Positions 1-64,000 of a DNA stretch of 64,000 nucleotides are shown here, piece by piece. Below the pieces are notes generated by a model. The model saw only the letters and a list, made by a program, of their open reading frames with translations, was not told where the DNA came from and ran no database searches. The position numbers were made by a program, and so were the translations under genes. Each line of letters begins with the position of its first letter. Position 1 is the first letter of the stretch. The stretch lies in sequence record ON287370.1. One strand, 5' to 3'.

Positions 1-187
1 AGACCTTTATCAAAAATATGGATATGATCCTAAAAGGGATGCTGGTAATTTGTCTGAGCTTTATGATCTGCGCTTGCAGCGGTCCGAAGATATCGGAAGC
101 GGAAACGTACGTGGAAGCAAAGACGGAGCTTCAAAAGCTCAACCTGTACAAAAGCCAGCTAGTAACACTAAAGCCATCTCTAACTGA
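1..187 (+). CDS. 3' end of an upstream ORF, putative i-spanin (partial)
   Basis: Frame starting at nt 2 is open from the window edge (DLYQKYGYDPKRDAGNLSELYDLRLQRSED...KAISN) to TGA at 185-187. It overlaps the lipoprotein gene, which lies in its +1 frame, as in overlapped Rz/Rz1 pairs. The N-terminal TM is not visible. Confidence 0.5.
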   Translation, partial: DLYQKYGYDPKRDAGNLSELYDLRLQRSEDIGSGNVRGSKDGASKAQPVQKPASNTKAISN

Positions 188-482
188 TGTACCAACCAAC
201 ATATATACTTATGATTGGAAACCTATAGAACCAATGATTGGTAATTTGGATCAGTTCCTGGCTAACAATGATTGCTTGGCTGCTGATGACTTTAAAATGT
301 GTTATCTACATACCCGGCTCCTGTTAATCGGTACTACTAAGGAGCTTGATGCTTCTAACGATCGTATCAATGGACTGAACGAAGTTGTTGGCCGACTACG
401 CAGTAACATAAACCAGATCATCGATAACTTTGATGACGGTTCTACAGAGAAAACTAAACTCTCTTTGAAGTTGGTTAAATAA
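18..482 (+). CDS. Lipoprotein, putative o-spanin
   Basis: Signal peptide with lipobox-like LSFMICA-C-SG. Later Cys and helical C-terminus (CYLHTRLLL...SNDRINGL). Starts inside the upstream ORF. Confidence 0.65.
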   Translation: MDMILKGMLVICLSFMICACSGPKISEAETYVEAKTELQKLNLYKSQLVTLKPSLTDVPTNIYTYDWKPIEPMIGNLDQFLANNDCLAADDFKMCYLHTRLLLIGTTKELDASNDRINGLNEVVGRLRSNINQIIDNFDDGSTEKTKLSLKLVK

Positions 483-492
483 GTAAGCATAA

Positions 493-525
493 CCCCTACC
501 CCTCCAATTAAGGAGTGGGTAGGGG
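493..525. terminator. Bidirectional intrinsic terminator hairpin (CCCTAC family)
   Basis: CCCCTACCCCTCC-AATTAA-GGAGTGGGTAGGGG between convergent genes. Confidence 0.8.
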
Positions 526-535
526 AGTATGTTGT

Positions 536-1192
536 TTATTTTGGTTGTATCCAACTAGCCAGCTTAGTACGGAACTTCTCAAGTTTATTAGCACCTTGAA
601 TAACGGTATTAATCGTAGCACTTGCCCGAACAAAGTTCCAGGAAGTAACCACTGGACCTATGACGACTAATAGTAACTCTGAATTACTCGGAAGAGGTTT
701 ACCAGAGATCATAGAGTCGTGTATCGTCCAAGTAAACAACAAGCTACAGAAACAAATGACATGTGTGGATACAGCACCAGCTATTGCTCTTAGAATAACT
801 GATGTCGGTCCCACTAGTTCACGCTCAATAGCAAAATCGTTAGCAGTAACAATGGATGGTATCTGAGGCACCACTATTTGTTTAGCAACGGGTTCTCCAC
901 CTGGATTATCTTCAGGTGATGTTAATATAGTTGTTATGATCGCTCTTGCGTTGACGAAGTTCCATGCGATGATAATAGGTCCCATCATCATGATAAGCGC
1001 TGTGAGTATTCCAGGCCACGTTGAAACACCTCCTGTAACAGAGAGATGTATGGACAGAATAAAGATAGCACTTTCTGCGTTAACTGTTATACAAGAACTA
1101 AAACCAGATATCGCTTTTAAGGCTATTGGGAATTTATCCCAACGCTTTATATCATTTTGGATATTTGGTGGTTTTATCGATGTCTTTTCCAT
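536..1192 (-). CDS. Multi-pass membrane protein with internal duplication (holin candidate)
   Basis: About 4 hydrophobic segments in two related halves (IALKAISG...MGPIIIAWNFVNA and VILRAIAG...IGPVVTSWNFVRA), with a basic C-terminus. ATG at 1192; the track's first M is a TTG. Confidence 0.6.
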   Translation of the reverse strand: MEKTSIKPPNIQNDIKRWDKFPIALKAISGFSSCITVNAESAIFILSIHLSVTGGVSTWPGILTALIMMMGPIIIAWNFVNARAIITTILTSPEDNPGGEPVAKQIVVPQIPSIVTANDFAIERELVGPTSVILRAIAGAVSTHVICFCSLLFTWTIHDSMISGKPLPSNSELLLVVIGPVVTSWNFVRASATINTVIQGANKLEKFRTKLASWIQPK

Positions 1193-1745
1193 CAAGCACG
1201 TCCCAACCTAAGTCTCGGTAATACTGAACCGCAGTATAAAGACCTAACAGTATAGCATCATTGGCGTGCTCAGTTAACTTGTTCAGATCAAATCCATTCA
1301 AGTCTAAGAAAGGACATTTCATAAGACCCTTGGTAACATCGTCCTTGGTCGTTCCTCTAAAGTCAGCATCTACGATCTTTTTAGCAAGACGTGGAAGCAC
1401 TTGTCTAAAGGCAACATCTTTCTGATTAGTAACTGTGTACTGGTGGATGAAAGAAACTATTTCGATGAGGCGTTTAAAACTTGATGGGGAGATCCCTAAG
1501 AAGTTATCCTCACAAGAAACTACAGCAGGGTTAATCATTTCAAATACATGCCCATAGACTCGTGTAAGCCCAAGAGCACGTACCTGTTGTGGGTTGTCCT
1601 GTCTAACACCAAACTCATTATACTCACCCTGTAAGGTATCAGCATAAATCAGTTTGAATGGTTTCCTTTCATAACAGTCTACTTCCAATGCCGCCGCACC
1701 AAGATTAGTAATACCTGGATCTATTCCTAGTATGCGTACTGTCAT
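1152..1745 (-). CDS. ruvC: RuvC-like Holliday junction resolvase
   Basis: ILGIDPG N-terminal motif, catalytic E (VSCED) and C-terminal HANDA; position matches phiKZ-like genomes. Confidence 0.9.
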   Translation of the reverse strand: MTVRILGIDPGITNLGAAALEVDCYERKPFKLIYADTLQGEYNEFGVRQDNPQQVRALGLTRVYGHVFEMINPAVVSCEDNFLGISPSSFKRLIEIVSFIHQYTVTNQKDVAFRQVLPRLAKKIVDADFRGTTKDDVTKGLMKCPFLDLNGFDLNKLTEHANDAILLGLYTAVQYYRDLGWDVLDGKDIDKTTKYPK

Positions 1746-1749
1746 AGCT

Positions 1750-2367
1750 TTATCCTACAAAAAGTGCATGGGTTTTATAACCCCCATACGTCGCTAACTC
1801 CACCACAACTAAAAGACTAGTATCTCGGTTGAAGTTATAAATATCCGGTGCTTTAGAACCCGGACCAAAATAACGCATCATAAAGTAAGCTGTGGTATTA
1901 CCGCCATTTGGATTAGCGGACCAACCATCACCTACACCATAACGGTTAAGAAGATCAGCCAACTTACGTGACTTATCTGCGTTGAACTGGCTTGAATCGT
2001 AATAGACATTTAAAGGAAGATCTTTAAGGAACATCAATTCCTTTTCAGTATTAATCGTAATACCAAAGTTATTCACAACTTCCTGATAAGGGAAAACTTT
2101 AGGATTATCAAGCGTTGTGTTTTGACTAAGTTGCCGAGTAATAGTGTATCGATCTTTAAATACCCAGATTGTTTTACCCGTACTTATCTCAACCACTTCA
2201 AGAGTTAGTAGACCATCTTCAGCTACATAAGCTAAACGATCTTCATAAATCCGTGGATCAATAAGATCACCATACATTTCATAAACAGAACTGGCCACGG
2301 CCGAAACCGTGGTCCATTTAGAAAGTTTTAGATGGCGTGGGGTGAGTGGAAGTTCTTGTTCAGTCAT
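1750..2367 (-). CDS. Hypothetical, probably virion-associated protein
   Basis: 205-aa ORF with RBS (AAAGGA), in an operon with structural genes. Confidence 0.6.
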   Translation of the reverse strand: MTEQELPLTPRHLKLSKWTTVSAVASSVYEMYGDLIDPRIYEDRLAYVAEDGLLTLEVVEISTGKTIWVFKDRYTITRQLSQNTTLDNPKVFPYQEVVNNFGITINTEKELMFLKDLPLNVYYDSSQFNADKSRKLADLLNRYGVGDGWSANPNGGNTTAYFMMRYFGPGSKAPDIYNFNRDTSLLVVVELATYGGYKTHALFVG

Positions 2368-2384
2368 TCCTTTGCCCCTTACGG

Positions 2385-3317
2385 TTATTTAATCCCAGCG
2401 CCGCCCAAAGATACGGCTGATGGATCAACCAACAGCGGCAGGGAGTTACCGTACCAGAAGAAGTAAGGCATTTTGCTGTTAGCGTTAGCATCACGAGCAT
2501 ATGCTTCGGTAATCTGGAAGGACACACAAGCTGACTGCAGTTCTTTATATTCTACAGTACCACCACCCGCGATGGAACCGGTATTACGAGATTCGATACC
2601 ATAAGCCAGGTACATTTCGTTGATTGCAGCTTTACCTGCATCGTTGAACAGTACACGACAAACGTTACGAACTTCTTCCAGGTCATTCCCATTCAGGGAC
2701 AGATCCATTTTACCAGTACCGTTTACGTAGGTGTTGGTAATTGGGATGTTGTTAGTAGACAGCAGTTCGTATGGCTTAGGAGTCAGGTCTTCTTTAACTG
2801 GAATGTATGGACGTTCGGTTTCGTTACCAGTTGCTGGATCACGTTCACCGATCTTCATGCTTGGATCGAATTCAGTCCAACCAATCAGTTTCAGGTAATA
2901 CATTACGTAAACCTTATCACCGATTTTGCGAACAACGCGAATACGGTAATTATCACGCATCACTGGATCGATGTCATCTGCAATTTCACGGATAACAAAT
3001 GGGATCGGATAGAAAGCACCAAAGTCAGTTGCTTTGTGCTGATAAACTTTACGACCTTCCAGGCCATTAGCGTCAGTACCGATAGAGCGAGAACCACCGA
3101 TACCAATACCGTAGTAAGCTAGCTTGAAGTCTTTACCATTTTTACGACCAACTGATTCATCAGCAAGGATGTCATACAGTTCGTTCATAGTGGTCCATTT
3201 TGGAATATCAACAGTCTGCCCAGTAGAACAAGCGGCGTTGATAATCACACCCAGCGCGTTCGGAGTAACTAACTGGTTAGGAAGTTTCTGGGAGTCGCGC
3301 CCACTTTCATTAGCCAT
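2385..3317 (-). CDS. phiKZ-like virion structural (tail/baseplate) protein
   Basis: YYGIGIGG, YQHKATD...PIPFV and YYLKLI motifs typical of this conserved jumbo-phage family; lies downstream of the gp128-like gene. Confidence 0.65.
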   Translation of the reverse strand: MANESGRDSQKLPNQLVTPNALGVIINAACSTGQTVDIPKWTTMNELYDILADESVGRKNGKDFKLAYYGIGIGGSRSIGTDANGLEGRKVYQHKATDFGAFYPIPFVIREIADDIDPVMRDNYRIRVVRKIGDKVYVMYYLKLIGWTEFDPSMKIGERDPATGNETERPYIPVKEDLTPKPYELLSTNNIPITNTYVNGTGKMDLSLNGNDLEEVRNVCRVLFNDAGKAAINEMYLAYGIESRNTGSIAGGGTVEYKELQSACVSFQITEAYARDANANSKMPYFFWYGNSLPLLVDPSAVSLGGAGIK

Positions 3318-3322
3318 CTGAA

Positions 3323-3661
3323 TTATCCTTCGTTTACGTATTCACGATATTTGATTTTAAAGGTACCGTAATGAATCAAGCAATGAGGGTGAATATTGAT
3401 TTCATACCCACCTGTAATCTCTTTGATTGATTCAATATCGGTTGAATAAAGAGTAACACCCAAAGGACGTACTAGTCTCACAACATCGGAAGGTCTCAAA
3501 GTTTTGAGATCTGTCTTGATGGAATGCTTATTGATAAATGAGAGATCTTGTTTCTCATATTCAACATGTCGTGAATCCATTAACAACAAAAGTTTAGTTT
3601 CATTATTAATGAGTACGTCCAAACGTTGTTCGTTCGGGTATTGTCTAAGGAGTCTGTCCAT
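3323..3661 (-). CDS. Small hypothetical virion protein
   Basis: 112-aa ORF coupled to flanking structural genes. Confidence 0.55.
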   Translation of the reverse strand: MDRLLRQYPNEQRLDVLINNETKLLLLMDSRHVEYEKQDLSFINKHSIKTDLKTLRPSDVVRLVRPLGVTLYSTDIESIKEITGGYEINIHPHCLIHYGTFKIKYREYVNEG

Positions 3662-5774
3662 TAGTTTTATCTTCTCTCAATGTCATAGCAGAATTAATCT
3701 GATTGACGGATACCTGAGGAAGCGTCTCGATACGATACAGAACCATAGGAAGATCTATTTTACCGCAACCGATAGACTCAGCGTGAACTGTACCCCAATC
3801 ATCTCCTGGGAGTTCACCTGTAAGTTCTTTAGCTGTTAATGATGCTTCTGGAACACCGTGGTTGTGCACAGGGATAAAGACCAAGTCATTATCATGTTCC
3901 AAAGAAGTTTCGCCATCAGGTAACCAATAGTCACCGTCAAGCAACATCATATATGGTAAGTTAAATTGACCATCTAATGTTTCTGTTGATCCGATATACT
4001 GAACGGTGTAACTTGTTAAGTCCTTCATCAAGTTAATCAGCATACGCTGCTGTTCACCGATAGATTGTATATCGTTATATTCCCATCCAGTAGCTTTGCT
4101 CCAGATAGACCATGCCAAGTCCAAACACTCATCCTGATTATAGTCTAAGAAGTCTAAATCAAGCTTGGTGAGGAATTCGTCATAAGTCTTGTAATTACCT
4201 ATCTTAGCTAAACCATCAGCATAGCAGGCCGATACGGCGTTCTCACGACGGGTTGCAGAGAATAGGTTAAGTATTCTGGAGTAGAGCTTCTTATGTGCCC
4301 ACATTCCATCTTGCACTTCTTTACATTTGTTAAAGAAAGCATCAGGGGTGATCAACACAGGGAAGTCGACATGAACTTTCAGAATGTCTTTACAAACAGT
4401 TTCTGTCAGTATGTCTTTATGACCGAGTAAACTTAGCTCTTGCCAAGTCGGATCTTTGATCTTTCTGACATGCCAATATTCGTACTCTGGGATCTTACCA
4501 GGTTTGTTGATACCGCGTGCTCTGTCAATCAAATAGTGCCAGAGGATCACAGCATCAGGCATCGCTAAACGGAAGCGTTTACCAGTACGTATATCAGTTA
4601 CGTCGATATTGATGTTGTAGAGTTTATTGAAGGTCAGGTAGATCCATTCATTGTGTAAAACTCTCATCAAGCGATCAGGGTTACGACCTGTGGTATCTGT
4701 CATGTTGGATTCAAGTACCTTAGAAGGCACTTCACCGAATAGACCATACCGAATTAAGTAATCAGTCTGAGATTCACCTTCTGGGTAGTTATCCTCGTTA
4801 TCGAGTGCCAGTGGGTTTTCTTTCTTGAGTACATCCGGTACCGTAAATAGCCTATTATCCATACCGAAGTCTTTTATCAAGTTAATAGGACGTCTGAGCA
4901 TCATTGGTTGAGGCTCAAATGTCTCTTCCATACCTTGAGTGGTTTGGATAGTTTCATAACGTGATAAAGGTATACGGCGATGTGTAAGGACTATTTCCAA
5001 TACATCATCAAAGGTTGCTCTACGTCCAAGCTTACGAAGAACATAATCGATATTGCGGAATAACCACATTGTCTGTTTATGATCTAAGAACTTTTTATAG
5101 ACGCTTGAAATACCTACAGAGTTTAATTTACTCCAGATATAAAAGTCATGAGCATAGCGACTGTAAGCTGCTTCTTTCCTTAACATTAAAATGTTGGAAA
5201 CTAATGAAGCATGTAAAGTCATAAGCAATGCAGGAAGCATCAAGTTATCGGTAAGAAGATATTCTGTTTGGAATGATCCAAGTACCATTGCATCGATATG
5301 TTTCTGCAAAGCGGGCATTAATTGGTATTCGTTCCACTGAACATAATCAGTATTATAACGTAGGATTTGGTAATCCTTTGCTGGTACAGATTCGGACTGC
5401 GGTATCGGGTTTATTACACCATTAATAAGATTTGACTGGGACGGATATTTTTCGACTAGTCTGGTGTAGTAATAAGAACCCAGACGATAAGCTCGTTTAG
5501 TTGCCAAGTGCAGATCTAAATTGGCTTTAGTAAACTCTATCGTATCGCCGTTGTCCAAAGACTGTACGTACATCATTTTATCTGTTACGTGATATTCGCC
5601 GTTCAGGTTCATGTAGTACCGCCACTTAGCTGGGTCAGTACCTGGGTTTAACCCATAGTGTTGCTCCATCAACCTGTTATCAAGAAGGGCAATATCATTA
5701 CATTTTATAACGATAGTTCTTGCGAAAGCAATCGTATTTTTAATGTAAGCTTTAAACTCGATATTGTTAAGCAT
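3645..5774 (-). CDS. phiKZ gp128-like baseplate/virion structural protein
   Basis: WRYYMNLNGEYH...MYVQSLD...YP.Q..LI.G motifs; divergent from the portal. Start reassigned to ATG 5774 (MLNNIEF; AAGGGA RBS). Confidence 0.75.
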   Translation of the reverse strand: MLNNIEFKAYIKNTIAFARTIVIKCNDIALLDNRLMEQHYGLNPGTDPAKWRYYMNLNGEYHVTDKMMYVQSLDNGDTIEFTKANLDLHLATKRAYRLGSYYYTRLVEKYPSQSNLINGVINPIPQSESVPAKDYQILRYNTDYVQWNEYQLMPALQKHIDAMVLGSFQTEYLLTDNLMLPALLMTLHASLVSNILMLRKEAAYSRYAHDFYIWSKLNSVGISSVYKKFLDHKQTMWLFRNIDYVLRKLGRRATFDDVLEIVLTHRRIPLSRYETIQTTQGMEETFEPQPMMLRRPINLIKDFGMDNRLFTVPDVLKKENPLALDNEDNYPEGESQTDYLIRYGLFGEVPSKVLESNMTDTTGRNPDRLMRVLHNEWIYLTFNKLYNINIDVTDIRTGKRFRLAMPDAVILWHYLIDRARGINKPGKIPEYEYWHVRKIKDPTWQELSLLGHKDILTETVCKDILKVHVDFPVLITPDAFFNKCKEVQDGMWAHKKLYSRILNLFSATRRENAVSACYADGLAKIGNYKTYDEFLTKLDLDFLDYNQDECLDLAWSIWSKATGWEYNDIQSIGEQQRMLINLMKDLTSYTVQYIGSTETLDGQFNLPYMMLLDGDYWLPDGETSLEHDNDLVFIPVHNHGVPEASLTAKELTGELPGDDWGTVHAESIGCGKIDLPMVLYRIETLPQVSVNQINSAMTLREDKTNGQTP

Positions 5775-5802
5775 AAAGATCCCTTGGAGGAGAATCCCGT
5801 CA

Positions 5803-8688
5803 ATGACTAGTAGATTACCCAAAGGGGTAAAACCGATCGACAGGACTAAAGTAAGAGGTAGATTGAAAAATCCATCTCCTTTAGACAAAAGCATGCGTTC
5901 GTTGCTAGTAAAAGATAGCACCATTCGTAATGATAAAGATAGAGAGAATATGTCTAAGCCACCAGTGGCTAAAGTTAAAAGTCTCTCTGACATCATCAGT
6001 AATAATATCCAGGCTAATAACGACCTGCGTACTATTACTCACTTTATCAAACGCGCTGAACAGATCTGGACTACCCTTCTGCTGAAGCCCAATGGCGATC
6101 AGCGAAATCTTCTCATCTATGATACAGAAAGTTCTGATATCAAAAACAGTAAGCTTCATGAGCTTTTGATCCAAAAAGTAGAAAACTACTTTACGACAAA
6201 ATACCCTTTTGAAGAGTTAGCGCCTCAAATTATTAAAGATGTTCTTTTCCGTACAGGTTCATACGTCCATTTAAGCTTATCTCATGCGGCTTTGGACCAT
6301 TTGATCAACGGTATGGAAGTTGAGGTTTCCGGTAATGAATCCTTAGTCCGTAGTACTACCGCTAAAGTACTTACTGAACAGTTTGTTAATGGTAACTGGA
6401 ATACCGCTAAGAACGTTGGCTATATTCGTAAGGAAAGGAAAAGCACAGCCGGTAGCTTTGTTGGTTTCGAAGCACTGTATGGCGATGTAGGGGAACGTGA
6501 TCCAGAATACCATTTGGTTCACCCTGATCTTAAATTTACCTTTACGGATAACCCCGTTGTTCTCAAGGTAGGTGAACTGGCTTCTAGACTTCGTGAAGAA
6601 CGTCTTAAGAAGATCGGTGGTATGGAAGGTATTGATGACGCTATCAATAACCGTTGGGTTAAAGAGAAAGGTAAACGTCACAAAACCAACAATAACCATG
6701 TCAATGCCATTTCCAGAAAAACTCTGGAAGATGAACTGGATACTTTATATCCTGATCGTCATTATGATAAGAATGAAACCTTATCTGTACGTAAGGGTAA
6801 ATACTACACTGGTGATGGGCGTGGTATTGGTATTGATTACCACTGGCCTTCTGAAGCTGACATCCCTGTTAACATTAATGGTGAAATCGGTAAACCATTT
6901 GGTCACATTCTTTTGCTTGATCCAGAAACTGGTGAACCACTTAAATCCACGACTGATGTTAAATACTATCAGAAGACTAAAGGTGCTCAAGAGAACACTG
7001 ATGGTCCGAAGATGGGTTCTATTAATGATATCGTACAGCATATCCGAAATGTAGCTCAAGGTTCTGAGTGTAATGAAGATATGGAGTGGATGGTTAACTT
7101 TGCTTCCGCTACTCTTGAGAAAGAACTGATTGAAGGTTTCTTGAATGGTGATCTTCATAAAGATGTTACCATTTCTCTGACTGAAGAGAACAAGAAACTG
7201 TTCTGGTCTCGTGCTATGCGTGATCAAGGTGTACGTGCTGTATTCGTACCTTCTGATTATGTTACTTATGTAGCTATCGACTTTAACCGTTTAGGTACTG
7301 GTCGTTCTCTGGTTGATGAAGCTAAACTTCACATCACTCGTTTAGCAGTTCTTGATACTGCTGATGCTCTTGCACAGGTAGAGAACTCTATCTCTCATAC
7401 TCTTCTGGAGATTACTCCTGAGCGTGAAGATATCGATGTTCGAAACACTATTGCTATGGCACGTGATGAGTGGTTTGCTAACAACCCTACATTGCACGAC
7501 ATCATTGGTTATAACAACGTATCCATTGATGCTGTTCTTGACCGCTTTAAAGAACAAACCCTGACTATCAAAGTCAATCCAGGTGATAACCCTTATGTGG
7601 CAGCTCCAGAATTCCAAGCTGGTCAGATGCAACGTGAACCACTTAAATCGATTGACCGTGATACTCGTGATAACTTATTAAATACCATTGCAGGTTACTT
7701 TGGTCTGAAACGTAGTTGGCTGGAAGATACTGGTGAAGGTAATGACTTCGCAATTGAGGCACTTGCTGACCAGGAATTACTCCGTAACCAAACTAACGAT
7801 TACTCTCGTACCTTCTCTCGTTACTTCACTGACATTATGCGTAAACACATGCGTGTCAATGAACCTCTTATTGGTGAGTTAGTAGACATCATCAAAGAGA
7901 ACAAGAAACTGTACATGAAACCTGACCAAGGTGCGTTGGACATCACTGACGAAGTTAAAGAGAAAGTTAACGAAGATGGTGATGATGAAATCTCAGCAGA
8001 AGAAATGGATATCATTCGTGTTGTTCTGAAAGACTTCATGAATACTTTCTATGTTGTACTTCCTACTCCAGCGATTACCGATTCACTTAACAAACTTGAA
8101 GACAAGATTGAAGCTGTTGAGAAACTGGCTACAACTTGGGTTGAGTTGGGTGGTGGTGTTAAGATGCTTCGTAAACGTGCTGAAGAAGTTGGTCTGGATG
8201 GTGAAGCTATCATCGAGTCAATTAAAGCTGTACTGTTGAATGAAGCGTTTACTCGTTTCAACCTTCCAATGCCATTTGAAGATATCTTGAGCAATGGTCA
8301 GGCAGGCGGTATTCTGAATATCATTAACAAGGCTTCTGACCTTGATGCCAACGTTGTTAAGTTCTTGGCTGATTACCATAAGTCTGGTAAGAAGACTGAG
8401 AAGAAAGTAGATAAACTCAAAGAAAACATTGAGAAGGAAGAACAGGATAAGTTCAATGAAGGGGCAGATGAAACTATCCCAGGTCAAGAAGAACCTATCC
8501 TCTCTGAAAATCCAAATGAAGTAAGTTTGGAAGAGAATCAAGAACAAGTTTCAGATGAGCAAACTGGTGCCGAAACTCCTTTAGAGCAAAAGGAAGAAGG
8601 TCAGGCTGAACTCGATGATGCTGAAGCTACAGATTTAGAACCAGGTTCTGAACTTAAAGGAACTGGTGATGATATCTGGGACGTGTAA
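5803..8688 (+). CDS. Portal protein (phiKZ gp129-like)
   Basis: ~960 aa; VLFRTGSY, GKPFGHILLLD..G.PL and G.GRSL motifs; synteny; acidic C-terminal tail. Start reassigned to ATG 5803 (GGAGG RBS). Confidence 0.8.
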   Translation: MTSRLPKGVKPIDRTKVRGRLKNPSPLDKSMRSLLVKDSTIRNDKDRENMSKPPVAKVKSLSDIISNNIQANNDLRTITHFIKRAEQIWTTLLLKPNGDQRNLLIYDTESSDIKNSKLHELLIQKVENYFTTKYPFEELAPQIIKDVLFRTGSYVHLSLSHAALDHLINGMEVEVSGNESLVRSTTAKVLTEQFVNGNWNTAKNVGYIRKERKSTAGSFVGFEALYGDVGERDPEYHLVHPDLKFTFTDNPVVLKVGELASRLREERLKKIGGMEGIDDAINNRWVKEKGKRHKTNNNHVNAISRKTLEDELDTLYPDRHYDKNETLSVRKGKYYTGDGRGIGIDYHWPSEADIPVNINGEIGKPFGHILLLDPETGEPLKSTTDVKYYQKTKGAQENTDGPKMGSINDIVQHIRNVAQGSECNEDMEWMVNFASATLEKELIEGFLNGDLHKDVTISLTEENKKLFWSRAMRDQGVRAVFVPSDYVTYVAIDFNRLGTGRSLVDEAKLHITRLAVLDTADALAQVENSISHTLLEITPEREDIDVRNTIAMARDEWFANNPTLHDIIGYNNVSIDAVLDRFKEQTLTIKVNPGDNPYVAAPEFQAGQMQREPLKSIDRDTRDNLLNTIAGYFGLKRSWLEDTGEGNDFAIEALADQELLRNQTNDYSRTFSRYFTDIMRKHMRVNEPLIGELVDIIKENKKLYMKPDQGALDITDEVKEKVNEDGDDEISAEEMDIIRVVLKDFMNTFYVVLPTPAITDSLNKLEDKIEAVEKLATTWVELGGGVKMLRKRAEEVGLDGEAIIESIKAVLLNEAFTRFNLPMPFEDILSNGQAGGILNIINKASDLDANVVKFLADYHKSGKKTEKKVDKLKENIEKEEQDKFNEGADETIPGQEEPILSENPNEVSLEENQEQVSDEQTGAETPLEQKEEGQAELDDAEATDLEPGSELKGTGDDIWDV

Positions 8689-8712
8689 AAAAAAATAAGT
8701 AACTAAGTTAAT

Positions 8713-8742
8713 CCTCCTACTCACCAATCGGTGAGTAGGAGG
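8713..8742. terminator. Bidirectional terminator hairpin
   Basis: Perfect 13-bp stem CCTCCTACTCACC-AATC-GGTGAGTAGGAGG between convergent genes, with an A-run on the left. Confidence 0.85.
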
Positions 8743-8749
8743 TTAGCTA

Positions 8750-9448
8750 TTACAGTTCGCTGATTGCAGCTTCTTCTTTGTTGAACATTTCAGTTACTGA
8801 ATCAGTAACTTTACCGGCTGCGCCATTCAGCATTTCAACCAGGCTGTCACCGAAGATTGCATCAGTTACGCTCAGACCATTAGCAATAATTGCTGTAGCC
8901 ATCAGACCATAGCTATCATCAGTTGCTGTTTTAGTTACCAGCTTCTGAGTAGCCAGGCTCAGGCCAGCTGCAGTTGCAGCAACCGCGATGGTACGACCTG
9001 CGATTTCCAGAGCGCTGTGTTTATTTTCTTCTTCAGTTTCCTGAGTGTTTTCAATGAGCAGGCGGCTGCCCACACTTACTGCACCGATAACACCGGAAGC
9101 AACAACTGCATTCCAGTTAACTGAACGCGCTTTAACAGCAGTTGCGATTTCTGCAGCTTCTTTCAGTTTGTCTTGGGTTTCAACGGTCATTGCTTTCTCT
9201 TCCATGGTTTGTTCTTCGGTTGGGTTAATTACTTTTTCCACGTTAGTGCGGATTACTTCTTCTACTACCGCTACTTGCTCAGGAGCAACTGCAGCGCCAG
9301 CATTGATTTCCATTTCGATAGCTTGAGTGTTTACGTTTTCCATTTTGATTTCCTTACTAGAGTTTAATTGATTAGTTTGTTTAGATTCTACAGTCTCGGC
9401 AATTACCGGTTTACAGTTAGAACCTAAGTACTTGATATTACGAGACAT
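8750..9448 (-). CDS. Hypothetical early protein with Ala/Gly-rich hydrophobic helices
   Basis: ORF directly downstream of the promoter motif. Start at 9448 (GGAG RBS) or 9343 (AAGGA RBS). Acidic N-half, hydrophobic C-half. Confidence 0.65.
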   Translation of the reverse strand: MSRNIKYLGSNCKPVIAETVESKQTNQLNSSKEIKMENVNTQAIEMEINAGAAVAPEQVAVVEEVIRTNVEKVINPTEEQTMEEKAMTVETQDKLKEAAEIATAVKARSVNWNAVVASGVIGAVSVGSRLLIENTQETEEENKHSALEIAGRTIAVAATAAGLSLATQKLVTKTATDDSYGLMATAIIANGLSVTDAIFGDSLVEMLNGAAGKVTDSVTEMFNKEEAAISEL

Positions 9449-9481
9449 ATAGATCTCCATGTATAAATATTTATTGTCTTA

Positions 9482-9507
9482 TACACTTAAATGATATAGA
9501 CCTAAAA
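9482..9507 (-). promoter_or_regulatory. Putative early (virion RNAP) promoter
   Basis: TTTTAGGTCTATATCATTTAAGTGTA on the minus strand; one of 7 copies of the motif. Confidence 0.6.
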
Positions 9508-9537
9508 TTTCTTTCAACTGAAATCTGAGACTATAAT

Positions 9538-9720
9538 TTATTCAAAGTCTTCGGGAACACTTTGATAATCTTCAAAATGTTCATCCATCAACTCTTCAAG
9601 TTCACTTCTGTTTTCTTCACCAGAGATACTAATGATCTCTTCCATTTTAGATTGAATCTCAGCATAGCTTGAATCAGGGTTAGCTGCTAAGAAATCTTCA
9701 AACTCTTCTACACCATTCAT
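9538..9720 (-). CDS. Small, very acidic protein
   Basis: 60 aa with 20 D/E versus 2 K/R; GGGGAA RBS. Confidence 0.6.
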   Translation of the reverse strand: MNGVEEFEDFLAANPDSSYAEIQSKMEEIISISGEENRSELEELMDEHFEDYQSVPEDFE

Positions 9721-9732
9721 TTCAAATTCCCC

Positions 9733-10161
9733 TTAACGATATTCTACCATTTGACGTTCACGGTTACCGATGCTGTGCCGAATCAGACGACGCAGGTCTT
9801 GGGCACCGAAGTTACGCAGTTGTAATTCTTTCCCACCTTTCATACTCATTAGGTTAGGAGATTTAATACGCCATTGAGCGAAGCGGAATACTTCTGGTTT
9901 CTCAGGCTCAACAAACATAAAGCGAACTTTACCTGCAACTTTATTACAGCCACGCATTTTAATCTCGTGACGTTCACGGAGTCCATTCACAATGAGAATG
10001 AATTCTTCACCTTCCTGAACATCATCCAAACCACCATGCATCAGGTTATCTGGAAGTGGGACAGGTTTGTTCAAATTGCTTGCCAGTTCCAGTCTATCAA
10101 TCAGGTTCATTTCTTCTTTAGTTACGGAAGGAACGAAGATGGAAGTGGTAAAGGTTTTCAT
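9733..10161 (-). CDS. Hypothetical protein
   Basis: 142-aa ORF with TAGGA RBS. Confidence 0.65.
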   Translation of the reverse strand: MKTFTTSIFVPSVTKEEMNLIDRLELASNLNKPVPLPDNLMHGGLDDVQEGEEFILIVNGLRERHEIKMRGCNKVAGKVRFMFVEPEKPEVFRFAQWRIKSPNLMSMKGGKELQLRNFGAQDLRRLIRHSIGNRERQMVEYR

Positions 10162-10282
10162 TGCTATTTCCTATATATGTTTAACGGTTATGTAAGAGCT
10201 TCTGAGAAGCTTTATCTATAAAAGCTAATACTTATCAGTCTTTATAACTAAAGTCTCTATAGGTCGATACAGACAGCAGAAT

Positions 10283-10310
10283 GGAGAACCGAGCCTCCGC
10301 CCAGTTCTCC
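10283..10310 (-). terminator. GC-rich hairpin downstream of the 801-aa gene
   Basis: GGAGAACTGGGC-GGAG-GCTCGGTTCTCC on the minus strand; weak U-tail. Confidence 0.45.
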
Positions 10311-10374
10311 AGTCAATAGCTATTTTAATTCATGAATTAACTTAGTTAATTTTTCTATCGTTTCCTTTACTCAT

Positions 10375-12780
10375 TTAGTCCATGATCGGATATGGGTGGC
10401 AATATGCTTGAGTTGAATCAATCGGTCGCAATGTCACAACAGACTCAGGATCGAATCCACTTGGAGTTACAGTGAAGACTTTGTTGCCGGAATCGGTTTC
10501 GAAACGAACCAACACTTGCGGAGTATCAGTGAAATGCTTCGCGGTGATTTTGGTTGCTTCTCGGATCATTGCAAAGAGTTCAGGGTTAACTGATTCTTTA
10601 ATTGTGATTGCTTCTACGGTATGTGGAGCTGGTTGTTTACGGATGTTGAAGAATACGGTATTGCGTTTAATGATTACAGCTTTCTCTGCAGACTTCATCA
10701 TTGCAGCTACAAAGATTTCATCATCGTCTTTACCATACTTCTCAGTATACACATCTTTCACTTGCTCAGCACTACACAGTACTTCAATACCCATGCGCAT
10801 GAAAGTATTGAAACGATAATCAGCAAATGCACGCAGAGTTGGGAGATCACTTTCTTTCAGGCAAGCTACCCAATCTTCCAGATCTTCAAAGATGTCAGAA
10901 GACTTCAGATAAGAGATATTGCCAGAATCGATGGATTCCTGTTTGGTCTCTGCATAACCACGAACTTCGATCAGATAACGGTTAACCAGATTAGTTACAT
11001 ATGGTTTAACGAAATCTTTGAACTCTTGATCTTCACATTCGTTATATGCACCACGGATCATTCGCAGTACTTGCAGGGTGTCGTCCATACCTGCAGTGTT
11101 GCCTTGTACCATTACACGGAACTGAGAATAGAAACGTTCCATGTTTACTTCTGGAGCCATCTGCCATTCGCGAGTAATCACCATTGGCATTACAAATGCA
11201 TCCAGTTTCTTTTTCGGATCATAAGTTTGAGTGAATACGTCCATGCGATTCAGGATGTGTTCATTACCCTGGTTAGCCTTCATCGGTTTGTTACCGATCA
11301 GGATATCAGGTTCTTTCTCCAGCTCTTTCATTTCACCTACTGGGATAACATGTCCTTCATTAGTGAACTTGTTAGTTTCCAGGATGGTTGGATCGAAAGT
11401 AGTTTTCTGAACACCATCTTCTTCATACATGTACGGTAACAGTTTATCAGGATTACTGATCAAAGTTCCCATGATATCAAATGCCTGTAATTTATGTTTA
11501 ACAAGACGGAAGTTGAATGTACCGTTTTGCCAGTCGAAACGATAGACAGGAATTGCACCTACACAACGTGTATCACGAACGCGGAATGGAATGCCATCGT
11601 CCATATCCATAACACGAGCAAAGTGCACCACATCCTTCTCACGAATTACCCACCACTCTGTACCAGGAATCTGAGAACCCCATTTGTCAATGGAATAACG
11701 CAGACGGTTTTCACGAGTCATGTCTTCCAGTTTCAGATCAGGTTGATCATAACCACCATAGGTCGTTTGCAGAATACGATCTTCCTGCTGAACCGGGGCC
11801 GGCTGTGGAGTATAACCTGCTGCTTTCTGACGGACATATTCCTGGAGTTCACGAAGACCGGCATCGTTAGTCTGACCTGTCAAACCAGCCATGTTTGGAT
11901 TATAGTTAGGATCGTAATACGTCCCAGCAAAACCCATGTCCATGATGTTACTGCTATCCAGAAGTGGGTTAGCCTGAGTTGTACGCTGTTGCATTTCACT
12001 CAAGCGACCTTTACGCCATGGACACTGAACATTCACAAAAGTAAACTTACTCAGAACCATGTCATACAGTTTAGGTTCCAGATCATTGAGCGTCTCCTTA
12101 ACTACTGGGGATGCATTATAATAAATCTGACTACCATCTGGATGCTGAGCCAGATAATCGAAATACTGCATGTAAATACCATCTACAGTACAACGATAAT
12201 ACATGTCATCAACAACACTTCGATCAGACCGCACGCGATCATCACCACGCATAATTGCGTTAGCGAATTCTGCAGTAAACATGATGGAGACGTTTGCCAG
12301 AATGAACTGATACAGAATCTGGTTACTATCGATCTCATCAATGAATGCACTCAGAGTTTGATCTGGTGGCATATTCTTACGAGGGGATTTGAAACGCTCC
12401 TTAGCTGCGCAGTGTACACGATAGAATGGGTTCTGAACGATACGACGTGCACAAATGTTAAAGATGTTTGTAGCCAGGTTCCCAGCATCTGCCAATGCTT
12501 GGGCTTTCATTTGTTCTTCAGCCGCATTATCTTCCAGACACAGTAAATGTGCATAGTTGTTGCGAGATGTTGCGGTGGAATACAAACTGGTTTGGCTGTT
12601 TGGATTATTAACTTGACCTGCGATCTTTGCAGAGAACCCCGCCAACTGAGCCAGAGGGTTATTGTTCTGCTGCATTTGCTGGGCCTGAGGTTGACCACCC
12701 AGGTTGCCATTCTGTTGGTTACCCATCAGAGTTTGTTGCTGGTTGGTACGACCGGTCAGTACTTGTGCGCCATTGTTCAT
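10375..12780 (-). CDS. Conserved phiKZ-like hypothetical protein with Q/N-rich N-terminus
   Basis: 801-aa ORF directly after the RNAP beta subunit gene, a conserved position in this group; AGGT RBS. Confidence 0.7.
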   Translation of the reverse strand: MNNGAQVLTGRTNQQQTLMGNQQNGNLGGQPQAQQMQQNNNPLAQLAGFSAKIAGQVNNPNSQTSLYSTATSRNNYAHLLCLEDNAAEEQMKAQALADAGNLATNIFNICARRIVQNPFYRVHCAAKERFKSPRKNMPPDQTLSAFIDEIDSNQILYQFILANVSIMFTAEFANAIMRGDDRVRSDRSVVDDMYYRCTVDGIYMQYFDYLAQHPDGSQIYYNASPVVKETLNDLEPKLYDMVLSKFTFVNVQCPWRKGRLSEMQQRTTQANPLLDSSNIMDMGFAGTYYDPNYNPNMAGLTGQTNDAGLRELQEYVRQKAAGYTPQPAPVQQEDRILQTTYGGYDQPDLKLEDMTRENRLRYSIDKWGSQIPGTEWWVIREKDVVHFARVMDMDDGIPFRVRDTRCVGAIPVYRFDWQNGTFNFRLVKHKLQAFDIMGTLISNPDKLLPYMYEEDGVQKTTFDPTILETNKFTNEGHVIPVGEMKELEKEPDILIGNKPMKANQGNEHILNRMDVFTQTYDPKKKLDAFVMPMVITREWQMAPEVNMERFYSQFRVMVQGNTAGMDDTLQVLRMIRGAYNECEDQEFKDFVKPYVTNLVNRYLIEVRGYAETKQESIDSGNISYLKSSDIFEDLEDWVACLKESDLPTLRAFADYRFNTFMRMGIEVLCSAEQVKDVYTEKYGKDDDEIFVAAMMKSAEKAVIIKRNTVFFNIRKQPAPHTVEAITIKESVNPELFAMIREATKITAKHFTDTPQVLVRFETDSGNKVFTVTPSGFDPESVVTLRPIDSTQAYCHPYPIMD

Positions 12781-12788
12781 ATTAATAC

Positions 12789-14486
12789 CTATTTATGTTC
12801 TCTAAACTTAAGTCTGTGTTCAGTAGCTTCATAAAGCTCTCGGTCTTCAGGTCGCAAACCAGTATACTTATCGTCGACCAAATGAACACGCGGCATAAAG
12901 AAGCCACGAGAATCTGGACTCGGTTTAGTAGAGAACTGATAAGACACCACGAATGGCTGAGAAGCATGAATGATACTACCGGGATGGTTGGGATCAAATT
13001 CTTCCTTCTTCTTACCAGGACCGCGATTGACGGTGGATTTGGTTTGAAGGATAATTCCCAGACCATAGTCGATGAATGGATTATCGGTACCAGTCTGTTC
13101 GAGTATGGTATTGTTTTCACGTACGGATTTATCAGCATTAAACAGACGGAAGTGTGCGTCAAGTTCACGGTTGATAATCTTTGGTGTGATATTACTTTTA
13201 TTACGAATCATGAACTTAAAGTCGTTCGCTTGGTGAATCAGGAAGTCAACGATGAATTCCATAGAAGCTACTTCTTTATGTAACATGTTCGCAGGATCAT
13301 ACAGCTTGATCAAGTTAGAATAGTTCATCATCAAATAGTTCAGCAACTCATAAGTGTCACGAACTTCAATGTCAAACTTATTATACTTGTCGATGGTGAT
13401 ATCATCAGCATATTCTTCTACAGAACTGAAGTGCTCGTTCATCTGACGCAGATAGACATCAGGTAGAGTTTTAGCTGGAAGGCGAATAGAACATCTGCCA
13501 ATGATCAGACGCCAATAGTTAATGTCATCCAGACGACGAATATCTAATTCATGACTGAAGACACCAAACATAAACAACAGGCCAGCAGTATACTGCAATG
13601 CCAAGTTGGATATCTCACCACCTTTATTAGCACTTTTAATTGCAATGGCTGGTTCATCTAACAGCGGAGCACCTTTAGGGCGATCGAATGCTTTTGGATG
13701 AATACAACCTGTGTTGGAATAGATCTGCCAACCTTCAGACTCTGGACAGATGTCGAGCAGAGTGTCAAGGGTATCGATCATGTAATCACATTCTGCAAAT
13801 TGTTTCATGCAGTGTGTGAACCCATATTTACCAAACACATACCAGGCCAGTAATGGGATAGGAACTTTCTTACTGGTAATCTTGCGATCGTTTTTGGAGT
13901 TATAGAAACGGTTTGCTGGAAGCGTCATATTGATCGCGCCAGTGTTGATTTTATTACCGCTGCGGAATACCCGGTTAAAGGTGTGGATCTCTTTAGTTAC
14001 TTTAAACTTATAACCCAGTACCCTGATGAAGATCGTTTTATCACGACCACCATCAACAGACGGACCACGTTCGGACAATACATACTGCATGGAATATGTA
14101 GAGTTACGAGTATAGACGTCGCCATAGATATTGGTATAAGGTAAGAACATCAGAGGGCATTTAAGTTCAGATTCGATTCCGGTTACTGGATCTTTAAAGT
14201 GGTTCTTAATGCGAACACCAAAGAAACTGTTCTTGGCAATCTCAAAGTCCTTAGTCCCACTGCTACTAGATCGAGTGATAGAGTTATAAAACTCCAGAGG
14301 ACAAACTTCCTCAATCCCATCGAAATAATAACCCTTTTCCTGTAGAGACCTGAACATGTTTTCGAAACACTTGGTCAGGTGTGGTACAATCCTGTCCATG
14401 TCCTTCTTATGCCACCCATCAACCAAAGCCTGGGTAAAGCCTCCGCGTTGCTTTCTCACCATCTTCAGAAATTGTGGATCCATCAT
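12789..14486 (-). CDS. rpoB: Non-virion RNA polymerase beta-like subunit, N-terminal part (phiKZ gp123-like)
   Basis: 565 aa; CPLEFY...FEIAK...MFLPYTNIYG...YVLSERG and LAWYVFGKYGF match the family; C-terminal HASQ...P...G motif; two genes after the major capsid gene. Confidence 0.8.
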   Translation of the reverse strand: MMDPQFLKMVRKQRGGFTQALVDGWHKKDMDRIVPHLTKCFENMFRSLQEKGYYFDGIEEVCPLEFYNSITRSSSSGTKDFEIAKNSFFGVRIKNHFKDPVTGIESELKCPLMFLPYTNIYGDVYTRNSTYSMQYVLSERGPSVDGGRDKTIFIRVLGYKFKVTKEIHTFNRVFRSGNKINTGAINMTLPANRFYNSKNDRKITSKKVPIPLLAWYVFGKYGFTHCMKQFAECDYMIDTLDTLLDICPESEGWQIYSNTGCIHPKAFDRPKGAPLLDEPAIAIKSANKGGEISNLALQYTAGLLFMFGVFSHELDIRRLDDINYWRLIIGRCSIRLPAKTLPDVYLRQMNEHFSSVEEYADDITIDKYNKFDIEVRDTYELLNYLMMNYSNLIKLYDPANMLHKEVASMEFIVDFLIHQANDFKFMIRNKSNITPKIINRELDAHFRLFNADKSVRENNTILEQTGTDNPFIDYGLGIILQTKSTVNRGPGKKKEEFDPNHPGSIIHASQPFVVSYQFSTKPSPDSRGFFMPRVHLVDDKYTGLRPEDRELYEATEHRLKFREHK

Positions 14487-14495
14487 AACTCCTAG

Positions 14496-15584
14496 TTACA
14501 TCGCTCTTAATAAAGAAGCAAAGCTAATGAATGTTTTAATGTTGGTGACCACGAGACTTATTAATCTCGAAATTCCACCTAAAGCATTATTAACGTTGTT
14601 TTCTTTTAGATTTTCCGTAGTGACTGCGTGTTTAAAATCACTGTGGGCTTTATTGATCTTATCGATAACTGATCTACTTTCCAGCTCATCAATTTTACTT
14701 GCGAGTTTCTTGTTCTCAGTTCTCAGATCTTTACATTCTTTTCTTATTTTGTCTCTCTCGGTCATAACCGTTATGGTATACTCTCCTAAGCCAAATTTTC
14801 TGGCATCTATTTCAGTACGATGTATATTCAGTCCTAACATTCTTTTAGGTTGAATAAGTTCTTCAATCGGAATAAATTCTTTATGCTCTAATCCTAGTCC
14901 GCCGGCTAAATATAGCCCTTCTGCTTGCTCCTCATCTTTTACTGGGATAATCCTGGTCACTTCGCCGAACCCTGTGGTCCATAAAGTACCAACTCGATTA
15001 TGGTTATCAATTAATCTGGCAGAGAACAAAGTACGAATACCTTTATCTGTACCTCCATCAGCTTTCTCATCAACTTCTTTCAATTCCTGCATTATGATAT
15101 CGTTGATATATCCTTCTGGAGTATTGCCATGCGATTTATCAACAATGTTATTTGTTGCACGGATGGTAATTCCCAACAGGTTGGATTTAGCAACTGTATT
15201 CTGCAGATAGAAGTCTAAACGTATTTCTGCCTGACAAGGTACTCGAATCTGATTGTGTTCAGATTCATAAGCCCCTATTCTATTTTCCCTTGCATGATCG
15301 ACAGCTGCCTTGAAAGATTCAAGATACATTCTGTCTGCAGCAAGTTGTGCATCCGTACTTGGAACCCTAACACGTCTAGGATCGATTAAGCGAGTTACCC
15401 TGATGATTACCTTCCCTCGGTCCTCCAACCTTGCTGGGCGTTCATCAGATCGCAGTACTTCACATTCTACACCTAACTTATCAGTGATAGTGATATCAAA
15501 GTCAGTATAGTTGAAATACTCGATTCCTTCGACATATGGAGTGTCCCAGCCGTGATGCCAATTATCACCGCTAACTTTGGCCAC
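14496..15584 (-). CDS. Conserved hypothetical protein (between capsid and nvRNAP beta-N genes)
   Basis: GTG start with AGAGGA RBS; C-terminal coiled coil; synteny. Confidence 0.7.
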   Translation of the reverse strand: MAKVSGDNWHHGWDTPYVEGIEYFNYTDFDITITDKLGVECEVLRSDERPARLEDRGKVIIRVTRLIDPRRVRVPSTDAQLAADRMYLESFKAAVDHARENRIGAYESEHNQIRVPCQAEIRLDFYLQNTVAKSNLLGITIRATNNIVDKSHGNTPEGYINDIIMQELKEVDEKADGGTDKGIRTLFSARLIDNHNRVGTLWTTGFGEVTRIIPVKDEEQAEGLYLAGGLGLEHKEFIPIEELIQPKRMLGLNIHRTEIDARKFGLGEYTITVMTERDKIRKECKDLRTENKKLASKIDELESRSVIDKINKAHSDFKHAVTTENLKENNVNNALGGISRLISLVVTNIKTFISFASLLRAM

Positions 15585-15619
15585 TTATATATCCTCTTAT
15601 TTATAAACGATCATACGTT

Positions 15620-15646
15620 TACAAGTAGATAATATCTGCCTAAACA
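15620..15646 (-). promoter_or_regulatory. Putative early promoter
   Basis: TGTTTAGGCAGATATTATCTACTTGTA on the minus strand, upstream of the operon containing nvRNAP beta-N. Confidence 0.65.
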
Positions 15647-15679
15647 TTTTTAGAGATAATTTTCGATAGACAGCAAAAA

Positions 15680-15713
15680 CCCCCTACCCCAGGCTATGCC
15701 CAGGGTAGGAGGG
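15680..15713 (-). terminator. Major capsid gene terminator hairpin (CCCTAC family)
   Basis: Imperfect CCCCTACCC...GGGTAGGAGGG stem, followed by TTTTTG on the minus strand. Confidence 0.7.
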
Positions 15714-15752
15714 AAGCTATTGCTTATTTGAGAGATCGTTTACAATGTACTA

Positions 15753-17924
15753 TTATGGTACATCGATAGCGATTTCTTTACCAGTGCCTTCAGTCTTGCC
15801 TTCAACAGCAATCTTACCACTGATTTCAGCCAGGTGTTTGTTCACTTTAGTGATCAGACCTTCGTCGCCCAGCAGAGACTGGATGTCTTCGATGGTTACG
15901 CGGCCAACAACTGGGCACAGCGGGTGGTGCTGGTAAGCAGGCTGAGTGATGATCATGCGGTATTGACGATCAGCCTGGTTTACAGAGCCTTCGATAACCA
16001 GCAGTTCTTTAGCTACACAAACACCCATACCACCGAAGATGTCAACAGAACCTTCTTTAGTCATGGAGGTTGGAACGATCCACATACGACCTACTTCAGA
16101 GCTGATGTTAGTTTCAACGATGTTGAACTTAACATTTTCACCGAAGGTACGGTAGTCACCGGTGGTCATCAGGAACGGAGCCAGCGCAGCGTGAGCTACG
16201 ATGGTGTAAGACTCAGGACGGTTGTCCAGTTCTTTCAGAGCAGAGATGTTCGAGTTAACACGCAGAGCAGTGATCACGTCGTAGATCTTGTTGACGAGGG
16301 TTGCTTCGATGTTGTCACGAGTATCTTTGCTATCCAGGGTAGATACTTCTTTAACCAGGTTCAGAGTTGCTTCGATACCAGTGGTACCCAGGAAGTGCTG
16401 ACCAGGCAGTACGGAAGAGGAATCGTCGTTGATGTTAACGATCTTCATACCGTTGTTGTCGTAGACGTAGTTAAAGTGGATATTAGCCGCTTTAAATGCA
16501 TCGTGAGACATGTTACGGGTAACCATTACGTCCATCTGCTGTACCAGCATTGCCAGTACGTCAGCGTTGTTATCTTCGTTCAGCATTGGATACTTAACAG
16601 AGATAGGTTGACGACGGTTGATGTTGTAAGATTTAACGGTGTTAGCGTAAACAACAGTAGTACCATAACGGCTACGGTTGGTGTTCGCGTGGTTCAGTTT
16701 CAGCAGGATACCGTGGATAGAAGCTTCCAGTGCCTGAGCAGTGATCAGAGCAGTGATGTCTTCTGGCATGCCTGGAGTACCTGGGACCAGTTTGTCGCCG
16801 TCTTTGTTAATCACGTAAGCGATAGCAACAGGAGAAACGGTTGGAGACCAGCTACGGGTAGAACGGCTGTAAGTAGCGCTCAGCTCGAAGCTCAGGAATA
16901 CTTTCAGACCAGCGTCAGTCAGAGACTTGAACAGTTCGGTAGCTTTACCGTCTTTGTCTTTCAGGTTGGTTACATTGATGCCGTTCAGAACGAAGTTGAT
17001 CTGACGTTTTTCATCGGAAGTAACACCAGTAGAAGGACGAGCAGCAACGCCAGCCATGTTTTCGGTGTCCAGAGTTACAAAGCCTTCACCATCTTTGGTT
17101 TTAACTTTGAACAGCAGGGACTGCAGACGGATCGAAGAAGCTTCGATTTCATCGTTCTGCTCGAATGGTGCAGCACCAGGTGCACGGCACAGGCTCAGCA
17201 GGTTGTTGATTTTGCGAACGGCCAGGTAGTTGGTTTTATGAGTTTCACGGCCCAGCAGGTCGTTAGCGTCATAAGTAGCATCCCATGGAGCCCAATCAGC
17301 AGAAGGAACGAACATAGCGGTGTTCGCATCAGCTGGGTTAGCAGGCAGTACAGGAACCAGTTTCAGGTCGTCACCAGCGTTGAAGGTGGAGTCAGCCAGA
17401 ACGGAAGCGATAGGACGCAGATCTTCCCAAGCTTCGTTAGCGTTACCAGAGCTGTTATATGCACCAACACCAGCGATGTCGATTGGCAGAACCAGAGCTT
17501 CTTGATCGTAAGGAACAACCAGAGTCGGGAACAGAGCTTCAGCAGCAGCCCACTGACGGTTAGAACGGGCGTTCAGGTCGATGGTGGCAGCTTTCTGACG
17601 AGCAACAGCACCTTGATCCAACTGCATGGAGAAGGATTCCATACCGCCGTGTTTGATCATGTCCTGCAGCTGTTGTGCACGCTGGTTGAAGTTCTGAGTA
17701 CCGTTGATTGCAGAGCTAACTGCATTCTTCTGGTTGTAACCCATGGACTTTTCAAAGTTACGCAGGGTAGAACTCATGGATTCTTTACCAACGATGCTTT
17801 CCAGACCCAGGTTAGCGCCAGTGTGCGCAGAAGGGTTGGTGGAGAAACCGTTGATCAAGGCTTTAAGATCAGCACCAGATTTAGAGGTGATGAAATGGAA
17901 GTTCTTAGAAATTTCTTGAGACAT
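15753..17924 (-). CDS. Major capsid protein (phiKZ gp120-like)
   Basis: 723 aa; GMESF cleavage-type site, AAAEALFPT.VV, I...PAY.H...CPV motif; strong codon bias; synteny with DnaB and RNAP. Confidence 0.9.
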   Translation of the reverse strand: MSQEISKNFHFITSKSGADLKALINGFSTNPSAHTGANLGLESIVGKESMSSTLRNFEKSMGYNQKNAVSSAINGTQNFNQRAQQLQDMIKHGGMESFSMQLDQGAVARQKAATIDLNARSNRQWAAAEALFPTLVVPYDQEALVLPIDIAGVGAYNSSGNANEAWEDLRPIASVLADSTFNAGDDLKLVPVLPANPADANTAMFVPSADWAPWDATYDANDLLGRETHKTNYLAVRKINNLLSLCRAPGAAPFEQNDEIEASSIRLQSLLFKVKTKDGEGFVTLDTENMAGVAARPSTGVTSDEKRQINFVLNGINVTNLKDKDGKATELFKSLTDAGLKVFLSFELSATYSRSTRSWSPTVSPVAIAYVINKDGDKLVPGTPGMPEDITALITAQALEASIHGILLKLNHANTNRSRYGTTVVYANTVKSYNINRRQPISVKYPMLNEDNNADVLAMLVQQMDVMVTRNMSHDAFKAANIHFNYVYDNNGMKIVNINDDSSSVLPGQHFLGTTGIEATLNLVKEVSTLDSKDTRDNIEATLVNKIYDVITALRVNSNISALKELDNRPESYTIVAHAALAPFLMTTGDYRTFGENVKFNIVETNISSEVGRMWIVPTSMTKEGSVDIFGGMGVCVAKELLVIEGSVNQADRQYRMIITQPAYQHHPLCPVVGRVTIEDIQSLLGDEGLITKVNKHLAEISGKIAVEGKTEGTGKEIAIDVP

Positions 17925-18037
17925 AGTTAAAATACCTTTTACAAAGTCTTTTTGAAAACAAATATATTTGTTCGCGTTAGCTAATATTTTTACGCATAAG
18001 ATAGATATACGCTAGATATCAACTGTTACACAAAGTA

Positions 18038-18589
18038 TTAGCTGATAACTTTAGAAACTAAATAACCGAGATCAATATAGTTTCTTTGGCTTACTGTTTC
18101 TTTTAAATCTTTGGTTGGACGGAAGTACAATTCAAAAATACTAAACGAAGACAGCAGTGCCTGGTAAAGAGAACTGGCCAGGTTCCCCTGCACATTTGTA
18201 AACCAGTTGCTATTCACAGTATTATTACTGTTAAGGATAAACAACTTACCATTAAAGAGATGGTAGTAGAACTGATGACCTAAATTAATACGAGAGTCAG
18301 AATTAATTACTTCATCATATTTTGTTTTATAGACCACGCCTTTACGATTAATGTCACCGATTGTAATATCACTGGCATAATCATAAGTTGTACTCTTGAA
18401 ACCACATAATTGTTTTTCTACACCACGTTGGAACTTAAGCCATTCCAGACAGTCTTCATCTGAGACCTCCGGGAACTTCGGTAGCAACGGCAATTGTGAG
18501 AGTTCAAGACCTAAAGAATTCAACAGTTCGAAGTGATGTTCTTGAAGGAAGTACACCTCGATGTCACTTTGACCAGATTTAAAGATCAT
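18038..18589 (-). CDS. Head-associated protein (phiKZ gp119 position)
   Basis: 183-aa ORF between DnaB and capsid; AAGG RBS. Confidence 0.55.
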   Translation of the reverse strand: MIFKSGQSDIEVYFLQEHHFELLNSLGLELSQLPLLPKFPEVSDEDCLEWLKFQRGVEKQLCGFKSTTYDYASDITIGDINRKGVVYKTKYDEVINSDSRINLGHQFYYHLFNGKLFILNSNNTVNSNWFTNVQGNLASSLYQALLSSFSIFELYFRPTKDLKETVSQRNYIDLGYLVSKVIS

Positions 18590-18626
18590 AACCTTACCTT
18601 TAAAGTTTTATACCTAGGAGCAATAA

Positions 18627-20165
18627 ATGAACAACCTGATTCGTCTAGTCAAACTGGCACAAGCAATGTTCCAAGCTTGGCGTTTAGATGACAAAGATTT
18701 AATGGATGAAATCCTTTTGTTATCTGAGGACGTTCCTAAAAGCAAAGAAAGCTTAGTTCAACAAGATAAGAAAACAGAAGCCCTGCTCCGTAAATTACTA
18801 GGGTGGTTTAGAGAGCAACCGAATGACTCTAACATCATAACATCACTGTTAACCCCTAAGGTAACTGAGATTATTCTTCTTTCTCCTGAACTTGAGAAGC
18901 TGCTCAACGAAGCATTCAAATCAGATTTGGGTAATGAAGATGCTAGACAGCTAATCTTCCAAATTATTAAAGAGTTACGTGATATTGCTTCAAGTAACAA
19001 GTTCGCTATTCAATTTAAGAATATGGTTCGTCCTTTCTTATTTGAAGGTGAGAGTGATTTGAGTAAAGAAGACTGGATGAAGCTCAATGAACTCATTGAT
19101 GAAAAGATAGCTGATTTAAACGATAACACTTTTGATAAAGCAGTTGTTGAATCAACAGGTTCTGATGACCCTACCTCTATCATGAATGTTATCGATCAAC
19201 TTAAAGTTGAAACCTCACCAGAAGGTATTATCAAAACTGGTTTAGCTGGTTTGAATGAAGCTCTGTATCCAGATTGTGGATTACGTCGCGGCCTGATGTA
19301 CATGATCGAAGCACTGACTAACCGTGGTAAGTCATTTGGTCTTGCTCACTTGATCGCTTCTGTTCCACTCTATAACAAACCGGTACTTCGTAATAAGTCC
19401 AAGATTCCAACAGTTGTATTAATGTCAGCTGAGGATAGCTTGGGTCTGATCTTTAAACGTATGTATGAATTGTTCGTTACAGCTAAGACCGGTGTTAAAC
19501 CAGACTTCTTCTCAGCAACTACTGAGGATGTTGTAAACACTATTCTTAATACCTTTAAAGAGAATGGTTGGTCCTTCAAGTTCTACCGTGTTAACCCGTC
19601 CCATGATAGCATTCATGAAATCATGCAACGTATCCGTACACTGGAACTGAAAGGTCACGAAATCATCGTAGGTGCGTATGACTATCTGGCAATGGCAGAT
19701 CTTACTGGCTGCCAAGGTGAATCACGTTCTGATAAACTACAGAACCTGTACAACCGTGCTCGTAACTTCTTTACTTCTCGTGGCGCTGCTTTCTTAACTC
19801 CTCACCAGCTTAACCCAGAAGCTAAGAAATTCATTCGTGAACAAGATGATGATTCTGAAATTTACTTTATCCGTGATGTTGGCGGCAAGTCAATGACAGA
19901 AGGTTCAACCAAACTGACTAACGAAGTTGACTGTGTAATCGGTCTGCATGTAGCTAAACTTCAAAACAATGAGTGCTGGTTCACTTACTACGTCGGTAAG
20001 ATGCGTGGTGAAGGTGCTCAAGAAAGTTCTCGCTTTGGTATCTATCCTCTCGACCCAACTAACGGTCTAGTTCATGATGTTAACTTTGAGAAGAAAACAT
20101 TCCGTAAATCTTTAGCACATAGAAGTGAAGCAATGGGCGGTGGCTCAGACTTTGATGATATCTAA
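18627..20165 (+). CDS. dnaB: DnaB-like replicative helicase (phiKZ gp118-like)
   Basis: GLRRG followed by Walker A variant ALTNRGKS, SAED, Walker B AYDYL, TPHQLN, GKMRG. Confidence 0.9.
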   Translation: MNNLIRLVKLAQAMFQAWRLDDKDLMDEILLLSEDVPKSKESLVQQDKKTEALLRKLLGWFREQPNDSNIITSLLTPKVTEIILLSPELEKLLNEAFKSDLGNEDARQLIFQIIKELRDIASSNKFAIQFKNMVRPFLFEGESDLSKEDWMKLNELIDEKIADLNDNTFDKAVVESTGSDDPTSIMNVIDQLKVETSPEGIIKTGLAGLNEALYPDCGLRRGLMYMIEALTNRGKSFGLAHLIASVPLYNKPVLRNKSKIPTVVLMSAEDSLGLIFKRMYELFVTAKTGVKPDFFSATTEDVVNTILNTFKENGWSFKFYRVNPSHDSIHEIMQRIRTLELKGHEIIVGAYDYLAMADLTGCQGESRSDKLQNLYNRARNFFTSRGAAFLTPHQLNPEAKKFIREQDDDSEIYFIRDVGGKSMTEGSTKLTNEVDCVIGLHVAKLQNNECWFTYYVGKMRGEGAQESSRFGIYPLDPTNGLVHDVNFEKKTFRKSLAHRSEAMGGGSDFDDI

Positions 20166-20174
20166 ATAAAGAAT

Positions 20175-20206
20175 CTAGAACTAGGGGCATCAGCCCCTAG
20201 TTCTAG
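20175..20206. terminator. Bidirectional terminator hairpin
   Basis: Perfect 14-bp stem CTAGAACTAGGGGC-ATCA-GCCCCTAGTTCTAG between convergent genes. Confidence 0.85.
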
Positions 20207-20212
20207 TAGTTG

Positions 20213-21556
20213 TTAATCAACTTTAAATTCTGCTCTACGTTTAACAAACAGTTTTAATATAGTTGTTCTTTTCAACATTGGCTTAGCATAGCTAGTGATC
20301 GGTATGTAGTCTGTACGGTATCCTAACAGAACACCACGTCTTACCATCATCTCACTATCGCTATACATATACTGATAGCGCACAGGGTGTCCTGGCTCCA
20401 AATAGCCTACATCACCATTACGCCATTCAACTTCTATGATCTCACCTTCGTTAATTGCGTTCTGAGAAAGTGGAACACATAAGTTACCAGTGGGTGCTTG
20501 GTTAAGTGGAATCCATTGTTCACCATCACGCCGGTTACTAAGTTTATACTCTTGTACTGTATCAGCACGTGTTGTAATAGCTCGACCATTGTTATAGTGA
20601 TAACCAGTGTCACCAGCAATAGCGTCACCCATTACTAACCTTTGACCAATACCTTCGTTCTGTTTGTGAATGTCAGCATTGTCAGTATGTGAAGCTTTAC
20701 CGCAAGCTATGATTGTCATTGCAACATTGGAACGATAGAAAGTAGAATCCAAATCAGGAATCTTGTTTTCTGGCACACGGATAATATCCAAAGGTCTTGG
20801 ATGAGTATCAACTAGCTCTGTGTTATAAAGTGGAACAACCCACCAATAGTTCTGTTTGTAGTAACAGCAGAGTCCTTTCGTATAAACACCATAGTCATTA
20901 TCATTCTGGAGGATAACCGGAACATTAATAAGTTTAGTACCATTAGGAATCTCTATAGAGTCGTAACGGTTGGTGTTATCGATAGGCTGATGGAATTGCA
21001 TTCCCTTATAAGAATCCCAACCTGTGAGTCCTGCCTGTCTGGAATATGTTTCCATGACGGTGGCAATAACATCAGCAGTGGTGGTCATCTGATAGATGTT
21101 GGACACTGGGACGTTCTTTAACTTAGCAAATCCACGAGACATCAACTGGAACTCATAAGGAACTAAGTTAGTCTCGTCTAGAGCGTCTATGTTAACGGCA
21201 CCAGTGTTATTCCCCTCAGCTCTCACGTCAGTGGATACAAGTGGCACCGCAACGAACTCTCTTAGTACCCGATCAGATTCTGAATCAACAAAGAGTTGAA
21301 CAGTCAAGTCATCACGGAAAGGAACAAGCTTGTTAAAGTAGATACCAGGCTGCAGCCTTACACGGATCTGAATAAGATCAGAGCGGTTATTTAGAAAATC
21401 CCCATACTCCATAAACCTTTCAACACCTAGGGCCGTATATTGACCCTCAGGAGTTATAAACACTGCAGTCATGGTAACTGTACTTGCAGCATTGTTGGCG
21501 TAATCAGCAGTAGACTTAGCTTGTTTAAGGAATGCTTGAATTTGGGTGGCTAACAT
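20213..21556 (-). CDS. Virion structural protein (phiKZ gp101-like, baseplate hub candidate)
   Basis: D.LN.RSD, FVAVPL..D, GVYTKGLCCYY...WWVVPLY and W.NGD...L.PG.PV motifs; synteny. Confidence 0.65.
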   Translation of the reverse strand: MLATQIQAFLKQAKSTADYANNAASTVTMTAVFITPEGQYTALGVERFMEYGDFLNNRSDLIQIRVRLQPGIYFNKLVPFRDDLTVQLFVDSESDRVLREFVAVPLVSTDVRAEGNNTGAVNIDALDETNLVPYEFQLMSRGFAKLKNVPVSNIYQMTTTADVIATVMETYSRQAGLTGWDSYKGMQFHQPIDNTNRYDSIEIPNGTKLINVPVILQNDNDYGVYTKGLCCYYKQNYWWVVPLYNTELVDTHPRPLDIIRVPENKIPDLDSTFYRSNVAMTIIACGKASHTDNADIHKQNEGIGQRLVMGDAIAGDTGYHYNNGRAITTRADTVQEYKLSNRRDGEQWIPLNQAPTGNLCVPLSQNAINEGEIIEVEWRNGDVGYLEPGHPVRYQYMYSDSEMMVRRGVLLGYRTDYIPITSYAKPMLKRTTILKLFVKRRAEFKVD

Positions 21557-22194
21557 TACAGACCCCCGATTCCATTCAGTAATCCACTTGCACTACCGAA
21601 GGACATTCCCGACCCACCGGTTTGACCTGTGGCAGATCTGTATTCATCCACATGGGAAATGAATGAAAGTTGTTCATCCATATCAGACCCAAACATCATT
21701 CTACCACGTAAAGCATCCAATAGTGTCATTTGGCCGCTGTGACCAACGCCAAGCGCTTTATTGATCTTCTCATAGTGGTAGTGGGCATATGCACTAAATA
21801 AGTGCTTAGCGAGCCGCTCAATGAGTTCTAGCTCACTTAGATCAGGAGTTCGTAAATAACCGATATCTCTTTTGATTTCAATCCAGTACTGTATCCAGGT
21901 TTGGATTGAGTTGTAGAGGAAGGGAATATCCTGACGGGCATTGCGGAAACCAATTTGAAGGTCATCCCCCATTATCTCTACTGCTTGTAAAATACGCTGG
22001 ACTGTGAAAGGACGTTCCACTGGAATTTCCAACGTTTCAAATCCCGTCAACGGAGGATTATTCTTCGCTCTGTCTAATTGCTTAAGTGTCATGAAAGAAC
22101 TTAAGGGAATCGACACAATGAATGTTTGTTCGGTAAGAATCACATAGAGTTTACGCAATTCATTACGAAGATAAGTGTAACGTTCTAATTCCAT
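21556..22194 (-). CDS. Conserved hypothetical protein (phiKZ gp100 position)
   Basis: 212 aa; P..EL...E.LAK.LF motif; translationally coupled to its neighbour. Confidence 0.6.
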   Translation of the reverse strand: MELERYTYLRNELRKLYVILTEQTFIVSIPLSSFMTLKQLDRAKNNPPLTGFETLEIPVERPFTVQRILQAVEIMGDDLQIGFRNARQDIPFLYNSIQTWIQYWIEIKRDIGYLRTPDLSELELIERLAKHLFSAYAHYHYEKINKALGVGHSGQMTLLDALRGRMMFGSDMDEQLSFISHVDEYRSATGQTGGSGMSFGSASGLLNGIGGL

Positions 22195-22204
22195 AATTTT
22201 ACCT

Positions 22205-23506
22205 TTATGTGTAGCTGCTATTAGTGATCAAGGCTTGCTTGATTGCACCAACATAAATGCCCGACATATAAAGTTTGGTCTTATCGTCCAGAGTCCAATA
22301 TTTCTCAAGCACTTGTACCAGACCATATTTATCGATAGTTTTATCTCTAAACATTTTCCAGACAAATTGCTCAGTCTCATTACCCGCACCATCATAGAAA
22401 CCATCAGAGAAGAAATAGCTGTAAGCTTCGCCAGGTGTACGTGGGCCATTATAACCAGGTGGGACTAAGTTAGGAAGTAATGCACCAGTAAATGAGTAAG
22501 GGCCTTGTTTAGCCGAGTCCTCAAATACGTTGATCATTCTATCCATCTTGGAGAAATACACGTTACCGTACATACGGGTGTTTAACATGTCCCGACGATC
22601 GTGAGTCCAATACTTTTGTTCGTAGCGTTTAGGCATGCTGAAGTCATTACGATAGAACATATCCCAAACTGTTAAAGGTTGGTTAGCTCTGCGACTATCA
22701 ACATAGTAGTTAGGATCCAGCAGTCTGATCTTTCTACGTGCACCGACAACTTTCTGTGGGAATACGTAACTTAAGAATTTTGCCAGGTATGGATCGTACA
22801 GACGATCGTCCTTTTCATTAGGGATAATGATTGTATCTTCATCCATAAAGTAATGGTTGGCAAGAATATCATCCACAATAGCAAACTCAAAATCATAGAG
22901 CTTCTTATTGAGATTATAATCATTCTTAGTCAGTACTGCGTTACCGCCGTCTACAGCTGTGTCTTTGGAGTAGTAAAGTTCTTCAATAACTTTCTGGTCC
23001 AAGTTCAGCTGTATTTCATTGGTCATTATCGCTGTCAGTTCAGCTTCAAGATAATAACATTTATCAGCGTGGATAGTTCTCAGTTCAGGCTGTTGAGTTA
23101 CGACATATAACCCAGCTTTACCATCACCAATATCTTTAACAAACAAGTCACCTTTGTTTGGTGTCAAGTCAAACAGAACATACCCAGTAAGTTGGTTACT
23201 ACCTTGACCGTTAACAGGATCAAAGTTGTAGTTACCATTACCATTATCGATCTTGATGATCAGGTTATGGATGCGTTTATAAGAAGAATAGGTTTGGATT
23301 GATTCAGGTTCGAATCCTTGTTGTTCTTCATCACGACCTAATGACTGACGGTAGTAGATCGTTCTGGTTGGCATGCCAGGAACAAACGAGAGTAAACTGG
23401 TATGAGGAATATAGCGAGACTCAATGATCGTATTCTCATACGACTTAGGTAAAGTTACTTCCTCTTTAGGTTTCTCAGGTTGTCGGCCAATAATAGTCTG
23501 CGCCAT
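22205..23506 (-). CDS. Virion structural protein (phiKZ gp99-like)
   Basis: TIYYRQ.LG.D, PNKGDLFVKDIGDGKAGLY.VT and YDPYLAKFL motifs; start reassigned to ATG 23506 (AGAGG RBS). Confidence 0.7.
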   Translation of the reverse strand: MAQTIIGRQPEKPKEEVTLPKSYENTIIESRYIPHTSLLSFVPGMPTRTIYYRQSLGRDEEQQGFEPESIQTYSSYKRIHNLIIKIDNGNGNYNFDPVNGQGSNQLTGYVLFDLTPNKGDLFVKDIGDGKAGLYVVTQQPELRTIHADKCYYLEAELTAIMTNEIQLNLDQKVIEELYYSKDTAVDGGNAVLTKNDYNLNKKLYDFEFAIVDDILANHYFMDEDTIIIPNEKDDRLYDPYLAKFLSYVFPQKVVGARRKIRLLDPNYYVDSRRANQPLTVWDMFYRNDFSMPKRYEQKYWTHDRRDMLNTRMYGNVYFSKMDRMINVFEDSAKQGPYSFTGALLPNLVPPGYNGPRTPGEAYSYFFSDGFYDGAGNETEQFVWKMFRDKTIDKYGLVQVLEKYWTLDDKTKLYMSGIYVGAIKQALITNSSYT

Positions 23507-25061
23507 TAATAATGCCTCTTTCTTTAAGTGATATGTATTTCTGGTAGGTTTCTGAATTATGAGCAATGATAGTAAGGCCCATCATACCGTAAGGCAGATA
23601 GAAGTCTATTTCATCACCATCACCTACATCAATACCATTATGGATTTCCCACCAATCATCAATCCCACCATTACCCCAATCATCACGGATATGCCAGTGA
23701 GGATACAGGATACCAATAATCCATCTCATATAGTCAGGATCATCCAGGAAGTCTTTGATACAGATTTCACTGTATAAACGTAAAGCATAATCTAAGTTAA
23801 AGGTAACTCGATAGATGCTAGACATTCTTGGTGGTCGAGTAATAACTAAGTCGCCATTCTCTCTCAACTTAATCTGACTATTCAGAACTTCTGTTTCATC
23901 AGAATAAACTTTGAATTGAAGTGGACTGTTATGCCGGTTAGTTACTCGGTCATGGTACTTCATGATATAATGGATAAAGGTTGGATCCCAATCAAATCCA
24001 TAAATATCTTTGATGTTGATAAGAACTTGCTCTTGCACATCTTCAACATTAGTAACTATCTGTAACTGAGGAGAGATCCATTTGGTTGGTTCTGGTCTCC
24101 AGTTATCAAAATCAGGTAGTACATGATAAAGAGGCATGATTTCCGATCTACCCCAAATAGCCTTAGCCGCTGAAGATTCAAAGAACCCTCTATTGGTGTT
24201 AGATTGGATGTTCTGTTCGAATACTTCTGGCATATATTCAACAGGCATTGGTTGCTGATAAACTTGAAGCGGATACTCAAAGATCCAGTTCTTGTGTTCA
24301 GACCAATAGAACCAATATTGGAAACTTACTTCGAACTTACCAATATAAGCGCCACTTGTTACAGTAGCCATATTGGGGTTTTCCATATTGATTCCAATCT
24401 GTTCGATGCACTGTTTGAAAGCAAACACCGGGTTGTTACCGATAATGTTTCTCAGGATACCTGATGGAATAACTGAGTTCTTTAACATCCAGTCAATGAA
24501 GTTAGTATCTTCAGGAACTTGCTTAGCTACAATGAGTCTGTCGAAGATCTCTTTGAAACACTGAAGAACAGGATAGGTAACCGGGTAATGGGTTTCCATA
24601 TCAAACAGGCTATTGAAGTTGACACCAAAGGTCTTAGCTCTAATGTTCTCCAAGTACCGTTCTGCCGTAACACGGTCTTTCATGTACTTGTTAACAGTGA
24701 TGCGATAAATGCGTGTGCTAAACTTAGGTGTGATTCTAGACTTAGTGATTGGTTCAAACCAGACAGGTGGAATCGTGTCATCCGTTGTATTCCCGTCGAG
24801 TTCATTGTTATAATCACCAATATCTCTTTCTAGTTCAACAAAGATTTTGTTATCATAACCCACATCGGTCTTTAAGTCACCACCACGTTTATCGTTGTAC
24901 TCCCCGCCTAAGAGTTTAGATACTTCTGCTTCGCCATTGAAATAGATCTTCTGATTCAAATCAATATCGAAATACTCAAGCATTTGTTTGAGCGAAGTCA
25001 AGACAACAGGTCTTGTTGCTATCTTGTAAGTCTCAAAGGAAGGAATCTTTACTTTAAACAT
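23475..25061 (-). CDS. Virion structural protein (phiKZ gp98-like)
   Basis: P.FETY...RPVV start, YPLQVYQQP and LP.FD.W motifs; ATG 25061 with AGAGG RBS. Confidence 0.65.
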   Translation of the reverse strand: MFKVKIPSFETYKIATRPVVLTSLKQMLEYFDIDLNQKIYFNGEAEVSKLLGGEYNDKRGGDLKTDVGYDNKIFVELERDIGDYNNELDGNTTDDTIPPVWFEPITKSRITPKFSTRIYRITVNKYMKDRVTAERYLENIRAKTFGVNFNSLFDMETHYPVTYPVLQCFKEIFDRLIVAKQVPEDTNFIDWMLKNSVIPSGILRNIIGNNPVFAFKQCIEQIGINMENPNMATVTSGAYIGKFEVSFQYWFYWSEHKNWIFEYPLQVYQQPMPVEYMPEVFEQNIQSNTNRGFFESSAAKAIWGRSEIMPLYHVLPDFDNWRPEPTKWISPQLQIVTNVEDVQEQVLINIKDIYGFDWDPTFIHYIMKYHDRVTNRHNSPLQFKVYSDETEVLNSQIKLRENGDLVITRPPRMSSIYRVTFNLDYALRLYSEICIKDFLDDPDYMRWIIGILYPHWHIRDDWGNGGIDDWWEIHNGIDVGDGDEIDFYLPYGMMGLTIIAHNSETYQKYISLKERGIINGADYYWPTT

Positions 25062-25097
25062 AATCAATTCCTCTCTAGAACAATCATAACATTTAAC

Positions 25098-25127
25098 CCT
25101 CTTACTCCCTTTTTGAGGAGTAAGAGG
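25098..25127. terminator. Terminator hairpin (CCTAC-type family)
   Basis: CCTCTTACTCC...GGAGTAAGAGG, 11-bp stem. Confidence 0.75.
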
Positions 25128-25334
25128 AGTTTGTTAAACTTTAAGTATTAATCGTTTTCTTTTCTCTTAGTAATTAATCTAACTAAAAGAGAAAGGATAG
25201 GAAAGAGATATCGCTACGCTCTGCTGTATATAATAAATCCCCTTTCCCCTCACTCGGTTTCTCCGCAACACATCTAACTCAACCTAACTAACACCACTCT
25301 CGCAGTATCAGTCTCAAGATCAATACCATCGTTT

Positions 25335-26042
25335 TTATTTAAGAGCATAACGAACAGTGATTAAACCTTGGTAAGTTTCAATAAGAATAATGTCAGAGAT
25401 TCCGTCATTAAAAAGATCAATTACTTTAGCATCTGAAAGAATATAACGATATCCATCAGAAGCTCCTGGGTAAGTTTCTTTGTCCATATCGGAAACTAAT
25501 GGCTCAATAACATCTGAAGGCATTACGTCGCCAACAGAAAGAGTATTAGCAAGACAAATCAATTTACCCATGAAATAAGATTTAGCTTTTAACTTGTTGA
25601 GATAAGAACTACCATCAATATCAGTTAAATCTCTTATTGGGGATTGGGTCCCGTTAGATAGATTGTGTTTGACAATATAACAACGAAGATTACCATGGAA
25701 AGCACAACAAGAGTCACTAACAGGAAGTTCTACATAAGTAGTGTCTCCTGTAAAGCTCAAGATTGCGCTGTTATAATAATCCACGTTCTTCTGAAGACCC
25801 AGGCCATAACGCTTGCTAAGGACGTCATAGAGATCATTATAGGTACTGTTCTCTGGCAGTGGAATAGTCGGTATCTTGTTAAAGTAACTTCCTATATCCA
25901 CTTTAGCCATTTCCAGTTGGTACTTCACCGCTTCTTTAACGGTGTGCACGATTGTGGTAGTTGGCGAGCCAGAGACCATCCTAATAAACTGATGCCCTAT
26001 AGGTAGACTCTTAATAACCTCATCTTGAAATGAGTAAGTCAT
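25335..26042 (-). CDS. Hypothetical virion-associated protein
   Basis: 235-aa ORF coupled to the upstream gene. Confidence 0.6.
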   Translation of the reverse strand: MTYSFQDEVIKSLPIGHQFIRMVSGSPTTTIVHTVKEAVKYQLEMAKVDIGSYFNKIPTIPLPENSTYNDLYDVLSKRYGLGLQKNVDYYNSAILSFTGDTTYVELPVSDSCCAFHGNLRCYIVKHNLSNGTQSPIRDLTDIDGSSYLNKLKAKSYFMGKLICLANTLSVGDVMPSDVIEPLVSDMDKETYPGASDGYRYILSDAKVIDLFNDGISDIILIETYQGLITVRYALK

Positions 26043-26043
26043 A

Positions 26044-26883
26044 TTAACCCTTGAACTTTGGCTCTACTGGTTTTTCTTTAACGCCTTTAGCTGTGCGGCT
26101 AATTGCATTTAAAGCACCCACAAACTTATTGCGGACACCGCCAACCAGTCTAGCCTTTTTGGTTTCTTCTTTTGCCTCTGCAACTACTTCAGCATTCTCA
26201 GCTTTGATAGCTGACTTAACTTCCGCAGTATCCCCGTCTTTAGGGATTTTAGCATTCTGAAGTTTGCGAGAAGCTTGTTCAGCAGCACCTAAAGTTTTAC
26301 GTAAAGTATCGGTTACCACTTTATTACCTGCGGTGGCTGCTTTACCAATCTCAGTATAGACACTACATAATTGTGCAACAGTAGCTGCATCACGTACTTT
26401 CATAGCTGCTGATTTAACTTTATCGATGGCAGTACCTAAAGCAGTGTTCTCATCTTTAAGTTCATTAAACTCGACACCACCTTCTAAAGGTTTAATGTAG
26501 GTATCAGGATTACGAGCCGGAGAGTCTTCAGGAATAGGTGTATCACCACGCATTTCCATCAGAGCACCGATAGTGGCTTCAGCATTAGCCTGTGCTTGAT
26601 CAGCAGCCTTTTCGCCATCACCAAAGAAGTATTCACGAATACGCTTTAGCATGTTGGTGATATTGTCATACAGAGTTCTAGCTGCTTTCTTAATACCGTC
26701 AGCAAACTTATCTTCCATGCCGGCATAATTACTAGCATCAAGATGTAAGCAGTAATAGGACTCTCCACCCATCATTGCTTTAAAGTCAGCTTGAGTATGA
26801 TTATTGAGCAGAGACTCCATACCACCATAGCACCAGTCTAGGTAATCGAAATCAGCATCCAGGGATGTCTGAGTCTGGTCCAT
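26044..26883 (-). CDS. Internal head protein (processed paralog family)
   Basis: GMES, GGES and GMED protease-type sites before a helical A/K-rich body; AAAGGAG RBS before ATG 26883. Confidence 0.65.
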   Translation of the reverse strand: MDQTQTSLDADFDYLDWCYGGMESLLNNHTQADFKAMMGGESYYCLHLDASNYAGMEDKFADGIKKAARTLYDNITNMLKRIREYFFGDGEKAADQAQANAEATIGALMEMRGDTPIPEDSPARNPDTYIKPLEGGVEFNELKDENTALGTAIDKVKSAAMKVRDAATVAQLCSVYTEIGKAATAGNKVVTDTLRKTLGAAEQASRKLQNAKIPKDGDTAEVKSAIKAENAEVVAEAKEETKKARLVGGVRNKFVGALNAISRTAKGVKEKPVEPKFKG

Positions 26884-27460
26884 TCTCAACTCCTTTCACA
26901 TCGTTAGTAAAGTTAAAGATCCACTCCACCAACTCAACACCATTGCAAAGAACGATAGCTTGCTCTAAAGTCATACCTTCACGACCTTCAGCCCAACGAC
27001 GAATAGCAGTTAGTGCTTGTTCAGTTTTAGCTATCAGTTCACCAGCTCGTTCACGACCATCGATATAGAAGTTTCCATCTCTCAGGTTTTCTGCATGTTC
27101 TTGCACATACTCTTCAGTAAGAGGATAGTGAAGAATACAGTCAGCCAATGCATCACGGTCTTCGAGTTTAATGATGTAATCATTTTCCCAGCAGTCGGTA
27201 GGAAGCTTACCGGAAGATAACCCACTTAGATGATTACAGATTGGATCGAGGTACAGGTAGATCGACCCACCACGGAGTAAACCATATGGGATCGTAAAGT
27301 TATCTTGGATCTCAGTAATGAGTTGGATTACTTTACCTTGTTGTTCTTCCAGTGTAAGTGGAGAACCATTAACATTTAGATTAGCCTTTTTAGCGACTAA
27401 ACAAATCGTTACAAGCAACTGTTTAAGAAGCAAGTACCGATCTTGGTTATCATAGATCAT
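26852..27460 (-). CDS. Hypothetical protein
   Basis: ATG 27460 with AGAGG RBS; ATGA overlap with the upstream gene. Confidence 0.6.
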   Translation of the reverse strand: MIYDNQDRYLLLKQLLVTICLVAKKANLNVNGSPLTLEEQQGKVIQLITEIQDNFTIPYGLLRGGSIYLYLDPICNHLSGLSSGKLPTDCWENDYIIKLEDRDALADCILHYPLTEEYVQEHAENLRDGNFYIDGRERAGELIAKTEQALTAIRRWAEGREGMTLEQAIVLCNGVELVEWIFNFTNDVKGVENGPDSDIPGC

Positions 27461-27969
27461 GCGATGACCTCTATAGAACCGCAAAATAGTTTATTACCTT
27501 GGTTGACTTGAATTCTCAAGTTACCATTATGGCGGACTAATGTCACACTACCAATATCAAGTTCCCAGAAACCGTAAACACCACAGAACAAAAGAAAGTC
27601 TTTAACATCTCTAACAGCAAAAGGTGTTTGAGACTTAAGAACATCCATCTCTGGACTCACTAGACGTCTACCATGCTTCTCATTGAAAGAAGATGCATCA
27701 TCGCCTTCCATAATAGTTAAAACGCCCTGTGGAGCTTTGTAGGGCGTTATATCAATAGTATTAGGGAATAGGTCTGCAATGTTTATCTTCTTGATCAAAA
27801 CACCTGATTTAGTGGTAGGGTTTTGAAGCATAGTTGTGGTTTCACAGATTCTTTCTGGTTCTAAGGAACTGACATCAACAGTAGCACGACAACCATTAGC
27901 CGTTTCATATAAGTCAACCGCGTAGTTTCTTATATCTTCACGACTAATGGAAATTACGTCAACTGTCAT
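27457..27969 (-). CDS. Hypothetical virion-associated protein
   Basis: 170-aa ORF coupled on both sides. Confidence 0.6.
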   Translation of the reverse strand: MTVDVISISREDIRNYAVDLYETANGCRATVDVSSLEPERICETTTMLQNPTTKSGVLIKKINIADLFPNTIDITPYKAPQGVLTIMEGDDASSFNEKHGRRLVSPEMDVLKSQTPFAVRDVKDFLLFCGVYGFWELDIGSVTLVRHNGNLRIQVNQGNKLFCGSIEVIA

Positions 27970-29024
27970 TTATCGATTCCTGCATTAACGAAATCAATTG
28001 CCGCATCCAGTTCAGACATGGTGTACTGAATAACAGTATTCATCATTCGTTTGTTAAACCGGATAAGCCATTCGTAATACTTACGTTCTTCTGAATCAAT
28101 CTTTTCTGTTTTACTATTCTCGAACTTACGAACTGTCTTTTCAAAGTTACGAGAAAGCTGGGACATAGTAGATTGGTTAGAACGGATTTCTTTGATGACC
28201 GAATTAACTTTATCCAGAGTGCTATCCAACAGGTTACTTGTTGGGTGGAATGTAGTAGAAGGAAGTTTAACTGCAACGTTAACCGTGTTGAAGTAAACAT
28301 CTATCTTAGTTGGTTCTTCTTGAGCTGGTGCAGATACAAGCAGTTGTCTCACACCTGGTAATGTATCGGTCTGGTAGTTACCAGCGCTGTATGACATTCC
28401 CATAGCGTCAGAGAACCCTTTAACAGATTCCTTGATAGTTGAATGAAGATCACCTTCAAACTTATCAATACGACTACTCAGATATTTGTAACCTTTAACA
28501 GAATTCTTATAAAGATCAAGAACTTTGTCTAAAGACTGAGGAACCCAGTTAGGGTTAGTGCCGGTTACTTGTGGAAGTACCAAACGACGGATACTGGCTG
28601 GATACTTAGCCTCGCCATCTTTGATACCCGAACGTTTACGCTCTAGTCCGGTACGATGAGCACGAACATCCAAACGAGCAATACGGTTGTTAATAAAGTT
28701 AAGAATAAACTCTACCGCATCCTTAGCTGCTTGAATAATGATATCAATAAACTTCTTAGCTTTACCAGAAGCTTCTGTACCGGCTACCATGCCATCTTCA
28801 TCTACTTGGATGAATGTCGGTTTACCATAACTGGTAAAACGTTGTACAAGGTTTTCCAGGCCATCTACAGTACCAGCATCAATATCTTTGACGTTGGTCT
28901 TATCGATATCTACTTTCTCATTAAGAAAGAAGTTCATGCGATCTTCGTACTTGGCTAAGCGCTTACCATAAATATAATCCGTCGACTCTTTTGGAGCGTT
29001 CGGTTTAGGAAGAACTTGTGTCAT
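27966..29024 (-). CDS. Internal head protein (paralog family)
   Basis: GLEN and AGTEAS sites, then the KKFIDIIIQAAKDAVEFILNF amphipathic helix typical of phiKZ gp93-97-type proteins. Confidence 0.65.
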   Translation of the reverse strand: MTQVLPKPNAPKESTDYIYGKRLAKYEDRMNFFLNEKVDIDKTNVKDIDAGTVDGLENLVQRFTSYGKPTFIQVDEDGMVAGTEASGKAKKFIDIIIQAAKDAVEFILNFINNRIARLDVRAHRTGLERKRSGIKDGEAKYPASIRRLVLPQVTGTNPNWVPQSLDKVLDLYKNSVKGYKYLSSRIDKFEGDLHSTIKESVKGFSDAMGMSYSAGNYQTDTLPGVRQLLVSAPAQEEPTKIDVYFNTVNVAVKLPSTTFHPTSNLLDSTLDKVNSVIKEIRSNQSTMSQLSRNFEKTVRKFENSKTEKIDSEERKYYEWLIRFNKRMMNTVIQYTMSELDAAIDFVNAGIDK

Positions 29025-29083
29025 TTAGAATAACTCCTATGTGAGATCAAAGTATTCTTAAAAACAAAATAAACAAGCATATA

Positions 29084-29111
29084 AGAGTAGGAGCCCGAAG
29101 GCCCCTACTCT
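29084..29111 (-). terminator. Terminator hairpin
   Basis: AGAGTAGGAGCC-CGAA-GGCCCCTACTCT, with a T-rich tail on the minus strand. Confidence 0.75.
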
Positions 29112-29141
29112 CATTAAGCATTATGCTTTAAAGATCGAGAA

Positions 29142-30368
29142 TTACTTCTCTTCTTTTTCTTCTTTAGGTGCAGAACCACCCAGGTGAGCTTTAACGAACG
29201 CCAGCTGACCATCCAGTACATCACCGCCCAGGCCGAATGCACCACGGATCAGTTTCATACCAGCACGGTGGCCGTTCTTAATAGCTGCAACGCCAGACTT
29301 AACGTTTTTACGGTCTTCGTCTTTCTCAGCGCCACGTTTTTCCATCTGAGCGATAGCTTTGTCGCGGGAAGCGGTCAGAGCACGGCTATCGAATTTAGCG
29401 ATCTGCAGTTTCTTAGCGTCTTTAGCAACTTCATTACAGATTGCTTCCAGAGCTGGTTTACCCAGTTTCTCGCCTTTACCAGCTTCGCCAGCTGCTGCTT
29501 TAACGGTGAAAGCAACTTTAGGCAGATCAGCGTCATCTTTAGGAGCGTGGATTGCAACTACGCCACCATTGATGTGGATTTCAACGACGTCGCCGTTTAC
29601 TTTCTTAGTACCCATCTTAGCCAGTTTATCGATAACACGATCGATACCGTCTACTACGCCACCTGCGTTGATGGTGTCCATGGTTGCAGCCAGGGTGTTA
29701 CCAGCTTCAACGATAGAGTCAGCAACTTTAGGAGCGTGACCGTTAGCATCCAACCAACGCATGTTACCAGTACGGGTAACTTCGCCTTTGATTGCAGCAG
29801 CATCTTTGCCAGCAACCTGAGCTTTAACGTTAGCAGCTTTCTTCTCGATGCCTTTGAAGCGGTTGAACAGACCAGTGATAACAGCGATGAAACCGTTGTA
29901 CAGTTCAACGAAGAATTTCTTCGCAGCTGCAGCAGCTTTACCAGCAGTTTCTTTCATGGACTCAACACCAGCCAGGGCGTTCAGGTTAGCGGTAGAAGCG
30001 TCAGCGTAGGACTCAGCACCGTGCAGTTCAACTGGAGCACCCATTTTAGCTACGATGCGAGCACCTTGAGCGTACTGGTGAGCGAACAGGCCAGCGTTGA
30101 ACGGAGTAGCGCCAGACATCTGAGATTCCAGACCGTCAACGATTTCTTCCAGTTCTTCAACTTTTTCTTCAATAGCTTCGATAGCATCTTCGTGCTTCTC
30201 GATGCAGTGATCGTGTTCAGCGATCTCTTTATCTTGTTCAGCCAGTTCTTTGTCGATTACAGCTTCTGCTGCTTCTTCAGCAGTTACTTCGACGATACCA
30301 GCCAGTGCCGGATCCAGATCTGCAGATTCTTGACCAGCGATAGAAGCGAATACGTTCTTCAGAGACAT
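29142..30368 (-). CDS. Abundant inner-head protein (phiKZ gp93-95 family-like)
   Basis: Acidic coiled-coil propeptide with GQES, GLES, GAES and GVES sites, then AKKFFVELYNGFIAVITGLF; strong highly-expressed codon bias. Confidence 0.75.
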   Translation of the reverse strand: MSLKNVFASIAGQESADLDPALAGIVEVTAEEAAEAVIDKELAEQDKEIAEHDHCIEKHEDAIEAIEEKVEELEEIVDGLESQMSGATPFNAGLFAHQYAQGARIVAKMGAPVELHGAESYADASTANLNALAGVESMKETAGKAAAAAKKFFVELYNGFIAVITGLFNRFKGIEKKAANVKAQVAGKDAAAIKGEVTRTGNMRWLDANGHAPKVADSIVEAGNTLAATMDTINAGGVVDGIDRVIDKLAKMGTKKVNGDVVEIHINGGVVAIHAPKDDADLPKVAFTVKAAAGEAGKGEKLGKPALEAICNEVAKDAKKLQIAKFDSRALTASRDKAIAQMEKRGAEKDEDRKNVKSGVAAIKNGHRAGMKLIRGAFGLGGDVLDGQLAFVKAHLGGSAPKEEKEEK

Positions 30369-30406
30369 AATTCAATACCTTTTTCTATAGAAAGAGTTAA
30401 AACGAT

Positions 30407-31369
30407 TTAATTAAATTGTTTACTTAAGTAGGACGACAATGTATCCACATAATCGTCGAGGCGAACCATTACCTTTGGCAAAGATCCGACAAAGAATGAA
30501 AAGACTAGTTGGTCCCCATTCAAACGGTCCTTGAGATCGTTCAACAAACTAGTTGAAATCTCACCTTTAAGAGAGTCCAAATGTTGGAATGATTTAACCA
30601 CCACAGTATTGAAGGTTTTTAAATGATTCACATAACTATCAGATAACTTAGAGGCGTCTTGGTAAAGTGATGTCAAAGTATTTAACTTAGTCAGCAGAGT
30701 CTTAACGTCAGCTACTGTCAGAGTATCTTCGACTTCAGTCGTTGAGAATTCATTATCATCGACAATGGTCAGAAGACCAGTATCATGATTGAAACCAAAC
30801 GCATATCCACCTGGCAACCACTCACTTTGAGACATAGAATTAACTTGTTCCTTCAACTTCATTGTCGGATACTGTAATTCATCTAAACGATTAACTAATC
30901 GAGCAGCGTCTTCAGTGGTTTTAATTTTGGTAATGCCTTTAAGAATTTCTAACTCTTTGGCATAATGGGCTTCGAGGTCTTTACCGTATTTGAGTATAGA
31001 CTCAACATTACGGATCAGTACATCAATGGATGGAATCAGATCATCGGGATTACCATCACGAGTGGTTTTAGCGAGAAGTGTCTTAGGGAAAGTCACTTCA
31101 ATTTGACCACGCTCATCTTTCTTAGCTTTACTAAAGAGATGAGAGATAAACAGTCGGCGAGTACCGAGCAGTTTAATGAGTTCAGTGTTTGCACGCTTAA
31201 GAGCGGACGCAGTAACGTCTACAGCTTTGTTGGCCACACTCTTACCGATTGTAGCTCCAGCTTCTTTAACTTTACCATAAGCATCACCGAGGAGGGATTC
31301 GCATCCCTCCACAGTGTGCAGATGCTTGGTTAAATCACGTTGAGCTTGACGGAAGTCATTACTCGACAT
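30407..31369 (-). CDS. Internal head protein (paralog family)
   Basis: EGCES site and SEWLPGG motif; lies within the head-protein cluster. Confidence 0.65.
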   Translation of the reverse strand: MSSNDFRQAQRDLTKHLHTVEGCESLLGDAYGKVKEAGATIGKSVANKAVDVTASALKRANTELIKLLGTRRLFISHLFSKAKKDERGQIEVTFPKTLLAKTTRDGNPDDLIPSIDVLIRNVESILKYGKDLEAHYAKELEILKGITKIKTTEDAARLVNRLDELQYPTMKLKEQVNSMSQSEWLPGGYAFGFNHDTGLLTIVDDNEFSTTEVEDTLTVADVKTLLTKLNTLTSLYQDASKLSDSYVNHLKTFNTVVVKSFQHLDSLKGEISTSLLNDLKDRLNGDQLVFSFFVGSLPKVMVRLDDYVDTLSSYLSKQFN

Positions 31370-32633
31370 TATAGCATCCCAGGTGTTGATTCAACATAGT
31401 GATCAGATGACTAGCTTCAACAGTCAGCATGTTGGAAACCTGAGTTTTAAACTGGTTAACATCATACTGGTAGTCAGCAGTAATAAGACCGTACTGATAG
31501 GCACGACCGTCACCAGTACCATCAGAGTTCTTCAGTGTGTTCAACACATCTTTAACGTCATCAGGATTAAAGTTGACTGGATCTTCTTCCAGGTTCATGG
31601 TCTTCAGTTTGTTGATGATGGTAGCGATAACATCACGGACAACATACATCTGAGAGATTGGCATTACCGGAACAGTGGTTTTACCAACACGACCTTTATC
31701 AGCCGAAGGTTTAACACGATATCCAGTATAAGACAATGCATCAGCATAAGTCGTACCATCAGCTTCTGATTTGATATTTGCCTTGATCCAACTAGGTTCT
31801 AAGGTAATACCTTCAAAAGCATGATCATCCAACATAGGACGAGTCATCTTACCAGTCAACATACCTTGGTTGTCATCTGCCAACTTATAACGTTGATCGA
31901 ATAACTTAGGAAGCTCACGAGTAATATCAGTGATGTCTTTGTTACGTTCATTACCGAAGTAACGAATAACAGAGTTCTTAAACTTAATCTGTTCCATCTC
32001 CCAGGCACGCAGGCACAGCATGATGTAGTTGATTTCACCTTGCAGTGCTTTACCAACATCACCTGTTAATACACGGCCATTCTTGGAGATAGAACGAGCA
32101 ATAAGCTCATTAAGCTCAACATCAGTAATACCGTCAACGATACCAGTAACAAGGTCCAGAGTGGCATCCAGGGATTCTAGACGAGACTCCAGAACTTCAG
32201 TAGTGGTCATCAACTCAACCCAGCGAGTTTGGAAGTTATCAGAAAGCTGGTTAGCCCAACGTTTGATATTCCGATAAGTCTCGCTGAGGATTTCTTTCAG
32301 CGCAGCAGTACGAGTTGTACGCCATTCAGAAGGCATTAGGGTTAACCCGAAAGCTTCTGTACCGCTAACAATAGGCTGACCGTCTTTAACAACCACATTG
32401 GAATACTTGTTAATGATTTCATCAACAGCTTGTACAGTACCCAGATCAAGTTGATAGTCAGAACGTTGGTTAACGGTATTCAGAGCATTTTCAACTTGCT
32501 CTTTAACGTTAATGTTAGTTCTGAAGTTATCCATGACTGCACGAGCATCGCTGGCCAACTGGTTGATGTCTGGCACTTTGGCCAGACTAATTTCAGCCAT
32601 CTTCAGATCGTTAATAACTGAGTTATCGGTCAT
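31359..32633 (-). CDS. Internal head protein (paralog family)
   Basis: SGTEAF site after a ~95-aa N-terminal segment; cluster context. Confidence 0.65.
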   Translation of the reverse strand: MTDNSVINDLKMAEISLAKVPDINQLASDARAVMDNFRTNINVKEQVENALNTVNQRSDYQLDLGTVQAVDEIINKYSNVVVKDGQPIVSGTEAFGLTLMPSEWRTTRTAALKEILSETYRNIKRWANQLSDNFQTRWVELMTTTEVLESRLESLDATLDLVTGIVDGITDVELNELIARSISKNGRVLTGDVGKALQGEINYIMLCLRAWEMEQIKFKNSVIRYFGNERNKDITDITRELPKLFDQRYKLADDNQGMLTGKMTRPMLDDHAFEGITLEPSWIKANIKSEADGTTYADALSYTGYRVKPSADKGRVGKTTVPVMPISQMYVVRDVIATIINKLKTMNLEEDPVNFNPDDVKDVLNTLKNSDGTGDGRAYQYGLITADYQYDVNQFKTQVSNMLTVEASHLITMLNQHLGCYNVE

Positions 32634-33153
32634 AGTAGATCCCATCCATGCTTAAACAGAATTTAGCTGCAAGCTCAGGACCGATCAAAGCCATGAAGTC
32701 ATAGAAGTGACGATTCTCAATAATGGAGAAGTCTACGTTCTCAACTTTGAATTGATCACGCGCACTATCATACTCATTATAGATTACAGATGTCTTAATA
32801 GGCTCATTACGGAGCGAGACACCTTTCAGGCTGTTAATGTCGATACCCAGCTGGTTCAGTACGGTACGTTCGGAAAGACGTCCATCAATCCAGCCAACGA
32901 TTTTGCGACACAGTTCTTTACGAGCACCACCACCATTACGGAAGTTAACGATCAACCAGTTACGGAAGTCGGCACCAATATAACGACGAGTAGTGATAAA
33001 GATCTCAGCATGAGCACTTGCATCATCCATAAGCTTATAACCAGCAAACTGCGCTAGGAACGCTTTGATGATAGTCTCTGAGTTTTCAAGTGTTGCAGTA
33101 TCGAAGGAAGAAGGCACTAAACCGAATTTAAGATGTTTAAACTCTGTCGCCAT
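32623..33153 (-). CDS. Head protein (phiKZ gp91 position)
   Basis: Start reassigned to ATG 33153 (GAGG RBS); synteny. Confidence 0.55.
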   Translation of the reverse strand: MATEFKHLKFGLVPSSFDTATLENSETIIKAFLAQFAGYKLMDDASAHAEIFITTRRYIGADFRNWLIVNFRNGGGARKELCRKIVGWIDGRLSERTVLNQLGIDINSLKGVSLRNEPIKTSVIYNEYDSARDQFKVENVDFSIIENRHFYDFMALIGPELAAKFCLSMDGIYYDR

Positions 33154-34021
33154 TGTACTTAGCCTCGATTGCGATGTTCTGGGCGCGTTTCTTAATAATA
33201 GCGTCCTGATAGGTTTCGATCTGACGATCCAGTGATGGGTTGTCAGCACCATTGCGACGGTTGTTCAGACGAGCTATCTTCATAGCCAGCATGTTGATGC
33301 TTTCAACGTTAGATTGGATCTTGTTGATGTCTTTACGCATACGGCGCATTTTGTACCAGTGCAGTGGGTTCAGCTGGTGAGGAGCCAGATTACGCTGTAC
33401 AGATACGGTGTCGATACCGGTAGAAGCTTCGATGATCTTTTCAGATACTTCATCGTAAGTTTCATCAGACAGGTTATCGATCATAGCTTCCAGATTCTTA
33501 ATAGAATCAGAGAACTTAACAGTCAAGTGACTGAAGTACTTAGGAGTATCGTTGAAGAACTGCAGATCGACTTTAGTCAGCAGCTTAGATACATCCTGTT
33601 GTTTGGTAGCTTGATCAATGATGATATCGATAGCCATAGTCGCATAACGGTTCCAGAAATTAATACTGGAGATCGTATCCAACACGCCTTTCTCACGGAA
33701 GGTAATGGTTTCTTTATCATAGATCTTGGTAGGCGACTTAACTACACGCTCACGCAGCTTAGGAAGCCACAGGTTCAATTGATCCAGTGCATCCTCAATA
33801 CCAGACATCAAAGTGACTGATGGCGACAAGGTGCGTTTCAGATCGTTTTCAATGCCACGCAGAACAGCGTTCTTCTGAACAGCTTCTTCTGCCAGTTTCA
33901 TGTTTTCAGGATCACCATCTTTCAAGAGATCGATAGTGTCACGGAGACCAGCGACTGTAGCTATCTCAGTATCGATAGCAATCAGTACGTCCAGTTTAGG
34001 AGTTTCTGAGATAATGATCAT
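33137..34021 (-). CDS. Inner-body protein (phiKZ gp90-like)
   Basis: 294 aa, helical; DKETITFRE..VL, LNPLHWY and LDRQIE.YQ motifs; synteny. Confidence 0.7.
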   Translation of the reverse strand: MIIISETPKLDVLIAIDTEIATVAGLRDTIDLLKDGDPENMKLAEEAVQKNAVLRGIENDLKRTLSPSVTLMSGIEDALDQLNLWLPKLRERVVKSPTKIYDKETITFREKGVLDTISSINFWNRYATMAIDIIIDQATKQQDVSKLLTKVDLQFFNDTPKYFSHLTVKFSDSIKNLEAMIDNLSDETYDEVSEKIIEASTGIDTVSVQRNLAPHQLNPLHWYKMRRMRKDINKIQSNVESINMLAMKIARLNNRRNGADNPSLDRQIETYQDAIIKKRAQNIAIEAKYNGDRV

Positions 34022-34024
34022 TTA

Positions 34025-35113
34025 TTAACGCCCACCAAACATTTTCATGAGAGACGCTAAGTCAAGAGAAGTATCTTTCTTAGCAGTCACGGTAATTTCA
34101 CGACGAGTATAAACTTCAGGACGAGAAGTCGCAGAAGAATAGAAGGTAAAGATACCCATGCCGTCATCAACAACAACGATGGTATTTGCCAGAACAGATT
34201 TACGGATCTTAGCGATACCTTTACTATCAAAGCCCACGCCCAGTTCCAGCTCAATGTTGCGAGCAGTATCTGCAGACATGACAATGGTGTTAGCTTCAGT
34301 GTTAACCGACATTACACCAGTACGCAGAGAAGCAATACGGTTCTTCTCAGCACGAGCGTTAGCTTCTGCGTAATAACCAGACAGGTCATCTTTACGGATG
34401 TTGAACTCACGTTTGATCTCATCAGTACCCATCAGGAACTCAGGACCAGTGATCTCACCAGCACGCCACATCATAAAGCGGGCATACATACCGTCTTCAG
34501 GACGAGCAGCTTCAAAGATCGTTTGAAGATCATTTGCAGAGACTGGTACTGGAATTTGACGGAAGTTCAGCGGGAAGGTAACGTTGTGACCATCGATGAA
34601 TACAGATGCTTCAACAGTACGACCAACAGCCAGAGGTTGGTATTCAGTCAGATCAGCCATTTGTTTACCATTAACGGTAACACGACCTTCTACAACCTGA
34701 TTACCATTTTTACCTGATTTAGTCGCAGGAGCGCCGAAAGCTTCAGCACCAGCCAAGGACAACAGACCAGCACGACGTGGATTGATTGAATCAACCAACT
34801 GGCTAATCTTGATGCCATTGACTTCACCCTGCATAGACAGGTGAGTTAAGGTATCTTTAATATCGCGGATATTGATGACTTGCATCAGATCACTCATGTA
34901 CTCCTGGTGGATCAGAGTGTCTTCAATAGCGACCATTGGTGCGATAAGGGTTTTGCCAGCTGACTGGGAAATACTGCCTGTTTTTAGGACATCATATGTC
35001 GCAGCAGCACCTTCCAATACCGTTTTAGCTACGTCTGCCTTATCCTTATTAGCGCCAAAGCTTTTGGCGAGCTGGGCGATCATCGGCCCAAAGGTAAGAA
35101 TTTGAGGAATCAT
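34025..35113 (-). CDS. Inner-body protein (phiKZ gp89-like)
   Basis: SISQSA...LIAP, LAVGRTVE, WRAGEI...FLMG.D and SVN..ANTIVMS motifs. Confidence 0.75.
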   Translation of the reverse strand: MIPQILTFGPMIAQLAKSFGANKDKADVAKTVLEGAAATYDVLKTGSISQSAGKTLIAPMVAIEDTLIHQEYMSDLMQVINIRDIKDTLTHLSMQGEVNGIKISQLVDSINPRRAGLLSLAGAEAFGAPATKSGKNGNQVVEGRVTVNGKQMADLTEYQPLAVGRTVEASVFIDGHNVTFPLNFRQIPVPVSANDLQTIFEAARPEDGMYARFMMWRAGEITGPEFLMGTDEIKREFNIRKDDLSGYYAEANARAEKNRIASLRTGVMSVNTEANTIVMSADTARNIELELGVGFDSKGIAKIRKSVLANTIVVVDDGMGIFTFYSSATSRPEVYTRREITVTAKKDTSLDLASLMKMFGGR

Positions 35114-35138
35114 TACATGCTCCGTTCGAGGTTTATAT

Positions 35139-36224
35139 ATGGATCAAGATGAAAATAATTTTACAAATTATTCAGGGGAGAACCTAGAAAAGCGCAGAGA
35201 GATCTTTGACGCTAGCCTTTTGATGGGTACTTCACCTGGTTATACTTCACCACTTATCAATTCCTTAAGAGGACTAAGGATACTTGGTAAAGGCCCGGCA
35301 ATGATGCCTTTGGCCGATAACACCATAGGATTGGCCCTTGTTACTCGACCGCAACTTAACTTAACCGATGATAATATCAGTCGGTCTGAAAAGTTAGTTA
35401 GCCTGTATGGTGCTGGACAATATAGCATGTCGGGTTACATTCGTGGAATGCTAGATGAACGTTGGGCTGCGAGTAATCCCAATGTTGCTCTAGATAACAA
35501 AATGCCATTCATTACGTGTTTAACTGAGTACCTAAAAACCTCTACTGGATTTGGGGACTTGCAACTTCAAATTGACACTTCAGATCCCGGCTTACGTCAG
35601 CAGGTTTATCAACGTGTTTCTAGTAAGCTTGAAGATAACAGTGCTTTCACTATTAACCAAACTTACTTCAACCCTAAACCTTCAGTTATACAAGGTCTGT
35701 TCCAAATCTGGGAAGATTACATTTCTGAAGTTGTTTCTGGGGATAGACAGGTCTCTCCTCGCGATTGGTACTTACTGGCCAACCGTATAGATTATGACTG
35801 TCGCATCTATCACTTGATAATGAACAAAGATACAGAATATCTGGAACATATCTTTGCTACTGTTCAATCCATCCCTGTAACTTACCCTGCTGGTTCTATT
35901 GCTGATATCGATAACACAACGAATACTCTTCGTGGTGAAGGTCAAGATGATTTCACAATTCAATTTGCATCGGTAGGGATGAGATTCGATGAATGGGGTT
36001 TAATCCAGTCATTCAATGAACATTCATTTATGTACAACCCAAGACTTAGACCAGAAATGCGTAATACGTATTATCGTGAGTTAAATGCCAAAGAGTACAT
36101 TCCTTACAACTATGGAGCCTATCCTTTATTACTTCCACGTCAAGGTGAAGTAAAAGGTGAGGGTGGTAGGACTTCTCTGCGTACTGGTATTAAACTGACC
36201 TGGTGGGTCCCTAAAACAGCATAA
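35139..36224 (+). CDS. Virion structural protein (phiKZ gp88-like)
   Basis: GLALVTRPQLNLT..NI and NRIDYDCRIYHLIM..D motifs; divergent from the gp89-like gene. Confidence 0.7.
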   Translation: MDQDENNFTNYSGENLEKRREIFDASLLMGTSPGYTSPLINSLRGLRILGKGPAMMPLADNTIGLALVTRPQLNLTDDNISRSEKLVSLYGAGQYSMSGYIRGMLDERWAASNPNVALDNKMPFITCLTEYLKTSTGFGDLQLQIDTSDPGLRQQVYQRVSSKLEDNSAFTINQTYFNPKPSVIQGLFQIWEDYISEVVSGDRQVSPRDWYLLANRIDYDCRIYHLIMNKDTEYLEHIFATVQSIPVTYPAGSIADIDNTTNTLRGEGQDDFTIQFASVGMRFDEWGLIQSFNEHSFMYNPRLRPEMRNTYYRELNAKEYIPYNYGAYPLLLPRQGEVKGEGGRTSLRTGIKLTWWVPKTA

Positions 36225-36232
36225 GGTAGATT

Positions 36233-39220
36233 ATGGATTTCGATGAGTTAAATCGCATCGCCAATAACCCTGCTCGTGTTATCTCCACTGTCTTTAATGA
36301 TATTGAAGCTAACTTTGAGCAAGGGTTTGGTACTCTTAATGGTTCTGGACATCCATTCAGCTATATGGTTGACTTGGTAGTAGGAACTAACTTCGGTTTC
36401 ATTTCTCGACTGGGTGATACTGAAGCTCGTGGATATGCGGTACATGCACGTAACATTTCTGACTTAGCTCAGGTAATGGCAGATGAAGACTGGTATGGTG
36501 TATTTGCCGATCCATCCAGTACTGCTATTCGTTTTATTATCAGTGATGAATCTCTTGATCGTTATTCTGTTCGTTATAATGACGTGAGTGCTAACCTGGA
36601 TAACTCTTATCGTAAATTAGTTATTCCTGGTGATACTCGTTTCATGATTGCAGATATTCCTTTCTTACTGGAAAATCCAGTTGAGATTCGTGTAATGGAC
36701 CATGGCGGTTATCAGGTTGTTTATGATGTTGCAAGACAATCCCCACTTAACCCTCTGAGTTCCAATACCCCGGATGTGGATTACTTGAATATTGATCGTC
36801 GTCAATATCTCTCGATTCATCTCCCACTGCGTCAGTTAGAGATCACTGAATTACCAAACCGTCCAGTTAACCAGTCTTCTGGTTTCCGTGAACAAGTTCA
36901 GTTTGCTGACAGTCTTTATGCGGTACGTGCTTTCATTACACCTGAAGGTACCAACATCCGTAATGAAATGGCCGTTGTCTTTAACAATGACATTTACGAT
37001 CCAGCACAGCCAACCTTAACGATCGATCTGCAAGACACTAATGGTACCACCGATTTAGGTACTGGTAGTTTCGTAGCATCTCTTCCTTCTGTCTATGTTC
37101 AAAATGGAACTGGCATCGGTCGTATCACTATTTTAGTTTATACAACGAAAGGTCAGTACTATCGTGACTTGACTACGTTGAAAGCTCAATACCACAGTGC
37201 TGAGTATTATAACTATAATAATGACAAAGGTAAGCTGAACCAATACGAAGCTCCTTTCCGTTCTATCAACGACGTATTGATCGATTCACTTGAACCAATT
37301 ACTGGTGGTCGTAACTCCATGCCGTTCCCCCAATTGAAGGAACAGATGATCTATGGACACCGTCGTCGTTTGATCCCAGTAAGTAACTCTGATGTGTCGC
37401 AGTTCTTGCTGGAGAATGGTTACTCTTCTGTTAAGTCAATTGACCAGGTCACAAGCCGTCTGTATCGCGTTACCAAGAACTTACCACTGCAAGATGATAA
37501 ACTGTATCAGGATGATACTGTTGCTCGCTTTAACAGTTCTATCGGTACTCACGTTGGTTCATTGACAACTTCTCTGGAAAGTATGATCGGGACTGGTTGG
37601 GGTATTGATAATGGTAAGCGCGTTACTCTGTTAGCACGTTCCGTATTCGACATTACTCAACAAACTCCATTCTTAGTCACTAAGACCGACTATAATACAT
37701 TAATGGGTTTGTCTAACCAAGGTAAGATTGACGCACTTGCTAACAAGACAATGTGTTATAACCCATTTGCATATGTAATCGATACAACTCAGGATCGTGT
37801 TGCTTGTCGTATTTATCGTCTGTCTAAACCTACGATCAAATATCAGACCTTCCGGTTTGAGAACGTTAACTTGGGTGTACAAGTTGGTGTTGGTGCGGTT
37901 ACTGTCAAAGCAACTGATAAAGATTATCAGATTGAAATCAGAACTCAGTCCAGTGAAGCTTATAAGAAGATCCCTGACAACCAGTTAGGTGTCCAGCTTA
38001 GTCTGACTCCTACCGGTACAACTTCACCTGCTACGGCTCGTGCAGAATACCTAGGTAAGACTGAGGAAGGTGAGCGTATCTTCAGATTCACCATGCCTAC
38101 TCGTTTTGATGTCGATTCTAATGATCAGATCGATTTGGGTGGCTTCAATCAGTTCGGTCGTCAACAAGAGAAAACTTATGTTGACTTGGATACTGTTGCT
38201 AACTTCATCTTTACTTATAGCGGTAAGAACTTAGAGCTGAAGTCAGCTTCTGATATGAAGATTGACCAGACACTGTTTAAGTCAACGACTATCGCCATGA
38301 TCGAAACTGATTATGTTCTTGAGTTTGGTCGTCAGCTTAAATCTCTTTACACTCGTATTCGTCCTATTACTGGTCTTGCTCAGTATAAGAAATATACTGC
38401 TAACGTTCCTGCAGTCTATGAAGAAACCGAGTATAAGTATGAGACGGTGATTGTCAATGGTAAACCAATGCAACAATTGGTTATTGATCCTAAGACTAAT
38501 CTGCCAATCATCACCCATAAGAAAGGTGAACAACGATTCACTCCAGATGGTAAGCCTGTTTGGAAATTCACTAAAGGTCAGACAGTCTATAATGACTTGG
38601 GTGAACCTGTATTGTTAGAACCTCGCAAGATGTTGTACTACTTTGACTTCATCGGGTTCGACTTTAACTACATGGTTTCTCAAGACGAATACGATACTGA
38701 CTATATGGATCGTATCGATGACTTCTTCGTTGATGAAGTTATTGCTCAGTTGGATCAATTCAACAAGATTACTCTTGATGAAACCAGACTGGTGTTCAAA
38801 CCTCGTTCTACTATGGGTTACACTCGTTGTATTATCAACGAAGCTATCGAGCGCATGCTCAAAACCGATCTGTCGTTCACCGTTACCTATTCTCTTACCA
38901 GAGAAGGTCTGCGTAATCAGAACCTCAAAGATAACCTGGTTATTGCAACTCACCGCATTCTTAACACGATTCTTCGTAATGATACTGTCAGTGTCAGTGA
39001 AGCTATCACGGAACTTAAGACTGCAGGTGGTAGTGATGTTATTGATGTTAAAGTTACCTCTTCTGCAGGTACTTCGGCAATCGATATCATTACTAACGTT
39101 GATACTACGAACGGTTTCTCTGTACGTAAAGTGATTGACCAAACTGCTGACCGTTATCTGTCTATTAAAGAAGATATCGATATTCAGTTCAAACGTCACA
39201 TGCCAGAAAACATGAACTAA
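36233..39220 (+). CDS. Large baseplate wedge-like protein (phiKZ gp87-like)
   Basis: 995 aa; NPARV, YA.HA....DL, VYTTKG, ITGGRN and H.KG...PDG.PV motifs. Confidence 0.75.
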   Translation: MDFDELNRIANNPARVISTVFNDIEANFEQGFGTLNGSGHPFSYMVDLVVGTNFGFISRLGDTEARGYAVHARNISDLAQVMADEDWYGVFADPSSTAIRFIISDESLDRYSVRYNDVSANLDNSYRKLVIPGDTRFMIADIPFLLENPVEIRVMDHGGYQVVYDVARQSPLNPLSSNTPDVDYLNIDRRQYLSIHLPLRQLEITELPNRPVNQSSGFREQVQFADSLYAVRAFITPEGTNIRNEMAVVFNNDIYDPAQPTLTIDLQDTNGTTDLGTGSFVASLPSVYVQNGTGIGRITILVYTTKGQYYRDLTTLKAQYHSAEYYNYNNDKGKLNQYEAPFRSINDVLIDSLEPITGGRNSMPFPQLKEQMIYGHRRRLIPVSNSDVSQFLLENGYSSVKSIDQVTSRLYRVTKNLPLQDDKLYQDDTVARFNSSIGTHVGSLTTSLESMIGTGWGIDNGKRVTLLARSVFDITQQTPFLVTKTDYNTLMGLSNQGKIDALANKTMCYNPFAYVIDTTQDRVACRIYRLSKPTIKYQTFRFENVNLGVQVGVGAVTVKATDKDYQIEIRTQSSEAYKKIPDNQLGVQLSLTPTGTTSPATARAEYLGKTEEGERIFRFTMPTRFDVDSNDQIDLGGFNQFGRQQEKTYVDLDTVANFIFTYSGKNLELKSASDMKIDQTLFKSTTIAMIETDYVLEFGRQLKSLYTRIRPITGLAQYKKYTANVPAVYEETEYKYETVIVNGKPMQQLVIDPKTNLPIITHKKGEQRFTPDGKPVWKFTKGQTVYNDLGEPVLLEPRKMLYYFDFIGFDFNYMVSQDEYDTDYMDRIDDFFVDEVIAQLDQFNKITLDETRLVFKPRSTMGYTRCIINEAIERMLKTDLSFTVTYSLTREGLRNQNLKDNLVIATHRILNTILRNDTVSVSEAITELKTAGGSDVIDVKVTSSAGTSAIDIITNVDTTNGFSVRKVIDQTADRYLSIKEDIDIQFKRHMPENMN

Positions 39221-39226
39221 TCATAT

Positions 39227-39256
39227 CCCCCTACCCCTCCGTAAGGAAGGGTAGGG
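39227..39256. terminator. Bidirectional terminator hairpin (CCCTAC family)
   Basis: CCCTACCCCTCC-GTAA-GGAAGGGTAGGG between convergent genes. Confidence 0.8.
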
Positions 39257-39267
39257 AGTATGTTTGT

Positions 39268-39921
39268 TTAGAACACTAAGAAGCTTTCCAGATATTCCAG
39301 ATAGGAACACAGAGAACGAATAACATTCAAGTTGTCAAGTTCCATACCAGCATAAGTGGTATCGGACCATTCAACGATACGTTTCTCATTCTTAATGCCA
39401 TCGGTCAGTTCTTCCAGCGTTGTAGTGAGATAGTTGGTCCATTTGTATGGTTCAACATTAGCCCACTGTTCTGCCGTAATAGGAGTCTGCAGAGAGTAAC
39501 TAGTTGCTGTAATCAAACGAGCTACTGCACGCCGCAGATAAACCTGACGTTCTGGTCTGTCTTCAAGGGTGGTTTCTTGAATACGTTTAGACATATCCAG
39601 GATATAGTCGGCAACTTTAGTCATGATCATCAGACGAGCGTCGATCAGAGCTTTGTTGTACCCTTTGGTTATAGGATGACTGAGAATGAAGTCAGCAGCC
39701 TTCAGAGAGTTACCAGTTGTCTTGGAAGACAGTAACTGGATGGCTAGTTGATTCTTGCCAGCGATCTCTGGTAAGTTAAAGACATCTTCAATAAAGGAGA
39801 TGATCCCTTTCTTACAACGAGGTTGAGAAACAAAGTCACTAACATAGTCGGTGAACTTATTATATTTCTCTTGATCGAGATACAGTTGGTCAAGAAGCGC
39901 AATGATTTCTTCTTTCTGCAT
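39268..39921 (-). CDS. Hypothetical protein
   Basis: ATG 39921 with AAGGT RBS; predicted helical. Confidence 0.6.
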   Translation of the reverse strand: MQKEEIIALLDQLYLDQEKYNKFTDYVSDFVSQPRCKKGIISFIEDVFNLPEIAGKNQLAIQLLSSKTTGNSLKAADFILSHPITKGYNKALIDARLMIMTKVADYILDMSKRIQETTLEDRPERQVYLRRAVARLITATSYSLQTPITAEQWANVEPYKWTNYLTTTLEELTDGIKNEKRIVEWSDTTYAGMELDNLNVIRSLCSYLEYLESFLVF

Positions 39922-39922
39922 T

Positions 39923-41503
39923 TTAAATACCTTTAGCAATGCCGATCTTTTTCAGTTCTTCATTGATGCTGTTGATGATCCCGATGTTCTTCTTACGGAA
40001 GTTCATAACTTGACCACGCCATGCTTCAAGGATACCGGACAGTTTAGGATGCTTGTTAATAAACAATGCATCATAATCCACATCCAGAGTAGAACGTTTA
40101 CGTTCACCACCATTTTCAGCACGAACTTCATCAATAGCTTCTGGAGGGAGAACCAAAGCTTCAGTATCCAAAATGTTCTTAACATCGCGACTGATATAAG
40201 CAAGCATCAGTTTATCAACTTTGTTAGCCCAGTTAACGATACCGGCAATAGAACGACGAACCTGAGAAACGATGGTAATCAGATATTCCAACTGACTGAT
40301 GTAACGAGTGATCAAACCAGAGTAAGCTGAGTAGCTTGCGGTAAGAACACCAGAACCTGGAGCAAATGCTTCAACAGCTTGTACCAACTCTGCATCTTTC
40401 ACTTCGATCAGCGATTTAAGATTAGCCAGTTGATTTGCATCGTAGCGTTTCTTAGAAGAGTTCAGCAGGATTTTACCAAGCTTGCTAGCTACGTTACGGT
40501 AGTCTTGATAAAACTCTTCATTCAGGCGTACTTTGGTAGTTGCTTCAATGGCAGCACGGTTTTGTTCCATGACGGCTTTGAAGTTGGTTTCAATACCAAT
40601 GTCACCCAGATCCAGACCCCAGACTTTCTTAACGATATCGGATACCATATCAGCCAGTGGTTTGGCATCAAGTTCTTCCAGAATCTCACGGTCAAGTGCA
40701 TGGCGATATTCAAGAATATCTGCTTCACTGAAAGTATCTTTGTTCTTGAAAGCTTGTTCCAGTTTACGAGTAGCCTGCTGATAACGACTTGCAGAACCAC
40801 GAGCACGCTGGCCAGCAGACAAGATAACTTCTTCAGCACGTTCCAGATCTTTATTTACATTAGTCAAAGCTTCTGCTTGTTGTAAAGTAGTTCTGTTTTT
40901 GTGTTGAATGATAGTGAATGCATCTTGAGCGGATAAGTTACCTGGGAGGGCAGCAAAGAGTTCTGGTGCATCAAGCTTGACACCATCTTCATTAGCCATC
41001 ATAGCCAGAAGTTTAGCCAACTTAACTTTAACAGAATCAGAGTACTCAGCAACAATGGCCAGTTCCTTCTCGGTCTTCTCGAAACCAAGCAAAGTACGAA
41101 CACGCAGAACGATCCAATCTACTACTGCAATGCAGAAACGTTTAACTGCTTTGATGATAGTGATGAAACCTTTCTTCAGAGTTTCCAGGAATGATTCAGC
41201 ACCTTTAACAGCATTGATGCGATCGTAACCAGGAACCAAACCTTCCACACCATCAATACGCAGAGCGCTGAATGCACTTTTACTCAGACGTTTGCTTTTG
41301 ATATATGCACGGCAGTTATCTACAACCTGTTGGAAGGACTCCTGACCAGTTGTACTATAAACGTCGTCCAGTGAGATGTATTCTTCCCCATCCTTACCAC
41401 GAGTAATGGTATCTACTTTATTAGTAGGTGTATGAGGAGCAAGCTGGAGTACAGACCCCAGCTCTACAGAATCATCATCTTTAACTTGTTTAACTTCAGA
41501 CAT
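39923..41503 (-). CDS. Internal head protein (phiKZ gp86-like)
   Basis: GQES, GVEG and GAES sites, then FLETLKKGFITIIKAVKRF amphipathic helix; synteny. Confidence 0.65.
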   Translation of the reverse strand: MSEVKQVKDDDSVELGSVLQLAPHTPTNKVDTITRGKDGEEYISLDDVYSTTGQESFQQVVDNCRAYIKSKRLSKSAFSALRIDGVEGLVPGYDRINAVKGAESFLETLKKGFITIIKAVKRFCIAVVDWIVLRVRTLLGFEKTEKELAIVAEYSDSVKVKLAKLLAMMANEDGVKLDAPELFAALPGNLSAQDAFTIIQHKNRTTLQQAEALTNVNKDLERAEEVILSAGQRARGSASRYQQATRKLEQAFKNKDTFSEADILEYRHALDREILEELDAKPLADMVSDIVKKVWGLDLGDIGIETNFKAVMEQNRAAIEATTKVRLNEEFYQDYRNVASKLGKILLNSSKKRYDANQLANLKSLIEVKDAELVQAVEAFAPGSGVLTASYSAYSGLITRYISQLEYLITIVSQVRRSIAGIVNWANKVDKLMLAYISRDVKNILDTEALVLPPEAIDEVRAENGGERKRSTLDVDYDALFINKHPKLSGILEAWRGQVMNFRKKNIGIINSINEELKKIGIAKGI

Positions 41504-41517
41504 GATGATTCCTTATA

Positions 41518-41952
41518 TTAAACGATCTGATCGGTTTCCATGAACTGAGGAAGCTTATAGTTAGCTTCATCAACTAACTGCTGGACCAGAGACTTATAAG
41601 TTTCCAGTTCAGTGTATTCCAAATCAGCTGGGTTCTCTACATAAGGAACGATCTGAATCTTTAGCACACAATCAGTGAAAGTGTGTTGCAGGAAGTTATC
41701 CAGATTGCGGAAGAAGTCACCGATGGTCTTCATAACGATCAGACCGTTAACAGGTGTGGTTTCATTCCAGTAACTCAGCACATAACGGTTAAACTCGATG
41801 CACTGTTCTTCATCCAGTTTATTGGAAGTGTTAACAGTAATCAGAGCTTTAACATAGGCAGTACGAGCGATAGCGATTTGAGTCTCAGGGTTAGTTACAC
41901 CCTCAGCGATCAGGTTCTGTTTCAGTTTTACAATGTGAGCTAAGTGACTCAT
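41518..41952 (-). CDS. Small head protein (phiKZ gp85 position)
   Basis: 144-aa ORF between gp84-like and gp86-like genes. Confidence 0.55.
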   Translation of the reverse strand: MSHLAHIVKLKQNLIAEGVTNPETQIAIARTAYVKALITVNTSNKLDEEQCIEFNRYVLSYWNETTPVNGLIVMKTIGDFFRNLDNFLQHTFTDCVLKIQIVPYVENPADLEYTELETYKSLVQQLVDEANYKLPQFMETDQIV

Positions 41953-41961
41953 GATAAATCC

Positions 41962-43305
41962 TTAAAAGGCATCTTTATAGATAGACAGAGAATGGGCAAC
42001 CAGTTCATCTGTATAGTGTTCAAACTCAGCGGCTTTGAAATCACTGCCAGAGAAGATCCAACCCAACAGACGTTGAACCGCAGTACCTTCAAAGAAAGGT
42101 TTGGATTCAGAGATCATTTCTTCCAACTCTTTAGCATCTTTCAGCATTTGAGCTTTGGTGCGGTTATCAATATATTTGGCACCATTCAGAGCGATGATCT
42201 GATCGCGTAGCAGGTTCTTCACTCGACGATAAGGGGAGTCGTAAAGTTCATTAGGGTTAACCATTGCGTGGGCATGGAGTAAACCTGACAGTACACCGAT
42301 AACTGCTGACAATACAGCGAATACTGGCATTACAGCAATAGCAGAAGCAATAGCAACGCTGGTCATAGAGATACTGAAACGTTTCAGGATATCACCATAG
42401 TCCAGAGCCAACAGAGCACCTACCAGTGCTTTAGGGACGCCGCAACGTACTGCGAACAGATCGGCATAGATTTCAGCACCACGGTCAGTTGCACCCAATG
42501 ACAGAGTACGACGAATATCGCGAGTGTTGATGGCTTTATCAAACATCACGATGATTTCCTGACCACCCATTTTATCCAGTTCTTCTACAGTTGGACGAGT
42601 AGTACATTCCAACTCGCTCAAAGTCTGGTGGATAATGGCGGAACGCTCTTTACCGTATTTGCGACCATCAATGACCATGCGAGCAGCAATAGCTGGCATA
42701 ATAGTGTCAATGACATTACGAGTTACAAACAGGAAGGAAGTAAAGATATGGCCTACTTCATGAAGCAGGAAGGCAGCGACACCTTCTGACATGGTGAGGT
42801 TATACCGACTCAGGATATTTGACTTCAAGAATGAATCGATATATTTGCTAGTATAAAGGGTAAAGGTAACTTTACTGTAATCGCCACCAACTTTACCTTT
42901 GGCTGTATCAACCCAACCCCTCAGTACATCAGTACGGAGACGACGGAATGCACGACCGATATTACTATCGGAAGGATTCATTACACCGTCAAGACCTTTA
43001 TTGTTGAATACGTGGTTAGGACTAAACCAACCAGAATCAACAGCCATGTTGTCAACGGTTTCAGATGGTGCACGAACATCGGTCTTAATACCAAAGGTAT
43101 TAAAGATAAGTTCTTCAATAGCGATGAGTGTATCACGTCCACCAGTAAAGGCAACGCGGTTACCATTTTCGGTAACTTCATCAACCAGGGTTTTATTGAA
43201 GATGCTAACCAAATCGAGGTAGCACTTCTGGTCCTGGTAATCCATAAATTCCACACCAGCTACGGTGATCGGCCGTGGCGGTTGAAGGAAATCGATTCCT
43301 AACAT
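41962..43305 (-). CDS. Virion protein (phiKZ gp84-like) with zincin HExxH motif and hydrophobic segment
   Basis: FLLHEVGH, EIYAD.FA.R.G and YDSP.RR motifs; AGVE site near the N-terminus; ATG 43305 with GGAG RBS. Confidence 0.7.
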   Translation of the reverse strand: MLGIDFLQPPRPITVAGVEFMDYQDQKCYLDLVSIFNKTLVDEVTENGNRVAFTGGRDTLIAIEELIFNTFGIKTDVRAPSETVDNMAVDSGWFSPNHVFNNKGLDGVMNPSDSNIGRAFRRLRTDVLRGWVDTAKGKVGGDYSKVTFTLYTSKYIDSFLKSNILSRYNLTMSEGVAAFLLHEVGHIFTSFLFVTRNVIDTIMPAIAARMVIDGRKYGKERSAIIHQTLSELECTTRPTVEELDKMGGQEIIVMFDKAINTRDIRRTLSLGATDRGAEIYADLFAVRCGVPKALVGALLALDYGDILKRFSISMTSVAIASAIAVMPVFAVLSAVIGVLSGLLHAHAMVNPNELYDSPYRRVKNLLRDQIIALNGAKYIDNRTKAQMLKDAKELEEMISESKPFFEGTAVQRLLGWIFSGSDFKAAEFEHYTDELVAHSLSIYKDAF

Positions 43306-43393
43306 ATGAGTAAAACTCCGGAGTAATTTAAAAGGGCAAGCTGAATAGTTTAGAAAATTCAACTTAAGACGTCATAACATTCGGGTATTTATA

Positions 43394-45133
43394 ATGACAG
43401 ATCAAACTGACAATCCAATTGTTGGGCGCGTTTGTAAACATGCTTACTTATCGTTCAACAAATTTATGGACGGTAATGATTTACTTACCGCCAAAATTAC
43501 CGATATCCATAAAGATGGAACTCGTAAAGATCGATTAGTAAAAATAGAAAACTTTAAACGTGACTTTTATATAGTCAAGAAGAAGTACCAGACTTTCCAA
43601 GATAAGCGAGATTACATCGAGATAGCTAAGTGTGATAAACACAGCTCCAATGAATCTCGTCTTGCAATGCAGATCAGTAAATGTCTATATGGTCGACCAG
43701 ATCGTAAAGCACAGATTGGTGAACTAAAGAATAGCCCTTATGTCTTTGGTTGTCAGGAAACTGTTCCGGTTATCTTTAAAGAACGGTTCTATAAGAAGTA
43801 TCCAGATCATCAACCACAGGAAGCTTATAAAGTAGCAGCATACGACGTTGAAACCTACATCAATCAAGATGGTTCAACTGGCTGCGTTAATATGGCTTCT
43901 ATTACCTGTGGCGATACAGTTTATTGGGCTGGGATACGTAGCTTCTTCCCTGGTGATGACGATGAAACTATTTATCGTAAACTGAATGAAGCAGCTGAAG
44001 AACATTTAAAAGAGTACATGGAAAAACACAAAGTTAAAATTGTGTTTGAACTCTATGATACTCCAGGTCAAGTTGTTTATAATAACATCCAAGCATTCCA
44101 CCGCATTGGTCCTGATTACATTGTTAGCTGGAACGCAAACTTTGATATGCAGGCCAACGAAGATGCTTTAACTAATGAAGGTTATAACTTAGCTGAAGTT
44201 TATAGTGATCCTGAAGTACCTGAGCCTTATCGTGATTACTTCTACTTTAAAGGTCGTGAGTTCAAGACTAAGGTTGATGGATCTAAATCCCCATTAGAAG
44301 CACAAGAACGTTTTCCTGTTTTACAAGCACCTGCTAAATGGCAGTGGTTTGATGGGATGTCTTTCTATGCAATTAAACGTGCTCCTGGTGGTAAGAAGGA
44401 ATCTTACTCTTTGCAGAACACAGCTAAGGCTGAAGGGGTGGAAGGTAAGTTATATACTCCAGAGGCAGATCATCTTCAAGCAGGTTCTACTGAATGGCAC
44501 AAGTTCATGCAGAAGAACTTCCCTTATATCTACGCAATGTATAACATTCGAGATAACTGGGTAATTGAGGATCTTAACCGTGTAACTAATGACTACTCTC
44601 TGTCATTACCTTCTCTGATTACTTCTTCTGAACTTCGTTCATATCAGTCACAGCCTTCAATGATTTCTGATAAGTTATCATTCATTGCTTTGGAACATGG
44701 ATATGTTTGGGGTACTGTAGGTCGTAAGAAGGAAGATGTCTGGAAAGAGATCAAACCAGATCTTCGTGACTGGATCGCTCTGCTGCACGCTGAGCTTAAT
44801 GAAGATAAAGGCAAGCCAATCTATGCAGGTCTTCCTTCATGGCGTTCTCGTGGTCGTGGTGATACGGATGATATCGACGTAACTGGTGCTTATCCTCACA
44901 TTACAGTTTCACTTAATGTATCCAACAAAACAACTAAGTTGGAAGTTTGTGAGATTGAAGGTCTGGATCGTTTCGAGTTCCGTCGTGTTGGTGTGAACTA
45001 TGCATCATCTCCAATCGCTAACGCAGTTACACTGTGCAATACTATTTACGGTATGCCTCAGTTGACTGAGATCAATAGTTTCTATGAAGAGTCTGTAATT
45101 CCATTCATCAAAGAGGCTAAGAAAGCAGCATAA
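43394..45133 (+). CDS. Split family-B DNA polymerase, exonuclease-containing part (phiKZ gp82-like)
   Basis: ExoI YDVET, ExoII SWNANFD, ExoIII YNIRD and pol motif A-like DIDVTGAYP; the ORF ends before motif C. Confidence 0.85.
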   Translation: MTDQTDNPIVGRVCKHAYLSFNKFMDGNDLLTAKITDIHKDGTRKDRLVKIENFKRDFYIVKKKYQTFQDKRDYIEIAKCDKHSSNESRLAMQISKCLYGRPDRKAQIGELKNSPYVFGCQETVPVIFKERFYKKYPDHQPQEAYKVAAYDVETYINQDGSTGCVNMASITCGDTVYWAGIRSFFPGDDDETIYRKLNEAAEEHLKEYMEKHKVKIVFELYDTPGQVVYNNIQAFHRIGPDYIVSWNANFDMQANEDALTNEGYNLAEVYSDPEVPEPYRDYFYFKGREFKTKVDGSKSPLEAQERFPVLQAPAKWQWFDGMSFYAIKRAPGGKKESYSLQNTAKAEGVEGKLYTPEADHLQAGSTEWHKFMQKNFPYIYAMYNIRDNWVIEDLNRVTNDYSLSLPSLITSSELRSYQSQPSMISDKLSFIALEHGYVWGTVGRKKEDVWKEIKPDLRDWIALLHAELNEDKGKPIYAGLPSWRSRGRGDTDDIDVTGAYPHITVSLNVSNKTTKLEVCEIEGLDRFEFRRVGVNYASSPIANAVTLCNTIYGMPQLTEINSFYEESVIPFIKEAKKAA

Positions 45134-45156
45134 AAAAAATAAGTAACTAAGTTAAC

Positions 45157-45182
45157 CCTCTACCTCCAAATGGAGGTAGAGG
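45157..45182. terminator. Bidirectional terminator hairpin
   Basis: CCTCTACCTCC...GGAGGTAGAGG between convergent genes. Confidence 0.8.
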
Positions 45183-45188
45183 TAGTTA

Positions 45189-45341
45189 TTACATCAAGCC
45201 AAACTGTTCAACCAGTAGACGATCTTTCTCTCGCTGAACTGTTCTTTCCTTCCAGTTGGTCTGACGACCTTCTTCGAAGTTATAATAATACAGATGTGGT
45301 GATTGTATGCGAGCAACAGCCGCAGCGTAATTTTCAAACAT
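45189..45341 (-). CDS. Small hypothetical early protein
   Basis: ATG 45341 with GAGGT RBS, downstream of the promoter motif. Confidence 0.45.
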   Translation of the reverse strand: MFENYAAAVARIQSPHLYYYNFEEGRQTNWKERTVQREKDRLLVEQFGLM

Positions 45342-45410
45342 GAGTTGATACCTCAGTTTATAATTGATGAACTGGATGCTGTAACATCCAGGTAATAACA
45401 TTATTGCTAT

Positions 45411-45437
45411 TACACTTTAATTATATATGTCTGAAAA
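45411..45437 (-). promoter_or_regulatory. Putative early promoter
   Basis: TTTTCAGACATATATAATTAAAGTGTA on the minus strand. Confidence 0.6.
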
Positions 45438-45456
45438 ATAATGTGAATAAAGCATG

Positions 45457-45487
45457 CCCCTACCCACTCCGAGAGGAGGGGTAGGGG
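45457..45487 (-). terminator. Terminator hairpin (CCCTAC family)
   Basis: CCCCTACCCACTCC-GAGA-GGAGGGGTAGGGG. Confidence 0.8.
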
Positions 45488-45496
45488 TTATGTTTG

Positions 45497-46054
45497 TTAT
45501 TCGAGTGCTGTCAGGTGATACTCACCATCCATTGCCGCTTGATGAATCACTGCATTGACCACACTGTACAGATCTTCGGCGCGGTCGATAAAGCCTTCAT
45601 GAGGGATGTTAGCTACCACCACCCCATTAACACGAACCCGGTACATTTGAATCGCCTGTTTGGTTTCACGACGTTTCTGAATATCGATACTACCTGATAC
45701 ATAGGTTGGATGAACCATACCAGTTGGACCACCCAGAATGTGAGACGTAATGTCATCCACCTTCTGCAAGATATCTTTACCCACGATACGAGTAAGGCTT
45801 TCAATTACCATATCAAGAGAAACACCTTTGCTATGGAGTATGATCCCTTTACGTTTACCATTGGCATAAACCACATAGGTTTTACCAGAACGTTCCAGAG
45901 CGGTTTTAAAGGACCATGTCCCTGGAGGGGTGACCTTAACTACCAAAGAAATGTCATCATTGACTTCAATGGAATAATCTTCAGGGCCTGCCTTGTTGAT
46001 GGACTCAAGAATTTCTTCTGCCAAGGCTACAATGTTTTCTTTATTGACTAACAT
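45497..46054 (-). CDS. Hypothetical early protein
   Basis: 185 aa; AAGGAAG RBS; has its own promoter motif and terminator. Confidence 0.65.
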   Translation of the reverse strand: MLVNKENIVALAEEILESINKAGPEDYSIEVNDDISLVVKVTPPGTWSFKTALERSGKTYVVYANGKRKGIILHSKGVSLDMVIESLTRIVGKDILQKVDDITSHILGGPTGMVHPTYVSGSIDIQKRRETKQAIQMYRVRVNGVVVANIPHEGFIDRAEDLYSVVNAVIHQAAMDGEYHLTALE

Positions 46055-46106
46055 ATTTTCTTCCTTTTATTGGTGAGGTTTACTACTTAATAAATTTGTT
46101 TCCTTA

Positions 46107-46133
46107 TACACTCTAATAATATCTACTTGAAAA
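46107..46133 (-). promoter_or_regulatory. Putative early promoter
   Basis: TTTTCAAGTAGATATTATTAGAGTGTA on the minus strand. Confidence 0.65.
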
Positions 46134-46152
46134 CATATAGACAACATAAAAA

Positions 46153-46183
46153 CCCCTACCCCTTCCTTGCGGAGGGAGTAGGG
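46153..46183 (-). terminator. Terminator hairpin (CCCTAC family)
   Basis: CCCTACCCCTTCC...GGAGGGAGTAGGG, with TTTTT tail on the minus strand. Confidence 0.75.
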
Positions 46184-46189
46184 AGTTTA

Positions 46190-46732
46190 TTAACGGTAGA
46201 CGTAATTAGTCAGACGTTGTTTAGTGATCGGATCAAACATGCTAGTGAACTTAACCATGTCGTAGTTAGCCAGGAAACGTTGGCGGTTACGTGCATTGTC
46301 AGACAGCATGGTGATGAACAGCATGAAACGCTTATAACGTTCCACTTCAACTTTGTTCAGTTGAGATTCGATGCTACGCAGCGGAGCCAGCACCTGACTA
46401 TAATCAAAGACATCGCGGTTCTCTGCGATGGTCAGCAAGAAGTGATCCAGAATGATCTTAACTTGATTATCAGACAGGCGCAACATAGCCGGCACAGAGT
46501 TGAAGAAAGTACGTTGGAACTTCTGACGTTCTTCGAGGGTACCTGAAGAGATATTACCTTTCAGGAAATCAGCGAACTCAGTGATGTTCTTCTTGTACAG
46601 ATCTTCGGCACTCATCTGCATGTTAACAGAGCTTACACCCAGTACACGGTCAGCTTGTGCTTCATCTTTAACTTGTTTAACAACGGTATTTTCACGTTTC
46701 TCCAACTTAGGAGGTTCGTAGGAGTTACCCAT
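46190..46732 (-). CDS. Conserved phiKZ-like hypothetical/virion protein
   Basis: 180 aa, helical; strong codon bias; AAAGGA RBS. Confidence 0.6.
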   Translation of the reverse strand: MGNSYEPPKLEKRENTVVKQVKDEAQADRVLGVSSVNMQMSAEDLYKKNITEFADFLKGNISSGTLEERQKFQRTFFNSVPAMLRLSDNQVKIILDHFLLTIAENRDVFDYSQVLAPLRSIESQLNKVEVERYKRFMLFITMLSDNARNRQRFLANYDMVKFTSMFDPITKQRLTNYVYR

Positions 46733-46737
46733 GATCT

Positions 46738-47133
46738 TTATCCTTTACTCTTTTGAGCTAAAGCAATGGCGGCCTTCTGAGGGTCACCATTACCACCTTG
46801 TCGAGTAGCTTCACGTTTGACGGCGTCCATCTTAGCTTTAATAGCAGCTTGCTCGCCTTCAACTAAGCCTTCAATGAAGTCCTCTATAAAATCCACAGGC
46901 ATTTCAAGATAATCTTTGAAAGGCATGAATTTACTATATTCCCTTACCCCGAACGTATGGCCAATTATCTTTGCGGACCATGGGTGGAAGAAATCCCTGG
47001 TATTGGTGTTATACCGCAAATGGGAACTCATCGATTCCTGTTCAGAGATATACCCATATTTAATCATGAAAAGCCGTCTTTCCAAGACGGCTAATTTAAC
47101 ATGATCTTTTTCTTTGGCTGCTGCAATGAACAA
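46738..47133 (-). CDS. Putative baseplate hub assembly catalyst (T4 gp51-like)
   Basis: Short ORF with a F..YLEMP..FIE pattern, directly after the gp26-like gene. Confidence 0.4.
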   Translation of the reverse strand: MFIAAAKEKDHVKLAVLERRLFMIKYGYISEQESMSSHLRYNTNTRDFFHPWSAKIIGHTFGVREYSKFMPFKDYLEMPVDFIEDFIEGLVEGEQAAIKAKMDAVKREATRQGGNGDPQKAAIALAQKSKG

Positions 47134-47177
47134 CTCACTGCAACGGTTCAGAACACGAGGGTCTAAATCAGAGTCAC

Positions 47178-48791
47178 TTAAGAAAGACCGTCCTCTTGTA
47201 AACTCTGCTGACCGGTTCTGATTGAGATCATCATTCGGGTATGGGCGAAAAAATTCAGAATAGGATCGATTGGGGTAAACGAGTGGAGTTCTTCCTGATC
47301 TTTACCTTCTGACTTCTTCTTACAGTTAGGGCATTCATCGTCACAAATACCGACAAAGGTATAGGACATGCGAGGAGCGATGGTGATAACTTTCTCCAGG
47401 GCACGATAATACATTTGATCGTCTTTGTTGAAGATATCCATCAGACCTTCATCGAACTCTTTCGGGTTCTCTTCACGATAGATAACTTCTTTGGTACCTT
47501 CTGCTTCAGCCGGTGGATCGAACTCCATGGCACGGAACCATTGGATATATTCATGACCGCGCATCTGAGCAAGATACTCACGACGTTTTTCATCAAACAC
47601 TTTCGGGTTAGCGAATTTAACAGCCAGCTCACGTAACTCAGGGTTAATACGAGCAGCCATCTCATCATAAGCCATAAAGTACTCAGAGATATAAGGTACA
47701 TCAATAATCAGACGACCATTACCTTCAGTGAGTTCTACTTTATTATCCAGCACGTTACCTTCTTTGTCTTTATAGACAGGAGGGTTGTTAGCCAGATCTT
47801 CAGGAGATAACTTCAGACCTTCGTTAACCAGTTTGAACAGAAGAGTACGACGTTCTTCTGGTTGATCTTCTTCAACATACAGAAGCATGTTAGCTGGATC
47901 AATAACGCTGTTAGCAGACCAACCACATTTATTAGCTAGACAGTTCATGCGGAAAGTCACACCTTTAGGAGAAGTGATTTTCAACATAGCTTGGGCCATG
48001 TGGTTAATGTCGTTAGCCAGGATATAATTCTTCAGCTGAATTGGATCATCAATACCTTTAACACTATGGTAGCTGACACGATCCAACATGAAGTCAATCA
48101 GAATCTGACTGATACCAGCACGTTCCAAGTGAATGGAAGTTTGGTTATAATGCTCACCGTACATGTGAAGCTTAGTAGCCACATCGTTGATCAGTCGAAC
48201 CAGATCCAGTGGGGTAGGGATCTTAACGCGCAGGAAGATCAATGAGTTAGCCAAGATGACGTTAAAGCTATCTGGAGATCCCGATGCTTTCAGGAAGGTG
48301 CGACGCATACGTTCACGCACACCCATTTCACTCTTAACGGTAGGAGTGATAGCTGAGATCAAACCTAAACGACCACCATTCTTAAGAGGAACAGTGTTGA
48401 CCAGTTTACGATCACGCACTACATCTACTGTAGCATTACGGACCAGACCACGATCGAAACCATTGAAGTAGAAACGGAAGTAGTTGGTAAGCATGTTACC
48501 AAGCAGTTCTTCTTCCACACCTTCAAAGTGAGCTTCACGGAGTTCTTCAAAACGATCTTTCAGAACGTTGGCTTGACGTTCTTCACCAGCAGCAGCTGCA
48601 TCACGCCAACCCAGGAAAGCCACTGCAGTTTTGTAGATGGCTTCATGTTCTTCTTTCAGAGTACCGACGAAGAGTGGGAGTGAAGGATCGTAGTCATCTG
48701 CTGGACCAACGAGAGCATTAGTAAGCGTAATGATTGCTGCTTCCTTGTTCACGTTTTCCTGCATTTCAGTTTGAGGAATATTCTCAGACAT
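47178..48791 (-). CDS. Putative baseplate hub assembly protein (T4 gp26-like family)
   Basis: 537 aa; two Cys pairs (CLANKC, CPNC) and C-terminal PID..L.FF; conserved position. Confidence 0.5.
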   Translation of the reverse strand: MSENIPQTEMQENVNKEAAIITLTNALVGPADDYDPSLPLFVGTLKEEHEAIYKTAVAFLGWRDAAAAGEERQANVLKDRFEELREAHFEGVEEELLGNMLTNYFRFYFNGFDRGLVRNATVDVVRDRKLVNTVPLKNGGRLGLISAITPTVKSEMGVRERMRRTFLKASGSPDSFNVILANSLIFLRVKIPTPLDLVRLINDVATKLHMYGEHYNQTSIHLERAGISQILIDFMLDRVSYHSVKGIDDPIQLKNYILANDINHMAQAMLKITSPKGVTFRMNCLANKCGWSANSVIDPANMLLYVEEDQPEERRTLLFKLVNEGLKLSPEDLANNPPVYKDKEGNVLDNKVELTEGNGRLIIDVPYISEYFMAYDEMAARINPELRELAVKFANPKVFDEKRREYLAQMRGHEYIQWFRAMEFDPPAEAEGTKEVIYREENPKEFDEGLMDIFNKDDQMYYRALEKVITIAPRMSYTFVGICDDECPNCKKKSEGKDQEELHSFTPIDPILNFFAHTRMMISIRTGQQSLQEDGLS

Positions 48792-48823
48792 GTTAATACC
48801 TTATATAAGGATGAGTGAGTGAA

Positions 48824-49579
48824 TTAAACCTGTGGGACAAATGGAGCTTCATCCGCACCAGACAGGTGTTGTTCTGCTTCTGCTGCTTCGCGTTGTTCCT
48901 TTTCAACTTTAGCATCGTGCAGTTTCAGTTCCGCCAGGTATTTGTAAGCAACTGCTTGCAGAGCACGCATACGGCGTTCTTCTGGAGAACCTTCGGTGAT
49001 TTCCAGAGACATACGGGAAATCGCTTCTTCCATGATCAGGCTATGTTTTTCCATACGTGCAACTTCACCGTACAGATCTTCAGAGATATTAGCCAGGTTG
49101 GTACCGATATCGAATGCTTCAGTTTCGATAGCCACATCATCACGTTGATCTTCAGGAGTCTGGTTCATGTACTCCAGGCGACCAATACGGCTGTCGAAGT
49201 TCATCAGTACACGAGAGATGTCATCCAGAGGGATCTGAACTTCATGTTGCATTGCACCAGAGTCAGCCAGAGTTTTACCCAGGGTTACGTAGCAGTACAG
49301 TTTGAATACCTGACCAATCGCTTCTTTAATACCCTTAATCATATCAGTTGAGTTCTTAAACTCGGACTGAACTTGTTTACGCTTGTTGATATCCAACACT
49401 GCATTTTCCAAAACAGTATCGAAATCAGCAATACGACCATCAGCATTCAGTGCGCCACGAAGCTGGCGATGTTTGATGGCTTGAGGTGTCGCTTTAGCTT
49501 TTGCTACAGATTTTGCTTTGGCTTTAGCACGAGCAGTACGTTTAGCAGCTTTAGCTTGAGCAATGTTTTTCTTGGACAT
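48824..49579 (-). CDS. Hypothetical coiled-coil protein with Lys/Ala-rich N-terminus
   Basis: Start reassigned to ATG 49579 (MSKKNIAQAKAAKRTARAKAKAK; AAGGG RBS). Confidence 0.65.
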   Translation of the reverse strand: MSKKNIAQAKAAKRTARAKAKAKSVAKAKATPQAIKHRQLRGALNADGRIADFDTVLENAVLDINKRKQVQSEFKNSTDMIKGIKEAIGQVFKLYCYVTLGKTLADSGAMQHEVQIPLDDISRVLMNFDSRIGRLEYMNQTPEDQRDDVAIETEAFDIGTNLANISEDLYGEVARMEKHSLIMEEAISRMSLEITEGSPEERRMRALQAVAYKYLAELKLHDAKVEKEQREAAEAEQHLSGADEAPFVPQV

Positions 49580-49616
49580 GTTATGAACCCTTTTAATATA
49601 AGTGATAGGTAAACCT

Positions 49617-50498
49617 ATGTCAGAAATGATCGATCTTACCAACGTAGATTTAGGTGTGGAAAATCTTGGTGAGATGTGGCAGGACTTTATTGCTCGCTGC
49701 ACACCTGAACACGCTACACAATACAACCAGGCGTATAATTTAATTGCAATCAGTTTTCCTGAAAGCTTTATCGATAATACGATTACTCATATCCTAGTGG
49801 ATGAATCTATCGGTACGGCAGACATGATGGCACATATTCGTATCCTCTTTATTGATACGATCATCGATGCCTTGCAGATAATGGGAATCATCATTGATAA
49901 AGACTGGATTGATCCAAACTCTTTACCTGAGTTGATCGTAGTATTGGATACCATCTTCATGGTTGACGGTATGACCGACCTTATTGGTCTGTATGATACT
50001 CTTAACGATGAAGAAGCTGATCCTAAAGAACGTTTCATTCGTGTAGTAAGAATGACTCAACCTCAGTTCGATATGGAGAACATGGAATACCACATCAAAG
50101 AAGTTTCCACTAACGTTATTCGTGGTATCTTGATTGGTATTAATGTTATCGAGCAGGATGATGAAACTTGGGTTGATCCATGGTTACAGAAACGCATTAA
50201 AGCTAATGCTGAGTTATTGAAAGGAACTATGGGTGGGGAACACATCATTAATGGTGGTGGGGTGGGTCAAGACTTTGACGGATACCATAAGTTATTTACC
50301 AACCAATTGGCTAAAGCTTTAGTAGATGATGACGCTACTGTTTATCTCACTAATGTCCTGAGCCTGATGTTGATTTCCTATATGACCGATGAAGATATCA
50401 CTGGTCAGTTTAGTGCTTTGGTAGAAGAACATTGTAATACTATCGAAGAAGCCTATAAAGGAACAAGCATTTTGAATAAGGTTAAACTCGATGCATAA
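49617..50498 (+). CDS. Conserved hypothetical/virion protein (phiKZ gp79 position)
   Basis: Acidic helical ORF coupled to the vRNAP beta'-M gene; ATG 49617 with TAGGT RBS. Confidence 0.6.
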   Translation: MSEMIDLTNVDLGVENLGEMWQDFIARCTPEHATQYNQAYNLIAISFPESFIDNTITHILVDESIGTADMMAHIRILFIDTIIDALQIMGIIIDKDWIDPNSLPELIVVLDTIFMVDGMTDLIGLYDTLNDEEADPKERFIRVVRMTQPQFDMENMEYHIKEVSTNVIRGILIGINVIEQDDETWVDPWLQKRIKANAELLKGTMGGEHIINGGGVGQDFDGYHKLFTNQLAKALVDDDATVYLTNVLSLMLISYMTDEDITGQFSALVEEHCNTIEEAYKGTSILNKVKLDA

Positions 50499-51798
50499 AT
50501 TAGATTATCTCTTCATGGCTTTCAGGAATCGTGCTTACATCCGTAAGTCATTCTTGATGTCTATCTTTAGTTTGGTCCATGATGATCCTGCAAACCGCAA
50601 GATGTTGGAGGATGTACCGTATGCTGCCATTCGCGATGATGAAACTAAAACTGTATACTTCCTTGATGAGAATCGTCAGAAAGTTACAATCGAAGGAGGC
50701 AATTATGCACTGCCACTTTTCGATAAGAATGAAAAGATTACAGTTGACACTGAAGCCCATGGTTTTATCACTGAGAAAATGGAAACTACGATAGGTATCT
50801 TTTTAACCAATATCGTAGTACTGTTTGAATCTTTCCAGAATCGTACTAATTACTTTAATGGTAAGATTGCAGGTGGGACCATCCAAGGTATTATTGATGG
50901 ACTGATGGTTGATAACCCAGAACCAGGTCAAGAAGTTCCTGAAGGTAAAGCATCTGTAGACGACTGCCTGAAAGTGACTAAGCAGCTTGATTACTTGGAA
51001 GGCATGAACCAAGTATTCGTTAAAGCATCATCCATAGACGTCCTGACAGTTCACCCAGAGGTTTTAAAACTCAGAGATGAACTACTCAAGCAACTGGAAG
51101 ATGAAGGCAAGCTAGACGATCCTACAGCCGTTGCTGTGGCCATCGATAAAGTAATTGCCCTTGATGCTAAGATCCAGTACTCCGGCCCATCTAAAGACTT
51201 CTTCATTAACGGTAAATTTATCGATAACGCCCGTAAGAAGATGTTCATTATCTTTGATATGGTACCTGACTTCAACACCGGTAAATATAACTTACTCCGT
51301 AAGTCACTGGATGAAGGTTGGGATCCTAATCATTATCCTGAATATATCAACACCGCTATTTCTGCTTCCTTTGACCGTGGTAACGCAACAGGTGAAGGTG
51401 GTGCTGAGGTTAAGGTTGCCATCCTGTTAACTAACCGTATCAGGGTAGCTGGTGAAGATTGTAAAACACCAAGAACTGAAACTGTTAAGTTGAATAAACA
51501 TAACTTTAAAGGTTGGATTGGTGGATTCTACATGGATGGTGGAGTTCCTAAGAAACTGTCTAAGTCTGATTCCGATATGATTGGTAAAACTGTGGAAATG
51601 CGTGTTCCTCAGTACTGCACTCAACCAGAAGATAACCTTTGCCATGTTTGTTGTGGTGAGAAACTGGGTAAGATAGAAAACCGTGTTTCAGCTGAAGCTG
51701 TTTACATCTTTACACAGTTTATGTTAACTCGTATGAAGGCAATGCATGTTTCTCAACTACGTACAATATCTATGACAATGGATCAAATTTTAAGATAG
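50491..51798 (+). CDS. rpoC: Virion RNA polymerase beta'-like subunit, middle part (phiKZ gp80-like)
   Basis: SL.EGWD...SFDRG..T..GG..VK bridge-helix-like region, DC.T, C...LC..CCG Zn site and FMLTRMKAMH trigger-loop-like end. Confidence 0.85.
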   Translation: MHKLDYLFMAFRNRAYIRKSFLMSIFSLVHDDPANRKMLEDVPYAAIRDDETKTVYFLDENRQKVTIEGGNYALPLFDKNEKITVDTEAHGFITEKMETTIGIFLTNIVVLFESFQNRTNYFNGKIAGGTIQGIIDGLMVDNPEPGQEVPEGKASVDDCLKVTKQLDYLEGMNQVFVKASSIDVLTVHPEVLKLRDELLKQLEDEGKLDDPTAVAVAIDKVIALDAKIQYSGPSKDFFINGKFIDNARKKMFIIFDMVPDFNTGKYNLLRKSLDEGWDPNHYPEYINTAISASFDRGNATGEGGAEVKVAILLTNRIRVAGEDCKTPRTETVKLNKHNFKGWIGGFYMDGGVPKKLSKSDSDMIGKTVEMRVPQYCTQPEDNLCHVCCGEKLGKIENRVSAEAVYIFTQFMLTRMKAMHVSQLRTISMTMDQILR

Positions 51799-51806
51799 CA
51801 TAACAG

Positions 51807-51835
51807 ACCTCTACTCCCATCACGGGAGTAGAGGT
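51807..51835. terminator. Bidirectional terminator hairpin
   Basis: 12-bp stem ACCTCTACTCCC-ATCAC-GGGAGTAGAGGT between convergent genes. Confidence 0.85.
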
Positions 51836-51840
51836 TATGT

Positions 51841-52905
51841 TTACTTACCAAATAGTGTAACTCTTTGTTCTTCAGTTATTCCTCTAGGTAATGTCTCTGC
51901 CTTTCTTAAATCAACATACTCCCAAACACATCCGCTTCTAACTATTGATGGATCTTTGGTGGCCCTGCTCACATGGGCTTGCTGGAAACCATACTTAGTT
52001 AGTTCTTTACCACCGTAGCATACGAACTTATCACCTTGGTGTTTTCCAGGAATTACTATAGTCCCCATAACTGGTTTGGTCGTGGATAGTAAAGTTACAC
52101 CATCATTAACCATTCTATCAAGTAATTGAGGTGGTATTGTGTTTGTATACGTGGCAGCTTCTTCCCTGGTTATATATGACCATGAACATCCATATGTAGT
52201 TTTAGCTTTACCTGACACTGTCTGTTGAATGGATGCTGGATCTAAACCAAGATTCTTTATAGCGGTTCTACCATAAATAACAAACTGTGTTCCCTTCCAC
52301 ATGCTATCTACTACGACTGTTCCAAGTACTGGTTTAGTATTTGGATCATCAATTCCAGACTTAACTAATCCAGTATCTATTGCATGTTGTCTATTTTCAG
52401 ATTGGGTACTCCATTCTAGATTACCGAAATGAGGGCATAATTTATTACCATCTTTATGGTTAACCTGAAGTTTAGAGTAAGGTATATCTTTATGCGATTC
52501 CTTTTTACTTATAAAGGTAGAAGCAACAGCACGATGAATGTAGATATTTTTAAATGCTTCCTTTTCATCGTCATATATATGCGTCATCAGGTAATTAGCA
52601 GAATGAGTTCCGGTAGTGACGTGAACTTCATTTTCTTCTGGCATCCGCCAGGCTATCTCACCTCTAGATGAAACCATGATATATGGTTGATAGAGTTCCC
52701 CTTCTTTTAGATCACTATCTCTAGTCGTTCTATAGTAATTTAAATAATCCCAGCAGTAATAGCGAGGGTTTTTCAATAGTTGTTCTTTGATATGTTCTTC
52801 TCTGGCTCTTACTTTTTCTTCTTCACTTAAATCATCTACTCCCAATACAGATTGAATTGGAGTGAACATATCGAAATTTGTATCTTTATAAATCAGTATG
52901 GTCAT
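51841..52905 (-). CDS. Free-standing HNH homing endonuclease with two C-terminal DNA-binding-type repeats
   Basis: YIHRAVA.TF...QVNHKDGNK...NLEWST.SEN..HA HNH_3 signature; two KPV.GT.V...Y.C.W.Y repeats (NUMOD1-like). Confidence 0.85.
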   Translation of the reverse strand: MTILIYKDTNFDMFTPIQSVLGVDDLSEEEKVRAREEHIKEQLLKNPRYYCWDYLNYYRTTRDSDLKEGELYQPYIMVSSRGEIAWRMPEENEVHVTTGTHSANYLMTHIYDDEKEAFKNIYIHRAVASTFISKKESHKDIPYSKLQVNHKDGNKLCPHFGNLEWSTQSENRQHAIDTGLVKSGIDDPNTKPVLGTVVVDSMWKGTQFVIYGRTAIKNLGLDPASIQQTVSGKAKTTYGCSWSYITREEAATYTNTIPPQLLDRMVNDGVTLLSTTKPVMGTIVIPGKHQGDKFVCYGGKELTKYGFQQAHVSRATKDPSIVRSGCVWEYVDLRKAETLPRGITEEQRVTLFGK

Positions 52906-53022
52906 TATGCTTCCTATTTGTTAATATTTCATTATTAGTCATTTTATCTAACACATAGTATTAAAATACTCTTCGTAGTAAAAAGATATGCATAGCCTTC
53001 ATACTAACTTAATATGTGTAAG

Positions 53023-53049
53023 CGCATATTAATAATATAGGTCTGAAAC
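53023..53049 (-). promoter_or_regulatory. Putative early promoter upstream of the HNH gene
   Basis: GTTTCAGACCTATATTATTAATATGCG on the minus strand. Confidence 0.55.
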
Positions 53050-53072
53050 AAAATAAAAGAAAGCATATAAAT

Positions 53073-53100
53073 CCTACTCACCCAATTAAGGGTGAGTAGG
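53073..53100 (-). terminator. Terminator hairpin
   Basis: CCTACTCACCC-AATTAA-GGGTGAGTAGG, perfect 11-bp stem. Confidence 0.85.
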
Positions 53101-53106
53101 TATGTG

Positions 53107-53556
53107 TTATTTACCGATTGCTAGTAGCAGAGTGTTGTGCAGGTTATCAGTTTTAACTGGGTAAATTACTTTACCAACGCTATAGTAATGAACGTGAATT
53201 TCAACAACCGATTTAGTTTGAGCAGTATCTGCAGAGATCATCAAATAAGCTCGTCGGACACCAGCTCGTTCAGGATTCAGTTCAATAGCTACTGCATCCA
53301 GACCTTCTACGATCTCTGAAATGAATGGAGTGTCTTCACATTCAACAATCTGATTGATTGCTGCATAAACCAGATTAACATCGGCTACTTTGCTTACCAG
53401 GTAATGATCAAACAAGTTACCTACATCTGAATGATGACACAGGTTCTTGAAATCATGAATGAATTGTTTCTTAACATCTTTCATGATGTCCAGTTTCAAC
53501 AGATCACGGAAGGATTGCTCTGCACGGTTGATAGCTACTTTATTGAATTTGTTCAT
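53107..53556 (-). CDS. Hypothetical protein, paralog A
   Basis: 149 aa; AAGGA RBS; clearly related to 53701..54156. Confidence 0.7.
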   Translation of the reverse strand: MNKFNKVAINRAEQSFRDLLKLDIMKDVKKQFIHDFKNLCHHSDVGNLFDHYLVSKVADVNLVYAAINQIVECEDTPFISEIVEGLDAVAIELNPERAGVRRAYLMISADTAQTKSVVEIHVHYYSVGKVIYPVKTDNLHNTLLLAIGK

Positions 53557-53700
53557 TTCTATATTTCCTTGTTTAATTAGTTTACTTAAAAGAGAATAAC
53601 CTAAGAGGATGTCACTATCGTTCCACTTATGTTTATATAACTTTCCTTCGGAATTAACCCCCTACCCCCAATATATAAGAAATAGAGTATAATAAAAATA

Positions 53701-54156
53701 TTAACCTAAAGCAATAATTAAAGCTTCTTTAAGTTTATTGTTAGGTACTTTATAGACTGACTTAATCCCAGTCTTGAAATGAACATGGATTTCGATATCG
53801 AACTTATCCTGTTCTTTATCAGCAGACATTGCCAGGAAAGCTTTATCAGCATTTAAACGGTCTGTCTTCAGTTCAATGACAATCCCGTCCATAAGAGTAA
53901 AGACTTCATCTTCCTCGTCCCAGGACATGGAGATCTTACAAATAGGATCGCAACCAACGATATCTTTAACCAGTCTTACTTTGCCGTCTGGTTTAATAAA
54001 CTGGTTAGCGAACAAGTTACCCAGGGACGAGTGGTAACACATGTTCTTGAAGTTGTGGATAAAGTCTTGTTTAAGATCTTTAAAGAACGGTTGAGTAACC
54101 AGTTGGCGGAAAGATAGTTCGGCTTCGTTATGTACTGGTTTGTTAAATTTGAACAT
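53701..54156 (-). CDS. Hypothetical protein, paralog B
   Basis: 151 aa; shares KFNK...AE.SFR.L...KD.K..FIH.FKN.C.HS..GNLF with paralog A. Confidence 0.7.
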   Translation of the reverse strand: MFKFNKPVHNEAELSFRQLVTQPFFKDLKQDFIHNFKNMCYHSSLGNLFANQFIKPDGKVRLVKDIVGCDPICKISMSWDEEDEVFTLMDGIVIELKTDRLNADKAFLAMSADKEQDKFDIEIHVHFKTGIKSVYKVPNNKLKEALIIALG

Positions 54157-54189
54157 TAGGATGACCTGTAGAAAAAGTAAACATACAAC

Positions 54190-54216
54190 CCTTACCCTCC
54201 ACTAGGAAGGGTAAGG
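54190..54216 (-). terminator. Terminator hairpin
   Basis: CCTTACCCTCC-ACTA-GGAAGGGTAAGG. Confidence 0.75.
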
Positions 54217-54222
54217 AGTTGA

Positions 54223-54783
54223 TTAGGAAAGCATAGCTGCGATAGTTACTGACAGGATTTCAATGTTGGTATTGTAGTTATAGGTATACAACTCAATACG
54301 ACTAAAGAATTCCATTTCACCATGAAGGGTGATGACGTCTTGGTTAAACTTGTCAGCTGCAATAGCGTTGCTGATATGAGCTACAATGCCACGGAACATT
54401 TCTTCCATGCGTTGATACTCTTCAGTGTTTTCATAGTCGTCAGGGATCGTCCAGGCCGTTGCACAACCATCTGGAACCAGAGCTGCAGCTTCGGCTGTCA
54501 TCTGGTGGCAATACAGAGCATAGGCGACTTCACCAACGATTTGAGTTTCGTGGTCTTGTTGCAGTTCTTCCGGAGTCTGTTCTGGTTCAGCTTCTTCGCC
54601 TTCCAGTTTAACCGTCTGAAGAACACCAGATGGACGACCAAAGATAATGTTCAGTGCGCCTTCCAGAGCGATATGGGATTGCTCAGGAGTAAACGTTTCA
54701 AACAGATCAGCCAGCTCGCTAATCTTGAATTTATAAGTAACCATGTTCTCAGTGATGCCGCTAGCATTGGTAGCTTGTAACAT
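54223..54783 (-). CDS. Acidic hypothetical protein
   Basis: ATG 54783 with GGAG RBS; E/D-rich. Confidence 0.6.
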   Translation of the reverse strand: MLQATNASGITENMVTYKFKISELADLFETFTPEQSHIALEGALNIIFGRPSGVLQTVKLEGEEAEPEQTPEELQQDHETQIVGEVAYALYCHQMTAEAAALVPDGCATAWTIPDDYENTEEYQRMEEMFRGIVAHISNAIAADKFNQDVITLHGEMEFFSRIELYTYNYNTNIEILSVTIAAMLS

Positions 54784-54802
54784 TTGTAAATCTCCAGATA
54801 AA

Positions 54803-55198
54803 TTAATTTGATTGATCGATGGGATCGTTAAAGGCATGAGCATCGGCATAGACGTATAACTTGCTAAACCGATGTCTAAGTTCATATTCATATTTAAGGA
54901 AACACTCCCCACTGAGGAACAAAGAACGATAAGCTAACTCAGAAGATATATCGGCTACTCGTTTCTCAATTTCAGCAATGATGGTTTCCACAACAGGTCG
55001 ATCTAACGGATCTAACACCTGCAAGAGATAATCAAACATACGTCCCCTTATTTCAAAAGGATCAGTAGGTCCAAGCATGAGCTTCTCGCCTAATATAAAG
55101 ACGATGATTTCTTGCAGAAATGTTTGATTGGTATAAATCGCACTATTGACTCTTTGATTAGCAAACGTTAAAGAGACGATATCTAAGAAGTTGCTCAC
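54803..55198 (-). CDS. Hypothetical protein
   Basis: GTG start with GGGAG RBS; operon after the helicase. Confidence 0.55.
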   Translation of the reverse strand: MSNFLDIVSLTFANQRVNSAIYTNQTFLQEIIVFILGEKLMLGPTDPFEIRGRMFDYLLQVLDPLDRPVVETIIAEIEKRVADISSELAYRSLFLSGECFLKYEYELRHRFSKLYVYADAHAFNDPIDQSN

Positions 55199-55559
55199 CT
55201 TCTGGATTCTCCCTTACATACATCTTAATTATTCCTGGATACTCCATCATCATGATATCTTCGACACCATTGACTTGGTTAGCCAGGGATTTTAAATCTT
55301 CACTCTGTGCTGCTAAGACAGTTGAGAGAGCATTGCTCGCTGCCTGATAAACTCTTTCAAACCGAAGGTCATCAATAACCAGATCGCTACAATGGTCACC
55401 CATAGTTAGCTTTGCTTCTTCCATGACTAAGAAGTCTTCGAACTCAGTTCCCAACTTCTTATGACTATCAAACATAACCATAATGCCAGCACCAACTACT
55501 TGCAGGACATCTGTATCGATGATACCAGGCAGTCTGATATTGATACTTATTAATTCCAT
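55158..55559 (-). CDS. Hypothetical protein
   Basis: ATG 55559 (GGTGAG RBS) or 55583; operon after the helicase. Confidence 0.55.
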   Translation of the reverse strand: MELISINIRLPGIIDTDVLQVVGAGIMVMFDSHKKLGTEFEDFLVMEEAKLTMGDHCSDLVIDDLRFERVYQAASNALSTVLAAQSEDLKSLANQVNGVEDIMMMEYPGIIKMYVRENPEGEQLLRYRLFNVC

Positions 55560-55620
55560 ACTCACCGCCATTGCTATTAACATAGGACTCCAGGGACTCA
55601 AAGTCCCCAGAGCCTAGTTA

Positions 55621-57165
55621 TTAAATACGTGAACCTGAGTCAATCAGCGTGAACTTCTTCATCTTCTTATCAAAGATGGTTCTACGTTTACGGTGATAGT
55701 CTACCTGCTTAGGAATGTCTGGACAAACGAAGTACAGGAATATTGGATCCAAATCTGGCCACCATTTATCAATTGGTCGAGTACGTCCAACCATCTGATC
55801 GTTACGCTGTGAAGAACTCACAGAGATAGGGCTAAACACGATATAGAGCTGAGGAATATCTTTACCGGTACCACAAGACCCTGGAGTTGTAATAACTACC
55901 TGGTGTTCCCTGTACGCGGTTTTAGTTTCCTTCTTACTACTTTGCTCACCTGTAAATACTATCGCATCTAAATCTGGATAATCCTGTTTAAGTCGTTTAA
56001 GGAACAGATCGCACATTTCGATTGTTGCAAAGAACCACATGGCCTTTTGCCCTTCTCGATACGTATCCATGTAATAAATGTCGAATGCCTCTTTGAGCAT
56101 TTTGTAATACTCTTCGAAGACAAAGCTCCTTTTCATTATCCCCTGTTCAAACTTGACATGAGAATAACCACCAAACCCTTTAGCATTGATTCGGTATTTG
56201 TTTACATCCATCCGGTGGCTATAAGCGATAACATGAATATACTTGGTATATTCAGGAGGTCGCAGATAACAGTGAGCTGGGAAGATCTGACCATAGATAG
56301 AGTTTATGAAGTCATCATCACCTTTCAAGGTTGCCGACAACGCCATCGTCTTCTGATGGTTCCCAAACATCAATGACATATAAACCGAATAAATCGATTC
56401 GTGTGCTTCGTCAATGATTCTCACACCACAACGCATGTCGTGGAATACCTCGTCCAATCCAGGAAGAGATGGATCCTCTTTCATACGTTTTATATAGACG
56501 TCTATTTTAGTTAATGGCAGAATAATGATTGATGGATTAATTAACCCGTCTTTCATTACTTGGTGTAGCTTCTCAACGCCAAATGTATCAGCCACTAAAA
56601 TATCCGTTGGATGGATATCTAAGAATTCCCCAAATGCTTTAATCCAGATATCTACATATCTTGGCAGTACCGTGATCAATACACGTTTACCTAACTGTAC
56701 AGCAGTCCATATCGCACAGAAAGTTTTACCCTGCCCAGTACCCATGTTATTAACAACTAACGGTTTGGGTCCACCCATGAATGCTGTATATTCTTCCTGC
56801 ATTTCATTTCGTGGTTTGATATTAGGATCTTTCAGTTTCAAGTTAGCCGGAGCTGCGTCGATAACTGTTTCATCTATTACCTGGATTCGAGACTTACTAT
56901 ACCCATGTTCTTCCATGAACTTAATGAGATCTTGAAGTTTCTCAGCATTAAACCTTAACTCGGTCTTGTCTTCATTGAACCTGGCAAATACATGACTCAC
57001 TTCCTTTTTGAATGCATTAGGTCCACCACCGGGTATGGGGACCTTCTGAACCCTATAAAAGTTACGAGCACAAAAAGGACGAAGTATTTGCTGCACGAGT
57101 TCAGGTTTAAAGTCAGTCAAACGAACATATGTGCTCGCTTTATAGATCACAACTGTTCTACGCAT
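55621..57165 (-). CDS. SF2 DEAH-box helicase (phiKZ gp75 / UvsW-like)
   Basis: Motif I GTGQGKT, II IIDEAH, III SAT, V GTGKDIP, VI QMVGRTR. Confidence 0.9.
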   Translation of the reverse strand: MRRTVVIYKASTYVRLTDFKPELVQQILRPFCARNFYRVQKVPIPGGGPNAFKKEVSHVFARFNEDKTELRFNAEKLQDLIKFMEEHGYSKSRIQVIDETVIDAAPANLKLKDPNIKPRNEMQEEYTAFMGGPKPLVVNNMGTGQGKTFCAIWTAVQLGKRVLITVLPRYVDIWIKAFGEFLDIHPTDILVADTFGVEKLHQVMKDGLINPSIIILPLTKIDVYIKRMKEDPSLPGLDEVFHDMRCGVRIIDEAHESIYSVYMSLMFGNHQKTMALSATLKGDDDFINSIYGQIFPAHCYLRPPEYTKYIHVIAYSHRMDVNKYRINAKGFGGYSHVKFEQGIMKRSFVFEEYYKMLKEAFDIYYMDTYREGQKAMWFFATIEMCDLFLKRLKQDYPDLDAIVFTGEQSSKKETKTAYREHQVVITTPGSCGTGKDIPQLYIVFSPISVSSSQRNDQMVGRTRPIDKWWPDLDPIFLYFVCPDIPKQVDYHRKRRTIFDKKMKKFTLIDSGSRI

Positions 57166-57186
57166 AACTCAACCCTTCTTCAACTA

Positions 57187-57357
57187 TTAGAGCACCAACC
57201 CTTTACCCGTGAGGGTTATAGCACAAAATATGGTTTTCTCTAATATATTGACCTCGTAGTATTTATAAATACCTCCTCCTTTTGGTACATTAAAAGGGAG
57301 ACCTAAGCCTCCCACCTTTATATCAGAATACGACAAACTCGCATTCTTTCCAGCCAT
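57187..57357 (-). CDS. Small hypothetical protein
   Basis: ATG 57357 with AAGG upstream; short, overlaps its neighbour. Confidence 0.35.
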   Translation of the reverse strand: MAGKNASLSYSDIKVGGLGLPFNVPKGGGIYKYYEVNILEKTIFCAITLTGKGLVL

Positions 57358-57592
57358 AACCTTGGCCTTTAATGGCTTTGTCTTCTGGAACAAATTTCAG
57401 TGTCAACAACATACCGTCATAATTGTAATTGACATTTGCAGCGGAACTCCAACCATATTCACCAGGGTAAGTTGGTTTGTTATAAGAACGACGTTCACCG
57501 TCATCCAAAGTGACACTTGCCAAATAACCGTGGGTAAACTTGGAATCACCAACGACAGTGGTTTCACCATTCACAATTTTAATGACTTGCAT
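57323..57592 (-). CDS. Small hypothetical early protein
   Basis: 89 aa; TAGGAG RBS; promoter motif directly upstream. Confidence 0.6.
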   Translation of the reverse strand: MQVIKIVNGETTVVGDSKFTHGYLASVTLDDGERRSYNKPTYPGEYGWSSAANVNYNYDGMLLTLKFVPEDKAIKGQGYGWKECEFVVF

Positions 57593-57598
57593 GCGTAA

Positions 57599-57625
57599 CT
57601 CCTATAGATAATATATACTTAAAAA
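57599..57625 (-). promoter_or_regulatory. Putative early promoter
   Basis: TTTTTAAGTATATATTATCTATAGGAG on the minus strand, running into the RBS. Confidence 0.6.
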
Positions 57626-57628
57626 TTA

Positions 57629-57660
57629 TTACCCACCCTCCAATTAAGGAAGGTGAGTAA
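57629..57660 (-). terminator. Terminator hairpin
   Basis: TTACCCACCCTCC-AATTAA-GGAAGGTGAGTAA. Confidence 0.7.
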
Positions 57661-57664
57661 CAGT

Positions 57665-57895
57665 TTATTTACTGAACTGATGGACAACCATACCGTTTGG
57701 TGTTTTAATCGTCCCTAAATAGTTTTCCATTTTCAAACGGAAATAGAAACCTTGATCTTCTTTCAGATCGGAAGCTACAGATGTTTCACCTATAGCCAGA
57801 ATACGACGGGTACATGGAGCTTTCTTACAACCGCCTTCATTAGAGTCTACTTTAAAGTATTCCCCAGGTTTCATGTCTTGCAGTTTGGTAATCAT
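57665..57895 (-). CDS. Small hypothetical protein
   Basis: 76 aa; GAAGG RBS; KLQDMKPGEYF SH3/KOW-like start. Confidence 0.55.
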   Translation of the reverse strand: MITKLQDMKPGEYFKVDSNEGGCKKAPCTRRILAIGETSVASDLKEDQGFYFRLKMENYLGTIKTPNGMVVHQFSK

Positions 57896-57949
57896 GGTAA
57901 TGCCTTCATTGTGTATGATAAATGTTTATCATACTATAAAGGTTTCACC

Positions 57950-58252
57950 TTACCGGATTTCTACAGTTACCGAATCGACATTACCTTTGGTGATTTTCAG
58001 CAGCTTAGAACTATCGTCATATTCACCCTGTACTGTGATACCGTTCCACTGAAGATTCAGTAAACGGATTGTATTCTGATGGAGGTTACTTGGGATGCTG
58101 CCAGTACCAGGCCAGTATTCAGTAACGTGTACTTTATCACCCTTAACTACTTTACTAACACGCAGTTTAGGGAAGGATGCAAATGCACCACGATCAGGGA
58201 TCTTTACTTCTTCCCCGACTTTCAGTTCGATCAGGATAGGTTCAGTTGACAT
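57950..58252 (-). CDS. Small hypothetical beta-rich protein
   Basis: 100 aa; AAGGA RBS; ELKVGEEVKI start. Confidence 0.6.
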   Translation of the reverse strand: MSTEPILIELKVGEEVKIPDRGAFASFPKLRVSKVVKGDKVHVTEYWPGTGSIPSNLHQNTIRLLNLQWNGITVQGEYDDSSKLLKITKGNVDSVTVEIR

Positions 58253-58290
58253 ATTAGTTCCTTATAAAGGACGTCCTTGTCCGATGTTGA

Positions 58291-60312
58291 TTAACGAGCG
58301 ATTGGATGACAGAATGCTTCTAAAGCACCACCCTGACGATTCTTGATCAGGAAGTTAATTGGACTACCCAGCAACGCACTACCCTGCCAACCATACAGCA
58401 AGGTATTGCCCAAACCACGACTCAGTACGGCATCATGCAAACTGATAAAGTTACGCGGTTCGTCACCGATCGGAATACCGAAGTCGAGATGCTCAGGATC
58501 TCGTGCCATACATGCCCACAAGAAGATAGAGTGCATGATACTATTCGCACCTTTATACTTCTCATCTACTACCTTCCAGAATGCAATCATGGTTTCGCCA
58601 TGTAACTCAGGAGTTACTTTGACATCCCAACGACGATTGATATTCGGGAACTTCAGGAATGTTTCAACACGTTTACGATAAGCATCCAGGTCTTCGTTTA
58701 CCAGTGGTAATTCGAATGCTGGTTCTTTGAAGTTGAAGTCTTTAAGACTAATCTTAAATGTACGACCTTCTTCTTCCATTGGTTTGCTCAGCAGATACTC
58801 AATGAACGGCTTAGTCATTCGAGCATCACGAGAAGCTACCGTAGTGATCACGATCGGATAATGAACTGCTTTACGATTATCGAACATTGGGTTAACGATG
58901 TTAACACGCAGTTTAATAGATTCATAAGTACGCAGACGAGATACATCAAGATCTTCAATGTTATCCATGAACTGGAAGTCAGAGAAGTCCTGCTGAGTTT
59001 CTTTATCCAAGATGATATACGGATCTGCTTCCTCGTTGAGGATACCTTTATTGAAATAGATGAAGTCTCCAGAATCATCCGTTGTGATATAGTCCACATC
59101 CTGACGTTGTACTACAAAGCCTTTTGCAGTTGCAGTACCGATACGGTGTTTGGTTTTCAAGATCGACTGACCAATAGGTTCCGCAAAAGTAGAGCCATAG
59201 AACAGACCTGGAACTGCAGACTTCTTAGTATATGGATTATACGGAAGTGCAGATTCCATCTTACCGAAACATTTGGAACAAGGCTTGCCATCATGGCCAG
59301 CATCTTTACACCATGCAACATCACGAATACGGATGATGTCACCAGTTTCGATTTTCTTCAGTTCTTCATAAGTCAGCAGAGTGGTTGTGCCATCATCATT
59401 AATCCGCCAACGACCAGCCAGAGACAATTTGAATTCCCTGGAGATGATCTTCAGAACTGGACCTGTTGTAGAACCACAGTCAGTTTGATAACGAACGCCC
59501 TGAACGACTTGAGACACGTTGTGGATCTTTTTATGGAACCATTCAGAGTCCTGCAAAGCCGAGCCGTTAGAGATCAGGGAGAAACCAGCGCCTTTGGAGT
59601 CACCCAATGAATCTGCCAGGTTAGTAATACCATCTGCATAAGACGTCATTACTGTATTTGGCAGGATCACGTTGTTCAAGTCAAACACGTCACCACGAGC
59701 AATTACCAATTGGAAAGACTGAGTTGGGTTAACGGCACGAGTACGATACAGAAGACCGAAGACAGACTTATCAAAAGCCGGATCTTCCATCATGATCTTT
59801 TCGAACTCTTTAGCTGCATCAGCCAAATTGGTTTTACCTTCCTGAACACGTTTCTTCAGGTCAGCTACCGGTGGATGACGATAACAATGAACAACGTCCA
59901 TAGCACGAGCAGACACAACACCAGTTTCAGAAACCACGCACATATAGTTATGAACCTGGTTGTGCCAAGTGAACACCAGCTGTTTGATGAAATCATAGAA
60001 AACCGGATCATCATATTTAGGCATCAAACGCCCCAGGAAGTGATCAATTGGTTCCTTGAGTACATCATCATCGATAAATGCTTGGCGGCCTTTAGGGGCC
60101 ACCAGGACTGCCAGTTCATCAACATGATAAGGCTCATCATTGAAGTGCCGATGAACAATCAGACTGAACCAGGAAAGAGCTAACATCCAACTATCTGTTA
60201 TGATCTTTTCACCCTGGTCATCCATTACTTCAACTTTAAACCGACGTTCGGTAAATTGAAGCATAGAGATCAGAGAGAGATTAGCGAACTCGCGCAGCTT
60301 TATCGTTTTCAT
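58291..60312 (-). CDS. rpoC: Non-virion RNA polymerase beta'-like subunit, C-terminal part (phiKZ gp74-like)
   Basis: 673 aa; QSFQLVIARG, DSEWFHKK, DCGS, C..CFG and AEPIGQSILKTKH (trigger-loop equivalent). Confidence 0.9.
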   Translation of the reverse strand: MKTIKLREFANLSLISMLQFTERRFKVEVMDDQGEKIITDSWMLALSWFSLIVHRHFNDEPYHVDELAVLVAPKGRQAFIDDDVLKEPIDHFLGRLMPKYDDPVFYDFIKQLVFTWHNQVHNYMCVVSETGVVSARAMDVVHCYRHPPVADLKKRVQEGKTNLADAAKEFEKIMMEDPAFDKSVFGLLYRTRAVNPTQSFQLVIARGDVFDLNNVILPNTVMTSYADGITNLADSLGDSKGAGFSLISNGSALQDSEWFHKKIHNVSQVVQGVRYQTDCGSTTGPVLKIISREFKLSLAGRWRINDDGTTTLLTYEELKKIETGDIIRIRDVAWCKDAGHDGKPCSKCFGKMESALPYNPYTKKSAVPGLFYGSTFAEPIGQSILKTKHRIGTATAKGFVVQRQDVDYITTDDSGDFIYFNKGILNEEADPYIILDKETQQDFSDFQFMDNIEDLDVSRLRTYESIKLRVNIVNPMFDNRKAVHYPIVITTVASRDARMTKPFIEYLLSKPMEEEGRTFKISLKDFNFKEPAFELPLVNEDLDAYRKRVETFLKFPNINRRWDVKVTPELHGETMIAFWKVVDEKYKGANSIMHSIFLWACMARDPEHLDFGIPIGDEPRNFISLHDAVLSRGLGNTLLYGWQGSALLGSPINFLIKNRQGGALEAFCHPIAR

Positions 60313-62389
60313 TTTCTTTCCTAAATCCTAAACCAAAATCAGAGAGCATGTTATCAATTACCTGGAGAGAGTGGTTCTTCTTCTCTTCACCAGGTAGGAC
60401 CAGACGCGGAATTTCGAATGGGTTGTCGGAACGAATTAATCGACGGACAGCTTCTTCTAACAATTCGGCGCTGTTGGCTAAAGCCAGTACTCGTACTGCT
60501 GCGCCACCACCTTTTTGGTTAATATATAAACGGCCTTCAGTTTCACCCACATTTCGGTTCAACGTTGCGCGATAGAAATCACGGGCACGTTCATGTTTGG
60601 ACAGAGATGTCGGCAGACCAAAGATGTTCAGCTTCGGAGTGGATTGACAAGAGATGTCATCACCGAATTTATCCAACATGATATAATAAACGGAACTAAT
60701 CACGATTGGATGGCGACTACGTTTCTTTTCACCCCATTCATTAATCCAAGTTACTGGAGTTGGTTGAATGTGCGGATATTTGTCTGCAAGACGTTCGATG
60801 ATCTTAACACCTTGAACATCGCCAGTGTTATTACCAAGCGCAGAGAACTCATTCTCATCCCGCATAATCCATTCCAGATGCTGCATGCGTTCTTCCGCAT
60901 TAAAAGCATCTGCCATTGCCCCATGATCAGGAGAAACGGTATCATAGAAATCACGTGCAAGCTGCCAGGCTTTCTTGAAGTCTTTGGCTTGATACGCTTT
61001 AACGATTTCTGGATAAAGATGGATATTGACAAAGTTGATATCTAATTCCATAAAGGAGTTAAAGATCTGTCGACGATAACCAGGAGTGTTACCAACAACC
61101 ATATCGGCCATTACGCCGTGATCATCAACCGGCGCACATTCAGATGGTAGAATCTTCATGATGACAGATTTGTTACCATCCATACCAGTATTCTTGAATC
61201 GAACTTGACCTTCAACATCTTCACGCAGAGAAACTTGGATACGCCAATCTTTCAACTGGATATTACCCAGCTTACGTTTGATCTTAGTATATTTACCATT
61301 AGAGTTTGGAGTGGTGAAATCACGAGTGATCTGACCTGCACCCATAAAGGTAATGAAGTTCCACAGTTCACGAGTCAGAGGCGGCTTCTTATCGATATAC
61401 TGTTTCTGTTTAGAACGATACCAGCTCACGATGCTATTTGCGAAACTGTTTTGTTCCTCTTCCAGTCTTTCCAGTAGACGAGTATGAGGTTGACTACGTT
61501 TCTCAGCACGTTTGTTATTGGATAGGTTCTTATAACGCTCAGTCTCAACTTTGATATCTGCAACGATACAGTTTGGAGATGAATAGAACAGAATGTCATA
61601 AATTGGATCTGGATTCATCAGAGCTGCTTTAGTTAAGCCAGCCATTGCTGCATCAGGATCCTTACGACGGAAGCCCATTACAATACCATCGCTACGAACC
61701 TTCTCACCAGACAGTGGAACACCTTGGTGATTATCCAGTGTGCCATACAGATTCAACATAACGTATTCTTCTTCGTTCCATTGGAACTCCAGATTACGTT
61801 TGAATGTTACACCAATCTTCTTGGCATAATGTTCAAAGATGAATACCGCATCCTCCTCGGTATACGAGTGAGACATCGCAGCTACTTTAGTCTCAACACC
61901 AGGACACCACTCATTGGACTCAGTGATTCGACTACTGGTCGCGAACACGGTACCTTTACGGAATCGAGCACCTTTAGTTAACTGACGCATCAGGTCGTTA
62001 TCATAATGATACTCAAAGCCAAGGTCCATATTTTGAGCATTGAACTTGGGCATCTCGATGAGATCATAGAAGCCAGTTTCTAGATCCTTAACGATTACAT
62101 AATAAGTACCCCACATGCTGGGTTCTTTTTCGTTAATGATGTCACGTACAAACAGAACCTCTTCGACTTCCACATCAGAGAGAGCTTGTACCTTTCGAGC
62201 AGTTCGTGCATATTCTTGTTCATCGCCAGAGGAATATTTGCGGTTAGTGGATCCCCAAATAACGGCAGCCTTACCTTGGTTCTTACCAAGCATATACAAA
62301 CGTGCAGAGGAGTTAGTTGCACGGTTTGGGTTCATACCGATGGCTAGGCCAGCAGTATTAGATTTTATTTGGTTATGTTTATTGCTCAT
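60281..62389 (-). CDS. rpoB: Non-virion RNA polymerase beta-like subunit, C-terminal part (phiKZ gp71-73-like), uninterrupted
   Basis: 702 aa; SSAR..M...N, YTEEDA, K..G.DGNK.V, P.D..G..AD, N..G.P, GETEGRL. Confidence 0.9.
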   Translation of the reverse strand: MSNKHNQIKSNTAGLAIGMNPNRATNSSARLYMLGKNQGKAAVIWGSTNRKYSSGDEQEYARTARKVQALSDVEVEEVLFVRDIINEKEPSMWGTYYVIVKDLETGFYDLIEMPKFNAQNMDLGFEYHYDNDLMRQLTKGARFRKGTVFATSSRITESNEWCPGVETKVAAMSHSYTEEDAVFIFEHYAKKIGVTFKRNLEFQWNEEEYVMLNLYGTLDNHQGVPLSGEKVRSDGIVMGFRRKDPDAAMAGLTKAALMNPDPIYDILFYSSPNCIVADIKVETERYKNLSNNKRAEKRSQPHTRLLERLEEEQNSFANSIVSWYRSKQKQYIDKKPPLTRELWNFITFMGAGQITRDFTTPNSNGKYTKIKRKLGNIQLKDWRIQVSLREDVEGQVRFKNTGMDGNKSVIMKILPSECAPVDDHGVMADMVVGNTPGYRRQIFNSFMELDINFVNIHLYPEIVKAYQAKDFKKAWQLARDFYDTVSPDHGAMADAFNAEERMQHLEWIMRDENEFSALGNNTGDVQGVKIIERLADKYPHIQPTPVTWINEWGEKKRSRHPIVISSVYYIMLDKFGDDISCQSTPKLNIFGLPTSLSKHERARDFYRATLNRNVGETEGRLYINQKGGGAAVRVLALANSAELLEEAVRRLIRSDNPFEIPRLVLPGEEKKNHSLQVIDNMLSDFGLGFRKENENDKAARVR

Positions 62390-62411
62390 TCACTAATACC
62401 TCTATGTTGAT

Positions 62412-62437
62412 TACATATAGATAATATCTGTCTGATT
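62412..62437 (-). promoter_or_regulatory. Putative early promoter for the nvRNAP beta/beta' operon
   Basis: AATCAGACAGATATTATCTATATGTA on the minus strand. Confidence 0.6.
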
Positions 62438-62468
62438 ATCTTTGGCTCAAAATTAATTGGAAACCGTT

Positions 62469-62804
62469 ATGCCTTTAATCGTTCCTTATGGTAATGCATA
62501 TTACTTTACCCCAGAATACAAAACAATCATTCGTTCTTGCAAAGAGATTTTGTTAGCACAAGCTTCTTTCTCTCCATTCATCGGGGATTCAATTAAGTTT
62601 GCTTATCGTTACAACTTCCACAAATTCCTTAGACAGTTGGGTGGTGAGAATCCATCTATCCCTGAGGAGTTGATCTGGACCATTAGTTATCTAAATGGTA
62701 TTGAAGATCCTAATCAGGACTTTATGCACTTAAAAGGAATCTATACCGTTACAGCAGAACAAATTGATTCTGTCATTCAAGTAACTCGTGTAAGAAGAGA
62801 ATAA
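62469..62804 (+). CDS. Conserved small protein (phiKZ gp70-like)
   Basis: YY.PEY...I...L...Y.YNF..FL...P....W....LNG...P pattern; divergent from nvRNAP beta; ATG 62469 (track start is a TTG). Confidence 0.6.
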   Translation: MPLIVPYGNAYYFTPEYKTIIRSCKEILLAQASFSPFIGDSIKFAYRYNFHKFLRQLGGENPSIPEELIWTISYLNGIEDPNQDFMHLKGIYTVTAEQIDSVIQVTRVRRE

Positions 62805-62825
62805 AAGAAAAACAAATATATAAAG

Positions 62826-62853
62826 CTACCACCTACTATAGAGTAGGTGGTAG
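62826..62853. terminator. Bidirectional terminator hairpin
   Basis: Perfect 12-bp stem CTACCACCTACT-ATAG-AGTAGGTGGTAG. Confidence 0.85.
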
Positions 62854-62876
62854 TTATTTACATAAATGTTTTCTAA

Positions 62877-64000
62877 TTAGTAGTTGTTAATCCCAACAGT
62901 ACCACCGTATTCCATTCCACCGATTGGATTCTGGAAGCCAGTGTTCATTGGTTGTTGGAAGTTGTTCTGCATCTGGTTACCTGCTGGTACGAAACCACCG
63001 GTATACGGATCACGAACAAACCCACCCATCTGCATACCCATAGGCAAACCGGTGTTTGGCATGCCGTTCATCATACCGGGGATTGGCATCATTCCTGGAA
63101 GACCGGTATTAGGGAGAGCCATCATGCCAGGCATGCCCATGTTGTTTTGCTGCATTGGGTTTTGGAAGTTCTCAGAAATGAAACGACCATCTTCAGCCAC
63201 ACAACGAACACGAACATAACCATTAGACTGTTGGAATTTAAATTCATAAATACCGTTAGTCTGGTTATAATCACAACCGATATAGTTCTCACCTGGCAGT
63301 GCATCTGGAGTCTTAGGAGCAGAAGCAGGAGTATTAGCACCAGTAGGAGCCGGTACATTTCCATTATCGCTAATAGTGTTCAGCACACCAGCCATTGGGT
63401 TATAGCTAGAGATACGAGCACCACTGTTAGACGCCGGAGCTTCTGGAGCAGAAGTCATGTTGTAGTTGTTATAATCCAGGGAAGGAATCAGTTTCTTGAT
63501 TTCACCGATTTCATCCAGATCAGACAACCATTCCAGATCGATACCATAAATACCAATGGAGTCAAACTCTTTACGGAACTTACCAATCAGACTGTTCAGG
63601 TCAGATGCAACCAGACCATACGAATGCAGATAAGCAACCAGACGTGCTGCATCAGGAGAAGTAGTGGAATACTTCTTACGAGATGGATCCAGACATGCCG
63701 GCAGTGCCAGTTCGAACAGAGCCTGAGTTGTACGCATAGCTTGCATGGATACATTCAGGTTATTGAAGTTCAGGCGATCACCTGGCTTCATGTGATCGTT
63801 CTGACCGATGGTCCGACACAGTTCAGTATAGAACGGGAAGCTTGGAGTAGCAGTATAATAGATGGACTCATCGTCATCCGTTTTACCACCTTTAATCAGA
63901 CTGAAGTTGATCAGTCGAGTATCCAACCCATTACCTTCAACAGTAATAGAGATCGTTTTGATAATATCGATCACTTCCTGTTTAACTGCTTTGGTTGCTG
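62877..64000 (-). CDS. PicA/Imp1-like phage-nucleus protein import factor (phiKZ gp69-like), 5'-truncated by the window edge
   Basis: Frame is open to the window end. L.KGG...A..SFP.Y.EL, ALF...LP....YS..S..A and W...L....IP.L..N match my recollection of the gp69 family; position is upstream of the gp70- and gp71-like genes. Confidence 0.55.
   Translation of the reverse strand, partial: ATKAVKQEVIDIIKTISITVEGNGLDTRLINFSLIKGGKTDDDESIYYTATPSFPFYTELCRTIGQNDHMKPGDRLNFNNLNVSMQAMRTTQALFELALPACLDPSRKKYSTTSPDAARLVAYLHSYGLVASDLNSLIGKFRKEFDSIGIYGIDLEWLSDLDEIGEIKKLIPSLDYNNYNMTSAPEAPASNSGARISSYNPMAGVLNTISDNGNVPAPTGANTPASAPKTPDALPGENYIGCDYNQTNGIYEFKFQQSNGYVRVRCVAEDGRFISENFQNPMQQNNMGMPGMMALPNTGLPGMMPIPGMMNGMPNTGLPMGMQMGGFVRDPYTGGFVPAGNQMQNNFQQPMNTGFQNPIGGMEYGGTVGINNY

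Follow-up and report, generated by a model that had tools for sequence, protein, structure and literature searches.

Does the head-gene region of a nucleus-forming jumbo phage encode a zinc protease that is carried in the capsid, and where might such an enzyme act? The question is raised by an open reading frame on the minus strand of record ON287370.1, of which a stretch of 64,000 nucleotides was analysed (the window, to which all positions refer). The frame runs from an ATG at 43305 to a stop codon at 41962-41964, and its 447-aa product is 100% identical to SUREIYA_02440 of Serratia phage vB_SmaM-Sureiya (hereafter Sureiya), annotated as a 'putative virion structural protein'. A first-pass annotation, made from the sequence alone, had read the product as a head-cluster protein with an intact M48-like zinc-protease motif set and a transmembrane segment. 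Its HEVGH was correctly located at 42748-42762 and corresponds to residues 182-186, and the YDSPYRR and AGVE sites that it named are present as residues 355-361 and 16-19, respectively; the proposed third-ligand site also exists, as E-I-Y-A-D at 42460-42474 (residues 278-282), but it follows H182 after 96 residues and not after about 90. The features of the locus are as follows.

41962..43305, minus strand: coding sequence, 447 aa, ortholog of phiKZ gp84, PhiPA3 gp086, EL gp52 and SPN3US gp45, PHROG 2767 (PHROG E 1.1e-67, homology, synteny)
43316..43319, minus strand: GGAG ribosome-binding site, 10 nt before the ATG (read directly)
43249..43305, minus strand: residues 1-19, predicted N-terminal propeptide, probably a capsid-targeting sequence, ending in A-G-V-E19, a prohead-protease site of the S/A/G-x-E type (conservation, alignment with SPN3US gp45, low pLDDT; cleavage in Sureiya inferred)
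42406..43245, minus strand: residues 21-300, predicted alpha/beta N-terminal part and zincin catalytic core, with active-site helix 172-213 and glutamate helix 277-287 (domain model, structure searches)
42748..42762, minus strand: H182-E-V-G-H186, two predicted zinc ligands and general-base Glu (invariance in 59 sequences, hhalign)
42460..42474, minus strand: E278-I-Y-A-D282, predicted third zinc ligand in an M48-type E-x-x-A-D motif (conservation, hhalign, Pfam M48 matches in relatives)
42259..42393, minus strand: residues 305-349, hydrophobic helical hairpin (helices 305-323 and 327-349), candidate membrane anchor (Kyte-Doolittle, AlphaFold helices)
42223..42243, minus strand: Y355-D-S-P-Y-R-R361, with M48 H-P-x4-R spacing and Tyr for His (conservation; low-confidence hhalign pairing)
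41965..42222, minus strand: residues 362-447, predicted C-terminal helical bundle (model; structure matches are to generic helical bundles only)
41518..41952, minus strand: downstream gene, 144 aa, phiKZ gp85-like virion protein, same operon (PHROG 14520 E 1.3e-34, synteny)
39923..41503, minus strand: downstream gene, 526 aa, in the phiKZ gp86 / SPN3US gp47 position (PHROG 14541 E 1.1e-98; PHROG 5750 'internal head protein')

A conserved family encoded beside ejection-protein genes

The Sureiya protein is the ortholog of phiKZ gp84, PhiPA3 gp086 and SPN3US gp45. Its match to PHROG 2767 spans residues 12-446 (E 1.1e-67), homologs were found by tblastn in 169 phage records, and BLASTP against SPN3US gp45, which is 100% identical to AMR59696.1, gave an E value of 2e-12. 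Over its full length, and at 20-25% identity, it is homologous to the family of SPN3US gp45, phiKZ gp84, PhiPA3 gp086 and 201phi2-1 gp145, a family conserved across the phiKZ-like (group 1, nucleus-forming) jumbo phages, with which it shares the motifs, the position of a hydrophobic hairpin and the N-terminal protease site. It belongs to a subgroup from Serratia, Klebsiella, Erwinia and Aeromonas phages whose C-terminal bundle is better conserved (EGT..QR and GSDFKA..FEHY motifs); within this bundle, K402, E406, G407, T408 and R412 are conserved only among closer relatives. Distant relatives were drawn from IMG/VR, and a second, alignment-based homolog search of the word type found no further, more distant proteins.

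Gene order is also shared with the family: the DNA polymerase gene is divergent, and gp85-like and gp86/gp47-like genes lie downstream. The 'head cluster' of the first-pass annotation can thus be specified as the conserved gp84-gp85-gp86 head/ejection-protein operon, divergent from the DNA polymerase gene. In SPN3US, gp47 has a membrane helix and is essential as a head ejection protein (PMC5694885). The 526-aa Sureiya gene product in the corresponding position looks similar to it: by sequence reading, a G-A-E site lies near residue 103, with a hydrophobic helix after it.

The gp84/gp45 family has been described, with AMR59696.1 cited, as a zincin-like metallopeptidase that is conserved in group 1 jumbo phages and uncharacterised (Iyer et al. 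2021, PMC7824862). Its zincin nature is therefore already in print; what is added here is an affinity to M48, a predicted third ligand, a hairpin common to the whole family and a connection with the proteomic data. Among the papers covered by a literature search, none used 'PHIKZ084' or joined jumbo phage, M48 and virion, the matches for 'gp84' were proteins of other phages, and the text of a Tn-seq preprint on phiKZ makes no mention of the gene.

Conservation of the zinc-protease motifs

Only eight columns were invariant in an alignment of 59 sequences that included relatives down to 16% identity (G141, H182, E183, G185, H186, E278, D282 and G289), and six of them belong to the motif set (H, E, G, H, E and D). 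Because these columns persist in so many sequences at such low identity, the motif set is more than a chance occurrence. The P1 Glu of the N-terminal site, A281, Y355, D356 and R361 were kept in at least 90% of the sequences, and all three motifs were retained in phiKZ gp84, PhiPA3 gp086 and SPN3US gp45. Conservation of both histidines, the HExxH glutamate and the distal glutamate across gp84 orthologs, which the first-pass annotation had named as a check, was thus confirmed (H182, E183, H186 and E278).

Sequence affinity to M48 peptidases

The Sureiya protein itself gave no Pfam match up to E 10 and no NCBIfam match up to E 1, and a PF01435 search of the Sureiya phage record gave no match. 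Pfam PF01435 weakly matched nine of 25 close relatives, eight of 10 distant relatives and SPN3US gp45 (E 2.2e-4 to 0.03), with scores of 14.5-20.2 bits that all lie below the gathering cut-off of 20.3 bits. It was the top-listed match in SPN3US gp45 and in seven of the eight matched distant relatives, and in several relatives it covered both HExxH and E..AD. In clusters of ESM Atlas neighbours, PF01435 was found in 14-15% of members. Profile comparison by hhalign (59 family against 84 M48 sequences) gave a probability of 95.1 and an E value of 3.1e-8 at the active-site helix, the confident stretch being this 31-residue helix only, which is common to many zincin families; a four-sequence M48 profile had reached a probability of only 77% and was superseded by the 84-sequence profile. 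A second, collinear piece aligned residues 273-304 with the M48 E..AD region (E 0.061), and E. coli M48 paralogs carry the same E..AD as the family. The spacing of Y-D-x4-R (Y355, D356, R361) is identical to that of M48 H-P-x4-R, with His and Pro replaced, and the two were paired only on a relaxed hhalign path with low confidence. The N-A-x-A strand motif of M48 is absent, as the aligned position reads I-D-S-F and N-A-x-A is not conserved in the family. A profile search against PDB sequences returned noise only (integrin I-domain, E 0.1).

Structural affinity to M48 and minigluzincin peptidases

When residues 21-300 were folded alone (pLDDT 87.1, pTM 0.83), the top eight Foldseek matches of the domain model were all ZMPSTE24/Ste24 (probability up to 0.94), in agreement with the M48 fold comparison that the first-pass annotation had suggested. 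Foldseek with the full-length model (pLDDT 71) gave no matches, and the VIA matches of that model were generic ones to the C-terminal helical bundle and the hairpin and were set aside as uninformative. An independent scan of the domain with VIA-align against 48,161 chains placed ZMPSTE24 (Z 7.2), Ste24 (6.8), proabylysin (6.1) and BepA (6.1) at ranks 1-4, with rmsd values of 3.3 over 92 residues for proabylysin, 2.7 over 98 for BepA and about 10 A for the Ste24 alignments; selecase, projannalysin and 3c37 ranked lower. Because Z scores of 6-7 are modest, and common according to the notes of the tool itself, what counts as evidence here is that one family is enriched among the top ranks, not the score. 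Matches in BFVD ranged from orthologs to the AR9 'zincin protease' and phage proteins labelled 'Peptidase M48 domain'.

Four kinds of evidence, namely sub-threshold Pfam matches, profile-profile comparison, Foldseek and the independent structure scan, thus place the Sureiya protein next to the M48 and minigluzincin peptidases, and the modelled catalytic core is a zincin fold closest to these two groups. The best structural matches were M48 enzymes (HtpX, BepA, LoiP, YcaL, Ste24/ZMPSTE24, Oma1) and minigluzincins (proabylysin, projannalysin, selecase), with which the protein shares the order of an HExxH helix, a predicted Glu third ligand in E-x-x-A-D, a G-x-P/K-x-L helix and, by spacing, a C-terminal aromatic/His-x5-R; like HtpX, it has a hydrophobic hairpin within the catalytic domain. 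On these grounds the M48-like motif set first noticed in the letters is borne out. In contrast to M48 enzymes, the Sureiya protein stays below the Pfam threshold, has an H-to-E spacing of 96 residues, carries its hairpin after and not before the glutamate helix, and has an extra alpha/beta N-terminal part of about 140 residues as well as the C-terminal bundle; its family has Tyr-Asp instead of His-Pro, lacks the N-A-x-A strand motif and travels within a viral capsid, with a cleavable, probably targeting peptide at the N-terminus. SprT/SPRTN-like zincins were also matched (weak Pfam SprT-like matches in some relatives; VIA match to SPRTN, Z 5.2), which is explained by the shared minimal zincin core. 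These matches were always weaker than those to M48, and the third ligand of SprT-type zincins is His, not Glu in E..AD.

Head packaging and the N-terminal peptide

SPN3US gp45 is a mid- to low-abundance head protein (PMC5694885 Table 1), and mass spectrometry showed that the prohead serine protease cuts it at ASE-20, removing the first 20 residues (PMC10052503 Table 2). E19 of the Sureiya protein aligns with ASE-20, and G17, E19 and F20 were invariant in 25 homologs. Sureiya also encodes a homolog of the SPN3US gp245 protease, found at E 7.6e-15 in a search with the gp245 protein, while a PF03420 (T4 gp21-type protease) search of the phage record gave no match. The gp45 mass spectrometry, the alignment of E19 and the protease homolog support what the first-pass annotation had suggested, packaging in the head and removal of an N-terminal propeptide by the prohead protease. 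For phiKZ gp84, head location and processing rest on a GenBank note, 'structural head protein'.

The authors of the SPN3US study liken the 20-residue gp45 propeptide in length to T4 capsid-targeting sequences, and owing to this comparable length, capsid targeting is the more likely role of the N-terminal peptide, rather than inhibition. T4 internal proteins and Alt likewise carry a short N-terminal peptide cut by the prohead protease after Glu, and the enzyme or effector that forms their cargo is delivered along with the DNA; their cargo domains are unrelated to that of the Sureiya protein, and the targeting role of its peptide is suggested by length and position. Residues 1-20 were modelled as disordered (pLDDT 33-39), and a 'maturation-activated zymogen' was set aside in view of this disorder and of a length matching a capsid-targeting sequence. 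Activation by maturation, ejection and membrane anchoring after injection are plausible hypotheses. Crude scaling of the spectral counts in PMC5694885 gives about 100 copies of SPN3US gp45 per virion, which is many for a pure enzyme.

A universal hydrophobic hairpin

The hydrophobic stretch covers residues ~305-349 of the Sureiya protein (about 45 residues, Kyte-Doolittle peak 2.44). All 60 family members had a hydrophobic peak that falls between the motifs E..AD and YD (19-residue Kyte-Doolittle mean 1.64-2.62), in most of them inside an uncharged run of 30-60 residues, and the sequence of the hairpin itself is poorly conserved despite this universal hydrophobicity. Since about 45 residues are too long for one membrane helix and AlphaFold placed two helices in the stretch (305-323 and 327-349), it is best described as a hairpin. 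The transmembrane segment proposed at first therefore holds as a conserved membrane-type segment, but as two helices and not one.

Proposed role and alternative explanations

We consider it highly probable that the Sureiya protein is a packaged M48-like metallopeptidase. The 19-residue N-terminal peptide would target it into the prohead and be cut off after A-G-V-E19, and the mature 428-residue protein would bind zinc through H182, H186 and E278, with E183 as the general base for peptide-bond hydrolysis. Situated between the glutamate helix and the Y-D-x4-R helix, the hairpin (305-349) would keep both of its flanks on the same side of a membrane, a placement that parallels HtpX, whose hairpin sits between HExxH and E..AD. 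The protein may then exit the capsid with the DNA and other ejection proteins, become inserted through its hairpin in either the inner membrane of the host or the early infection vesicle, and cleave a substrate there; given packaging, predicted catalysis and the placement of the hairpin, this would be the most likely course. Taken as a whole, a gp84/gp45 ortholog that is packaged as an M48-like peptidase, ejected, inserted by its hairpin and active on a substrate in the membrane is the best explanation and a reasonably likely one. Action at a membrane after ejection, considered by itself, is held tentatively, as somewhat less than an even prospect. It is possible, though doubtful, that the ejected protease works at the inner-membrane-derived early phage infection vesicle and is required for an early step, such as vesicle formation or remodelling, the clearing of host membrane or defence proteins, or the release of co-ejected proteins or the genome to the phage nucleus.

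Could the motifs be chance matches in a head protein without a zincin fold? HExxH alone is a common pentapeptide and the Sureiya protein has no Pfam match, but the motifs do not vary in the 59 aligned sequences, and four methods that are independent of one another all point to M48-type zincins; the invariance, Foldseek, VIA-align and hhalign effectively refute this reading, to which we give almost no credence. An alternative explanation is that the protein is mainly a structural or membrane-active head or ejection protein (part of a channel or a vesicle-forming agent), in which the zincin fold serves as a scaffold or as a site that binds substrate-like partners, and catalysis is dispensable. 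The roughly 100 copies per virion (crude scaling, PMC5694885 Table 1), the conserved hairpin and the operon shared with a membrane-helix ejection protein (PMC5694885) would fit such a role. Pseudo-enzymes, however, normally lose their catalytic residues, whereas H, E, H, E and D account for five of the eight invariant columns at 16-20% identity, which makes this explanation distinctly unlikely.

HtpX and similar M48 enzymes work at the inner membrane. The Sureiya protein might similarly do its work before it is packaged, as a protease anchored in the inner membrane of the producing cell, at which proheads are assembled, and it would then be found in the head only secondarily; in SPN3US, proheads of protease mutants remain bound to the inner membrane (PMC10052503). 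As a conserved cleavable peptide of the capsid-targeting type and reproducible detection in purified heads (PMC5694885; PMC10052503) instead favour deliberate packaging, we regard this as improbable. Iyer et al. 2021 proposed a second maturation peptidase, one that trims proteins of the head or inner body within the prohead or head, beside the serine protease, and is dispensable after ejection. Packaging in the head, the extensive proteolysis that head maturation involves in these phages (PMC7824862; PMC10052503) and a copy number above that of the virion RNA polymerase subunits (PMC5694885 Table 1) are consistent with this proposal. All 14 mapped SPN3US head cleavage sites, however, fit the A-x-E motif of the serine protease gp245 (PMC10052503), so that none of them needs a second enzyme to account for it, and the universal hydrophobic hairpin would go unexplained; this explanation is accordingly unlikely.

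Significance

If the packaged M48-like peptidase proved to serve head maturation or structure only, the result would be a routine gain in annotation, from 'virion structural protein' to 'M48-like zinc metallopeptidase, head protein'. In nucleus-forming jumbo phages, the injected DNA is at first surrounded by a membrane vesicle, and the formation of this vesicle, its exchange of molecules and the hand-off of the genome are listed as open in recent reviews (PMC12908238, PMC13282480). A conserved protein that is carried in the capsid, has both a predicted protease active site and a membrane-type hairpin, and shares its operon with an essential ejection protein would be a concrete candidate for a role in vesicle formation, exchange or genome hand-off.

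P0001 and its gene neighbourhood

The protein under study (P0001) is encoded by vB_SmaM-Sureiya (ON287370; hereafter Sureiya), a 256-kb Serratia phage of the genus Petsuvirus, and is labelled ‘putative virion structural protein’ in GenBank (SUREIYA_02440). Residue mapping of its motifs and hydrophobic stretch agreed with the coordinates of the first-pass annotation.

Features of P0001 and the genes downstream
41962-43305 (-): P0001 ORF, 447 aa; ATG at 43305, stop at 41962-41964, GGAG 10 nt before the ATG
residues 16-19 (-): AGVE
residues 182-186, 42748-42762 (-): HEVGH
residues 278-282, 42460-42474 (-): EIYAD
residues ~305-349 (-): hydrophobic stretch
residues 355-361 (-): YDSPYRR
41518-41952 (-): gp85-like protein, 144 aa; PHROG 14520, virion structural protein
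39923-41503 (-): 526-aa protein in the place of SPN3US gp47/phiKZ gp86; assigned to PHROG 14541 and weakly matching ‘internal head protein’

The neighbourhood is conserved: the DNA polymerase gene upstream is divergent, and downstream are genes for a gp85-like virion protein of ~145 aa and for a protein resembling gp86/SPN3US gp47; the gp85-like gene (144 aa in Sureiya) lies between the peptidase and gp86-like genes in all relatives examined. SPN3US gp47, an essential ejection protein, starts in its mature form with a predicted membrane helix (PMC5694885); the 526-aa Sureiya protein carries K-G-A-E near residue 103, followed immediately by a hydrophobic or amphipathic helix, which mirrors the ALE-111 site and membrane helix of gp47. 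Directly 3' of the gp86-like gene is a 217-aa ORF on the minus strand (about window 39268-39921) with no PHROG match at E 0.001, and Erwinia phage AH04 has a same-sized gene at the same place. Elsewhere, the major head protein gene (-; PHROG 3231, E 1.4e-173) makes up the GC-rich spot of the window (15753-17924; 0.478 vs ~0.41, with positive GC skew), and the 698-aa ORF opposite it, which had no family match, is probably spurious; the GC minimum (0.353) lies at 52001-54000.

P0001 is covered end to end by PHROG 2767 (function unknown; E 1.1e-67), and tblastn found relatives in 169 phage records, every one a jumbo phage, with hosts including Erwinia, Salmonella, Aeromonas, Vibrio, Pseudomonas, Klebsiella, Ralstonia and others. 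Going by record annotations and gene order, its orthologs are phiKZ gp84, 201phi2-1 gp145, EL gp52, PhiPA3 gp086 and SPN3US gp45. Some relatives are already labelled ‘peptidase’ (Erwinia phage AH04), ‘membrane protein’ (Kosakonia phage Kc263) or ‘zincin protease’ (AR9). Bacillus phage AR9, distantly related to phiKZ, has two apparent zincin paralogs (BFVD matches A0A172JI27 and A0A172JHV9, both labelled ‘Zincin protease’), a pair which suggests that the family is older than the Gram-negative nucleus-forming clade and able to duplicate.

A conserved zinc-protease motif set related to M48

The zinc-protease motif set seen at first pass is conserved in the family. Across 25 homologs with identities down to 31%, H182, E183, G185, H186, E278, A281, D282, Y355, Y359, R360 and R361 are invariant. 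When the alignment was extended to 59 sequences, including 19 distant IMG/VR relatives and reaching 16% identity, just eight columns were invariant (G141, H182, E183, G185, H186, E278, D282 and G289), while at least 90% of the sequences kept the N-terminal site's P1 Glu, A281, Y355, D356 and R361. HE.GH, E..AD and YD....R are present in phiKZ gp84, PhiPA3 gp086 and SPN3US gp45, and the HExxH-to-Glu spacing is 94-98 residues throughout. The motif set is more than a chance match.

P0001 itself had no match in Pfam or NCBIfam, and a profile search of PDB sequences gave noise. Weak matches to Pfam Peptidase_M48 turned up for 9 of 25 close relatives, at best with E 2.2e-4, for SPN3US gp45, which covered profile positions 60-165 of 186 (E 0.0034, 17.7 bits), and for 8 of 10 distant relatives, whose E values ran from 6e-4 to 0.03 with a top score of 20.2 bits vs a cut-off of 20.3; Peptidase_M48 was the top-listed match for gp45 and for seven of the eight matching distant relatives, and several matches spanned both HExxH and E..AD. 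PF01435 occurred in 14-15% of members of ESM Atlas neighbour clusters. Using hhalign, the 59-sequence family profile was compared with an M48 profile (80 bacterial loci and the E. coli proteins LoiP, YcaL, BepA and HtpX), which aligned the active-site helix (probability 95.1, E 3.1e-8) and, collinearly, the E..AD helix with the next G-x-P/K-x-L turn (E 0.061); under relaxed settings only, the path crossed the hydrophobic hairpin and paired Y-D-x4-R with the equally spaced H-P-x4-R of M48.

The AlphaFold model of the whole protein was of middling quality (pLDDT 71), and its C-terminal helices dominated searches made with it. Residues 21-300 modelled alone with the 59-sequence alignment reached pLDDT 87.1 and pTM 0.83, and the best eight Foldseek matches in the PDB were all ZMPSTE24 or Ste24 (E 0.019, probability 0.94, ~20% identity). 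VIA-align, a structure search independent of Foldseek, ranked ZMPSTE24 (Z 7.2) and Ste24p (6.8) first and second of 48,161 chains, followed by proabylysin (6.1; 92 residues at rmsd 3.3 A) and BepA (6.1; 98 residues at 2.7 A), with selecase, projannalysin, the Geobacter M48 protein 3c37, SPRTN and DPP III lower; the tool's guidance rates Z scores of this size as modest, and the weight lies in one family heading two independent searches. Matches to viral models ranged from orthologs to ‘zincin protease’ of AR9 and to ‘Peptidase M48 domain’ proteins from metagenomes. Four lines other than direct Pfam, NCBIfam and PDB-sequence searches thus converge on M48. The M48-like motif set noted at first pass is supported by this convergence of profile and structure searches, but strict membership failed on three counts: the Pfam score is below threshold, the strand motif N-A-x-A is absent, and Tyr-Asp stands where M48 has His-Pro. 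We read P0001 as a distant relative of M48/minigluzincin peptidases, predicted to work in their manner.

A probably packaged protein with a candidate membrane hairpin

In SPN3US, gp45 is a head protein of middle to low abundance, listed as ‘Processed at ASE-20’ (PMC5694885 Table 1), a site detected in every mass-spectrometry experiment given in PMC10052503 Table 2. Its Glu aligns with E19 of A-G-V-E, the predicted prohead-protease site of P0001, and (A/S/G/L)-x-E followed by x-I/M-x-F/Y-Q recurs in distant relatives. A homolog of gp245, the prohead protease of SPN3US, is encoded by Sureiya (E 7.6e-15). The SPN3US authors noted gp45 as the sole processed head protein with a propeptide comparable in length to T4 capsid-targeting sequences. 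Because of this length and the modelled disorder of residues 1-20, we read the predicted P0001 propeptide as likely to act in targeting, not as an inhibitory prosegment. Scaling published spectral counts per unit mass (gp45 ~2.9; sheath 8.8, ~264 copies; capsid 22.6, 1560 copies) gave, very roughly and semi-quantitatively, ~100 copies of gp45 per virion.

A hydrophobic peak lies between E..AD and YD in 60 of 60 family members (Kyte-Doolittle 19-residue mean 1.64-2.62), in most of them inside an uncharged run of 30-60 residues; its sequence is poorly conserved, and it is therefore a conserved property, not a motif. The transmembrane segment first proposed becomes a candidate hairpin, since AlphaFold modelled two helices (305-323 and 327-349) in P0001; the catalytic domain and the Y-D-x4-R helix would then share one membrane side. 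A comparable hairpin occurs in E. coli HtpX, where it is placed between HExxH and E..AD instead.

Proposed role

Sequence, fold and ortholog proteomics make a predicted capsid-carried zinc metallopeptidase well supported. As to where it acts, we favour the membrane after ejection, because the hairpin is universal in the family, because membrane surfaces are the typical workplace of M48 enzymes, and because the downstream 526-aa gene holds the position of ejection protein gp47. P0001 might instead be a maturation enzyme inside the head, a role suggested by Iyer et al. (PMC7824862), who cited AMR59696.1 and described the family as a conserved, uncharacterised zincin-like metallopeptidase of group 1 jumbo phages. 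AMR59696.1 is SEGD1 gp047, which has the sequence of SPN3US gp45 (100% identity) and is a homolog of P0001. However, all 14 mapped cleavage sites in SPN3US heads fit the A-x-E motif of the serine protease (PMC10052503), so that none is left over for a second maturation enzyme to account for, which again favours action at the membrane. Further alternatives are a mainly structural or membrane-active protein, or one acting in the producing cell.

The observations of the first-pass annotation were thus confirmed, and its interpretation held in part: an ejected membrane protease is a speculative, though testable, idea. Recent reviews count among the open questions how the early infection vesicle forms and what its transport functions are (PMC12908238, PMC13282480). 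Our literature search found no paper placing the family in M48, noting the hairpin, testing function, or joining the zincin call to SPN3US proteomics. P0001 is a new ortholog in a family already flagged as zincin; this analysis refines that picture with the M48-type relation, a predicted third ligand, the conservation of the hairpin and a propeptide that probably serves in targeting.

Follow-up and report, generated by a model that had tools for sequence, protein, structure and literature searches.

What is the protein encoded at the extreme end of the genome record of Serratia phage vB_SmaM-Sureiya, and what might its almost uncharged C-terminal tail contribute to a nucleus-forming jumbo phage? 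The window analysed here was the whole stretch of 64,000 nucleotides that forms the final 64 kb of this genome, and was 100% identical to ON287370.1. The original prediction had assigned the terminal ORF to PicA/Imp1 (phiKZ gp69) and likened its tail to FG-nucleoporins. The evidence presented below places the ORF with the neighbouring gene family, that of phiKZ gp70 and PhiPA3 gp64, and is consistent with a tail that may serve, at the chimallin shell, as a low-complexity domain with a cohesive or tethering action; this combined reading carries moderate confidence.

Extent and architecture of the gene

The gene was located on the minus strand (62877..64000) and overran the end of the window, where the GenBank record likewise stops. 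No start codon lay inside; the GTG start listed for the ORF was rejected as mechanical, since the frame runs off the window end without a start. The portion present was the 3' three-quarters, comprising the codons for residues 124–496 and the stop codon (62877–62879, minus strand), i.e., the C-terminal 373 of 496 residues, with 123 N-terminal residues missing. The full-length ortholog in phage Yubaba, a 99%-identical sister phage, is 496 aa long.

An AlphaFold2 model, based on an alignment of 68 sequences, predicted a full-length protein with a folded alpha/beta core (residues 1–303), followed by a disordered linker, a small module of beta strands and a disordered tail of 95 aa. The part of the core within the window (residues 124–303; 63459..63998, minus strand) was modelled with pLDDT >90 and ended at IPSLDYNNYN, after which four segments followed in the minus-strand translation: linker, beta module, tail and stop codon. 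The linker, composed of Pro, Ala, Ser, Asn and Thr, was 56 aa in length (residues 304–359; 63291..63458, minus strand), with pLDDT <50 for residues 304–345, while the beta module (ENYIGC...ISENF) was 42 aa in length (residues 360–401; 63165..63290, minus strand) and was modelled as four strands with pLDDT ~94. The Met/Gly/Asn/Pro/Gln tail (residues 402–496; 62880..63164, minus strand) was, together with the linker, mostly below pLDDT 50 (residues 403–496), the exception being a short beta hairpin predicted for the two lineage-specific GGFV motifs (62988..63026, minus strand; pLDDT ~65). The linker, the beta-rich module of ~40 aa and the tail of ~100 aa that had been described from the translation were all present, as segments of 56, 42 and 95 aa. 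The expectation of disorder also agreed with the model, in which no stable fold was predicted for the tail; tail and linker are predicted to be intrinsically disordered, low pLDDT being suggestive of this rather than proof.

Relatives of solved structure were not found by sequence, whether the single sequence or the 68-sequence profile was used, and Foldseek comparison with the PDB returned nothing below E = 0.08. The best PDB match was a weak resemblance of the beta module to the WRKY-type four-stranded sheet; the module was without the zinc-ligand pattern. A fold search of BFVD retrieved uncharacterised jumbo-phage proteins only, and Pfam gave no match at E ≤0.01 and noise only at E ≤10. The folded alpha/beta domain is phage-specific.

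The 95 residues of the tail included 19 Gly, 16 Met, 13 Asn, 12 Pro and 9 Gln, and three charged residues (R, D and E). Met clustered in the first half and Phe/Tyr in the second, where there were four Phe, and the last residue was Tyr. A recount returned the motif frequencies reported previously (PNTGLP and GGFV twice each, GMM three times, and NNFQ, TGFQ and ENFQ once each), as well as the near-absence of charge. When the six-frame translation of the window was reduced to stop-free segments of ≥100 aa (30,608 aa in total) and scanned as 19,610 windows of 95 aa, those with no more than three charged residues, and likewise those with at least 12 Met, were found in this ORF only. The composition of the tail is far beyond chance for the Sureiya genome.

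At the level of DNA, Tandem Repeats Finder returned no rows for the tail region and a direct-repeat search found two short, chance-level pairs only. Recent duplication was rejected as an explanation for the PNTGLP pair, because these repeat searches were negative and the two copies differed at 5 of 18 bases, all synonymous. A plus-strand ORF (62884–63219) was also rejected, as an unsupported shadow of the Gly/Met/Pro-rich coding frame. Just past the stop codon, and between two convergent genes, there was a terminator-like hairpin with a 12-bp stem followed by a T-rich run (62826..62853, minus strand). Rfam gave no match around the locus.

Orthology and gene order

The window fragment matched PHIKZ070 by blastp (E = 1e-10, or 9e-7 with low-complexity masking), whereas comparison with PHIKZ069 gave E = 6.6, i.e., no similarity. 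Similarly, the full-length Yubaba ortholog matched PhiPA3 gp64 (E = 6e-18) and phiKZ-type gp70 (E = 3e-16) by blastp, and produced no match to PhiPA3 gp63. In PHROG searches both the fragment (E = 1e-50) and the full-length ortholog (E = 3e-98) belonged to phrog_3520, which takes in the window ORF, PhiPA3 gp64 and phiKZ-type gp70; neither matched phrog_3141, which takes in PhiPA3 gp63, phiKZ-type gp69 and Yubaba gene 02340. Profile-profile comparison of the two families with hhalign indicated no relation (probability 0.2%). The PicA ortholog was Yubaba 02340 (phrog_3141, E = 6e-90), which lies one gene upstream and outside the window; it is this gene, and not the ortholog of the window ORF, that fills the slot directly downstream of the gene for gp68, an nvRNAP subunit. 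On the basis of these comparisons, the window ORF is the Sureiya ortholog of phiKZ gp70 and PhiPA3 gp64, a gene that was present in 160 phage records. The identification as PicA/Imp1 was off by one gene, and because the ORF matches gp70 and not gp69, the premise of the original prediction does not hold.

PicA/Imp1 (phiKZ gp69, PhiPA3 gp63) belongs to the same gene block, is encoded by the adjacent gene, is of similar size, and has been published as shell-associated. In PhiPA3 gp63 the C-terminal ~60 aa are likewise uncharged, and rich in Gln/Asn. However, the PicA orthologs of Yubaba, Miami, PCH45 and the phiKZ-type phage OMKO1 had no charge-poor C-terminal stretch of at least 20 aa, and that of OBP had one of 20 aa. 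In phiKZ itself, the last 90 aa of PHIKZ069 contained 12 charged residues and 2 Met, and those of PHIKZ070 contained 3 charged residues and 19 Met.

The window ORF shared with other members of phrog_3520 a core, a low-complexity linker, an uncharged Met-rich tail and the same gene position, although core identity with PhiPA3 gp64, phiKZ gp70 and 201phi2-1 gp126 was only ~23–26%. The 42-aa beta module was kept in enterobacterial, Aeromonas, Vibrio and EL-like clades, and stood before the tail in those of Serratia, Klebsiella, OBP, Aeromonas and Vibrio; phiKZ/PhiPA3-type members were without it and had a short motif instead.

Twelve phages were compared for gene order: Yubaba, OBP, Miami, pTD1, EL-like GXNNE2, PCH45, Proteus phage 10, RAY, SA002, FLC9, OMKO1/phiKZ and PhiPA3. 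The conserved order was ChmA, nvRNAP beta', gp59-like, SbcD, gp66, ChmC, gp68, PicA, gp70, a small antisense gene and nvRNAP beta, and in all 12 the gp70-family gene came directly after picA. In 12/12 phages the small gene (phrog_3455), encoded on the other strand, separated the gp70-family gene from the nvRNAP beta gene; it corresponds in the window to a convergent neighbour at 62469..62804 (plus strand). The gene for the beta subunit of the non-virion RNA polymerase (phrog_3295; 60281..62389, minus strand) is a marker of the conserved chimallivirus block. Yubaba gene 02220 matched phrog_4795 'nuclear shell protein' (E = 9e-125), gene 02320 matched the ChmC/Imp6 family (phrog_3284), and a nuclear shell protein is annotated in OBP, which belongs to the same genus. 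The gp70-family gene thus has a chimallivirus (Chimalliviridae) context, with ChmA and the core block encoded in the sister phage Yubaba.

Conservation of tail chemistry

A tail of 52–120 aa was present in 111 of 112 homologs, and the last 60 aa contained less than 10% charged residues in 133 of 141 full-length members (~94%), phiKZ gp70 included. Among the 111 tails, the median Met content was 15.8% (maximum 34%) against 3.0% in cores, while charged residues had a median of 3.0% against 23.8%. Identity dropped faster in tails than in cores, and tail indels were numerous. An aromatic residue occurred within the final three positions of 96 tails; the end was aromatic in the Sureiya protein but Leu or Ile in the Pseudomonas-type clade. 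The dipeptides GM, GF and GY were enriched in tails by 1.8x, 2.5x and 1.7x respectively, and hydrophobic residues were spaced weakly more evenly than expected by chance. The linker was kept in length (~49–78 aa) and was variable in sequence. The suggestion that composition rather than sequence might be conserved among orthologs was thereby borne out, with Met at ~16% and charged residues at ~3% despite fast sequence turnover, in a set that includes phiKZ gp70 and PhiPA3 gp64. As judged from these alignments, selection acts on the chemistry of the tail (uncharged, with Met and Gly/Asn/Gln/Pro, Gly-hydrophobic dipeptides and a hydrophobic, usually aromatic, end) and not on its sequence.

This chemistry was not uniform. 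Tails were Met-rich, Gln/Pro-rich or Gly-rich depending on clade, several clades being Met-poor and Gln/Pro-rich, and charged tails occurred in PCH45, among the 12 phages, and in P0135, P0080, P0140 and P0133, within the 141-member set. These were not frameshift artefacts, as the contigs concerned held no alternative frame rich in Met, Gly and Pro. Since some members carry charged tails, charge-free chemistry is not indispensable. In the literature that was searched, no description of a Met-rich tail in gp70/gp64 was found, nor a newer name for the protein; the single 'methionine-rich' match concerned host Dps.

The resemblance to FG-nucleoporins, which had rested on spaced Phe motifs, did not extend across the family. 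Phe was depleted in tails (median 1.9%, against 4.6% in cores) and absent from 17 of 111, and FG and GF dipeptides together had a median of one per tail, with FG not enriched. The paired GGFV and PNTGLP motifs were restricted to 1–2 of 111 tails, belonging to the closest relatives only, and the Pfam nucleoporin-FG family did not match the protein even at E ≤10.

Association with the nuclear shell

PhiPA3 gp64 is expressed early, localises to the nuclear shell and was found together with gp63 in ChmB pulldowns (PMC10643120). In the phiKZ TnSeq tables, with columns as read here, PHIKZ070 is nearly insertion-free, like PHIKZ068 and PHIKZ069. Published work on phiKZ includes gp70 in its list of 'nuclear proteins'; after co-expression in E. 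coli, the protein was not recovered with Imp1 on purification (10.1101/2024.03.27.586873), and so there is no support for its acting directly in the known import complex.

The shell protein itself has C-terminal tails, which link protomers in the lattice (PMC10643120). In 11 of the 12 phages the ChmA tails were uncharged and rich in Gly, Gln/Asn and aromatics; the uncharged stretch was 63–75 aa long in the five phages measured, and ended at or near an aromatic residue. The sole charged ChmA tail among the 12 was that of PCH45, which also has the sole charged gp70-family tail, although this is a single event of co-variation. The contigs of the metagenomic charged-tail members P0135 and P0080 end short of chmA. 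There was no sequence similarity between ChmA and gp70-family tails beyond composition, and the ChmA tails were poor in Pro and contained less Met. That the gp70-family tail mimics the C-terminal segment of ChmA was not supported: local alignments within the same phage surpassed those with shuffled tails only in FLC9.

Possible functions of the tail

Given that the tail is real, predicted to be disordered and conserved in composition, and that the protein is shell-associated, the mechanism that we infer to be most likely is that it forms a cohesive, low-complexity element of the shell region. Met and aromatic residues would act as 'stickers' in a flexible polar spacer, making weak multivalent contacts with partners that could include other copies of the tail and the C-terminal tails of ChmA, which are likewise uncharged. 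The folded domain could in this way be kept at the shell on a long tether, or the contacts could assemble a mesh locally. High Met content is also a feature of the C-terminal domain of yeast Pbp1/ataxin-2 and of the M domain of SRP54/Ffh; in these Met-rich domains, Met is used in weak hydrophobic contacts. The Pbp1 domain forms cytosolic redox-sensitive condensates and the SRP54 M domain is folded, and we know of no homology between either and the gp70-family tail.

Among the alternatives, the strongest is that the tail is a passive spacer or entropic bristle, giving reach or steric exclusion, its composition reflecting no more than avoidance of charge and folding. Fast sequence turnover, the many indels, lineage-specific motifs, variation in composition between clades and the charged tails of some members would all be expected of a spacer. 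However, a five-fold enrichment of Met and a bias towards GM, GF and GY recur in distant clades, most members retain a C-terminal residue that is hydrophobic and usually aromatic, and spacing is already provided by the separate Pro/Ala/Ser linker. Moreover, spacers are typically charged or rich in Pro, Ser and Thr, and not in Met. On balance, a purely passive tail is considered unlikely.

Two further possibilities appear improbable, and about equally so. The first is that flexible Met residues offer a promiscuous hydrophobic surface for patches on cargo or on assembling shell subunits, much as the Met-rich M domain does in SRP54/Ffh, or Gly/Met-rich regions do in certain J-domain chaperones. 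A Met content reaching a third of the tail in some members would suit this role, and import in these phages is signalled by a patch on the protein surface, where, for GFPmut1, a Phe is important (PMC11087766). Yet the SRP54 M domain is helical as well as folded, while the gp70-family tail is predicted to be disordered and is rich in Pro and Gly; the Met-poor, Gln/Pro-rich clades are difficult to reconcile with client binding, and gp70 has not been connected genetically with the import of any cargo tested.

The second retains the analogy with nuclear pores but transfers it from PicA to gp70. Cohesive nucleoporin domains of the GLFG type are charge-poor and rich in Asn, Gln and Gly; like the tail, for which disorder is a prediction, they are disordered, with interspersed hydrophobics, and both occur at the edge of a compartment that contains DNA. 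Charge-free Met/aromatic tails of gp70, possibly along with the C-terminal tails of ChmA, might then form a selective cohesive phase, with Met replacing Phe and Gly-Met or Gly-aromatic pairs as the counterpart of FG, which would aid selectivity or sealing at a transport site in the shell. Retention of tail composition between lineages with ~23% core identity, the enriched Gly-hydrophobic dipeptides, the position of the PhiPA3 ortholog at the shell and the scarcity of transposon insertions in phiKZ gp70, comparable to imp1, are consistent with such a filter. Conversely, the gp70-family tail has no repeated FG motifs, has Met as its dominant hydrophobic residue in the order Gly-hydrophobic, is rich in Pro, and is a single stretch of 60–130 aa per protein, where FG domains extend over hundreds of residues and dozens of repeats. 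Nor did gp70 interact with Imp1 in E. coli or feature in the published import-mutant selections that were found, and some lineages have charged tails. An FG-like gate is therefore possible but unsupported.

Slightly less probable still is a role in RNA export or ribonucleoprotein formation, in which the tail, as a prion-like domain, would associate at the shell with ChmC/Imp6 and mRNA to give condensate-like assemblies. ChmC is an RNA-binding shell protein according to published work, is encoded three genes upstream and also has a Gly/Gln/Asn-rich C-terminal region; the gp70-family gene is embedded among nvRNAP genes, and Arg/Gly-rich ends replace the usual tail in P0135, P0142 and P0144, as does an Arg-rich end in PCH45. 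Against this, Pfam searches detected no RNA-binding domain, an uncharged tail cannot bind RNA electrostatically, and no published interaction with ChmC was found in the literature consulted. Finally, the reading of the protein as PicA/Imp1 with a selective gate of spaced phenylalanines, which drew on the picA neighbourhood, the uncharged and predicted disordered tail and four Phe peculiar to Sureiya, is scarcely tenable, given the refuted identity, the upstream location of the true PicA ortholog, the depletion and poor conservation of Phe, the lack of a Pfam FG match and the charged, Met-poor end of PHIKZ069.

Implications for nucleus-forming phages

Automatic reading would file this ORF under PicA/Imp1, and the assignment is corrected here. 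The correction bears on the passage of proteins and mRNA through the protein shell that encloses the phage nucleus, where known shell-associated factors include PicA/Imp1, ChmC/Imp6 and ChmB, none of which is known to be a pore or barrier. The gp70/gp64 family is common to nucleus-forming phages, shell-associated in PhiPA3 and nearly free of insertions in phiKZ. It now gains a feature that can be checked, a predicted disordered tail whose chemistry is maintained while its sequence drifts, and with it a candidate role at the shell, where the tail may serve as a cohesive or tethering element.

Identity of the open reading frame

The minus-strand open reading frame (ORF) with a stop codon at 62877-62879 (-) contained no further stop upstream as far as the window end; the GTG listed as its start is therefore mechanical. 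The window was 100% identical to the final 4 kb, and by extension to the final 64 kb, of Serratia phage vB_SmaM-Sureiya (ON287370.1), and window base 64000 is the last base of that record. The entire gene was present in the record of the sister phage Yubaba (99.2% identity to the window over a 4-kb query), where it encodes a hypothetical protein of 496 aa. The window ORF corresponded to residues 124-496 of this protein, with one substitution. A terminator-like hairpin was situated directly 3' of the stop codon, while no RNA families or DNA repeats overlapped the region of the ORF.

The original prediction identified this ORF as PicA/Imp1 (phiKZ gp69), the phage-nucleus import factor, but this was ruled out by blastp, PHROG families and profile-profile comparison alike. 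When 50,697 phage records were searched by tblastn, the gene was located in 160 jumbo-phage records; in PhiPA3, the match fell inside gene 064, whose annotation likens it to phiKZ gp070, and not gene 063 (likened to gp069). By pairwise blastp, the Yubaba protein matched PhiPA3 gp64 at E = 6e-18 and, in phage OMKO1, the phiKZ-type gp70 at E = 3e-16, with no match to gp63/gp69. The window ORF matched PHIKZ070 with E = 1e-10, which was still 9e-7 under low-complexity masking, so that the core must drive the match; the value for PHIKZ069 was 6.6. The ORF was grouped with PhiPA3 gp64 and OMKO1 gp70 in phrog_3520, while PhiPA3 gp63, OMKO1 gp69 and Yubaba gene 02340 belonged to phrog_3141, and phrog_3209 occupied the gp68 position. 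Comparison of the phrog_3520 and phrog_3141 profiles gave a probability of 0.2%. Both similarity and synteny placed the ORF with gp70/gp64, and neither similarity nor position agreed with PicA/Imp1. It is almost certainly an ordinary ortholog of the known but uncharacterised gp70/gp64 family. Given this separation, the PicA/Imp1 ortholog of Sureiya is the adjoining upstream gene, which lies outside the window.

[quoted passage not shown] Within this block, a small opposite-strand gene of phrog_3455 (62469-62804 (+), 111 aa) was found between the gp70-family and nvRNAP beta genes in all 12 phages examined. Its position is unannotated in the phiKZ record AF399011.1; the transposon tables for phiKZ name the gene PHIKZ070.01, and one of their data sets shows it free of insertions (PMC12676376 supplement). 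The large nvRNAP subunit genes phrog_3295 and phrog_3015 (58291-62389 (-)) overlapped by 32 bases (60281-60312), as they also do in Yubaba, N1M2 and OBP.

Protein anatomy

Translation recovered every string and motif count originally quoted for the ORF, and the proposed succession of linker, compact beta module and nearly charge-free tail was likewise borne out. On the minus strand, the core extended down to 63459 and was followed by a Pro/Ala/Ser/Asn linker of 56 aa, a module of 42 aa and a C-terminal tail of 95 aa (G19 M16 N13 P12 Q9, with three charged residues). AlphaFold2, using a 68-sequence alignment, predicted the core confidently as far as approximately residue 300 (pLDDT > 90), a linker mostly below 50 (residues 304-345) and a four-stranded beta module (approximately 94). 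The tail scored 35-48, which suggests disorder, except for a short hairpin formed from the two GGFV motifs. Sequence and structure searches identified no solved relative of the core fold; its predicted-structure relatives were solely uncharacterised jumbo-phage proteins.

When stop-free segments of at least 100 aa were scanned in every frame of the window, no other segment contained a 95-aa stretch with three or fewer charged residues or at least 12 Met. G-C content rose to 0.50 across the tail-coding region (62900-63199), against approximately 0.42 nearby, because of the Gly and Pro codons. A 111-aa open frame antisense to this region (62884-63219 (+)) was unsupported as a gene, being a by-product of the minus-strand Gly/Met/Pro/Asn codon bias.

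Conservation of the tail

A search of 5.8 billion proteins provided 112 homologs, and 38 representatives were recovered when 1.84 billion cluster representatives were searched exhaustively; the family was restricted to jumbo-phage-like sequences. Past the module position, all but one of the homologs (111/112) continued into a tail of 52-120 aa. Composition rather than sequence was kept: median Met was 15.8% in tails against 3.0% in cores, Gly 16.0% against 5.0%, Asn 13.0% against 5.9% and charged residues 3.0% against 23.8%, while the tail lost sequence identity more quickly than the core did and indels were numerous. The last 60 residues were less than 10% charged in 133/141 full-length members, and a hydrophobic, usually aromatic, residue stood at or beside the C-terminus in 96/111 tails. 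PhiPA3 gp64, the OMKO1 protein and PHIKZ070 shared this tail type; the last 90 aa of PHIKZ070 included 19 Met and 3 charged residues, and those of PHIKZ069 2 Met and 12 charged. The beta module was kept down to approximately 30% core identity; phiKZ/PhiPA3-type members lacked it and had a short conserved motif in its place. A few members had charged tails, some Arg/Gly-rich, and inspection of alternative frames ruled out frameshift artefacts. In Pseudomonas phage Churi (OM718002.1), a gene under the tblastn hit carries the label 'Med15 subunit of mediator complex protein', probably an annotation artefact of the Gln/Met-rich low-complexity tail of a gp70 ortholog.

The spaced Phe motifs originally likened to FG-nucleoporins were not a family character. 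Median Phe was 1.9% in tails against 4.6% in cores, and Phe-Gly was enriched only 1.15x, compared with Gly-Met (1.8x), Gly-Phe (2.5x) and Gly-Tyr (1.7x). Paired PNTGLP (2/111 tails) and GGFV (1/111) were confined to the nearest relatives.

C-termini of shell-associated proteins

Tails were compared among 12 phages of different genera. The last 60 residues of ChmA, whose C-terminal region is the published lattice-linking tail (PMC10643120), were nearly uncharged in 11/12, being rich in Gly, Gln/Asn and aromatics, with an aromatic at or near the end. The exception was Serratia phage PCH45, where the ChmA tail (chmA gene at L010 5459-7438) was Arg/Gly-rich and 34% charged in its last 60 aa; the gp70-family tail of PCH45 (gene at L010 16986-18407) was Asp/Tyr/Arg-rich, 63% charged and the sole highly charged example among the 12. 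This single event hints that the two tails co-vary in charge. At the level of sequence, gp70-family tails did not mimic the ChmA tail.

All 12 orthologs of the shell-associated factor ChmC/Imp6 (L005:15424-16194, L006:11835-12593, L007:12896-13684 and nine further loci) ended in a conserved acidic-aromatic motif, which consisted of an aromatic, an acidic run and an aliphatic, then either Pro or an acidic residue, with Phe last. It was preceded by a Gly/Gln/Asn-rich stretch, Gly making up as much as 55% of the final 60 aa, and resembles a short docking motif placed at the C-terminus. PhiPA3 gp63 (L003:1859-3505) and gp64 (L003:3480-4805) shared the final four residues LGLL; gp63 also had an uncharged Gln/Asn-rich end of approximately 60 aa, absent from the Yubaba PicA ortholog.

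Possible role of the tail

PhiPA3 gp64 is expressed early, localises to the nuclear shell, was picked up by RecA and ChmA proximity labelling, and was recovered along with gp63 in pulldowns of the shell-associated ChmB (PMC10643120; 10.1101/2023.09.22.559000). A list of nuclear proteins includes phiKZ gp70, although on co-expression in E. coli, gp67/Imp6 co-purified with Imp1 and gp70 did not (10.1101/2024.03.27.586873). On our reading of the columns in the transposon data, PHIKZ070 had one insertion site, with three reads, in its 1302 bp, PHIKZ068 and PHIKZ069 were similarly scarce in insertions, and PHIKZ070.1 (171 bp), in contrast to PHIKZ070, had 135 reads (PMC12676376 supplement). The literature search returned no paper giving the family a further name or mentioning its tail, and a Met-rich, charge-free tail shared across the family seems to be previously undescribed.

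The tail may be a cohesive low-complexity domain, in which weak multivalent contacts through Met and aromatic residues would form with the tail itself, with the chemically similar ChmA tails, or both; such contacts could keep the folded domain tethered at the shell or produce a local mesh there. This role at the shell is proposed tentatively, at somewhat below an even chance; gp70/gp64 identity and a cohesive or tethering tail, taken as one package, was considered evenly balanced. Competing explanations are that the tail acts passively as a spacer, that its Met residues form a surface for cargo binding, or that it is an RNA-related prion-like domain. A true FG-like filter, moved from PicA to gp70, is improbable. 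The tail shares the charge-free and predicted disordered character of FG-repeat domains but does not have their repeats. PicA with Phe-based repeats is refuted, failing on identity and on the repeats alike. The original observation was thus confirmed and its interpretation partly supported, without the PicA identity or the Phe-based repeats, and the Met-rich, charge-free tail may be a useful lead for the problem of transport at the phage nucleus.
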